Positions 1 through 64,000 of a stretch of DNA of 64,000 bases are shown in pieces. Source of the DNA: Eledone cirrhosa (lineage: Eukaryota); the NCBI GenBank assembly GCA_964016885.1, contig OZ024753.1, positions 4,402,001 to 4,466,000 of the forward strand. Reading direction: 5' to 3'. How positions within the stretch are numbered: the stretch's first letter is position 1; each line of letters starts with the position of its first letter. Below the pieces are notes generated by a model. The model was not told where the DNA came from and did no database searches. It was given only the letters and a program-made list of their open reading frames with translations. Both the position numbers and the translations under genes were made by a program.

Positions 1-45
1 ATATAAAGTAGTGGCCGTACTTGAAAACGAGTTGGCAACCACCAT
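1..45 (+). mobile_element. 3' end of the ~600-bp RTE-derived non-autonomous retroelement (cut by window edge), followed by a (GTAT)n tail
   Basis: ATATAAAGTAGTGGCCGTACTTGAAAACGAGTTGGCAACCACCAT is the reverse complement of the left end of the copies at 7787, 17720 and others; ATGT repeats follow directly. Confidence 0.85.
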
Positions 46-1669
46 GTATGTATGTATGTATGTATTTATGTGTATATACATATATACACATATACATACA
101 TATATACATCTATATACATATCCACATATATATACATATATACATATATATGCATATATATAAAACTAATTTGCTCATACATACATATATACATACATAC
201 ATACAGTGTAGTTATTGTTTATATTGCATCTGAATGAGACGTTCTATGCAAGCTGCAACATGATATAAACGGTTGATTTTTATTGCATTGGGATTTTTAC
301 ATGGGATGAATACTAATGTAATTACTCCAAGCTGTTGATAACAATGAATAAGACAGATACATGACTGTGCATGTCACTGTTAGAAGCAAAATATTGAAGC
401 ACTTGTGTGGAGCGAAAGAACACACTTACGTCTCGTCACCGTATGAATGCATACACGCATAGAATTTGGAGAACAATAACTATAAATGTTGTGCAACATA
501 GAGCTATAGCAAAAACCCGGGTTATCAAGTTATCAAAATGTTATTAATTTTACCAGCTTTCAGGATATATTTCTGATGCTCACTCTTGCGATTATGCAGT
601 AATCATAATCTATATTATTATTGTCGCTTTGATCCGGCCGTTTGAGAGAAATATTTTCAGCAAACAATAGAGTCTGGCTTACATATTCTAATCAATGCCA
701 TCTTACGTTATGATCTATAATATGAGATTAGTTTCTGGAGACTTCAACTGTGCTAGAAGCAGGATTCGATGAGCGATGTATAGTGATCTAATGTATTACC
801 TGTAGTATAATATATTAAATCTCCGTTTCAACGTCGTACCTCAATTTGAAGTCGTCATGAAATTTTAGATTAATTTACTCGCGTTACGTAACCGGCCCAT
901 CAATCTCCGTAATAACATATATACTACTGAAGTCATGCAAATCCTAATTCTATGAGTAGCACATGTCACCTATTTCAAGCCTGAAAGTGGACTGTGGATG
1001 TATGACAGTATTTCTCCTTGAAGCCTTTTGTATAAAAGCATGCACGAAATGATATCGCGATATATTAAACCAAGCACAATAAACAGCGAAGCCGTTGTTT
1101 AGCTACATGTATATGCAGATATGATATAGCCTCGATAAGGCATTGAGGAATAGACTTCCTCTTTCTAATATTCTCACTAAATGACGTATTTCTTCCCACA
1201 CGATGTTATCAGATCTGTCGAGGGCTATATGCTACATTCTATTTACGAAATCGAAACGCATATAACACATATATGTCAGGTTTAGATTTATGAGATATAT
1301 CACGTCTAAAGACAATAGAAAACCTATCTTAGTCATATCTTAAAACTATCTGACATGAAGACAATAAATAATATCAGAATGTCGCAACTACATTGATCTT
1401 TTCAGTCGCTCGCTTGTGGAGAGCATTCTACAAAAACTGCAATTCTTCTATCAAGTCACTCACATGGGTAACTTAATATCCTTTTGTATGCTTTTTTTCG
1501 CAGAGAACTGAACAAGCTAATCGCAAGTGCGTGCCCGAATAAGAAATAAGAAACAAGACATATACAAAAAAATGTTGCTGCATCTCTATTCTTAATCTAG
1601 AAAAGAAATTGCAGCTCTTAATATATGAGTGAAGACGATTAGAGGATATATTGAAGTGGTATTACGAAT

Positions 1670-1779
1670 GTTTCTACTTTTGGCACAAGGTCAGCAATTA
1701 TCCCAGTGCATTACTGGTACTTTATTTTATCAACCCCGTAAGGATGAAACACTAAGTTAACCTCGGTGGGATTTGAACT
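1670..1779 (-). mobile_element. tRNA-derived SINE, 5'-truncated copy
   Basis: Reverse complement matches the 3' ~110 bp of the full SINE at 11193 (GTTCAAATCCC B-box ... GATAAAATAAAGTACCAGTAATGCACTGGG ... CCTTGTGCCAAAAGTAGAAAC). Confidence 0.85.
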
Positions 1780-3855
1780 TGCATATATATAATGCCATTC
1801 AAAAGACGGCAATATTCACAGAACTCATTTATCAGATATAATTGTCTGCTTTACACCTTTCTTACGTTGTAAAATCGAACAGTTTTTATAGTCTTTCACT
1901 GTAAATGCTACATTACGAATATGAAAACTTTAATGGTTAAGTAATGTTTTAGCTATGACCAGTAAGTGATCAACGTCATGCAGAGCAATTGGCAATTACA
2001 TAAAATAACTGATCGAATATATGTTAGAGGTCCACTGTTAGCTACAAAAGACATCATCATGAAATATCATAAAATAGGTATCATAAAATATAACGTGCTG
2101 TTTCTTAATGCCGTATATAATGTACATACTAATATATATGATGCACATCTTATCTAAGAAGTTACGTATACCCTCAGTTAAATTCAAATGCACCACTTCT
2201 TGTATTTTGTATCCACCCTAATGTATTTGAACCCTTAAATCCAGAAAGGCAGAAATATATTAATTCATTAACTACAATTACCTCATATATTTCAAGATAT
2301 AGTTGTCTCTATTTACGTTTAACAGAATCTATATTAAGAAACTACCCAGACATGGACATATTTTTTAACGTAGCTCCATCTTCCTCCTCTGACTAAGTGA
2401 ACATACCTGCGCAATACTGGGAGCAATAAATGACAGTTTAAGCATCACACTCGAGGCAAACGCATTTGGGAATTCCGGAAAAACTGACTGCTCAGTATTC
2501 CATGTTACTATGATTTCAGTATTACATTTTAAGAAACCACACAGAAAAATAAAGATTTATTATTCGACACATCATCATTCAGGACTATAACGGAGCTACA
2601 TAGGTGCTTCTATGTAAATAACCTTAGAATATTAATACGTTTTTATATTCTAGAATATTGGTGATCTATTTAGTTGATGAATATGTTGAGGGGGAAGATA
2701 ATGACGCCGACGATGATGATGATACCAATTATATAAATGTTGATGTTTCTAACAGTTTCTATGATGAAGATGATTTAAATAATGAAACAAAAAGTATATA
2801 TATATATATATATATATATGTTGGTATTACACACCATACCGAAATCCTTCCACAGAAATCTAAGCTACTAGCAGTCTTTGTTCTAATCGCTGTGTCGTAT
2901 GTGTATACATGCACGTATTTGTTGTATTTCGAATATTCTGATAGAGCTAAGTCACAATAATGACTAGAATGGCGTATGGAAATGGGGAGAGGTGGAGAAC
3001 GAGTGTGTGTACTAGGGAACAGCATGTCGTTCATTATAATTTAATTATAAAAGGAAAATTAATTTAATTTGCCTCAAAAGGTCTTTGGATTGGCTCACAG
3101 GGGATGGACACATATTCACGTTATCTTTACTCTCATTACAAATGTTGTTTCTTAGGAGAAAATAGATTTCTCTCTTTATTCGTCAATTCAAATTTTACTT
3201 CAATCTTACCAACATGAAGGACTGACTATTCTTAGTTTGTAAGATAACAAAAGAAATAAAGCTCGTCAGCAGTTCGATCAAAGCAAATCATTGAATACCG
3301 CTTCAGACACTCACAAATCTCCTGTGAATAATCCTGGTGGAATTATTCATCTTGGTTGGCTTTTGAAATGACAACATTTGATTTATCAAATTCTGCAATT
3401 CAGATAATAATGTTCATATGAACAAAAATAATTGTATAAAAATACATCACAAGATAGTAAAAAAATAATAATGATTGAATAGAAAAAAGAAGGAAACAAA
3501 ATATATACAGTCACTATCCTTGTTCATTAATGAATTAAATTTGCCATTAGACAAACCAAATTGAATTTCCAGGACATAAATTAATGAAAAATAAAAACAA
3601 ACATAAAAAGCAAAAATTAATTGTTTAATCTTTACTTTATTATAAATTGCATCGACGCAATGTGAGCATTTTTATGTTTTTTTAACTCCAATAGTTTTTC
3701 CTTTAGACCCAACAGTTTACTGCTTATAATGAAGTCTGTACCACATTAAAGCACTCATACACGCATATAGTCATATACAGCTCTCTCTTTCCTTCTTCCT
3801 TTCTGCCTACACATACACACACGCACGCTCACATACATTCCCACACACATACACG

Positions 3856-3886
<31 letters not shown>

Positions 3887-4174
3887 ATGTATATATAATT
3901 GAATTAAGATTCTTTCATCATCTAACGATCAGCGTGGTTATGTTGTCAGGACAGTGAAAGATTTAATTTATTATTCTATTTTCATGAAATAGCGCATATT
4001 TATCACATTCAAGAGATTAAATTGTTAGTTAATGTTAGTAAATGAAGATAATAAAACGACAGACATCGAATATTAGAAATCCAGCAGACCTACCCTATGG
4101 GAGTTTCACTATTGATTTATTTCAATTATTATGGGCTTTTATGATTGTAGTTTTATACCAGCAAAGGCATCTGA

Positions 4175-4388
4175 GCGGGGGAGACGGTATGACGTTCGGA
4201 GAAAAGGAACTGCAGTAATTAGTTAGTCCTCTTTACGATCTGAATTGAATTTCTCCTGGGATTAATTTTTATTTTGACTTTCATCCTTTTTAGGGGGGTG
4301 GGTAATAAAACATGAATTAGCCAGCTACATTTAGCAGAAACTATAACCTAACTCGAAACTCTGTGGACTTGCGCCAAATTTAGAAATC
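4175..4388 (+). mobile_element. degenerate tRNA-derived SINE
   Basis: Patchy similarity to the 11193 family: TTTACGATCTGA, GACTTTCATCCTTT, GACTTGCGCCAAATTTAGAAA. Confidence 0.5.
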
Positions 4389-4805
4389 GTTATCCTAATT
4401 TTGAAGCAATATAATATACTCCCGACCAAATTGGTGCGTCTGTAAGAAAAGTACCATAGTATATATATATATGTAAACAGAGAGAGAGAGAGAGGGATGG
4501 GGGGGGGGCAGTCCTATACCGAGTGAGTGGGAGAGAGAAAGGTACGAGAAATACAAAGTGCGTTACAGGTTGGTCTATTAGATTGCAGTTAATGCAAACG
4601 AAATCCATTTTCAGGATTCAGTGTGAGATTTCGAACCCAACACGGTGTAGTGTTGATTTCTATTTTCTACTTAACGTAGGAAAGGCAAACAACTGAAGAG
4701 GTTGGTTTATCATATGTTACGCATGTCTCCCTGTGATCAGTCTCAACAACATCTGATGAGATAGTAAGTTAATAAATGTGTCCGCGTTCTTTCATATTTT
4801 GTGTA

Positions 4806-5468
4806 CTAGCAGTAAAGCCCGGCGTTGCTCGGGGTGGCTCAGTAGCTGTGTTAAATTTACAATGTTAAGTTTCTTTTTTGGCTTAAAGTCTGTCTGCACG
4901 ACTGTCTGTCTGCACGCCTAACGAAATTTACAGATACATATGTTTTAAATAAACTTATATAATTTTTGCTTTTTTTTTACGAAATATTTGCTTGTTTTAC
5001 GTAGTCTTTAAGTAGACTTGTTTTCAAGTAAAAATATTGTTTTAAAAGGCTTTTAAATGGAAAGGAAGCAAAACGGAAGCTTAGTGTTCGAACTTATGAA
5101 TTATGCAGGTCAAAATTTTGCTGGCTCGACAACTGTTCGTGTATTGTGTTAATGTCATTTTAAACGCTGAGAAAGCCAGCGTAATTTTTTTAATTTTTGC
5201 ACGCAGAAAATGTAAACAGAACGTAAGACGCTCAATGTAAACAGAACAAAGGGAAATAACTCGTCACTTACGCTCAAAAATCGATACATTAGATTCGATT
5301 TCGTCACATAGGGTGGGTCAATTTGAAATATGTTTTCCGATGTCTTCGCTAGGGCTCAATGTACAAGTATAGCAATTTCGGTGCAATTCCGTCAGAGATT
5401 CTAAGAGGAGATGTGTGCCAAAAATCGATAGACAGACAGACAACCACAGCTTTATATATATAGATAGA
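4806..5468 (-). mobile_element. non-autonomous Helitron
   Basis: Minus strand starts TCTATCTATATATATAAAG...(TGTC)n and ends with hairpin CCCGAGCAACGCCGGG, 8 nt, then CTAG, sitting between A and T. These are the canonical Helitron 5'-TC, subterminal hairpin and CTRR-3' termini. The 5' end could be 5464 or 5468. Confidence 0.8.
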
Positions 5469-6325
5469 TTACACCGAGATGGTGTGTATGAGTGTCTGTT
5501 TTGTTTCATCGAATTATAATGCGAATTCTGATATGCACCAATAAAAACACACCCTCCAGGTCAACTTAAATCAGAAAATAAACTCTGAATTACTCGAACA
5601 GAGTTGGTGGTCTTGTTAAAATGATACAATGGACAAAGACATATTAAATAGAGCTCAATTTTATGTTTGAAGGGAACATAATATTTGGATGTTCTTATAG
5701 CTTTCAGTGGTAAACTCAACGACAATCTTGTAATTGACTTAATTAGGAAATATAAGAAGTTATCTAAACTCTATTCAGATACGTTACATATAAATTAGTT
5801 TTTAAGAATCTCTACACTAGACAATAACCTTGGATCGGATAAAAAGATCACAAGCTGACTATGAAGCTGTGGAGTTTTGCATGCATTAGTTTCACATCTT
5901 CCTGTTAATAAATGCGTTCTGTATTTCTAGGGACTATGTTGAATAAAGAAAAAAAAACAATTTGCTCGTTCCATGATAATTTCAGCCTACGATCTTTATA
6001 CGATAATGTATGAACGTAAAAATACTTATATTTTCCTACAAACTACTCATAGGTCGAAAACAACGAATCATATATTACAATTATATAAAATTTAGCAAAT
6101 CAATTTAATACATTATTTTGTGATATACAGCGTCACATGAAGCAAGCCGCAAGGCTGTCTTTCCCATGAATAGGACTGTTCAAACGATACATTTCTTTCG
6201 ATTCAATGGGAGGCTCCCTTGACCTGCTGCAAAATCAAAAGCTATTTTTGCGAGCAATGAACCTTGAGGTGAATTTAACCCCAAAATTTTTCCGAGCAAT
6301 GTAAGGAACACTTTTGGTTATTTAT

Positions 6326-6364
6326 GCCCTTGAGAAGCCCACTGGGCGAAACGTACGCTAGTGC
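6326..6364 (+). ncRNA. degenerate Penelope-type minimal hammerhead motif
   Basis: TTGAGAA-GCCC(ACT)GGGC-GAAAC-GTAC-G followed by AATAAA at ~6372; the core deviates from CUGANGA, so it is probably inactive. Confidence 0.4.
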
Positions 6365-6579
6365 TGTTTTAAATAAACATGTTTTAACGGTCTATTCTCC
6401 GATGTCTTACTTTCCCACGTGCTTACGCTCTGCTAACTCTCTAGCCCACTAAATATTAATACTTTGAATATTTAATACTGCCGGCATTAGTATCGAGCAC
6501 GTTTGACAGACGCTACTTGGCAAATAACTATATGTATAACCTATCCTCTCCTGTTTTCTCTCTCTCGATACGTAAATAC

Positions 6580-7741
6580 TGTATATATACACACATATAT
6601 ATACATATACACACATATATATACATATACACACATATATATATACACACACATACAGATACATATATACATACATATATATATATACACATACATATAT
6701 ACATATATACACATATATACATATATACACATATATACATATATACACATATATACATATATACATATATACACATATATACATATATACACATATATAC
6801 ATATATACACATATATACATATATACACATATATACATATATACACATATATACATATATACATATATACACATATATACACATATATACACATATACAC
6901 ACATACACACATATACACATATACACATATACACATATACACATATATACATATACACATATACACATATACACATATACACATACACATATACACATAC
7001 ACATACACATATACACATATACACATATACACATATACACATATACACATATACACATATACACATATACACATATACACATATACACATATACACATAC
7101 ACATATACACATATACACATATACACATATACACATATATACATATACACATATATACATATACACATACACATATATACATATACACATATATACATAT
7201 ACACATATATACATATACACATATATACATATACACATATATACATATACACATACATACATATACACATACATACATATACACATACATACATATACAC
7301 ATACATACATACACATATATACAGATACATATATACATACATATATATATATATACACATATATACATACATATATATATATATACACATATATACAGAT
7401 ACATATATACATACATATATATATATATACACACATATATATACACATACACATATATATATACACATACACATATATATATACACATATATATATACAC
7501 ATATATATATATACACATATATATATATACACATATATATATATACACATATATATATATACACATATATACATATACACATATATACATATACACATAT
7601 ATACATATACACATATATACATATACACATATATACATATACACATACATATACACATATATACATATACACATACATATATATATACATACATATATAT
7701 ATACATACATATATATATACATACATATATATATACATACA

Positions 7742-7777
<36 letters not shown>

Positions 7778-7786
7778 GACATACAT
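6580..7786. repeat. ~1.2-kb compound (CATA/CACATA/TA) microsatellite array
   Basis: Directly visible; abuts the 3' end of the retroelement at 7787. Confidence 0.95.
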
Positions 7787-8382
7787 ATGGTGGCTGCCAA
7801 CTCGTCTTCGAGTACGGCCACTACTTTATATCCATGTAGGAGAACCCCTACCGATGCGCTGAACGAGTGTGACTTTTTAGTCCAGCCAGCGACTTGAAAA
7901 CTCTGGTACAAAAACTACACCTGTGACAATTATTGACAGTGCTGGGCCCATGGTACCATGTGCAGAGAGATCTCCAGATATAAAGCAATGCCTGTGCCGT
8001 GAAGCTTTTATAGTGAGCAAAGGCACTGCACAAAGCCAGTCCCACTCTCTTAACCAAGATGATATTTACCAAAAAGAAAAACAAGTCAACATCATTGGAT
8101 ATCATCAGGGTTGCAGGTGTTATATCAGAGTTTTCCTTCTCCTAGAATTCTGGCTTGACAAAGGCTAAGGGGTCATCTCTCCCGGTGATTTTGGATGACC
8201 ATTGAATCTTAAGAGCTCCTTTGCCCTTTGACAGGATTGGTTTTTAGTCCTGCAGGATGTCCAAAGTCACCCTCCTCACCAAGAAACCTCGGTAGGGTTG
8301 CCAGTTTAGTCGCCAACGACCCGACCATGAGACAGGTTGTACTGGGATACATGTTACCAGTAGCACCAACTGGTGACCTGAC
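7787..8382 (-). mobile_element. full-length ~600-bp non-autonomous RTE-derived retroelement, copy A
   Basis: Near-identical to copies at 17720, 32881 and 34221. Minus strand has an RTE-type 5' UTR motif (CTAGGAGAAGGAAAACTCTG), a C-terminal C2H2-like peptide [23 protein letters not shown], a 3' stem-loop CTCG-N4-CGAG and a microsatellite tail. The RTE assignment rests on recalled family features. Confidence 0.85.
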
Positions 8383-10187
8383 ATACATACATATATATAC
8401 ACACATACATACATACATACACATATACACATATACATATATGTATATACATATACATATATACATATATATGTATAAACATATTTACATATGTATATAT
8501 ACATATATATTTACATATACATATATTTACATATACATGTATGTAAATATATATATGTATGTAAATATATATATATATTTACATATTTACAGTAAAGCAT
8601 AGAACTTTCGATACATATACGTATAGACTTATTGTTCTGATGTTGCTATTTCACCTAGAGAAGAACAAAATATTGCTACATAAAATTTAATCTTTTCATT
8701 CTTCTCGCTTCAGGCTTACTAGCAAGTCTGGTTTTGTTTGCTTCTTTCAAACTGAGTTATCAATATTTAGGATTTTATCTGTCTTGTGGGATATATAAGT
8801 TCAAATAAAATCTTCAAGAACTGTATTTTTACATGATATAGAGTTATGATCCGTCTTCTACAATTCAATATTCGAGAACCTTAAAGCTTTCTACGGTAAC
8901 ACAGCATATATTTGTAAGGTATTTGATATGTGAATAGTTCAAGAGGGAAAAGAAATGTAAGTCGATTCAAAATATATCATTACGCTTATAGATATATCAA
9001 TATATGTGAGTGTGCATGGCTCAAGGTATCTATGTGTAAGAGTGTTTAACATATTCACGCACATATCGATTGCATATACATGATGCAAGAGTTTTCAGTG
9101 TTATCTATGAAGGGAAATGAGATTGTATGAAGATCACAACTTTTAGAGGGTTATTAGGATGATATGAGAAGTAAAATATCAAGAAGAGCAAATTTAAGCC
9201 GGCTTGTAACATCGGTTCAAAGAAATTGTATAAATACCGGATATCTAATACTGCAGGTGTATACGCAAGAACACAAAATCACATTATTATGCTCAAAGGT
9301 TTCCACATAACCTTTGCATGCATAATTATGTATACGTATGTATATATACACACACATATATATATATATATATAGATATATATATAGAGAGAGAGGTGTG
9401 TGTCAGCATTTATGTGTATATATATATTCTGAGTTTACACAGTTGCCAATAAAATTGCATATCTGCAGAATTTATGTTTTAGGGAGCACAGTGTAAGATA
9501 CACTCACACAAAAACATATATATGTGTGTATATATATGTGCGTGTGTGTGGATATGCATTTATGTATATATGGTCGTGTTTTCATGTGTACACAATTAGA
9601 GACATCGATACATATTGATATGCTGCTAGAATCGATTAAAGTAAGTCAGGGAAGACTTTAGTTAGAGTGGAGTGAAGAAAATGGAGATGATATAGATTCG
9701 TTAATAAACGAAGATGTATATTGAAGACATGATAGAGTGAAAGACCCACACGTAGATTATGAAAGAGAAAGATTGAGTGGCTCAAAAACATCAAACAATA
9801 TTAAGGTATATTACTTGACGTAATAACTCAAGCTTCAGCTCTAGTAAAGTAATATTATATCGCCCTGTAAGTATACACTATTGTACATACAACTCATATT
9901 TGATGTGATGTGTATTGCAGCAAAGAATATAAAATATATTGTGGCCTCTATGTTATCTAAAGTAATAATATTACGTAAGTTCTTATGTAGTTTGTTCAGA
10001 AACCTACTAATGTTTATGTTCAAACGATCAGTTTACAAATTAACGGAATAAACTAGAAAGAAATGAACACACATTGACTGGTATAATTTTATTAGACACG
10101 TCGTAATGTATAAACACGTGGGAAAAATATATGCGTAAATAGCTAAGCTGCTTTGAATAAACACACAATAACACCCAACACCGCGCG

Positions 10188-10400
<213 letters not shown>

Positions 10401-10454
10401 TATGACAGCCGGCTGGGCATATTAGATTTCTTTTAATTTTTATTTCTGCAAACA

Positions 10455-10484
<30 letters not shown>

Positions 10485-10486
<2 letters not shown>

Positions 10487-10780
10487 TTCGTTTCTGAATT
10501 TGTTTAGCAAGATTCTTTATTTGAAAACGTGTGTTGAAACCGATATTGTTATGCTTTGGGAGGGTCATGTTGCCAATAAGAAACACACGCACCAGTTGCT
10601 TTCTTTCCAATTTATTATAAGTTAAATTTAAGAATTTATAAATTTATAAATTTCCGGTTGGTTGGTTCCACATATATTGTCAAAGTTCTTTCGTCACACA
10701 TTCATTCTTGGACTTCTTCAGTGACTGGGGATTCTTTTCTGTGTTTTTGTGCCTCTCCTTTGTTCTGTCCTACGCCATCT
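10485..10780 (-). mobile_element. ~300-bp interspersed repeat with a hammerhead motif (Penelope pseudo-LTR-like); inverted homolog of 43136-43460
   Basis: Reverse complement aligns along its length with 43136-43460; both abut (TA)n at the same end; minus strand has GTCA-CTGAAGA-...-GAAAG-AA-CTT-TGAC at 10679-10725. Confidence 0.75.
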
Positions 10781-11192
10781 TCCCACGATGTGGGAGTTAT
10801 ACTGTCTTAGTTTATGATGGTTACTGAATGCGATGTGGCTATCTAGTTTAGGTGTTGTGGAGAATGAGATTTTAATGTTATTTTTATTAAAGAGTTTGTC
10901 ATATCTATGGTTGGGGGGAGACGTTTAGATAGGATAGAGAAGAAGCGTTTAGGGATATTAGTGGCTAGATTAGATGAGAATAGTGAAACACCAATATATG
11001 GAACACTACATTATGTAACATTCTCACCTTGTTTTAATTTATATTCCTTTGAAATTTCGATGAGCCGCTCTGTTTTTAAATATGTTAATTATTTTCAACT
11101 GAACCAGATCAATAATGATATATAGTCATCTGATCCAGAAATATTATATGGAGTAGCGAAATAATTGTAAACGGACATTATTATTAATATTA

Positions 11193-11380
11193 GGGCGGTG
11201 GATTGGCAGTATCGGTGGAGTGTCGGACGCCATGCTTTCTAGCATAGTTACGTCCCTTTACGATCTGAGTTCAAATCCCGCCGAGGTTGACTTTGCCTTT
11301 CATCCTTACGGGGTCGATAAAATAAAGTACCAGTAATGCACTGGGTAATTGCTGGCCTTGTGCCTAAAGTAGAAACAATT
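11193..11380 (+). mobile_element. full-length tRNA-derived SINE (~190 bp)
   Basis: A-box-like TGGCAGTATCGG, B-box GTTCAAATCCC, central GAGGTTGACTTTGCCTTTCATCCTTACGGGGTCGATAAAATAAAGTACCAG (resembles the Meta/MESC SINE domain, from memory), flanked by direct repeat ATTATTAATATTA. Confidence 0.9.
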
Positions 11381-11829
11381 ATTATTAATATTATTATTAT
11401 TATTATTCTCTACATTCCTTACATCAAACTAAATATGCTGACAATCTTTTAATAATGTCTTCCTTATGAAATTTGTGGCCTTGTTTTGCTTAACTAAGGA
11501 ATATATATATGTATATATATATATATAGATATATATATATATATATAAGGTTTAATATAGAACAGGACTAGAACTGTTTCATTCAAAGGAAATCATTATA
11601 TATATATTCTTATTCTATAAATCCGTCACAGGTGCAATGACGAATGTTCTCTTCCAGCTCACCTTCTCTAGCATTTCTCTCAGAATTTCCCATGCCTCCA
11701 GCTCAGTTTATATCTTCAATAACTTCTTTCAGCTATATGGTTGCTCTACCAATTAGTATGCAGTCATATTAAAATTAAAAAGGGAAAACGGGAAAATCAG
11801 GTTCTCTCCTCCCTTCGCGTTACATGTCA

Positions 11830-12390
11830 AAACCAATGTCGGAAAGACGATTTTAGCCCTCATACATGCTTTTCCCAAGGACCCAATATCACCACATCAG
11901 TAACCATTATACGGTCAAAGTTGGTTACTCATATGCTAGTAAGCTTAAATTTCGGGTTCAAACATATTTTGGGTTTGGGGGGGTAGAAAACCTGTGTCGT
12001 GCCCGCTGGATCAAATATGCAACAACCCCTGCGATAAAATACGGAGCTGAGTCCTCACCACTGAATCAATACTACAAAAAGGAATCCTGGGAATACATCG
12101 GTATGTCAGAGAGTCGGTTTAAATTTCACTTCTTTCGTCACGAAACGACCTACAGATACACAACGAAGGAAATACTACAATTAGGACAAATAACACATGC
12201 CAACACAAATACAAGAACATGGGCATCTCCATCAAATGGAAGATACTTCAAAAATGTATATGTGTGTGTGTCTGTTAACATAACCAAGATATGCCAATAG
12301 TCAGATCAGGGTGTATATAATACTTAATCATCAGAGATTAGCACAGATGTGTCTGACGAATGTTATGCTTTGTGAAAAGTACTTTTTAGA
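11830..12390 (+). mobile_element. decayed Penelope-like element (end of RT plus GIY-YIG remnant)
   Basis: Peptides FPRTQYHHISNHYTVKVGYSY and EYIGMSESRFKFHFFRH parallel the better-preserved element at 57570-58228; a degenerate hammerhead CTGACGA...GAAAA-GTAC-TTT lies at 12353-12385. Confidence 0.65.
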
Positions 12391-13276
12391 GGTTTGATCT
12401 GTAAACGGTAACATTGATATATTCATTATCTTGCGATACCAAGGAACACTGATATCCTTTAATTCTGTAAATTATTTTACGACGAAATTTAGATTTAATA
12501 TTTTCTGTTTCATATATTATATTTAACCAAGTGAATATTTACACCATATCAAGTTGCTCATGTGTTGGCATGGACATACATTATCTATGTATAATCTTGC
12601 GATTTCTCACATTTGAGTAATTCCTTTCAGTTAGTTAATATCAAAAACTGATGATGATCCACAATATAATCTTAGTGACGTAGTCCTGACTTACTTCGTA
12701 AACAGCACTTTAGTCAATCTCCCATAAAAATCCAAGGTTAATTTACAATATTATGTCAATGTTTACATTTCTTTTTCTTTGAATATTCTGTATACTAACG
12801 TATCTCAAAACAGCCGTAACTACCTGGCTTTCCATCATTATTCTACTTTAAATATCATTTTACAGGAAGCAAACAGCAATGGGCATATATAGTAAATAAA
12901 ACACTACTGCTACACGATATATCTCTAAAAAGATATAACGTCTCTACAAAGTGGAAGGAAGTATATATAGTAAAACCTTTACATCCGATCGTACATATAT
13001 GTTATTAAAAGCCCAATATATGTTCATATTGTTAATGCTATACTTCATTACAAACGCCAGTGTTTGTTTAGTTTTGTTCTGTCTAAGCGATTTCATTTCA
13101 TGTCACCCGTTTGTTGACATTATGTTGTAGCATTTCTGATTTTATTATCAAGTGTTATATCCGTTTCATGTTTGTGTTTTTATAATGTCGTTTTAGGTGA
13201 ATTTATTATTAGTCTCTTCTTTATTTCACCGACCTAGTCATAAAATGCTAAATCGATATGATCTTAATTGGATTTC

Positions 13277-13450
13277 ATACTACTACTACTACTACTACTA
13301 CTAATATAACTAATACTATTAATACAACAACTAATACTGCTGCTGGTATTACTACAACAACTGCTACTAATTCTAGTACTACTAGCAGCACTCCGACCAC
13401 CACCACTATTACTGTGGCTACTAATACTACATAATAATAATAATAATAAA
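13277..13450. repeat. degenerate trinucleotide (TAC/TAA/CAA/CAC) repeat
   Basis: Directly visible. Confidence 0.9.
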
Positions 13451-13799
13451 GCATTTCAAGCAAGAAATAGTGTAGATGGATTATATCTAGCAAGAAAAGA
13501 AAGAACTGTTGATTTGACAGTGTAATCTGGGAGATTGCGTGATGAATAGCCAGAAAGACATCTTTGCAATACGGGCACCCAATTAGAAAGGATGCATAAA
13601 GAGAAAGAAATATTTAGTGAAGGGACATTCATAAACAGTATTTCAGACAAACAAATTAATCGGTGGCTTTTAATGAGAAATACAGGTTGTGAACGAAATA
13701 AGTGAGTTGAAGAAAGACACTGGAATTCTAATTATAGCTACCATATCAATGCTTAATTCTCTATATATTATTAAATCCAAAATAGCCTAAACTTGTGAA

Positions 13800-14200
13800 A
13801 CTATCAAATGCTGGATGTGCAGCGATTGTCAGTGTTTGTAGCTACACGGTACAGGGTGGGTATGTCCATCACCATGATAAATTTAGCTAGGGCTCTCCAT
13901 TCGGACATACTGCACCACCGACGAGTTGATGTAAGCGTCAAACCTTCACTCCAAGTAGAGAACGTTGCTGATAATGACAGGTTCATGTGGAGTTATGATG
14001 TCACAATCAGGTCATACCACGAAATACAAGCTAGAATACCTGACATAGTTATTATAGACTACGCCTCCAGGGTATCTATAATTGTTTACATATCTCATTT
14101 GAGTCTGCAGGAATGGCTAAGAGGATTGTGGAATGTGTCGGCAAAGTAACCATATTTGTTATTCATATATTAACGAATCCCTTAAAATATACAAGGCATG
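13800..14200 (+). mobile_element. decayed 3' fragment of a LINE with restriction-like endonuclease (R4/Dong-type)
   Basis: NLARALHSDIL...VENVADNDRFMWSYDVTIRSYHEIQARIPDIVIID resembles the R4-clade region HD..A..LHW.L...ENxxxKILWDFxIxTDxxIxARRPDIVVID that carries the PD of the PD-(D/E)xK endonuclease. Confidence 0.65.
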
Positions 14201-14454
14201 ATGCAAAATATATTAGTAAATTTGGTTTGGAGATCAGACAGCTGGTTGTTGTTCGATGATATATACCGAGGACCGGGAAAAACACATGATAGTATTGTTA
14301 AACCAATCGGAACACAACTTAAATAGATATAATTTGAAAATTATTCAAATATTTTGTCTCTCTGATTGAAGGAAAGTTAATGACGAACTATAACCCTCTT
14401 TTACTGTTTGCCTATGATCACCAATTGTTGTGAAATGTTTCCCATCTTTCAACC

Positions 14455-14485
<31 letters not shown>

Positions 14486-17091
14486 TGTATGTATGTATGT
14501 ATGTATGTGTGTATGTGTGTATGTGCGTGTGTGTGTGTGTAAAGTGCGGCTCTGCGTTTGAGATTTGTTAATCTCAACGACAATAACGGTATAACACAAA
14601 GAGATCGATAATTTAATGTAAGACTTGAATGATAGATTCTAGGGTCGATATGATCCAATTTATTCCTATCATTCGATAACCCAACGTGACCACAATTAAA
14701 AGACGGAAGATCGTATAAGAAGAATACCAATAAATCATAATTCTGAATTATGTCAGTATTCGTAGAATTCTATTCACACAATGTAAAAAAAAACTTAGGT
14801 ACCAGTGCTTTGCATTGTTTGGATTAATTATACTTGCTTCTCATCCGGACATTATATTTGTCATTCTTCCCAAAAGTCATCTATGTAGGACACTGTCTAT
14901 TGTTTTTCGATGATTTGTTTATACAGATGGGAAATGAAATTCCATCTGCTTGGCATCACTCTTTTCATTATATACATAATTAACTAATATTGCACGGAAA
15001 TGGATTATTCTTATATTTATTCACATACGTAATGGATCATCATTTTGTATACACAAAGATAATCAATTCGATACCGCCAAAATTATATTTTGCTCGAGAA
15101 TTGTGCATAGTTTCTGCAGAATTCACTGGGTTTGGTTTAGTGAAAATATTTATACTGTTATTTATACTGTTATAACTAATCCAACTGCTTCTTTGTAGAC
15201 GCATGAAATACACTATCTTCTTGAATAATCAAAGTACCCTACCTGAAATCCCATATGCTGTAAAATAAATAGCATGCGTTGGGGTCTGAAGTAAACTAAA
15301 CGACTAATTCTGATTTTAGATAAATCAACTGAAACGTCACCGATTTCCCGCCCCACCGCCACTTATTCCAACTGTTCTCCTCTTATTCCAATACCCCTAA
15401 TATTTTGGACCAGCGATCAGGTGAAATGCATAATCGCAGATTTTTATGTATTAATGTATTCCAGTTCATGAGCCGAGTTATATTGAAGTCCGCAGAGCAG
15501 AAAAATTAAAAAGCCCTACTTTCTCTCCTAATCATGCACAGAATATTAGAGAATGATGTTCCCACGAAATTCCTTTGTTATATGCAGTTGAGTTAATTAG
15601 CTAATTTCGAATTCCTATTGAATGGCAACTGATTAACATTACAATTCTGTGCAGAAGATAGAATATAACCTCACCAATTGGGACTGCTAAAAAGAGGAAA
15701 TAACGGATGTCGTTTGAGTTTCCAGATAAAGAATGTGTCACATAGCATCGCAACCACAATTCGATTTTTGGCAAAAACTTAGAACTCAGTTTATATGAAT
15801 ATAAGATGATATGCGCTTCTTGTTGAAATCAGTGAAATGTTTGAATAGTTAAGGATTCTTAGCGAAAATTGGTTATCCTTTACAATTGATAAGCGAACAT
15901 CTTATAGATTTCAATATATGTTGAGCATATAACGAAGTGTCTGAGTAAATATTAATAGCTATAACAAAATGGGGTGTAACATGTCATTAAAGCATCACTT
16001 TAGACATTCCCACCAACAATTTGTAGTTTACAGATTTTATTGCTGAGCAAATTAAATATTCACTTTAAATAAAAATGCAATGATACAAAATATATTAGTA
16101 AATTTGGTTTGGAGATATCATAGCTAATTATTCGATGATAAATACCGACGACCGAGAAAACTATATAAAAGAATAGCATATAAACAGAATATTTGAAAAT
16201 ATTTACATTGTATATTAAGCAATTATATCTATATCTAATTGAATTGATGTTATAAAAATGCGATTGAAATTAATTATGTATGAAGTAATCAAGTGAAATA
16301 TGTGTTATTCGGTTCACGCAATAATCAATTATATTTTATTAAAAAACATTCAATAAAATGATAAAATATTGATACTATTCAGAAGAATGAAGAATTTTGT
16401 ATGCGGAAGAAAATCTAAAGTAGGATTTTGAAGCAACGTCTACGTCTTATTTGAGAGAAACTAATTTCATAATTGTTCGGGTTTTAAAAGGCTACGTCAT
16501 GTTCACAACGTAACACAGAACAAATACTCTACAACATTTTGACTTTATGCAAAATCAAAACTCACAGATATATATATAAGTTACACAATCTCGACATGAC
16601 CCTATATTATTTAACTCTAACCTCTAATTCATAAATATGTAAGCACAATAAAGAAGCAGAATTCCCATTGCGCATTATCGAACCTGCAAAAATAGGACCG
16701 TTAACGTTATACAACACATACGATCTAAAAGCAAATTATAATTGATATAAGATACGTTTATATTCAGGAAGAATGATATTACTACACCACGCCTCAGTAA
16801 ACAGGATGTACGTTTAGCAAAACAATATGATGATTATATTAAAATTAGCAACAAGAGAAACAAGAGCAAAAAAAAAAAAAAAAAAGAAAAAAAAAAACCG
16901 AGAAAATGTGTTGTTTGAGGCGTAAACAATATTCAGTTTCTCATTTTAGTTTGATCTTTCCTACCAGTAAATATTAAATATTGTTCAATTTGACATTGTT
17001 AAACAATTATGATTCGTTTTTTCATGGTAAACTCATTTATCAAGAGCTATTTCAAAATTGACATGTTAAATATACATGTTAAATATACTCT

Positions 17092-17111
17092 GTATATATA
17101 TATATATATAC

Positions 17112-17193
<82 letters not shown>

Positions 17194-17194
17194 G

Positions 17195-17261
<67 letters not shown>

Positions 17262-17362
17262 GTATATATATATATATATATATATATATACGTATATATA
17301 TATATATATATACGTATATATATATATATATATACGTATATATATATATATATATATATACG

Positions 17363-17454
<92 letters not shown>

Positions 17455-17482
17455 CGTATATATATATATATATATATATACG

Positions 17483-17515
<33 letters not shown>

Positions 17516-17719
17516 GTATATATATATATATATATATACGTATATATATATATATATATATATACGTATATATATATACGTATATATATATGTATATATA
17601 TATATATATATATATACGTATATATATATATATATACGTATATATATATATATATATATATATATACGTATATATATATATATATACGTATATATATATA
17701 TATATACGTATATATATAT
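17092..17719. repeat. (TA)n array punctuated by CG/TG (TACGTA motif), ~630 bp
   Basis: Directly visible; abuts the 3' end of retroelement copy B. Confidence 0.95.
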
Positions 17720-18325
17720 ATGGTGGCTGCCAACTCGTTTTCGAGTACGGCCACTACTTTATATCCATGTAGGAGAACCCCTACCGATGCGCTGAACGAG
17801 TGTGACTTTTTAGTCCAGCCAGCGACTTGAAAACTCTGGTACAAACACTACACCTGTGACAATTATTGACACATAGTGCTGGGCCCATGGTAGCATGTGA
17901 CGACAAGTGCAGAGAGATCTCCAGATATAAAGCAATGCCTGTGCCGTGAAGCTTTTATAGTGAGCAAAGGCACTGCACAAAGCCAGTCCCACTCTCTTAA
18001 CCAAGATGATATTTACCAAAAAGAAGAACAAGTCAACATCATTGGATACCATCAGGGTTGCAGGTGCTATATCAGAGTTTTCCTTCTCCTAGAATTCTGC
18101 CTTGACAAAGGCTAAGGGGTCAGCTCTCCCGGTGATTTTGGATGGCCATTGACTCTTAAGAGCTCCTTTGCCCTTTGACAGGTTTTGTTTTTAGTCCTGC
18201 AGGATGTCCAAAGTCACCCTCCTCACCAAGAAACCTTGGTGGGGTTGCCAGTTTAGTCGCCAACGACCCGACCATGGGACAGGTTGTACTGGGATACATG
18301 TTACCAGTAGCACCAACTGGTGACC
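17720..18325 (-). mobile_element. full-length RTE-derived non-autonomous retroelement, copy B
   Basis: Near-identical to copy A; 5' end begins GGTCACC; microsatellite on both sides. Confidence 0.85.
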
Positions 18326-18338
18326 ATACATACATATA

Positions 18339-18372
<34 letters not shown>

Positions 18373-18511
18373 CATACATACATATATACATACATACATA
18401 TATATATACATACATACATACACATATACATACATACATATACATACATACATACACACATACATACACACATACATACATACATACATATATACATACA
18501 TACATATACAT

Positions 18512-18542
<31 letters not shown>

Positions 18543-18555
18543 CATACATACATAT

Positions 18556-18615
18556 ATGGTGGCTGCCAACTCGTTTTCGAGTACGGCCACTACTTTATAT
18601 CCATGTAGGAGAACC
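18556..18615 (-). mobile_element. 60-bp 3'-terminal fragment of the same retroelement
   Basis: Matches the first 60 bp (+ strand) of copy B; embedded between (CATA)n and the TACGTA array. Confidence 0.85.
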
Positions 18616-22330
<3,715 letters not shown>

Positions 22331-22909
22331 TGTAAATATGTACGTATATATATATATATATGTATATATAATTGTAAATATGTACGTATATATATATATA
22401 TATGTATATATAATTGTAAATATGTACGTATATATATATATATGTATATATCATTGTAAATATGTACGTATATATTTATATATATATATATACTGTAAAT
22501 ATGTACGTATATATTTATATATATACACACACGCATATATATATGTTTGTATATACGTACGTATATATACATTTATATGTATATATATATATGCATATAT
22601 ATATACACACACGCATATATATGTTTGTATATACGTACATATATATACATTTATATGTATATATATGCGTATATATATGCATATATATATGTATATATAT
22701 ATATATATGTAGATATATGTGTGTATGTATATATATGTGTGGGTGTGTATGTATATATATATATGTGTGTATGTATGTATATATATGTGTGTATGTATGT
22801 ATATATATATGTGTGTATCTATATATATTAATATGTGTGTGTATGTATATATATATGTGTGTATGTATATATATTAATATATGTGTGTATGTATATATAT
22901 ATATATGTG

Positions 22910-22946
<37 letters not shown>

Positions 22947-23058
22947 ATGTATATATGTGTGTGTATGTATATATATGTGTGTGTGTGTGTATATGTGTGT
23001 GCGTGTCTCTGTGTGTGTATGTGTGTATGTGTATATGTGTATGTGTGTGTACGTGCAT
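22331..23058. repeat. ~36-50-bp minisatellite (TGTAAATATGTACGTATAT..., 5 units) grading into TG/TA microsatellite
   Basis: TGTAAATATGTACGTA recurs at about 22331, 22373, 22415, 22455 and 22494. Confidence 0.85.
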
Positions 23059-23277
23059 ATGTTATTTATATTGTTGTATAAATCAATAACATTGAATATA
23101 TTGTAATTTTTCTTTATAGTTGAAGACAGAGAAAGATTTGTTTGAATATTTAATTTAATTATGTATATATGTATGGACATATTCACAAATTAAAACTAAA
23201 GTATGTACTTACATATAAACTTACACAATCAGACACACGCATATAGTTACAGAAGCACATATGTAATTCATGCATTA

Positions 23278-23314
<37 letters not shown>

Positions 23315-24078
23315 TGTATTCTACAATTATCTATTTTATACAGGATTGCTATTTTTATCATGGTTAGCACCGCCAACACACTGTGTTTGCGCATGTTTGT
23401 GTGGGAGTGCATCTGAGATGGAATATATATATTTGAATGTGTATATATATATATATATATATCATTATTTCTTTTAAAATGTGATTTCATACTAATTGTA
23501 CTTTGTATCAGTAGGCCGTATTTAAATATTCTTTCATATTTTTGGTGAAATACTATTACATAATTTGATAAAATAACGTTGCTATAGCATTAAAGAATTT
23601 CACATATCAAACCAAAATAATAACAATATGCCGAATAAAACGTAATATTTATATAAAGAAGTAATATGTAAATTAAATAAATACAAACCGCCATTTACTG
23701 ATATTAAAAAATAATTGAAAAAATATATATGCTCTTGATATTTTGTTTTTCTTGTATAAGATTTCCCACAGTCGGAATAATAAAAACGACATGAGATGCT
23801 AGGTGCTAAAAATATATAGCGTCTAATGCTACTTAATTAGGTGCTTTGAGCATGACAAAAGACATCATTAACGATACTAGTTTTAAAATATATAAAGGTA
23901 TTTTACTTCATAGGAGATACGGAGACTTTCTCGTACAATATGTACCGACTGCCTGCTGCAGAACCGTAGACAATGTTTTTCTTATATTTTTCCTCATTTT
24001 TCAGTTTTATACTTTTCCGTTTTATTCCGAGTCGCCTGAAGATGTTTTTCCTTTCGTTTGAAATATATATCTATGATG

Positions 24079-24245
24079 TGGCTTGGCCGTATCGATGGAG
24101 CATGAGACACTATGCTTTACAGCATAGAGTTATGGCCATTTACGTTCTGAGTTCATATCTCGCCGAGGTTAGCTTTGCCTTTCATCCGTACGATGTCGAT
24201 AAAATAAAGCACCAGCAATGCACTGTAACTGCTGGCCTTTTGCCA
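24079..24245 (+). mobile_element. diverged tRNA-derived SINE
   Basis: TTGGCCGTATCG ... CTGAGTTCATATCTCGCCGAGGTTAGCTTTGCCTTTCATCC ... GTCGATAAAATAAAGCACCAG matches the 11193 family. Confidence 0.8.
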
Positions 24246-24952
24246 TTTATTACATCTAGTTCATGATGTTGAATATGAAAATTCTGAAGTATTTAACAGA
24301 AATATATCTAACCATACATATACCATGTATATTAAAAATGTATTATGGAATAAGCTAGATAGGTGTCTGCAAGTTATATCATAAGGAATTCTATGCGTTG
24401 TTTATATAGTTTTATTAAGAAAGCCTATTTTTGCCTGATTGAAATTAAGAGTATATAATTCATTAATCAAATTGATCTGCAATACTGGCATTCTATCTTT
24501 AGTATTATAGTTTGTACCCGTATTTCACCTTTGAGGTAATATAATCCCTATCAACACATATTTATAACTTTGGTAGAACAAAACTATTAGTAATATATAT
24601 ATATATTATCAAATCATATGAGAATATTGAGGTTTATATAAGTAAATCTTGAATATTGCAGTGGCTATCTAAACATAACTAGCGTTAGAACACATTAGGG
24701 GCAACTTTGTATTTAACACACTCATACATCATAAACACACACTCACACATACACACACACATATATATATGTGAGTGTGTGTCTGCTTTTATGTGCGTGT
24801 GTGTTTGTGTGCGTGCGTGCGCGTGTAATTCGAAGTCTTGCTTCATTAGTTGAGTGTTGATAACGATTATTAGCTTTTTCTATTTATGACATGACGTCTG
24901 AAAATTTAGACTCGTAAAAGTGGATTGGAATGAATGTAAATGCAAATATAGA

Positions 24953-25116
24953 TAATTGTTTCTACTATTGGCACAAGGCCAGAAATTACCCAGTACATTA
25001 CTGGTACTTTATTTTATCGACCCCGTAAGGATGAAACACTAAGTTAACCTCGGCGGGATTTGAACTCAGAATAGCAAGGGGCGTAACTCTGTGCATCAAA
25101 CATGGCGTCCGACCCT
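24953..25116 (-). mobile_element. tRNA-derived SINE
   Basis: Reverse complement of the 11193 family, lacking the first ~25 nt; shares diagnostic GATGAAACACTAAGTTAACC with the 1670 copy. Confidence 0.85.
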
Positions 25117-26009
25117 AGATAATGTATAATAATGAGTAAACAAAAATCTTCATCGTGAATATAAATATACATATTTATATATTAGCGTATGAACATTTAT
25201 GACAATAACCTAAACATTAAATAAAAATTAAATAAACGTAGAGGATAGCTTGAGAATTGTGGTTGTAGTTTAGAGACGACGGATTAAGGTAAGCTTCAAA
25301 TTGATGTACACCTATTTAGAAACTAATAAACCCAAAACAGTTATAATAACATTAAAACATATTTTTAATGATTAAATTATAACATAAGTAATGAAAATAA
25401 CTACATTTCTTGAGTGATACATATTTCTCTGTGTGAATCGTTACAGACAGGGTTTATTGAGACTTTCTGAGAGACGTAGATATTGAGATTGCCTATGTTG
25501 ATGAATCTGCGTAACTCGTTTGGTTCTTTCTCAGCATGCATTCTAATAAATTAAAATTAGAAAGGAAGAAGGGATTATATTGTCTGATGTTTCGGTATAT
25601 GAGATAGTAACTGTTGGCAATTCTGTTTATTACGTCAGGGTGAAGAGCATCGTATTATGTTTTACATTTGACATTGAAAACATTCTCCAACCTATTAGAT
25701 GCTATTCCATAAGCCATTAGGAGCCGGTATATTTCTAGATCTTCGGAAAGAAGCAACGGTAACACATTCACAATGGAGATATGGTTCCTATGAACCATAT
25801 TATAAAGAGCAACAATAGTCAGGTTGACTATGGAAAACATTAGTTCTAAGTAGATTAGCTTAATATTGTCAGGTACCACTATCGCTGTACTGATTACATG
25901 GCCGGGACGTCGGCGACTAAAAGAATATTTGTCTCACTGTATCTAAGATCTAATACAAATATGCATCCTATATGCATATGTATATATATATATAAATATA
26001 AATATATAT

Positions 26010-26180
26010 AATTGTTTCTACTTTTGGCACAAGGCCAGCAATTAGCCAAGTGTATTACTGGTACTTTATTTTATCGACCACGTAAAGTTAACCTCGGCGG
26101 GATTTGAACTCAGACCATAAAGAGCCGAAACTTTTTGCTGCAAAGCATGGCGTCCGACCTCTACCGATACTGCTAATCCA
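26010..26180 (-). mobile_element. tRNA-derived SINE with an internal deletion
   Basis: Reverse complement of the 11193 family; ~15 nt missing in the central domain. Confidence 0.85.
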
Positions 26181-29100
26181 TACTAGGTGAGAATGAGCAG
26201 TGGGAGTAATACCATTTAAACGTGTGCTGTTAATGTTTCCCCAGGATATTACCATATTAATGGAAGTAAAATGTTATTCAAATGCTACATCTTCAACGAA
26301 CCGAGGAGAAAATTGTCTGTATAACCGATGTTTGAAGATCATTATGGGCATATTCAGTAGGATGCTGAAGCTAACACCTACTTGATAAACATCGTGGTAC
26401 GTTTCCGAAAATAAGTAGTTGTATGTAGATCCTCCTGTAATTTTACCATTTTCGTTTTATTTACAGAGTTCAGAAAAATGTTATTGGTAGAAACTTCCTT
26501 GCCGTCATTCCACGAAACAACAACATGCGTGAGCGAGTCTATTTGCCTGATTAGACCGAAATAATACCCTATTTATAATACATTGCTTCTGCGGCACGTA
26601 TTGTTTCAAATACGTTTTACTTACAAAATAAACATAGTAAACGTACAATATTGCTATTCATAGCTGAAGTTAACTATTTTTATATACATTGATATTTGTG
26701 TAATATATTCTTCTTCGGGTAGGGCTAACGTTTTCCATGATTCACTCCCCGCTCAGTATAGGTTAGAAATATATTTCATGGACTTCTACATGCTTGTCAT
26801 TGCTTTAAACACCACTAGATATATATTTATCGATTAATTTCATTGATAATCTTTATTTATCGGAGATTTTCCGATCCCTATGTTACAGATGTGAGACTTT
26901 ACAATACATGTATTTTGTATGCAAAACACTCGACTAAGTTATACCTCGGTGAAAAGGCTGTAATACAAATAAACAGGGATGTAGAATCTAAGATTATTTC
27001 ATAATAGTTCGATAAATTTATTGCCTAAATCCCATGCAGATTGAGAAGGGTGTGCCAGGAAATGTTATCGGTAATGTTTTATTACATCAAAATAGAGAAG
27101 ATATAAATGCATGGGATTCAATGTATGTTTTCTTTGAAAATGCTGAATAAATCGAACCACTTCAAAGAAACGACGACATCTACATTAATATCCTTGTAGA
27201 AAGTAGTCATGTAGATTATAAATGATATTTTTGAGGGCCCGTTAACTCAGGTACGAGTGAAGACTGGATATATGAACTCATCGTCTTCCATCTTACTTTA
27301 CTATCCTTAAACTTATATATAAGTTTGTATTTATATTTATTTATTATTTATTCAATTAATTTAAGCGTCCGTATAGAGCAAGTAAGCCGTGACAGATGAG
27401 GGGAAGTAACGACTACTCCTTACAGTTAGTAATCAAAAAGAGCTAGTGAGGCAGGCAATAAAAATAATTTAAAAAGTGAAAAGAAAAAACAGCAGAAAAG
27501 GAAAATAAAAATAAAATTCAAATATTGAAGGCCAATAGGTGGAAGGTTATGCCTAAGAAAACTAAAAAGAAAAAGTAAAAAGGAAAGCTGTAAAACACCT
27601 AGAAGATTCTGTTGTTGAATCTTTTCGTAGCTTCCATGTGCTCATATTTGTTTTGCTTGCAATACAACTTTATTTGGATATCATAGCAAGTTTGACAGAA
27701 GAATACCAGAAATCCATTCTTTATGCGGATTAATATTTCCTTTTTATATAAATATATTCCATTACTACTCCGATTCCTGCGGTCAGCAATTTCTGTTATT
27801 CATTTCCTCGGGATAAGTAGTTCACAAAAGGATAAGTATTTCATAAGTTGAGTCAACAAATTCAGCAGTAAAAATGTAAGCAAAAGTTATTTGTCTCGGT
27901 CTTAAATCATCGTTAGAAACACTTTACTTCACGTAGACAAATAAGAATTACACATTGTATACACATGCGTACTTTAATAAGACGACAGAATTTCACTCTT
28001 TTCTGTATATGAATAGAATAGGCAAGATGCCAGTAAACCAACTCAAACATACCGTTTCGATTCTTAGCTAAATCCATCTCAAAAGTTGTACATCTCTGTC
28101 GCCTTTGGAAAGCGTGACTACAGCCCATTTATTTACATATCTGAAGACTTGAGGACAGACCAAAGAATAATCAATGTAAAATGCCAAGTATAAGAGACGA
28201 AAGAGTATTGTTTGCATAGACAATTGTGACGTATTGTACGGTTCACCTTTGACTTATATGTGTTAGAGATAATTGCTTACCACATGGTGAATTTGAGTGT
28301 TTTTTCTCTTAGGTGGAATGAATAGTTAGTATGCATGTATTTATGTTTTTCTTCTCACTTTCAATAGAAAATGTGATATTTCTGCTGCTGTGGGTATTGA
28401 TTAACATTTTGTTTACTCTCGCAGTATGGTGTGATTTGCTCTGGGTTGGTTTACATTATATTAGGCTATTTGTTTTGTTTGAATGTTGATGCCGGTACTT
28501 TTTCGACCTGTCTGCTAAAGGCTATGTAAATAAAGAATAATAAGATGGTGGAAACTGCCTAATATCGTATGAGTGAAGAAAATATATGTGAAAGCGACAT
28601 TACTTTTCGCTTAGCGAGACACCGCTGCATCAGTAATCTACATGTAGGTGACAATTGTTATAAACATCATTTCAGTGAATCACGTAAACAATAATGTTTA
28701 TCATGCATTCTATATTATGGTGGCTTATGAAAGCTATGATACGTATATATAAGTAAGAGGGTAAACCTAAATATACTTTCAAATATGCTATATGAACATT
28801 TCTTATATGAATATGCACGGAAAACCAGCTGCAATGCACTTGCTACATTCCCACGCGATGATTACGCACGACCAATATAATGCGCAAACATACGAAATGA
28901 AAGATAACCAATAATCGTGATTATCAACAGAGCTGAAGTTGTGAAAATGTATTTCCAGATGTTACTTATTACAGGATCAAGTAGCAACCAATTTTATAAA
29001 TATCTACTCGGGTAAATGAGCATCATCATATATCTCATCTTTAATGATTGTAGGATCAAATGTTGATCTAATCATATGAAATTTAAAGCCATTAAGCTTG

Positions 29101-29560
29101 CATTACAGCCTCGTATCATTTATGGAATTAAGATTTGGAAGCCAATGCAGTATGCTCTGCGTGTTTGCTAACATTACTAGAAATGCCAGCCATGCTTGAT
29201 TTCAATTTTACCCTAGCCCCTTAAAGACCTGACAAAATAATCACAAGTATAATGCAAATCAATTGAGGCTAAAATGTGACTATGCAACAATCAAATTAAA
29301 GACTGAAGTGTCGAAAGCTCATATCATGACAGTAAATACGCCAGGGGTGCTCATTTCCTCACAGTGACTACATCGAAGGACATGATATATATTACATTTC
29401 TATAGAGCGTGAATAGGCATAGTTACTGTGTAATTCCTAGCTCGAGATATTTTTTGAAATGATGGGTTACAAGTAAATAGGAATACTTAAAGTGCTATGG
29501 GTTTCCACTGACGACTTTAGAATTCACTAGATCACGTAATCGATGATATGTTTATATATA

Positions 29561-29767
29561 CAGGGTGGGCTAAAATCATTTCATATATTTTAAATAATCA
29601 TGATCTCGTTTTATTATTAAAATATACATTTTTCTTTCAGATTAAAGTTGAATAAAAATAAGATCCAATTATAAAATTTAATTTAATGACAAAAAAAGTT
29701 AGTTTTGTGTTAATTTGAAATGTTTTATTAATAAAGATAGGTCAGAAGTGACTTTGGAGCCACCCTG
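29561..29767. mobile_element. Tc1/mariner-type MITE (207 bp)
   Basis: TA|CAGGGTGGGCTAAAATCATTTC ... GAAGTGACTTTGGAGCCACCCTG|TA: imperfect ~23-bp TIRs starting CAGGGTG, a TA target duplication and an AT-rich non-coding interior. Confidence 0.8.
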
Positions 29768-30144
29768 TACATGCTTGTGTTTGTGCAATATGCAGGTGTG
29801 TGTTTATACCTGATTATCCTATATGTACATACATATTGATTCCAGAGATAAGATCAACAACTTTAAACTAGCCTAATTACGCAGATATGTCCCATTTCTA
29901 TATAAAATGCAGATCTCTCTCCCTCCCCCTCTCTGTGTTTAGATTTTATACATCATCCGCTGCTCTGTTATATAATAACCCATATGCCCAAGTATCAGTT
30001 GAACCCAACAGGCAACACCTAATGAATTATACATATTAGCTATACAAACACTAACAGTGATATAGTACGACAATTTAATGAATTATTAGAGTATACGTCA
30101 ATCTATATGTTACGTCACAAATAGAAATAACAAAACGTCTATTG

Positions 30145-30435
30145 CCATTATTAGCATCAGGCGATTTGATAATACGGTCGATCGGTGACTGAAGAATTTT
30201 GGTTCAGCTGCTGATGGTGGTGCAGTGTGAGTTATGGCTGTTCAGTTCCATACAGGTGTGCGCGTCACATGTACATGGATTGCATTTGAATACGTTCGCC
30301 CCCAATCTAACTATCGCTGTACAGGCCCACGCAGGAGGTACAGTCGCGTATGCAACGACTGCATATGCAGATATACTTTTCAGGATTTATTAGGATCATG
30401 AGGTCGTAGTTGTTGATGGTGATGACAAGGCAGTG
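30145..30435 (-). mobile_element. decayed 3' end of an RTE-clade LINE
   Basis: Minus strand reads ICSRCIRDCTSCVGLYSDS, resembling the RTE C-terminal CxxCxRDCxSRxGLxSH motif. Confidence 0.55.
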
Positions 30436-31826
30436 CTTCACACTATGGCTCAGTAATTTGCCTTCATATTATTGAGCCAGCTGAATTCCTAGCATGATAT
30501 AGAGTTATGTATCCTAGCTGCTTACGCTGCCAAATCTATTTGGTTTTATGTGTATGTTTGGTTATGTATTGTCTATTTCATCACACTATTGCCAATCATT
30601 TTCTGTAAAAAAATATATGCGTTTTTGAATATGTTAGTTGTGTGAAGATAGTATGCATCACAAAGTGTGTAGTTTGGCTGATGCAAATATATGATTCCAC
30701 TTAATTGCGTATACACACCAACATGCTTAAACATACGTATTATATTCAACACAATTATATTCAAGCGCGCTCAGGAACACACTGCCCATGTTATATAATG
30801 TGTATATTTGTGTTTTGAGCGTGTGTGAGTGTTTATAATATAAACGTTTGCACAATTATGGATATATGCATATTTATATATTGACTCTGTTTGTGTATAT
30901 CGTTTCAGATGAGTATGTGTTTTTGCCTCTCGTGATTTGAATATAAACATATTTCTGTGAATATGTTTAAGAATTACAAGTTCGTATTTTCGATTATCGA
31001 TTGCATTTATACACAGGTTAAAAGCAACATCAATATAGCAAACAAATAAAATAAACAAGCAACGAAAGAATTTAACAACGGGTCGTAATTATGGCGGTGG
31101 TAGTAATTAGAAGCTTCTAGAATATGAAAGAGAAATTGGATTGGAGAGGTATTGGAAATTAGTTAAATAACAAGAACATATTTCATTATGTTAAACATAA
31201 TCAAACGGCACTGTGAATTTAGATTCACTTGTCTCACTTTCATTGTAGTAATTATTATTGCTAGTATTGGCACAAAGCTGTTCGTTTTGAAGTGGCAGAT
31301 CGTCAATGATATCGACCGACGTATTTGATTCTTCTTAATTCTATCACCCATTCAAGGATGAATGGCAAGTTTGACTAGAAGGTGATTATAACAAAGTATG
31401 TAGGGAGAATGACTTTTTTTCTTTTGTAATTAAATAAGGTAAGGGCATGTTTTCTCTCCTTAGTTAGTATCACACATTACCACACCATATTGTAATTAAA
31501 ATTACAATGCAAATAAACTGTAAAATTACACTGCAAATAACTCACTCATTTTTTCTCCCTGTCGTTCTTTTTTAAAAGAATCTCTGTATGTATGTATATA
31601 TATAATATACATAGCAACATGCGCGCTAGCAGCCGGAGTGTATCATAAAAAGTGAGTGAGTGTGTGCGCGCGCGCATATATATATATATAAAATATATAT
31701 ATATATATATATATATACATTTTGAGTATATGTTGGTTGTTTACCGACAACTCAGTATGCAGATTGGAGCACTCGAGGAAGTACGCAGGCTGGATTATTT
31801 ACTCCGGAGTAATGTAAAATAAGTAA

Positions 31827-32133
31827 GTCACACATGTACTATTTGGCTTCGTTTATTATAAATTCTCTGGTATATATATTTCAGTGACAGCTATTATTGG
31901 CTGTGACCTCTTCAATCTGAATTGATGTTGAAAAGACAGATACACATGTTGTTGACATGTGGTCCACTCTCTCAATACATCGATATGTCCAGCTCCTAGG
32001 TGTGCTGTTAGTCCTCCTGCCTTTTCCACAGCAATTGGGACTGCCTGAAGAGGTCACAGACAATAATAGCTGTCACCGAAATATATATAACAGAGAATTT
32101 ATAATAAACTAAGCCAAATTTTACACGTTTGAC
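31827..32133. mobile_element. inverted repeat (~88-bp arms), each arm carrying a hammerhead motif; Penelope-like remnant
   Basis: 31827-31914 is the imperfect reverse complement of 32046-32133. The right arm reads CTGAAGA-GGTCACAG..CTGTCACC-GAAA-TATATATA, then AATAAA. Confidence 0.75.
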
Positions 32134-32385
32134 ATATATATTTATATATATATATATATATATAATATTAAGGATACTATTTATGGTTATGTATATACTA
32201 AAAGTGTTTATAGTTATATATAGTTTAAACCCTAAACAGTGAAGGTCAGTAATTTATTACTACCTTATTACCAGTAAGATAAATAGCTCAATGTAATAAC
32301 ATCAGTTGTTCTACAGAGCAGTTATATATATATTATGTCTCTTGCGTTGGAAAGGAGGTCAATCATGTGTACGAACATTGAAAAA

Positions 32386-32432
32386 TGCTCTGAAGACTTC
32401 AAGCCTAGGTTTGGATGAAACAATTGTAAGTG
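32386..32432 (+). ncRNA. Penelope-type minimal type I hammerhead ribozyme motif
   Basis: TGCT-CTGAAGA-stem II (TTCAAGCC/GGTTTGGA)-GAAAC-AATT-GTA-AGTG, then AATAAA. Stem III loop is palindromic; the first stem II pair is a mismatch. Confidence 0.6.
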
Positions 32433-32466
32433 AATAAATGCTTTAAACATACCTTTGATTCTTGTG

Positions 32467-32526
<60 letters not shown>

Positions 32527-32631
32527 GGGTACGCTTGTATAGGTTTATTATTAATAGTCGTGAGAAAAAGTACCCAATACCGAAGTAGTGAATATGTTCA
32601 TTTAATTGCTAAGTGGTGCTGCTTCCTACTC

Positions 32632-32715
32632 TGGTGTTTCACTAACGCACTTGCAGGACCATCAGGCAAGACAAGACTTGCCCGATGATCCTGCCAGTTA
32701 ATAAGTGAAACTCCA
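32632..32715. repeat. imperfect palindrome (~39-bp arms, 6-nt loop) of a degenerate hammerhead-like motif
   Basis: TGGTGTTTCACT...GCAGGACCATCAGGCAAG / CTTGCCCGATGATCCTGC...AGTGAAACTCCA. Confidence 0.7.
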
Positions 32716-32774
32716 ATATATATTTCCTTATCGTGTCGCGTTCATGTTGTTGTTCTGTCTACATTTTGCTTATA

Positions 32775-32810
<36 letters not shown>

Positions 32811-32880
32811 TATAATGATGGCTGTCCCCTCGTTATCGAGTATGGCCATTGCCCGAAAAGAATGAGATATATATATATAT

Positions 32881-33488
32881 ATGGTGGCTGCCAACTCGTT
32901 TTCGAGTACGGCCACTACTTTATATCCATGTAGGAGAACCCCTACTGATGAGCTGAACTAGTGTGACATTTTAGTCCAGCCAGCGACTTGAAAACTCTGG
33001 TACAAACACTACACTTGTGACAATTATTGACACATAGTGCTGGGCCGCTGTTACCATGTGACGCCAAGTGCAGAGAGATCTCCAGATATAAAGCAATGCC
33101 TGTGCCGTGGAGCTTTTATAGTGAGCAAAGGCACTGCACAAAGCCAGTCCCACTCTCTTAACCAAGATGATATTTACCAAAAAGAAGAAAAAGTCAACAT
33201 CATTGGATACCATCAGGGTTGCAGGTGCTATATCAGTTTTCCTTCTCCTAGAATTCTGCCTTGACAAAGGCTAAGGGGTCATCTCTCCCGGTGATTTTGG
33301 ATGGCTATTGACTCTTAAGAGCCCCTTTGCCTTTTGACAGGTTTTGTTTTTAATCCTGCAGGATGTCCAAAGCCACGCTCCTCACCAAGGATCGTTGGTG
33401 GGGTTGCCAGTTTAGTCGCCAACAACCCGACCATGAGACAGGTTGTACTGGGATACATGTTACCAGTAGCACCAACTGGTGACCTGAC
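32881..33488 (-). mobile_element. full-length RTE-derived non-autonomous retroelement, copy C
   Basis: Aligns with copies A and B; preceded at ~32815-32855 by a related 3'-end fragment (CTCG-TTAT-CGAG hairpin). Confidence 0.85.
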
Positions 33489-33515
33489 ACACATATATAC
33501 ATATATATATATATA

Positions 33516-33547
<32 letters not shown>

Positions 33548-34220
33548 ACACATACATACAGGCCTACATACATACATAATTTTAGCCATCTCTACTGAAT
33601 ATATCATATTTTTAGATATTTTGTATACACTTACTGACTATTCAAATCATAATACAATTTTCAACGCTGATACGTAGGTGGAACATAGCGTTAAAATCAC
33701 GAGTGTGCACAATGTAGTGCATATAATATTTTACTGGATACAAGACTTACTATCATTCAGTATTTGATGAAATATATATGACTAGATTAACATTTGTCTC
33801 TCATATACTAGTTCGATCACCCTTTCTCTCCCCTCGCACACATACATACACAATATATATATATATATATATGGCATTCTTGTGGTGTAGGAAACCCATT
33901 TGTATACTTAGAATAAATGCACCCTTGAAATGTGTGTGAGTTCGTGTGTACTCGACTGAATGTGAATTGTGTCTTATCTGTATCATTGTATTATTGTCTT
34001 GTGTATATATCTAAAATTATTTTTTTCAGAGATTCACTTTTCTTTAAAATTACTTAGTCAATGACCACCACCCATGTCTAAAATTACCACCTCCCCAACT
34101 ACCATAAAACATATAGACACTATAGTTTTTCATTCGTTTGAATGAAACAGTTCCAGTCCTGTTTAAGCAATATACTAGCTCCGTTTCCCTCTCACTACAC
34201 ACATATATATATATATATAC

Positions 34221-34830
34221 ATGGTGGCTGCCAACTCGTTTTCGAGTACGGCCACTACTTTATATCCATGTAGGAGAACCCCTACCGATGCGCTGAACGA
34301 ATGTGACCTTTTAGTCCAGCCAGCGACTTGAAAACTCTGGTACAAAGACTACACTTGTGACCATTATTGACACATAGTGCAGGGCCCATGGTACCATGTG
34401 ATGACAAGTGCAGAGAGATTTCCAGATATAAAGCAATGCCTGTGCTGTGAAGCTTTTATAGTGAGCAAAGGCACTGCACAAAGCCAGTCCCACTCTCTTA
34501 ACCAAGATGATATTTACCAAAAAGAAGAACAAGTCAACATCATTGGATACCATCAGGGTTGCAGGTGTTATATCAGAGTTTTCCTTCTCCTAGAATTCTG
34601 CCTTGACAAAGGCTAAGGGGTCATCTCTCCCGGTGATTTTGGATGGCTATTGAGTCTTAAGAGCTCCCTTGCCCTTTGACAGGTTTTGTTTTTAGTCCTG
34701 CAGGATGTCCAAAGTCACCCTCCTCACCAAGAAACCTTGGTGGGGTTGCCAGTTTAGTCTCCAACGACCCGACCATGAGACAGGTTGTACTGGGATACAT
34801 GTTAAGAGTAGCACCAACTGGTGACCTGAC
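34221..34830 (-). mobile_element. full-length RTE-derived non-autonomous retroelement, copy D
   Basis: Aligns with copies A-C; microsatellite on both flanks. Confidence 0.85.
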
Positions 34831-36053
34831 ATAATATATATATACATATATATATACATATACACATACATACGTACATACATACATATATGAATACATA
34901 CACACGTGTAATGTAAATTATTTCGCATATTAATGAACATGACATACAATATATAAACCCTGAAGTATACATTTGTTTCGTCATGAATTCGCAGTTCAAA
35001 TTCCAATGACGTCTATGTTGCATTTCCTTCTTTTATGGTTTATAATTGCTTCTAGTTTATTTCAAGACAGATCACAGGGGAATATTCTAGAACATTTATT
35101 ACCGTGTACGAAAGTTCATTGTAGTAATGTGAATACTTATTGTCTGGCATTTCTTGAAGCATGTAAATATATTACTGCAATAAATATCTAACTCCAATTC
35201 ACCATCTTGACAATAACTTCTAATATTTATTCAACACGACGAAATAATTGATTTCTGTAACTTCTAATGCAGAACTTACAATATATAGAATTGAAATCAT
35301 TAGCAGAGTTCAACGTTAGGGCTATAACTGTACATAAAACAATTAGAGTTTGCTGGAAATTTAACAATTTGGATATCTTATGCGAGATAAATATGTTCCC
35401 TGTGCTGATTTTTCAAACATTTCCGTCTTTCCAAGAAAGGTGACAGCTTTAAGGATTGGGTTAATATCATCAACGTATATGATCTGAACACCATGGACTA
35501 TAATGCCATACCATCCGAATACATGTGCAATACACGAAATTAAATGTTCAATTTAACTAAGATTCTAAACGTGTTTCTTTTTCTTTGTATTATATGTAGG
35601 TTGATAAGATGTGTATATCATTTATTGATGAACATGTTTTGAATTGTATTTATTATGATTTATTCTTTGCATTTTAACCAACTGTATTTAATATTTATTA
35701 TCTCAATGTTGCTGTTTATATTTTAATGTGTACTGGTAGTCCAAATATTTACTCGGTGCTCAAGTCTGACTACATGTTCAGATGAACATATATTTCTGAC
35801 AACATGAATATATGTTATTTATGTCTATATAAATAAGCTTACTCCAAGAGAGGAGGTAAAGTTGGGAGAGATACAGAGAAAGAAATATAGAGGTAGGGAT
35901 AGAGATGATGATGATGAGGATCACGGTCATTTTTTATCACAATGCTGCGTTTTAAATAATAGTTTTAGTGACGTAGAATGTATTCGACTTCGTGTATATT
36001 CAGTGTCATGTGTAGATGCTGTGCAGAGAAAAACAGAGATAGCTAGGAAGACA

Positions 36054-36056
<3 letters not shown>

Positions 36057-36105
<49 letters not shown>
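36057..36105. repeat. (AG)n microsatellite
   Basis: Directly visible. Confidence 0.95.
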
Positions 36106-36108
<3 letters not shown>

Positions 36109-36637
36109 AAATGAAAGCAAATTCAGTGAGTAATGTCATATTAAAAAAAGTTTGAGTATATTCTGGAATGCTAGGATAACGGCAACCCCCTCCAAGAAAC
36201 ACTGAATTCACACTTTTCAAACGGATAATGCAAAAGTGTACTGTCCAACAATTTTCTTTATGAGGTACTCTGATGAGAAAACACCATGTTATCACTCACA
36301 GAATGAAGGGATTTTATTGTAAACCTAGCTTGTTTTATGGAGAATGCTTAACCTTCACAATATGCTACAAAATATCAATTGAAAACCAGTACAAAAGAAA
36401 TGCAAACGCTGTAATTATTTACGTAGGAAGAGCACGTGTTCTCCTCCTATGAGAGACTTTTCCTGGGTAGCTTTTTTGTTAATATCTATCCATGTGTTGG
36501 ACTGATTAGAACCAGTTACAAAACATTAATATAGCCATCGTTCCATTTCTCATCAATGTTGTCCGGGGGGAGGGGACTCTCATGAATGGCGCCATCAGAT
36601 GAGCTGATAAAATCAGTGAAATCAGCATCAGCATTCA

Positions 36638-36752
36638 TAGTAGTATTAGTACTAGTATTAGTAATATTATTAGTAATAGTATTAGTAATATTATTAGTAT
36701 TAGTATTAGTAATAGTATTAGTAATAGTATTAGTAATAGTAGCAGTAGTAGT
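36638..36752. repeat. (AGTATT/AGTAAT) degenerate repeat
   Basis: Directly visible. Confidence 0.9.
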
Positions 36753-38144
36753 CAATATAAAACAAAAATGATCTGCTTATTTCTATAAAAAAATGTAATT
36801 ATTTGCGTAGTGTGTCTCCCTGCTAGTTATTGACACCGAGCATATCCATCTGATAAACTTTGAATGATTAATTAGCAGAATAGAAGAACAGAGAAACGTT
36901 TCCATGGGCAATGTTTTTGACACATTAATATCATATCTAAAAGTGCAAGAAAAACAAATATAAAATAATACATATCAAAGAAGTAATGCTTCCAGCTATT
37001 AGTTATTGATTTAACACTGCAAACTAGAACATAACTATATTGTGCATACATTGAGAGACGAGATACTAATGAGTGTTTACAGGGTACATTAAGTGAAATT
37101 TGACACTGAAACAAAACCTTAATTATATGATATTCATGTCATAAATTATATAGCATATTTTGCTTCTGTACTTTCTTATAACAACTGTCATTTCACAGCT
37201 TTGTTTAAATACAAAATGCCTAACAGTATTTGTTCCGTCTAATTATAGTGTTAGCTCAAATATCACAAATTAATTTCACCGTTCATTCATTGGGGGGGTC
37301 AAGAAAGAGAGTTCTATACAGGACAAGTCGACTGATCTGGCGGTAAATTTAAGAAATTGTTTGTGTTGTTTTTGCCTTCAGAATTCACATTCGATTGTGG
37401 CCTAATAATTTGTCATTCGGACTAACGTTGTCTCGGGTTAGCTGATTTCATTTAGGAGAATGCATTATGTTTCAAAGACTTCGGACATGATTTACCTTCC
37501 TCCGCCACGTATTACATATTAAATATAAAATGCAATCTCATCAAAAATTTATGAGTACACACTATGATTATATAGGTAAAGTATAAAGCACTTAACACCT
37601 CATGCAGTCATAGGAGCGTCGTCTTGGTACCCGGTCAGTGTCGAGTGTTTGAAAGCTGGCGAAGCCCATCGCTCTTCACGTCGGATCACAACGGATCCCT
37701 TCGATAGAAAGATCGGGAACGGGAGAGACTCGATTGTTGTAATGGATTATGTACAATATTTATCGACATGGAAAGTTTGACAGGAGAAATTGACTTCCAC
37801 GGCGTTCAATTCCAAGCGAAGTAAGCCGGATCAAATACTGAGGCATTTTTATACCGTCAAGCTAACGACGCTACCAATTGGCAGCCATTTTCCTCAAACT
37901 TTAATGTATGTATGTATAAAACTGTAGTCTTACTAGGCTGTCAAATTATGAAACTAGTAATGACTTCAGAACAGTTATGACATTAGAAAATACAGGGACA
38001 TATGTCAAACAATCATTACTGAATATGGAATTTAAAAAAAATAGAATTTTAAAAAAAATCATCTTCGATAGTCTAACGTGCAGTCTTCGGATGATATATC
38101 TAATGTAGCTAACAGGAAATTTCCAAAGTCCAAATATTATTATA

Positions 38145-38255
38145 TCTCGCCGCGGTTAACTTTGCCTTTCATCCATACGGGATCGGGGTCAATAAAATAA
38201 AGTACCAGTAACGCTCCGGGATAATTTCTGGCTTTGTGCCAAATGTAGAAACTAT
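38145..38255 (+). mobile_element. 5'-truncated tRNA-derived SINE
   Basis: TCTCGCCGCGGTTAACTTTGCCTTTCATCC...ATAAAATAAAGTACCAG...TTGTGCCAAATGTAGAAAC. Confidence 0.8.
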
Positions 38256-40660
38256 TATTATAGAAGTAACGAAAAAAGAAATAACGTATCAAGGATGTCA
38301 CTTTTGAATATATATAATCAACTGGCATAGGTATTATTTCTCACAGCATATGAAATCTATCATATCATGCAATGTGAATTCCTAATGGAGTAGTAGAGGC
38401 TATTTCGATATTTGAGGCACTGAGCTGCTCGTTTATTTCCTCGATGTCAAAAAGCAAAAGTTTAACTAGATTGCATTTGAACTCAGATCGCAAAGATATT
38501 GAATGAGTAATGCAAATATTCAATTCACCACCTACAACAAATAGAAGGTGCAGCAAGCTATCAGTGACAAATTACATATTAGAACGTCAATTTTCAAATG
38601 TATTGGAACGTCAGTATCATTATACATAAATCACTGCATAAAATCTCCACATGATTTCATTAAACTGTACATGTATCAAGGCATTTTGTACTTACATGAC
38701 ACTTACGAAATCAGATTTGCGCTGGTAGTATTAGCTATATTCTACTTAAACCATAATTTGCAATCTCAGAAAGCGAAAGATGGATGTGAATAATGCCTGG
38801 AGATACAAAGAATGGGTACTATTTCTTCGAAGATCTATTTGATGTGGGTTGCACAGAAATAGACACACTTTAGGTTACTACCTCTAAAGGTAATATGCAG
38901 TAAAAAAAAACTTTTAAAACACAGACATGAACACACACCAACACACAGCATACGCAAACAGATTATATATAGATATGAGTCCTGGGTTCAATCGGGGTAT
39001 GTTCATTTGGGTAAAAAGTAAAAGTGGAAAATCAAATGGATATATTTTAAAATTATTTTCTTTAATCCGACAAAATGAATATTTGCTCCTAGTCAGATAA
39101 GAAATTAAAATTCCCCAGTAATATACCTAAACAGAATTTATTCATCTTTTTTGTCGGATTTCATACAATATGTAGAATGTTATCATTTCCCCATCATTTC
39201 ATTCACATAACATTTTCATATTTTTCTGACAATAATTAGAAATTACTGATCACTAAATCTGATATACATGTTTGTTGTTATACGAATTAGTGTCTAGAAT
39301 CTTCCACGTCCCTATTCAAGTTCACAGAAAATCAGGACTCAAAATTTGCGCAAGATGTATGAAAACATTTCTCACGTTAAAATGTAGACAGAGAGATTCA
39401 AAACGAGAAGAGGGATTCAGACACTGTACTTCTACTGGCCATTTAATTATTAACGCTGGGATTATACAAGGCACAGTGCACCGTGTAGAGATCCAGTACA
39501 AACACTGCATGACATTCTATTCAATCTCTCAGCGTCTTTTATTACGTGATACTCAATTTGTAATGCATTGATTATGTTTTACTACTTTAGCATTGTCTCT
39601 TATCAAGCAACATTGAAATAACGAGATGTTACTCAAATCACATAAATAATTAGTCAAATGACGTTCAATGCATAGTTAAGATGCTTCTTTAAATTTCTAG
39701 GGTTTCGCTTATAATTACAAAATTAATTAATTGCTGACAGAAATTAAACGCGTATAATGTAACAAATAATTAAAGGGGAAATAATTGCAAAAGCTGATAT
39801 TTCTGTGAAAGAAGATAAATATCAGGTGGAATGTAGCCATATGAGATTAATAATGATCCTCGGGTGTTTTAAACATTATCATTCTTTTATGATTCGATGT
39901 TATTGATTATTAGATAAATATTTATGTACATAATCTTCGTTTTTTTTTCGCTCTTTGCCAGGGAACGTTTCCACGAACCAAAGTATCGTCTTTCTGTCTT
40001 CCTTCGTTCATACGTTTTTTTGAAATATTTACTTCTGCGTTCACAGAATGACTAATTTAGTTTCAGAAGATCCCGATAAGGGTGAAGGCATCGATTATTT
40101 GCTTAAACTTTAATCTGTTATTTTAATAAATATATATATACACATTCTAACTAACCACTTGTAACTAACTCGTCACATGGACTGAGTGCTCTACCACTAC
40201 GATTATTACCTTCCAGTGTTCTACCACTATGTATATATATATATGTTATATAATATATATAATGTTATATAACGATAAATTAACGGAGGCATGGGCCCTC
40301 GCTATTCCCCTGTAAATAATGTGCTCAAAGGAGAAGAGATCCCGAGCTCTTTAAAATACAATATGTTGAAAAGGTAACACACCAGAAAGAGAAATACAGT
40401 GCGTTATCAATAATACAGGGAAAGAAACCACCAGTGTATGGAATCTATAAACTGTGATAGGCAGACTATAGACACGATAATAAAAAATATAAATTAAAGC
40501 GTAAATAAATATTTCTATAACTATATAACACACATACAAATCCAAAGGTATGTTTCACCAATAATTTGTTGAAAGAAAAAGGATAGTCTCGGTTCATCAG
40601 CGTGTGTAAGGCTATACATTTAAGACAACACTAAGAGAATTTTAAAATATATAATATTTG

Positions 40661-41742
40661 TATAATATATATATATATATATAAAATATATATATATATA
40701 AAATATATATATATAAAATATATATATATATATATATATAAAATATATATATATATAAAATATATATAAAATATATATATATATATAAAATATATATATA
40801 TATATAAAATATATATATATATATAAAATATATATATATATATAAAATATATATATATATATAAAATATATATATATATATAAAATATATATATATATAT
40901 AAAATATATATATATATATAAAATATATATATATATAAAATATATATATATATATAAAATATATATATATATAAAATATATATATATATATAAAATATAT
41001 ATATATATATAAAATATATATATATATAAAATATATATATATATAAAATATATATATATATAAAATATATATATATATATAAAATATATATATATATATA
41101 AAATATATATATATATAAAATATATATATATATAAAATATATATATATATAAAATATATATATATATATAAAATATATATATATATATAAAATATATATA
41201 TATATATAAAATATATATATATATATAAAATATATATATATATATAAAATATATATATATATATAAAATATATATATATATATAAAATATATATATATAT
41301 ATAAAATATATATATATATATAAAATATATATATATATAAAATATATATATATATAAAATATATATATATATATAAAATATATATATATATATAAAATAT
41401 ATATATATATAAAATATATATATATATAAAATATATATATATATAAAATATATATATATATAAAATATATATATATATAAAATATATATATATATAAAAT
41501 ATATATATATATATAAAATATATATATATATATAAAATATATATATATATATAAAATATATATATATATATAAAATATATATATATATATAAAATATATA
41601 TATATATATAAAATATATATATATATATAAAATATATATATATATATAAAATATATATATATATATAAAATATATATATATATATAAAATATATATATAT
41701 ATATAAAATATATATATATATATAAAATATATATATATATAT

Positions 41743-41791
<49 letters not shown>

Positions 41792-41859
41792 TATATATAT
41801 ATAAAATATATATATATATATAAAATATATATATATATATAAAATATATATATATATAT

Positions 41860-41908
<49 letters not shown>

Positions 41909-41957
41909 TATATATATATAAAATATATATATATATATAAAATATATATATATATAT

Positions 41958-42002
<45 letters not shown>

Positions 42003-42265
42003 TATATATATATATATAAAATATATATATATATATAAAATATATATATATATATATAAAATATATATATATATATAAAATATATATATATATATAAAAT
42101 ATATATATATATATATATAAAATATATATATATATATAAAATATATATATATATAATATATATATATATATAAAATATATATATATATATAAAATATATA
42201 TATATATATAAAATATATATATATATATAAAATATATATATATATATATATAAAATATATATAAA

Positions 42266-42297
<32 letters not shown>

Positions 42298-42538
42298 TAT
42301 ATATATATATATAAAATATATATATATATATAAAATATATATATATATATAAAATATATATATATATATAAAATATATATATATATATAATATATATATA
42401 TATATATAAAATATATATATATATATATATAAAATATATATATATATAAAATATATATATATATAAAATATATATATATATAAAATATATATATATATAT
42501 ATATAAAATATATATATATATAAAATATATATATATAT

Positions 42539-42610
<72 letters not shown>

Positions 42611-42612
42611 TA
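40661..42612. repeat. ~1.95-kb A/T-only array, unit ~12-14 bp [AAA(AT)n]
   Basis: No G or C seen between 40661 and 42612; (TA)n runs are interrupted by AAAA. Confidence 0.95.
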
Positions 42613-42910
42613 CTATATTATATTTAGAGATTAAACTCTTAGTCGTTTACAATTAATCAGCTCAAAGAAAGAGGCATTTCTGAGCAGAGAAATACAAGTT
42701 ATATATTAATATATATGATAAACACAGAACGTGTTTGTATTGTAACAGACAAAGTTAGCTAGCAATGAAATAAACTAATTAAAGTGAATACAATTTGTCT
42801 GGCTCGATATAAGTCAATAAAGACAAGCTTATATTGGCAAAAGCCGTGATTCCTGGACAAATTTAAATTTCAAAATCCAAACCCGCTCCGTAGATGAATT
42901 TGAACTTCGA

Positions 42911-43122
42911 AGGGGGTCATCTCCCCTGGTGATTTTGGATGGCCATTGACTCTTAAGAGCTTCTTTTACCTTTGACAGGTTTTGTTTTTAGTCATGCAGG
43001 ATGTCCAAAGTCACCCTCCTCACCAAGAAACCTTGGTGGGGTTGCCAGTTTAGTAGCCAACGACCCGACCATGGGACAGGTTGTACTGGAATACATGTTA
43101 TCAGTAGAACCAACTGGTGACC
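42911..43122 (-). mobile_element. 5' third of the RTE-derived retroelement (3' part missing), copy E
   Basis: Matches 18116-18325 of copy B, including the GGTCACC start and the CCATGGGACAGG variant. Confidence 0.85.
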
Positions 43123-43135
43123 ACACACACAAAAA

Positions 43136-43457
43136 CAAGATGGCGTAGCGCAGAACAAAGGAGAGTCACAAAAAACAAAGAAAAAGAATCCCCAGTCACT
43201 GAAGAGGCCACAGAATGTGTGACGAAAGAACTTTGACAATATATAAACAACCATCTGGTTGTGGAACCAACCAACCAACCAACCGGAAATTTATAAATTC
43301 CTAAATTTTTAAACTTTTTATAATAAATTGATGTGAAACCATCTGGTGCGTGTGTTTCTTATTGGCACCATGACCCTCCCAAAGTATAACAATATAACAA
43401 TATCGGTTTCAACACACGTTTTCAGATAAAGAATCTTGCTAAACAAATTCAGAAACG

Positions 43458-43460
<3 letters not shown>
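43136..43460 (+). mobile_element. hammerhead-containing Penelope pseudo-LTR-like repeat (homolog of 10485-10780)
   Basis: GTCA-CTGAAGA-GGCCAC..GTGTGAC-GAAAG-AA-CTT-TGAC at 43195-43237; ends in (TA)n. Confidence 0.75.
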
Positions 43461-43515
<55 letters not shown>

Positions 43516-44218
43516 CATATATACATAGAGAGAAACAGAGAGAGAGAGAGAGACTAAGATATTCCTCTGTTGGAATTAATGGTATTTGGCTTGCATATGA
43601 TTTATTGAAATATGACTTGTTGGTGTTACATAATGAATAAAAAGATTTATAGTTTTGAAACAAAAAAAAAATCAAAAATATCATTGATGGTGAATGTTAG
43701 TTCCTTAGAAATAGATATATCTTTCATTCGTTGTGGAGTTTAGCTGTTAAACTGTCTTTCCTTCCTCCACATCTCATAAATAAAAGGCAACGATGGAAAC
43801 ATGAACGAGAAGGAGAAGTCATTCGCTGTCATATTTGCTTTGATACAAGGCAAACATACAATATAAAAGATATATGTAACGTTGTATGCAATACATTAAC
43901 TCAACACTGTTTGAGTTATGACGCGAGTACTATTCCAAATATCAGCAGAAATATATTGAAGACATGGAAGACTCATGAGCCCAGGAGACCTTTTAATATA
44001 ATTATAGTAAATGATTATTTTCGTCATTTATATTATTTATTGCATGATAAATCAGACAACATTATGATAAACTGTTTCATCATTTGTAGCTCAATTTGGA
44101 CGGGGATATTTAATACTCATATAATATATCAACAAAATTATAACAATCCCCTCTAATAATCATTAAACTAATTTAAGTATATATTCATTATTTCTCTAAT
44201 AATTACTCTAATAATAAA

Positions 44219-44406
44219 GGGCGTTGGATTGGCAGTATCGGTAGAGGGCCGGACGCCATGCTTTCCAGCATAGTTACGTCACTTTACGATCTGAGTAAAA
44301 TCCCGCCGAGTTTGACTTTGCCTTTCATCCTTACGGGATCGATAAAATAAGGTACCAGTAATGCACTGTGTAATTGCTGGCCTTGTGCCTAAAGCAGAAC
44401 AAATTA
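44219..44406 (+). mobile_element. full-length tRNA-derived SINE
   Basis: End-to-end match with the 11193 copy; the B-box is damaged (GAGTAAAATCCC). Confidence 0.9.
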
Positions 44407-46703
44407 TTTCTCTAATAATTGAATTCAACATTTAATGAATGCCAAGCTATTGGCTGTCAATCTACTATATGGTCGTATTTAGCCATTTGAATGTACTATA
44501 TATATATGCCATGTACGGCAACACTCATCTTTTTCCATTTCTCCGAGGGTTATAAACCCCACTATCAGGCTAGAAATTTCTTTAGTCTAAAATACGGTGA
44601 AAGCTTATAATTTCTAATTTCTAATTTCAAACTCGCGCACCGTTTCAAAAAACATACTTACATGTTTACATTTATAATATATATATATTAGTTTAACCCT
44701 TGAAATAGCAAGAAGAGAGTCGTAACGTTTCATACACTAGGCCTTCATCTGAAGATAGAGTAAGAAATAGAAGATAAATATAAAATAAAGAGTGATACAA
44801 GGAATGAACGAAGAGTGGGTGGTCAAAATGTCAGTGGAAAGAAGAGGCGAAATCACACGCTTAAACCTTTTTGTAGCTTAGTCAGAACAAAAGTAAAAGT
44901 GGATGAATTATTGACTAAGAGGGCAGTGGTAAGAACATGAAAATAATTTAGGGGATGGATTGTAGTTGTATACATAATTTATATCAAAGTATTGTTCAGC
45001 AATAGGCAATGTGTGAAGGTTCGCCAAGAGGCAACCAAGGAACACGTGCTTGTGACAAGATTCCTTGAAGCGTGTGACTATTCCGTTGTTCTCCATAACT
45101 ATTCACATTGTATATGTATATCAACTAACGTTGTCTCTCTGATCCCAAATATATAAAATATGTATGGAAAATAAATCATTCATAATATAATTTCTATGAA
45201 TATCCACTATAAATTGAATGTATATTTAAGTATTTTCCTAATTATTTGCTATAGAACTATACGCCTGCTAATGATGTATAATGCATTCTATAGTACCATC
45301 TATGATTTTCGTTTTTTTCTGAAGATTAGAAGTTTTTTAGATAAGGCATTTCGCTAATTTATTATTATGTCTTGATTTATTAATGAAATAATATTTTACC
45401 TGAGGGTATATTTCTAAGAAATGCAGTTCTCATTTGGTATACTAAAGTCATGTTTAAGTTTGTTTCGTCTCCAGATATCAATACCACATAATTGGCTAAA
45501 TGTTCTACTACAGCAACCTCTTATGTATATATACATACAAAATATGTATAAATGTTTCTATATGTTTCCCTGACTCTCAGAATTCTTATATATATATATA
45601 GTTTATGGGTTGTATGCATATGCGTGGATGTGTCAGTGTGATTTCTATAAGTGGAGGATTGAAGTCTATATGACACTAAAGCTTATACATCACAAAAGAA
45701 ACATCACTATGACATTTTATACATAAACACATAAAAGAAGATGCATCTACTTTATGTGTTAGATAAATATATGCGAATATATATTAATCTATATAGATAT
45801 CTATATATCTAAACGTGTCTACTCTGCCCATTGCACACACAACCCAACCTTTTTTTTGTGTTGTTTCTAATTATCATTCTCTGATTCTTTTATTATTAAC
45901 TCTAATGCCAAATGTATCTGTTTGTTGTGATGTATAACTCTTCTGTTCTGCTTTTCTCTGTGTCTATGTTGCCGTTCCTCTTGCGCACTCTCTAAATGCC
46001 AAATATATCACGTTATCATAATAAATATACTAGCAGTAATTAATCAGATCATACATATAAATCAAACAGATACTTACATATATGCACAAACACAGGACAA
46101 AAGCCCAAATGAAGAGAAACAAACATCAATACATAGACTACCCTAACCCTAATTATACTACGCCCCCCAATACCTAAACCTAATCAAAGACAACACGTAA
46201 TTGAATAACATAACTCTGACACTATATATAAACCTAGTACAGAAACTAATCCTAAACAAAGCGCAACCTGAAATCACGTGTAACGCTAATACTAACGCTA
46301 CCTCAAACTACTTACGCTGACATTAAGGCTAAACCTAAAATTAACCAAGTTGGGCCTGTATATGTAAGGTTTTGTGTCAGAATGTGCGTCTCAAAAAACC
46401 TACTTCATCTCATGTAATTGACGGTAAATATTGTGAATCACATAAAATGTGAGATCCTGAGCAAGATGATATTAAATGGCTAATCTATATTACATCTAAT
46501 TGCAATGTTTGCAGGTCTATGAATATAGCATGTCTTTCAAATATACAATATGACCTTTCATGGATGATAAATATATTTATATATAAACTATATGTTTTGA
46601 TAAAACAAATATTACTTGGATCATCAAAAATACAAAAATTTAAAGGAATTTTAATTGGAATTAATTCAGCTATTTATCTCAATCGTCGATGCTACAGCTT
46701 TTC

Positions 46704-46958
46704 ACGTCATTCTGATCGCAGAGATATATGACGCTGATTTAATAAATTATTTCTAAATTTTGTAGCAGCTTTGCTGACGTAAAATTCAGAAAATACAAAA
46801 TATGCTTCCATATTTCAAATGCGGCAGTTGGTTTCGTAACGACGTCTTGGCTGTTGTGTTAAAGAGGTCCTGATACTACATACAATTTCATTCTTTAAAA
46901 TTACGATAGCCAATGTCGCAAGTTGATATGTCGTGACGTCATAGAAGATACAACGTCA
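46704..46958 (+). promoter_or_regulatory. CRE cluster upstream of the TSSK-like gene
   Basis: Perfect palindromic TGACGTCA at 46934-46941; TGACG/CGTCA half sites at ~46705, 46729, 46775 and 46954 in otherwise CpG-poor DNA. Function is inferred. Confidence 0.55.
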
Positions 46959-47186
46959 ACTGATTTCATGTAATGCAATAATCAAAAGAGCTTTTTTGGC
47001 GTGTTCGTCAACAGTGGAGTATAATCCAGTTTCTAAGTTAAAGTGGAATATACTCACACAATACTACAAAACAGAGGTCAAACATGACATTATATGTGTA
47101 AAAATATGCACCCATGAAATTCAACGTGTCCCTAAACCGTTTATTAACCTTTCGTATACAGCCTTTACGGTGTATAATAACTGAGA

Positions 47187-48098
47187 ATGAAGCGGGCAAA
47201 TAATCGGTTTGAAATTGATGGGAGTGAGCATCTGAAGAAATATGGCTACACAATTTTGTCAACCCTAGATGAAGGGTCATTTGCAAAGGTCAAAGAAGGG
47301 TACGACGAAAATAATAAACGGAAAGCTGCAATTAAGATTATAGATGAAAGAGCTGTAAGAAAAAATTTCAAAGTGAAATTCCTTCCTAGAGAATTGGCTA
47401 TATTTCCGATGTTAGATCATCCAAATATTATTAAACTATTTCATGAAATACGCGTGGGCCATAAGATTTATGTTGTAATGGAATTTGCAGGACATGGTAA
47501 TTTACTTGACTATGTTGAACTCCATGGAGGACTTTTAGAAACGAAAGCAAAAATATTTTTTGCTTCAATTTTAAGTGCCATATCATATATGCACAGTAAA
47601 CAACTAGTGCACAGAGATATAAAATGTGAAAATATATTACTGAACAGAGATAACGAGGTGAAAGTTAGTGATTTTGGTTTTGCACGTGAAATTAAAGAGG
47701 GACAACTAAGTTCTACATTTTGTGGTAGTATGGCTTATTCATGCCCTGAGATATTACAAAAGAAACCGTATTACCCCATGTTAGCTGATGCTTGGGCACT
47801 TGGTATTGTTCTTTTCAAAATGATATTCAACAGATTCCCCTATAAATCGCATGATATGGGCAACATTATTAAACTGCAAATAGAGAAGAAATTTTCATAT
47901 CCTAAAGTTGTTTCTTACTCGCTTCAGGAATTGATAGGCAACATTCTGGAACCGGAGGTTGAGAAAAGGTATGGAGTATCAGATATCATTAAACACAATT
48001 GGACTAATTACGCACACACAGAAAAGAAAACTAGTATGCATAAAACGGGATCGGTACACAAGAATGTGAACGAAGAAACTGCAGCTTCTGCAGTTTGA
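47187..48098 (+). CDS. TSSK: testis-specific serine/threonine kinase (TSSK family, CAMK group), single coding exon, 303 aa
   Basis: Uninterrupted ORF with all kinase subdomains: LDEGSFAKV, AAIK, TSSK-typical KFLPREL, HRDIKCENILL, DFGFAR, LSSTFCGSMAYSCPE and DAWALG. The specific paralog cannot be assigned by eye. Confidence 0.93.
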   Translation: MKRANNRFEIDGSEHLKKYGYTILSTLDEGSFAKVKEGYDENNKRKAAIKIIDERAVRKNFKVKFLPRELAIFPMLDHPNIIKLFHEIRVGHKIYVVMEFAGHGNLLDYVELHGGLLETKAKIFFASILSAISYMHSKQLVHRDIKCENILLNRDNEVKVSDFGFAREIKEGQLSSTFCGSMAYSCPEILQKKPYYPMLADAWALGIVLFKMIFNRFPYKSHDMGNIIKLQIEKKFSYPKVVSYSLQELIGNILEPEVEKRYGVSDIIKHNWTNYAHTEKKTSMHKTGSVHKNVNEETAASAV

Positions 48099-48362
48099 TT
48101 TTACTTAGTTCACTCGGGCATTTTCATATAATCATCTATATTAGGAAGATTTCTAGTTTATGATTCAAAGTATATATTGAACCAAGGTTGGTTTCTAATC
48201 GCATCAATATAGTTATAGCACGAATCATCATAGAGTAAGCTTCTTATTGAGAAACATTGAAGAAAATCACGTTTCATGGATATATATATTTACGTATTTG
48301 TTTGTATAGTAATGTATAGTTTTATCAATTAAGTATCAATGTAATAGTCAAATTGTATCTAC

Positions 48363-48368
48363 AATAAA
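48363..48368 (+). terminator. candidate polyadenylation signal of the TSSK-like gene
   Basis: First AATAAA seen after the stop codon, ~265 nt downstream. Confidence 0.5.
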
Positions 48369-49606
48369 TTCAAATACAAAACATAACTGTCTATGTATAC
48401 TAACTACATTTAAAAACAAAATTGCCTTTGTAAGTGGGCTATTGTTATCTTCATAAGTGTCATATGATTGTATTACACGGCTTCGCCGTATTATCTTTTA
48501 TAGTTATTAGATATCCCAGTCCCATGGTTTAAGGGAATGACCTAGGTGTATGGTACTGTGACGCAATCGAAATATTTATCAATCAAACTGCTCGTAAGCA
48601 AAGCTGTACGTGAATACTGGGTTACTCCCTAAGTCACATATATTCTAAATAGTGTGAAATGGAAAATGCGATGTTTTAATGGGCATATATTGTTTAGCGA
48701 GATATGACAAAGTCCTGTCATTAAAGCCTATTAGATACAACCCCCTGGAAGACCCGTTAAACCAATGCAGGCATGATCTCTATCGACAAATATTTCTTAC
48801 TCGATATAAGAATATTAATAAGAAAACTAGCTTTTTAAGGATATCAAAGCTACATTAGTAATATTGTAATAGTCGTCTGGGTTAGGAAACATTATTATTT
48901 AAAAATTGATATTTTCCTGGAACGGTAAATTAATGTATACCGAAGTTTCTGTGCTACAGAAATGTCTCTATCGCACATAACCCGTGTTGGATAACCCTTT
49001 CATTATACCTATCGATAGGTATAGCTACTTTTAAATAGCCAAATTAAATTCCAAATATTTTGATTAAGAGCATCCGCCTGTATTGTGTTTAGTTCATGTA
49101 AATTAGCATTAAAAATAAAATTTAAATAATATTCAAGATTATGAAAGATACCTAAAATACATTATTTGCATTTCATTCACACTCATTACATTTCTTTACT
49201 CGGTATTTTGTTGCAGTCAATACAGCCCAAACTTATATATAAATATATTACAAGCTTTGTAGTGATAGTCACCGCATATGAAGGACACGAACTTCAACCG
49301 GATACTGTCTGAATCTTCGTTAAACATTAGCTATTACAGAGACGAGAACATGAAGTCCAACGAAAGTAGTGAACGTGTATGGCATCATGCGAGTCCTGGA
49401 ATGTCAAATTGAATAGATCGGTTCCCTACCGTAATATGTGAATTAATTTGATAAATGTAAGAAACATGGTGTTCAGAGAAAGAAGAGACGTGACATTTAA
49501 CACTTATATCCACGAGGCGGAACAAACAAATCGTGATTTTGTTGTCTGGGAACATGAACTTCATTTGACTGGATAGGAAGACTTGTAGAATGGCACATGT
49601 ATATAT

Positions 49607-49656
<50 letters not shown>

Positions 49657-50983
49657 TTACAAATAAACGCAGGGAGTAGAAAACGGCACTATAATATCGG
49701 AACTAAGATGCAGTAAAAATTAAGCAAGGAAATGTATATCCACTAAAAAACATATACGTTCATATACATACCTTTTTTCCCCCGAATACACACGCCGCAG
49801 TAGTTCCCAAGTTTTAAACCTTTTCATAACATTTGTATTAAATTTATTTTCTTTTATATTCGCATTTCAGCGTAGGATTTCGATGATATTGCTAATACTT
49901 AAATGAGAGATTGGAAATGATGTGACTTACGCCCTATCAGTATCGTCGATTATTCTATTAATTTATTCGTTCCCACTATATATTAACACATGCCTTTTCC
50001 TTCTTCACGAACTGTGTAATGAGCATGGCCTATAAATACATTCTGCCAGCATGCTGCGTAAAGGATTTTACAGGGTTTCAAATGCCGACTTGTTTGAAGA
50101 CCCACGAATTCATTACTTTCTAATGGGGCACATACATATCAATTTATTAAATATAAATTGGTCAAAAATACAGAAAATGAAAGCAACGTTGGAAAGGAAT
50201 ATAAAGCTATAAGTGATAGAAATGGGAGGGTAAGAGCAATGATACTTGACATAGGAAGAAAGAAATGGAGAAGGTGGAGAGGGTGGCAGACTCTACACCT
50301 AGGTCAGAACGGTCTACTATCTACGACATAACGAGTTCAATATCTATATATAAATTCCAATTTGCTTTGGCTTTACTTGAACTAAAAGGACCCACAACCG
50401 TATACTATTTGATCAGATAGTTTTACGAACGTTGTCTCCTGATCTATCTCTATATCATTTTTTAATTTGGTTTTCTTTTCCAATTTTACTAAGGGTAATA
50501 TATTTATCGTATTTATTCTATTTATCACGTGTTAATGAATGAAATATATTTCATGGAGCAAAAAATGTTGTGTTGATATTTTTGTCGGAATAACAGTAGT
50601 ATTATATATTAACTAACTTGCTGTTTATCACGCAAGGGTTTTACACTTAAACTAAATGTATCTAAATATTATTTCCCACCGACGAGAGCGTAATGTTTAA
50701 TATGTGGAAAACCGCCTAAGCAATGTGGATCATATTTGTTCAGCATTAGTATTTAGTGACGGTTTTGGCATGGAAAGGATATTTTGTTAGAACGAGCAGC
50801 AATATTTACCGTACATTCAGAACGTTTTTATAAACCAGTAGTTCGATGTAAAAGCGTAAAAAACAAGATGCTTGGTTGTCTTGAAAATTGCCATAGCGTC
50901 CAGGTCATTTTGCTCAAACCTGTTTTTGTGTCTTCCCGTGGGAATACATACATACATACATACATACATACATACATACATAC

Positions 50984-51388
50984 ATGGTGGCTGCCACCTC
51001 GTTTTCGAGTACAGCCACTACTTTATATCCATGTAAGAGAACCCCTACTGATGCGCTGAACGAGTGTGATTTTTAGTCCAGCCAGCGACTTGAAAACTCT
51101 GGTACAAACACTACACTTGTGACAATTATTGACACAGTGCTGGGCCCATGGTACCATGTGACGACAAGTGCAGAGAGATCTCCAGATATAAAGCAATGCC
51201 TGTGCCGTGAAGATTTTATAGTGAGCAAAGGCACTGCACAAAGCCAGTCCCACTCTCTTAACCAAGATGATATTTATCAAAAAGAAGAACAAGTCAACAT
51301 CATTGGATACCACCAGAGTTGCAGGTGTTATATCAGAGTTTTCCTTCTCCTAGAATTCTGGCTTGAAAAGGCTAAGGGGTCATCTCTC
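50984..51388 (-). mobile_element. 5'-truncated RTE-derived retroelement, copy F
   Basis: Matches the 3' two-thirds of copies A-D; pure (ACAT)n on both sides. Confidence 0.85.
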
Positions 51389-51440
51389 ATATACATACAT
51401 ACATACATACATACATACATACATACATACATACATACAT

Positions 51441-51685
51441 AGATTCATACCCATCATTATTGGAGCTATGGGTTATATACCAACCCGTTTGGACCAAACT
51501 ATGATTGAACTTGGATATGCGGACAAAGAGCGCAGCTCCCTAATTCATAGTCTACAAATGGCTGCGATAGCTTGCACATTCAAAATTTGCAAAACATTCT
51601 TGCGATTCAAGGGATGACAATCTTTTATCTATTACAACCTTGCCACCAGGAATGTGGCCGGTCAAAAAAGATACTCGAAATTAAG
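51441..51685 (+). mobile_element. 5'-truncated 3' end of an R4/Dong-type (restriction-like endonuclease) LINE
   Basis: RFIPIIIGAMGYIP...LQMAAIACTFKICKTFLRFKG* matches the typical C-terminus (PIIIGALG...LQ...GT.KI.+.FL); short 3' UTR; (ACAT)n on both sides. Confidence 0.7.
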
Positions 51686-52189
51686 ACATACATACATACA
51701 TCACCCAGAGGAAAATAAATAATAGAAGCTAATTATTCCGAAGATAATGTTCAGGTATGTAGAAAAATGAAAGGTTTAAAGAAATCATGTACAAAATCAA
51801 AATAGAATTTTAAAATATATAAACGAATGAAAACGTCAATAACTTCCAAATATCGACAGTGATGAAGGAAGTCACCCCAAATACCATGTGAAAAATTCAG
51901 AAAGAGAACGTCAGCTTATAGCTATAAAAGACCTAAAGAGGAAAAAGATAAAACCGAAGAAAGAAAAAGACTGCAGCAGACTATTGAATCAACACAAACG
52001 AATACTTGTCTTCATCATTTATGCTTGCTAGCTCATTGCAAAGATAATATATATCCACGTGATCGATTACGCCCGTAAAATATCTAGCATGTGACAGTAA
52101 CCATACTAAGTTTGTACGCAAAATACATATCTAGACTAAAACTAAATTTAGATATACGAATGATTTAATTTTAGGTAAGTTGACAGGAA

Positions 52190-52345
52190 TAATGGTTCAG
52201 CTTATAGACTTTCACCTCGCAAATATGTGATTTCGAGTTTCATCTTATTTCGTGGCGTTTTGAGTGGATTGTACTAGAACTGTATTTCGACAATAATTTT
52301 ATCGAAAGTTGGTAGATGTGAAATGCTTGGAAGCTCTTCGTGTTT
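52190..52345 (+). mobile_element. possible very old SINE of a second family
   Basis: Faint tRNA-head-like TGGTT...GAGTTTCATC followed by TTGGTAGATGTGAAA...GAAGC; weak. Confidence 0.3.
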
Positions 52346-54224
52346 ACGAGCATGTTCTTATTCCGGAAACGACATTTCCAACAGATATATGCTCCTGTGT
52401 ATATTTAGCGGATTGATGCTGTTGCAAACATTTCAGCTAGGTCTCTGGACTGCGGATAACACACTTCATTCCAGGTCAAAATTAGAGTGGATAACTATAA
52501 CAATAACAGTGTAATAGACCCATGAGTACATATCTTGTTCTATACAGCCTTGTGTCTACAGTTCAAAATAGGGATAGTTTCTATTTTAAAATATAGCTAT
52601 TCCTGTGTGCAATTGATCAATGTCATTTAAGTAGTGATTGCATAGAATTTCTATTTAATTATATCTACAATAAATTCGTTAATGAACATAGTCGTTAAGT
52701 TCAATAATGATGTAGTTAAATAACTAAATCTGAAAATACCATTATATCAGCATTACATATATCGTCTGCATCACATTGTAGACATTCCGTTTTGATATGT
52801 TGTTTATTGGCATATTTCCCATTTTTGGCAAGTGTATTACATGTGTGTTATCTCTGAGTAGCAAAGATCTATAGCATATTTAAGTTGTTCTCTTCTAAAT
52901 CAGAGACATATTCATATGAGTGCAATAAGATTTGCCTTGTTCCTTATGAATTGGAACTTTATTCCAGGGTTTTGCAGTATAGATTCCCTTTACTACTGTG
53001 CCTTCAAATATATTTCATGCGACTTAATGTTGAATAATACAATTTGGGTCACGTAATCCTCTCCACATTTTATCGTAGTGTTAGTTTTGCTCCAAGTCGT
53101 CTCACTTCGAGAATACTCATGTAGTAAATCCAAGCCTTCCTCCCGTGAAATTAGTGTCTGGTTGTATCATTCCCATATTAAGACGGTGAACTTTATTTTT
53201 TTAATTATAACACACAAATAAGCTATTTTGACTCACCAGGTGCTATTGGATTCAGATTTTAGAATTATGCAGAGGACGTATCCTGCTTCGTAGAGTTCAG
53301 TGAGTTGGATTCGTGATTACTTTTCAGGAATGTTTCTCTAATTAGCCTATTTTCATAATATACCTGTGAATGAAGGATTGTCTTAAACCCTTGGATTGTC
53401 TGATTTTCCAAGTGAACGTAAGATACTTATCATTCAGCTTCACTCGATCTTACATAAATAGGTCTTCTCATGGGATCAGATGAACCGATATAATTGGGTA
53501 TATTAGTTATATCCCGGCATATCATAATTCAGTGTGTCTACAAAAGAATTGACCACCTTTATTCAAGAGTAAGACTATAGATGGTGCATTCGGTGTTAGA
53601 GGAAATAAACGTCGATACCAATTTGCATTAGCTTAATTAGCAGTGTCGTTTCGACAGATAATCTAGTGATGAAATGTAATTTGGAGAAAGTTCATACATA
53701 ATTATCAATATGGGTTAATTGTTGTCATTATTCGCCGAATTCTTATTTAAACATCTGAGAAAGTTTCATGAGAAATAATGCAATTGTATGCACAAATGTG
53801 TATAGAATTTAATCTATTCCTAGTAATAGCGATATTTCATATATATATATATTTCGTGAAGTCAGTCAGAGCTTTGAAACCCCCACGTAAAGCAATTCTT
53901 GGATATAATCAATTGATTAAGTTTATTACAGAAGGCACGGTTTTCCGAATTATTTGACTTTGTGAACCATATGCATTGTTATATATCTTAAATGTTAATT
54001 GTAGCAATGTATATTGATACATCAAATACAATGCTTTAACAAGGAACTTTTAGCATACACTAAACACGCGGGTTTATATTGTAATTATCAAGCTGATAAT
54101 TATGAGTTTCCACATTAAACTTATGAAATGTATGCTAATGTAATAAAACAAAATCTTAAAACCTCGACTATAATATTCTGTTCTGACGTTATTATTTCAT
54201 TTAGCTCTGACTTATAAACCGCTA

Positions 54225-54267
<43 letters not shown>

Positions 54268-56319
54268 TCCTCTTTTATTCCCAAGTCTTTGTTGGAAATT
54301 TTCTTCACTAAGTACACCTACCTAGAGATGGTTTTGTGCGCCGAGAAACTCTGATAATTCTAATATATGACCGGGTCAGCGAAAATAGATTTTGCATAAC
54401 TCAGTGAATCTAAGATTTCGAAATCTTTCAAACGTCTTAACAAAAATGTCAATTTTGGTGGCACTCTGGCTAGTGAGATGCAAACATGTACCATCCCGAA
54501 CGGCTCCATTCTCGAAGACATCCATCACAGTTAATATATCATATAAATAAAACGTAATGAGCCTGGCATAGGTTAGATGCGTATCACCTCATATCAATCT
54601 AGAAAGTTTCGGTAAGGTCGATTATCAATATTTTACCGTTTGTTTAGATGTTATCGATAAGCTTTGGTCACTCGAATTTGGAGATTAGCGGTTTGAGCAG
54701 TTTCACCCAAAATTGAGTCTCGCAGAGGCTATTCACAAGCAAAAGCGCACACAAAACGCACACATTCACATATACACACATACGTGTATATATGTATAGA
54801 GAGTTGTGTAAATGATTTAAATTCACATAGTCCCTAGATGTTTTAAGTAAGTAAAGATTGAAAGAAAAGCTATACCTTGGGGGAGTGTGATATAAGGATC
54901 TCGAAAGAAGGAGATAGGAAAAGAAAAAAGAGGCAGAAATCGTAGTTGGACCGAATGTTCCCCACAACAATTTTTAAAACACTAAACGTTTTGTGTTTTA
55001 TGTTTTATCATCCGTTAGGATAAATTAAGATGAAAATGAATGAAAAATAATTAAAAAGAATTACTAATTAAACAAACTAGAGTGTAGAATTGTGACTAGG
55101 GAGAATGTATTTTCCGTTGGTTAGTATGTGAAACCTGTTTATGTTTCATGACATACCATGTCGACGTAAACAAAGTCATTGTTCCTCCGATTCTCCTCCT
55201 TTAACTTCCTCTCTCTTCCTCTTGGCACTTTCATTTTCTTTTTCTTCCCCTCATTCTTTTTTTCCGTCACTGGTTTGTTGTCGGTGCTTTTCTTTATGTA
55301 GGAAATATATGTTTCTCAAGTCATCAAAACCCCAACAATTGACAGAGAATAAATAATATGTCATTGTCACTGTTGTAGCCAGGCGAGACGGGGCCTGCGA
55401 ATCACCAGATTCTTGACCGATTATGTGGACGTAATAATACTAATGTTACAGAATTGTGTTAATGAGACCCATGCCTTATCGATACAATATTACATAAAAC
55501 ATATGGAAATTAACAGAAAGATCGAGAGAGGGAATGAGATAATGAGAGAGTGGGGTAGAGCTTAAAAGACAGAGAAAAAGTGAGTGACTGAGTGAGAGGA
55601 AGAGAGAGAAAATAAGACTGTATTTTGCCGAAACAACAAAAGCACAGAATCTAAACATGATTTAATCTATTTAAAACAAATCTAATTCGTGCCTAGTAAA
55701 TCTTTGCGCAATACAAAATGTTTGGAGCGAATATGGTTTTACAGAACGTAATAAAGGGAATGTCATTTCTATAGTTCCTGTAATACAAAGGTCCAATATG
55801 AACAATATTTAATTGCATGCCAGAGAATATTTTAAAATCAACATGACTGATGTATATATTAAAAAAATCAGTTTCATTCTTTTATAATAAAAGCGTTGTC
55901 ACGAAAGAAAATCGTTGAGAAATATAAGCATAAATATTGCTATGATAGAATCAAAATCGTTTATGTAAAACTTCGAAATCAAAATATACCAAGGCGACTA
56001 ATTCCTGAAGTGACTATTAGATAGTGATAGGGAAAAGAGAATCTACCTATCTCTCACCCCCCCCCCTCTCAATGACGATGTTGCAGATGTGCAACGAAAG
56101 AACTTTGTTAGACTATATATATATGTGTTTATATCTATATTATATCTGTATTTTTGACTGTTGGTCAGTTAATGGTAAACATTGACGACCGAATGAATTA
56201 ACTAATATAAAAGATACAGAAGCCAAAAACCAACCAAACAGTGTGTGTGTTCTGTTATTAATTCTGGCAATAGTATTATAACAATATGACCCTCCCCAAA
56301 TATAACTATATATATATCC

Positions 56320-58228
56320 AGGGAGTGTAACTTGAGGTTACTGTAGGTTCACCCGGGTGAGCACTCGATGCTTAGGTTCACTTCAATGTCGAGGTGTAGA
56401 TCTAGACAGAGTGTATTATAGTGAAATAAGATAACTAGGACGATTGGTTACTCCTTTATTATGTTTATTGGCTGGTGACGCGCATTTCACCACCGATCAG
56501 GTTCGATCTGTGTCGATCTGACCCGGCTCTGTAAGCCGCAGCTCGTCAGACCACTTGTAATGTTAATGGAAATTGAATACATGCTGTATGATAAAGTCAG
56601 AAGTTCCTATGGTGGTCATTAAAGTTTGTTTTGATTGGTGGTTTAATTCATAGGGATTATTTTGCCTGTAGAGTTTGTGGGGGTGAGTGTGTTGATAAGT
56701 TGGTGGTGTCGGTCGCAGGTTGAAGTGGGCGGTGGTGTGAGGGTGCTGGTTGTCGTTAGACAGTGTGGCATGTAGATGTGGCTGATTTTTGTTTGTGGTG
56801 TGGGTGTGGTGTTGTTGTTTTTTGATAAAGATGAAAGGTTGCGGTGTTTATGGTGGTGTGATGATTGTGTTCGTGGTTTCATTTCCATAAGGAGATACAT
56901 ATATAGACACACTTAGTCTGACAAATACGTTGTATACATACACATGTGTATATATATAGATGGCGGTTGTACACATATACTTACACACAGACACACACGC
57001 GTTGTTTAGGGAGGGATGATATGTGTTGGTGATGTTGATGGCTGTCGAAGTATGGCGACGTGCTTGGTGGTGGGGGTTGGAAGGTGGGTGCATTGCGACA
57101 TGATATTTACAGGATCGAATTTTACGATGGATTACAGTTTTAAAAAAGTGACATAGGGGAAAACAAGGAGGTAAATGAGGGATGGTGGACGTATGGCGAT
57201 GCGTTTGGTGGTGGTGGTGGTGGGGGGGGGGTGATTTGTTCGACATTATATTTACAGGACCGGATGTTACGACGAGTTACAAGTTAGAACCTGACAGGGA
57301 AGACACATAGAACACAATCGTACTGAGATGAGGGATGCAGGGCGATGTGTTTGTTGGTGTTGATGGGTGCGACATGATGTTTACAAGATCTGATCTTACA
57401 ATGGGTTACATCTTATGGAAGACAAATGTACTGAGATGAGGGGCGATGTGGAAAGACAAAGGTGGTTATCCTTATGTTGAGTCAGGGTTAGTGGCTGGCC
57501 CTCGGCCGAATGTTTGTGCAGAGAAGGTGGTCATCCTGGTGTGTCAGCAGTTTATAATTATGTAGATCTTCAGTTTATGGTCGATTTCAATTTAATGATC
57601 TCAGCCGCCTCGGCCAGGCATAACCTGCAGTGTTTTCTGTCGTGGGGGAGTTGGGCCACGTGTCTTTTAACTGAACATTTGATCTGGTATTCCATGTTCT
57701 CGTTTTTGAGGTCCCAGATCAAGTCCGCCAGTCTTGTTTGGGATCCTTTGGGCCTGTGTTTGAAGGAGCTTTTATGGTTATACCAGCGCTCCTTAAACGT
57801 AGTCGAGGTCGCGCCTATGTAGGAGTACTCTTTTCGGCCAGCTGTGACATCGCACTGGTTAATAATGTTTTTAACGAGACACTCTCCGTTTAATGGGCAT
57901 TCTGCCCACTTTTTGCAGTTGCAGTTGTGGTTTATGTGTTTGTTGTGAGGTTGTCGGTTGTTCGTATTCTGTGTGGAGCTGGCATGTAGGTTGTTGTGCG
58001 TGTGGTTTCGTTCTGGGTTGTGCTAGTGATTGGCTGTGGTGCTATCATGTGTTTCCGTATTTTTGTCATATTTGTGTGTGCTATCGTGTCGCCTAGATTT
58101 GGTGTTGCGAAGAAGGAGAATTTGACAGTGTGTCTATTAAAGAGCTTGTGGTATTTATGTGTGGGTGGAAAGGATTGTTCCAGAGCTCTGAAGAAGGTTG
58201 CCGGTATATTGTGGCAATGTGTATAGAG
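56320..58228 (-). mobile_element. 5'-truncated Penelope-like element: RT C-terminus, GIY-YIG endonuclease, long 3' region and hammerhead-bearing pseudo-LTR
   Basis: Minus strand translates to FFRALEQSFPPTHKYHKLFNRHTVKFSF...CNCKKWAECPLNGECLVKNIINQCDV...YSYIGATSTTFKERWYNHKSSF...IWDLK...CRLCLAEAAEII (57570-58200), which is typical of Penelope elements. Hammerhead at 56473-56553. Confidence 0.85.
56473..56553 (-). ncRNA. type I hammerhead ribozyme with an expanded stem II
   Basis: UGGU-CUGACGA-[54 nt]-GAAA-U-GCGC-GUC-ACCA: intact core, perfect 4-bp stem I, GUC cleavage triplet and palindromic loop III; AAUAAA follows. Confidence 0.75.
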
Positions 58229-58372
58229 TACGGGGCGTTGTACTATGTCACGTGTCTGAGTTCAAATCCCGCCGATGTTAACTTTGTCTTTCATACTTAT
58301 GGAGTCAATAAAATAAAGTACCAGTAATACACTGATATATTTGCTGGCCTTGTGCCAAAAGTAGAAACAATT
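58229..58372 (+). mobile_element. 5'-truncated tRNA-derived SINE abutting the Penelope element
   Basis: CTGAGTTCAAATCCCGCCGATGTTAACTTTG...AAAATAAAGTACCAG...GCCTTGTGCCAAAAGTAGAAAC. Confidence 0.85.
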
Positions 58373-58728
58373 ATCTACTGCCTTAAATCATTATAGATCA
58401 ATGCCCATTATATAAAACGGAATAGTAACCGAGTAGCCGATCATTCCTCCGAAATGTTTCGGGACATTGCATTCTCCTAAACTATGCTCTTGATAACAAC
58501 ACATTAGTAATATAAGAAAATTAGTTGTGGTGATACGACATGTCTTGCCCAGAGTTTACTAAATGGTCCCATAGATTCTATGCTGGATCTTCGTATTAAT
58601 TGGGGTGCTGAGATCCCCTTTAAGCTATATGCAGCCGGAGACATCATAAAGCCAAAACACAGTGCAGTATGCATAGGGATGTCCGAAATTTTTTGTCAAA
58701 GAAGAACCCATTTAAAAAATTATAAAAA

Positions 58729-59093
58729 AAACGTTTAACTCACACATTTTAATATTTATCATAATATTTAAATGCTGCGACTAATACTAAGGTGTTGTAA
58801 CGTCGTTGTCACTCGTGCTGCCATGACAAACAACCCATATTTGTTTTCAGTATGAATCCTTTAAGAATCGTATGTTAGCTGACGTTGAACTATTTTAGAT
58901 TTGATTTGTAATTTGTGAAATAATATTTTTACATGTTTGTCCCATTTTCAATTTGCTACAAGTTTAGGATGGAGAAACCTGGAAATTTGACAATGCATCA
59001 TTTGTCGAATGTGTAGAATTTGCTGAACACCTTAGTATTAGTCGCAGCATTTAAATATTATGATAAATATTAAAATGTGTGAGTTAAACGTTT
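58729..59093. repeat. perfect 68-bp inverted repeat with a 229-bp spacer
   Basis: 58729-58796 is the exact reverse complement of 59026-59093 (checked base by base). Confidence 0.92.
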
Positions 59094-59193
59094 GGGGAAA
59101 CTGGAGGGCGAGTATATTATTTTGACGATATAATTAGTTGGTACTTTATTAATCGTGTTATGTTTAGGGATATTGGCCATATTACTATATGTT

Positions 59194-59379
59194 GGGGCGG
59201 TGGATTGGCAGTATCGGTAGAGGGTCGGACGCCATGCTTTCCAGCATAGTTACGTCCCTTTACGATCTGAGTTCAAATCTCGCCGAGGTTGACTTTGCCT
59301 TTCACCCTTACGGGGTCGATAAAATAAAGTACCAGTAATGCACTGGGTAATTGTTGGCCTTGTGCCTAAAGTAGAAACA
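59194..59379 (+). mobile_element. full-length tRNA-derived SINE
   Basis: End-to-end match with the 11193 copy. Confidence 0.9.
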
Positions 59380-59679
59380 GTTATGTTTAGGGAGAGGGAT
59401 AGGAAGGATGAAAGGCAGATATGGAGTCACCAGAATGTGAAACTAGTATATATAGGGAGTAGCGAATTAACCCAAAGCGTTTTATTCAACGCACTAAAGA
59501 TTTTGCCAATGTACTATACCTTCTCAATGATTACGGCAAACACACAGACACACACACATATACACACACACATATATATATATATACATACACACACACA
59601 CAAATATATATATACATACACACACAAACACACAAGCGCGCGCACACACACACACACACAAAAAAAATATAGATATATT

Positions 59680-60231
59680 ATGGCTGCCCCCTCGTTAACG
59701 AGTAATGCCATTGCATGATATACCATTATTAATAATTATTAATTAATTCTATCGTGCAATGTCTGTGCATGAAGATATTTTTTAAAGTGAGGAAAGACTG
59801 TGCACTGAGTCAATCACACTCTCTGAGCGACAGTAGCTATAACCCGAAGAGAAGAAAAGATCAACATCATCGGTAACTACTGAGCCGCAGGTTTTATATC
59901 GGAGTCATGCCAGTTTCCTGAGTTGCCTTCTCCTAGAAAAAAGTCACATATGGAACACGGAGAAAACAAAGGCTAGGGGTCCTTCACTCCCAGTGGTTTA
60001 ACCGTGCGGTACATGTGAATATACATATTTACACACTTTTGGATGGCAGTTGGCTCTTATGAGTTTCTTCTGCCCTTTGTCAGGTTTTGAATTGTGTCCT
60101 GCAGGCTGTCCAAAATCACCCTCCTCACCAAGTAAACTTGGTGGGGTTGCCGGTTTAGTCACCGATGACCCAACCATGCGACAGATTGTACTGGTTTACA
60201 TGTTACCAGTAGCACTCAAGAGTGACCCGAC
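59680..60231 (-). mobile_element. diverged sister family of the RTE-derived non-autonomous retroelement, copy G
   Basis: Clearly homologous 5' ~230 nt (GTCGGGTCAC...GGTGAGGAGGGTGA...CTAGGAGAAGG) and 3' hairpin CTCG-TTAA-CGAG, but no zinc-finger-coding segment; microsatellite flanks. Confidence 0.75.
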
Positions 60232-60367
60232 ATATATATATATACATACATATATATATATATGGTATATATATAGTATATATATACATTCAGGTATATA
60301 TATATATATATATATACATACATATATATATATATGGTATATATATATATGGTATATATATACATTC

Positions 60368-60404
<37 letters not shown>

Positions 60405-60445
60405 CATATATATGGTATATATATATGTGGTATATATATACATAC

Positions 60446-60508
<63 letters not shown>

Positions 60509-60530
60509 TATATTGATAGGTATATATATA
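60232..60530. repeat. (TA)n array punctuated by GG/CAGG
   Basis: Directly visible. Confidence 0.9.
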
Positions 60531-61941
60531 TTTCATAATTTCGTCATATATTCTTACTTCAAATCAGATACTTGCGTATGAAATCTATTTCTTTAGACAT
60601 ATATATGTGTTTCTTGTAAACAAAAACATTACTTAGTGTATCTAGTGTATATAAGCGTCAATCGATATACCTATTAAATTGTAAAATGTAATGTTTTTAC
60701 ACTTCATATCCTCTTTATCAGGAAATGAATTTACATACACATGTGTAACATATGTGCTTGTATTCTTATATATCCATATATATCCCCGTATATAATTATA
60801 AGTATCCATATATATAATTATGTATACAAGTATGTTTCTTGAGAATATCTGTTTTTATACAAAATAGTAAATTTTTCTACATGTCTCTCGTTCAATCAAC
60901 ATTGAACATTATTGTAGACATCATATTTCATCATTTTAACAATGAAAAATACACATACATACACACTGCCTTACAGCCCCGCCAATCACATACCCGCACA
61001 GATACATGTAAATACGCATCCATACCCGCAGCCACGCACACACGAATAAATAAATAGATTTATATGATACATGTGTATGTACGAATTTTTATGTATATGT
61101 TTGAATTTTGGTGTATATATATGGAAAAGTTGAAGAATGAAAATTGATGCTTATAGAAGTCATTTTTTTCTCGACTTGAAGAAAATGTTTCTTGAAATTT
61201 TCTTATCAGTGAAGCATAAATTCTAATGACACGGATGACAGCATAAACAAGCATAGCACTGCGATTTATTGAAACATCTCCAAAGAAAACTTCACAAACA
61301 TAAAGCTTAATTTCCCAATTTTTTTTCTTTTTAATAACATTTGAATACTATTTTATATAATGTATCTAAATACAGACAGAGAAATGTATATGCAAAAAAT
61401 AATGAGTCAGTGAGAAATCTCTGAAGTATATAAGATATTATTGAACAATACAGCGAATAAGATTGTATGCTTATATCATTATGAAATTGATGTATCTACT
61501 TACCTACCTGGCGTCGGAATACATATATTAAAGAAATTGCTATTTTTATGGTCGGCTTATGTATACGTGATATATATATATATGTATTGTAATCCACCTG
61601 GTTGTGGTAGGGCGAATATTGTTGTTAGAACTCAATGCGTCCTTCGACGGATGCATGCAGTGAGTATGACCGTTAGCTTTTGTGGTAGGTAATCATCGCT
61701 TATGGTATCTTCGAAGAAATTACGTACAACTTACAGATTCATTTATATATATATATATGTATGTTTGATAGGTATATATATATTTTTGCAAGGACATTGT
61801 TTTAGGAACGTTTCAGAGGGTCGATTGATCGGTGGTGATCGATGTATCGACTAGCATGGAAGTAGTTAAATTATTACGTATTTCTAGTCTCGAAATCCCT
61901 GTTCGATCTTCTTCAGAAACACAAAATGGTGATTATATTTG

Positions 61942-61980
<39 letters not shown>

Positions 61981-61982
<2 letters not shown>

Positions 61983-62146
61983 AACGAGTAGGACCCCGAC
62001 GGCTGAACTCAAGCCGTTTCGACGGCTAATTCTGGACTAAATTTAGTGGTAAGGAACCAGGTGGGCCATAACGCACCAAAGTACTCAATACTTAGGGTAG
62101 TAGAGTGGGTAATAGGAACAAGTAAGACCCCGGTGTCTTACTTGTT

Positions 62147-62148
<2 letters not shown>
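61981..62148. mobile_element. 168-bp insert within (TA)n with inverted ends; probable Penelope-derived remnant or MITE
   Basis: Starts GGAACGAGTAGGAC and ends GTCTTACTTGTTCC, with an internal direct copy GGAACAAGTAAGACCCCG at 62115. The minus strand has a hammerhead half, GAAAC-GGCT..AGCC-GTC. Confidence 0.55.
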
Positions 62149-62217
<69 letters not shown>

Positions 62218-62526
62218 AAGGGATCGGACGTAAGTTGCCTCCGAAACCAGTATTTTTATCATTATTTTCGTCTCTGTTTAGACCACCTGTGTTCACCACG
62301 TTTCCTTTATAACTGTTGTGCAGTGTACCTGATGGTGTCACTGTAATCTTACCGGTTATTGATATATATATAAGTGCCTGCAGAATAACGACTTTAAAGG
62401 GATTTCAACATCTGTTCGTAGAATATCTTGCTTAAAACTAATAATACGTGTCTTCATTGTAGTGTTGTCTACGTTGCTATTTCTGTTTGCCTTTTGCCTA
62501 TATAAATATAAATGTATATATATACA

Positions 62527-62574
<48 letters not shown>

Positions 62575-63208
62575 TATATATATATATACAGTATATATAT
62601 ATATATATATCGTAGAAGTATATTTGTGTTTGTGTATATATATGCATGTGTGACTGTATGTATGTGCGTAGATATACACTCAAACGTATTATTTGTATGT
62701 ATTTGGTGTGATTTCGATATATCACAAATTTGTTGAAATAATTCTTCTAGTAATCCGCATATATGTTTTTTTTCTTGTTGTGAATGAACCAAGATATCTC
62801 CAATAATATACTAACATCACACTGCTTACAATAGTTTTTTTTTCAAAACATACAGTTCAATATGCAAACCAAAAGTGTCTATATAGGATTATTTCATTTA
62901 AAGAATTGAAACGCTTCCTCTATAGAAATGTTTTGTTTTTTTTTGTAGAAAACGTGTATTTCAATTTTTCATTAAGATATGCTTATCTCTGAAACCTATA
63001 TATCTCGCCAAGTTGTTTCCAGTGGAGTATAAAAAACGTAATGCTATGTATAATATATAAATTGCAAGGTAATATTGATAAAAGCTACGTACGTTTTTTT
63101 ACTAATCAAAAAATATATAGTCTTTGCTTATACAATGAAACATGCTTTACAAGTATGTCAGTTATATGTTAGTCTAATACAATTCAAAGAAACTCATGCA
63201 CGTAAATA

Positions 63209-63258
<50 letters not shown>

Positions 63259-64000
63259 TCGTTTCATTGAGGCACACATGTCATTCTGGAGTTTCGACTA
63301 TTAACACATGGACATCCATGTGATAAACAGGTGAAACTCTAGATGCATATTAATCCTAAAGTCTAGATTAACAAATCTCAGTATTCAACCTGGCTGAAAT
63401 GAATATAAAAAAAAACTACATCGGTATTGAGTGCACTTTTCTCGCAGTCGTCTACCACATACGTATATATATATATCAAAATAACAGATTAAATTTTAAG
63501 CAAAGAATCGCTGCTTTCACCCTTAAATATTTGCTCTAGGGTTCTTATATATTTGATATATATTTATCCTTATCGAGCCCTCTTTGGATTTTAGTCTTCA
63601 CATTTCTTATTATTACTATATATATATTACAATGCGTAGTATTTATAATTTCTTTAATTGTGTTCTAGTCAGGATACATATTTATTCTATAATGCAATCC
63701 ATGACACAATCCATTGTCTTCAGATGCCACAAGGCAACCAATATATAACTTATATCGATCCTTATTTCTTTTTTTCCCTCTTTCATTTTTATTTCTCTTC
63801 TTCCTACTCAGTTCTTTTGAAGTAGTGTGTTTTGTTTTACTAGATAGTGATCACTAATTGTTATATAATGTCAATGGCCTTTCATAAAATTGTGAGATTC
63901 TGTAATATATATTACATTAAAATGCTAAAACAAAATTACAAACTGTTTTTAGGTAGTGAGAAATTAGAATACCAATAAAACGACAACAATTTAGGCAATG

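Follow-up and report, generated by a model that had tools for sequence, protein, structure and literature searches.

The repeat that ends at position 18325 of the window, a 64,000-nt stretch of the Eledone cirrhosa genome analysed at full length, begins on the minus strand with a structured RNA, and the question is which kind of RNA this is and what it may do for the element that carries it. The initial annotation described an RTE-derived element whose 5' end folds into a conserved, covarying RNA structure, and proposed an atypical HDV-like self-cleaving ribozyme, naming a different conserved fold as the alternative. The letters are at that place, the structure is conserved, covarying and pseudoknotted, and it lies at the extreme 5' end of the element; it is the alternative that fits.

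The element is one copy of a repeat of about 610 nt (family A), with copies 95-97% identical at 7787-8378, 32881-33484 and 34221-34826 (Table 1). Searched in the 3.0-Gb genome, a 35-mer of the repeat finds 11,472 exact matches and its reversed control 0. The repeat content by itself suggests an octopod host. Head positions are numbered from the G of GUCAG (G1), position p being window coordinate 18330 minus p. The copies sort into four families that share the head, A to D, with 70, 49, 6 and 16 of 141 copies, respectively; a fifth, older family E, recovered using only the pattern's 5' side, has 461 pattern matches in the genome, some of which are family A variants.

The repeat has no ORF of its own, and its 5' and 3' parts are both RTE-like. 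At 97% identity, the head matches the start of a LINE at locus L150, which carries a 903-aa frame with endonuclease, reverse transcriptase (RT) and DUF6451 matches; the derivation from RTE, as first annotated, is borne out. The 3' part contains, in translation, a zinc-finger-like ORF remnant, and the ORF of the homologous locus L311 ends in a similar C-terminal motif. We take the label RTE from domain content and familiar motifs. Because of the L150-like start and the zinc-finger-like remnant, we class the repeat from its letters with the bipartite elements of PMC5786205, as a non-autonomous element of RTE type. Bipartite elements of the Bov-A, RTESINE and WALLSI3 type likewise combine an RTE 5' UTR with an RTE 3' end and have high copy numbers and microsatellite tails (PMC5786205); unlike them, the present element comes in five families, with one head over bodies and tails of differing origin, and the same head is also found on an RTE LINE that carries another head elsewhere. 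The body of the element is about 69% identical to the 5' UTR of another RTE family. A search for the exact autonomous LINE partner of the 3' end found none, and the RT family search brought up other LINE and LTR families. Contigs of four sequencing runs contain the element or parts of it, contigs being unable to show transcript starts, and there was no RNA run among the listed runs that hold the element.

Table 1. Features of the element and its copies in the window
Feature	Coordinates	Strand	Remarks
Family A non-autonomous RTE element	17720..18325	-	606 nt; copy without head positions 1-4
xrRNA-like domain (predicted)	18273..18325	-	Head 5-57 here; 1-57 in intact copies
Lone C20 between P2 and P3	18310..18310	-	Subclass-1a discriminator, as defined in PMC8374639
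H-type pseudoknot	18247..18272	-	Head 58-83; stems 58-61/71-74 and 66-70/79-83, linker UAAA
Further conserved 5' UTR hairpins	18140..18241	-	89-106, 110-129 and on, to about position 190
Head shared with the 5' end of the RTE LINE at L150	18055..18325	-	97% identity over 271 nt
RTE-type 3' part	17720..17882	-	ORF end with CxxC...HxxxxH motif, short 3' UTR, then microsatellite
Intact family A head	8300..8382	-	G1 at 8382; top window match of the flavivirus-trained model, 25.4 bits, E 1.8e-6
Intact family A head	33406..33488	-	G1 at 33488; 24.7 bits, E 3.3e-6
Family A head, G1 kept, two P3 substitutions	34748..34830	-	19.4 bits
Family B head (copy G)	60149..60231	-	G1 at 60231; 14.8 bits
Family A fragment	42913..43122	-	5' end 4-5 nt short; 3'-truncated
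Degenerate head with internal deletion	25839..25930	+	24.3 bits, E 0.0017, in a separate scan

The 5' end of the element is sharp. Among 205 copies found via an internal anchor, 149 start at G1, 4 nt upstream of 18325. Intact copies had initially been described as starting at either of two G residues 4 nt apart; the copies at 18325 and about 43122 are instead 4-5 nt short at the 5' end and represent no alternative start.

The HDV-like fold itself did not hold. HDV-like ribozymes are nested double pseudoknots with a 6-7-bp P1 from the 5' G, a 3-bp P3, a 7-8-nt L3 and a P2 closing the 3' end; a descriptor with this definition, run without a positive control, found a solution in 0/23 aligned heads. 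The proposed P1, P2, P3 and P4 are not kept across homologues: 79.6% of 411 cells are paired in the 23 heads, as much as is reached by 317 of 500 shuffles, and the central P2 pair forms in two heads only. The supposedly catalytic, unpaired C of CUAA in J4/2 is C74, which in the supported fold pairs with G58 in 23/23 heads, a pair that is invariant and hence gives no proof by covariation. In the Rfam comparison of the 18325 copy, an intact copy and 18 homologue loci, no ribozyme family was found at E up to 10, the models for twister, pistol, hatchet, hammerhead and hairpin ribozymes included. For the whole window, only microsatellite look-alikes were among the 150 Rfam matches listed.

One of the compensatory changes reported for copy G, GUCG/CGAC to GUCA/UGAC, has another explanation. 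A degenerate pattern gave 1,308 matches; of the first 100, counted by eye, 79 had neither change, 19 C-to-U only, two G-to-A only and none both; the counts at the same sites in 30 fetched loci were 22, 8, 0 and 0, respectively. Both sites of the change are CpG, and in the supported fold the two bases have different partners. The paired change of copy G is, on these counts, a pair of independent CpG-site changes. Of the initial annotation, three hairpins were recovered: the covarying one at head 8-19, the stem with a variable loop at 21-43, and a hairpin at 89-106. Several other readings were discarded. A second HDV-like register, in which 23-27 pair with 78-82, was abandoned in view of the covariation of 79-83 with 66-70. 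Inspection by eye, where homologues varied or motifs were absent, also disposed of a helix joining the 5' end over a long range to about position 150, of the palindromic loop as a kissing loop, and of a pistol, hatchet, twister or hairpin ribozyme. Single-sequence folding, which is nested and cannot display pseudoknots, gave weak z-scores (-0.35 to -2.87).

Homologous heads were collected with a gapped pattern that gave 97 matches in metagenome contigs; 36 of these failed a filter on positions outside the pattern and 61 passed, corresponding to 51 distinct cores and to 15 clusters besides the element's own families. An RTE-like frame lies downstream on the same strand in 16/61, and many of the remaining contigs break off too early. 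Between clusters, the frames mostly share 25-47% identity; in a comparison of proteins only, fish, lancelet, sea urchin and shrimp have relatives of one frame that are 70-78% identical to it. The RTE-type patterns gave no match in viral contigs and 0 and 1 matches in prokaryotic genomes, the single match being devoid of the loop and downstream pseudoknots. Nothing usable was obtained on target duplications in the metagenome loci. A deep contig (run X5, record 4) is about 86% identical to head 18-81 and has different flanking hairpins, being a further diverged head of another repeat family; a motif beside it is absent from the E. cirrhosa genome.

The alignment used for counting pairs (A3) comprises 23 hand-picked heads, namely 20 of the 51 distinct metagenome cores and three own copies; the rows with a long P2 (L269, L282 and L297) were left out. 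The fold supported by it is a three-way junction with P1 (3-7/46-50), a variable P2 (8-19), a lone C20, P3 (21-26/38-43), and two pseudoknots, PK1 (G1-C44) and PK2 (30-33/54-57), followed by an H-type pseudoknot (58-61/71-74 with 66-70/79-83). Across the 23 heads, 95.8% of 663 cells are paired and seven pairs have changed on both sides. None of 500 shuffles was as high on all five measures, related sequences being able to beat shuffles even without structure, and slid controls were at most 49% paired. The proportion of paired cells is 99.1% in P1, 97.8% in P2 and 98.6% in P3, the search pattern having fixed P3, C20 and the AAA linker beforehand in 20/23 rows. Covariation sits in P2 and the two larger pseudoknots, the second stem of the H-type pseudoknot changing on both sides in 3/5 pairs; P1, P3 and P4 are near-invariant, with no compensatory change among RTE heads. 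PK2 has 4 bp, or 5 bp in two clusters, and only 86.5% of its cells are paired because two rows are misaligned; one of its pairs is C-G in nine rows and A-U in eight, and another is U-A or C-G. PK1 is formed in 21/23 heads, neither base being part of the search pattern, and shows no covariation. Hairpins from head 89 on were read from the family consensus and homologue prints. In family E, 13 ungapped copies keep the majority letters of all downstream helices.

Among single letters of the head, G1 is found in 21/23 heads, U2, C44 and U42 in 23/23 and A22 in 22/23. The lone C20 is present in 23/23, imposed by the pattern in 20 of them, and independently in the in-genome families A-D. In the Zika virus structure the partner of the 5' U in a U-A-U triple is the second P3 pair; the corresponding letters, U2 in 23/23 and A22-U42 in 22/23, are in place, the triple itself being invisible in sequence. 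The stretch that runs from the last P3-loop base to the base following P1 measures 15 nt in 23/23 heads. Position 51, where a ring-closing contact is expected, varies (U in 16, C in 6 and A in 1).

The first domain of this arrangement matches the subclass-1a exoribonuclease-resistant RNA (xrRNA) of flaviviruses, a knotted RNA by which these viruses hold up RNA-degrading enzymes. Its published description includes a three-way junction with a 5-bp P1, a variable P2 and a P3 of 4-8 bp (PMC7527734), a single conserved C between P2 and P3 and a U-A-U triple of the 5' U with the junction (PMC8374639), a PK1 of 1-2 bp between the 5' G and a junction C and a PK2 of 2-7 bp between the P3 loop and the 3' side of P1 (PMC8571300), and a ring of about 15 nt around the 5' end (PMC8374639, PMC12081666). 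Judged by its letters, the RTE head has every one of the subclass-1a features that can be seen in a sequence. It shares with the viral xrRNAs (RF01415 and RF03547, Flavi_xrRNA) the 5' GU, the 5-bp P1, the variable P2, the lone C, a 6-bp P3 with A-U in second place, the C-N junction, a loop pseudoknot of 4-5 bp, the 15-nt span and, to judge from the inserted copies, probably 5' ends located 5-6 nt before P1. The differences are that it stands at the 5' end of a cellular retrotransposon and not in a viral 3' UTR, that the inner P1 pair and the first P3 pair are swapped (U-A for C-G), that an H-type pseudoknot comes next where the virus has a plain P4 hairpin, and that the head, which is predicted to be resistant, scores below the Rfam cut-off.

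The top Rfam match of an intact copy was RF01415 (Flavivirus_SLIV), with 23.4 bits, E 0.023 and the same three-way junction; the gathering cut-off is 54.5 bits, and RF03547 did not match the intact copy. Because this cut-off was missed, we do not file the head as a member of either family. The 18325 copy lacks G1-A4, which is why its Rfam scan missed the flavivirus family; without G1, U2 and two P1 pairs, this copy is therefore predicted to be non-resistant. In a 17-kb Rfam scan of 18 homologue loci no flavivirus match was found at E up to 10. For a direct comparison, 21 viral loci were fetched by motif, 17 of which lie on contigs 10.6-11.1 kb long, close to the 3' end; of the flavivirus-sized loci, four of six tested pass the Rfam cut-off for RF01415 or RF03547. 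A model built only from the 17 viral pieces (R1) placed the four G1-keeping heads as its top four matches in the 64 kb, at E-values, rough for both models, from 1.8e-6 to 9e-3, and the truncated 18325 copy sixth (E 0.11); it also found the head at E<0.05 in 20/38 homologue loci. In the opposite direction, a model of the RTE heads (R2) recognised the element at E up to 0.005 in 15/17 flavivirus-sized contigs and added one site, in L337, that the search pattern had left unmatched. The viral alignment (A2), from which five of the 21 loci were omitted (four not flavivirus-sized, one a near-duplicate), has 22 invariant columns; compared by eye, the RTE heads agree with 18 of these, and the remaining four make up two compensatory pair swaps. 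As the viral loci were chosen by shared motifs, the column comparison and the R2 test are partly circular.

A halted exoribonuclease should leave a trace in front of inserted copies. Xrn1 is reported to halt 5-6 nt before P1 (PMC5760640) or, as stated elsewhere, four nt upstream of PK1 (PMC12081666). The former distance corresponds here to 3-4 nt upstream of G1, so that new copies should carry 3-4 donor bases, which would break the purine-pyrimidine alternation of microsatellite flanks. The inserted copies do often have 3-4 extra bases before G1. In 90 copies with alternating flanks (the other 59 of 149 were left out of the count), the phase breaks at the step -4/-3 in 20 and at -5/-4 in 10, nine other steps having 0-5 breaks each and 13 in all; under a looser flank rule, the same two steps have 23/107 and 12/107 breaks. 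A nick in a pure alternating repeat cannot produce a phase break. In family E, TAT or ATG occupies -3..-1 in 16/20 copies, the counts at other offsets being 1-8 and that at one control offset 8/20. RTE target-site signatures are known (PMC6007223). The 12 copies with an informative duplication give a mixed result, the gaps in front of G1 measuring 0 in five, 2 in one, 3 in three, 4 in two and 7 in one; gaps of 0 are expected where the carried bases already stand at the end of the target. The bases at -4..-1 differ between families, and the junction falls at -3 or -4, where no base is conserved. Some heads (L245, L274, L280, L282, L311, L423 and L430) have further copies of the 5-nt start unit, whole or partial, in front of them; the partial copies of 2-4 nt fit carried-over donor bases.

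We conclude that the head most likely folds into the ring and works as an xrRNA of the subclass-1a type, stalling host 5'-3' exoribonucleases 5-6 nt before P1. Transcription reading through from host sequence would supply the RNA of the copies; once this is decapped or cleaved, Xrn1 or Xrn2 would shorten its leader as far as the ring, leaving a stable, protected 5'-monophosphate RNA that starts 3-4 nt upstream of G1, and an RTE reverse transcriptase acting in trans would copy this RNA through the knot, beginning at its 3' end. In vitro, xrRNAs are described to be passed by reverse transcription that comes from the 3' side (PMC5760640). Trimming to the ring combined with copying through the knot would account for the sharpness of the 5' ends as well as for the donor bases carried along. 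Without being a ribozyme, the head would do what HDV-like or twister ribozymes do for other RTE elements. Self-cleavage is used by R2, L1Tc and Perere-3 (PMC6765202, PMC8501958). Like the 5' HDV-like ribozymes of R2, L1Tc and some RTE and the twister variants of Schistosoma Perere-3, the head is a structured RNA that forms the very 5' end of a non-LTR element, likely frees the element RNA from read-through and is kept in non-autonomous derivatives; unlike them, it has no catalytic motif and a different topology, and the predicted end is a 5'-monophosphate made by a host enzyme in place of a 5'-OH from self-cleavage.

An internal or flanking promoter at a fixed distance could also set the 5' end, the xrRNA-like fold being real and protecting the RNA after decapping or else serving as a protein-binding, packaging or translation element. 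Promoters that measure from downstream elements are known for jockey-type LINEs, and one of this kind could produce a fixed start 3-4 nt upstream; conservation to about position 190, well beyond the xrRNA domain, and an extra G right before G1 in 7/149 copies of families A-D and 9/20 of family E (as ATG) would suit it as well. That extra G, however, lies inside the carried TATG word and not at the 5' edge, where a cap-derived G belongs, the bases at -4..-1 differ between families, and the spacing equals the published halt distance of Xrn1, all of which makes this explanation rather improbable. A self-cleaving ribozyme, either atypical HDV-like or of a new class that uses the double pseudoknot, would likewise give a sharp end (149/205), and the order P1-P3-PK2-P3'-P1'-PK2' recalls part of the HDV nesting; we nevertheless consider it very unlikely, as the HDV-like fold stays at shuffle level, neither the descriptor (0/23, no positive control) nor any Rfam ribozyme family recognised the heads, the junction shifts between -3 and -4 with no conserved bases, and a non-catalytic class already accounts for the fold.

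The likeness to flaviviruses might also be a matter of chance or superficial convergence, the head then being a structured 5' UTR without nuclease resistance. The scores against viral models are modest (15-28 bits), and the downstream pseudoknot is without counterpart in the viral loci. Yet all subclass-1a features that a sequence can test are present, the departures from viral invariants are compensatory, and the motif sits precisely at the 5' end in elements of lineages whose ORFs mostly share no more than 25-47% identity, so that coincidence seems barely credible. Returning to the xrRNA reading, we think it reasonably probable, with less assurance than for the head as such, that its parts hold jointly: that in several animal lineages RTEs have a functional subclass-1a xrRNA of the flavivirus type at their very 5' end, that trimming by host Xrn1/Xrn2, and not a ribozyme or promoter, defines their RNA, that the module has been swapped between LINE lineages, and that it has ancestry in common with the flavivirus element by transfer in either direction.

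The head seems to be a module that is passed between RTE lineages. In three loci (L159, L162 and L163) the L150-type LINE has an unrelated head, a second, GC-rich one with long hairpins, some 300 nt upstream of where the sequence matches L150 position 273; two heads joined to the same L150-type body at one point suggest 5' head swapping. The second head had no match to the xrRNA model in these loci. The abundant RTE family of this genome with long open frames (about 1,200-1,250 aa) has a different 5' end without the head (L453-L477, L478-L486), which counts against the xrRNA reading; its internal 5' UTR is common with families A and B. The four strong model matches upstream of this family, found in 3/11 stretches, fall beyond the 5' boundary that its copies share and, where their letters were displayed, are of family A type. 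Its AT-rich 5' region of about 1.9 kb has a sharp start with a splice-donor-like motif near it, and the family may have a promoter of its own. The RTE frame at L150:2589-5297 is 70% identical over its length to a lancelet protein, most other matches having 40-45%, and is a candidate for horizontal transfer. In three loci (L156, L159 and L152) the 5' part of the LINE copy is inverted, a pattern like that of twin priming. At G000:C2:220134719-220138168 at least eight family E head matches fall within 3.5 kb, some 95 nt apart, which suggests a tandem array of heads.

A 2021 review treats xrRNAs as characterised in viruses only and poses their existence in eukaryotic genomes as a question (PMC8374639, section 7). 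In the titles and abstract openings searched, where subscription papers are thinly covered, there was no report of an xrRNA in a retrotransposon; repeat libraries or supplements could hold such heads. The fold class is known, and its place and predicted job are new as far as the literature was searched. If the prediction is right, the head is a cellular xrRNA and offers a third way to a LINE 5' end beside promoters and ribozymes, and it explains why non-autonomous RTEs retain the extreme 5' end. The question of eukaryotic xrRNAs becomes directly testable with thousands of natural variants of the head, and that of a common origin of the flavivirus element and the RTE head is raised.

The window contains other features unrelated to the head. 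At 47181-48098 on the plus strand there is an intronless frame of 305 aa with Ser/Thr kinase motifs, which we take to resemble testis-specific kinases. Broken frames with a GIY-YIG-like motif at 57570-58261 on the minus strand are presumably, judging by this motif, remains of a Penelope-like element. An unrelated second short repeat family of about 180 nt has copies at 11193-11373, 24080-24244, 44219-44407 and 59195-59384.
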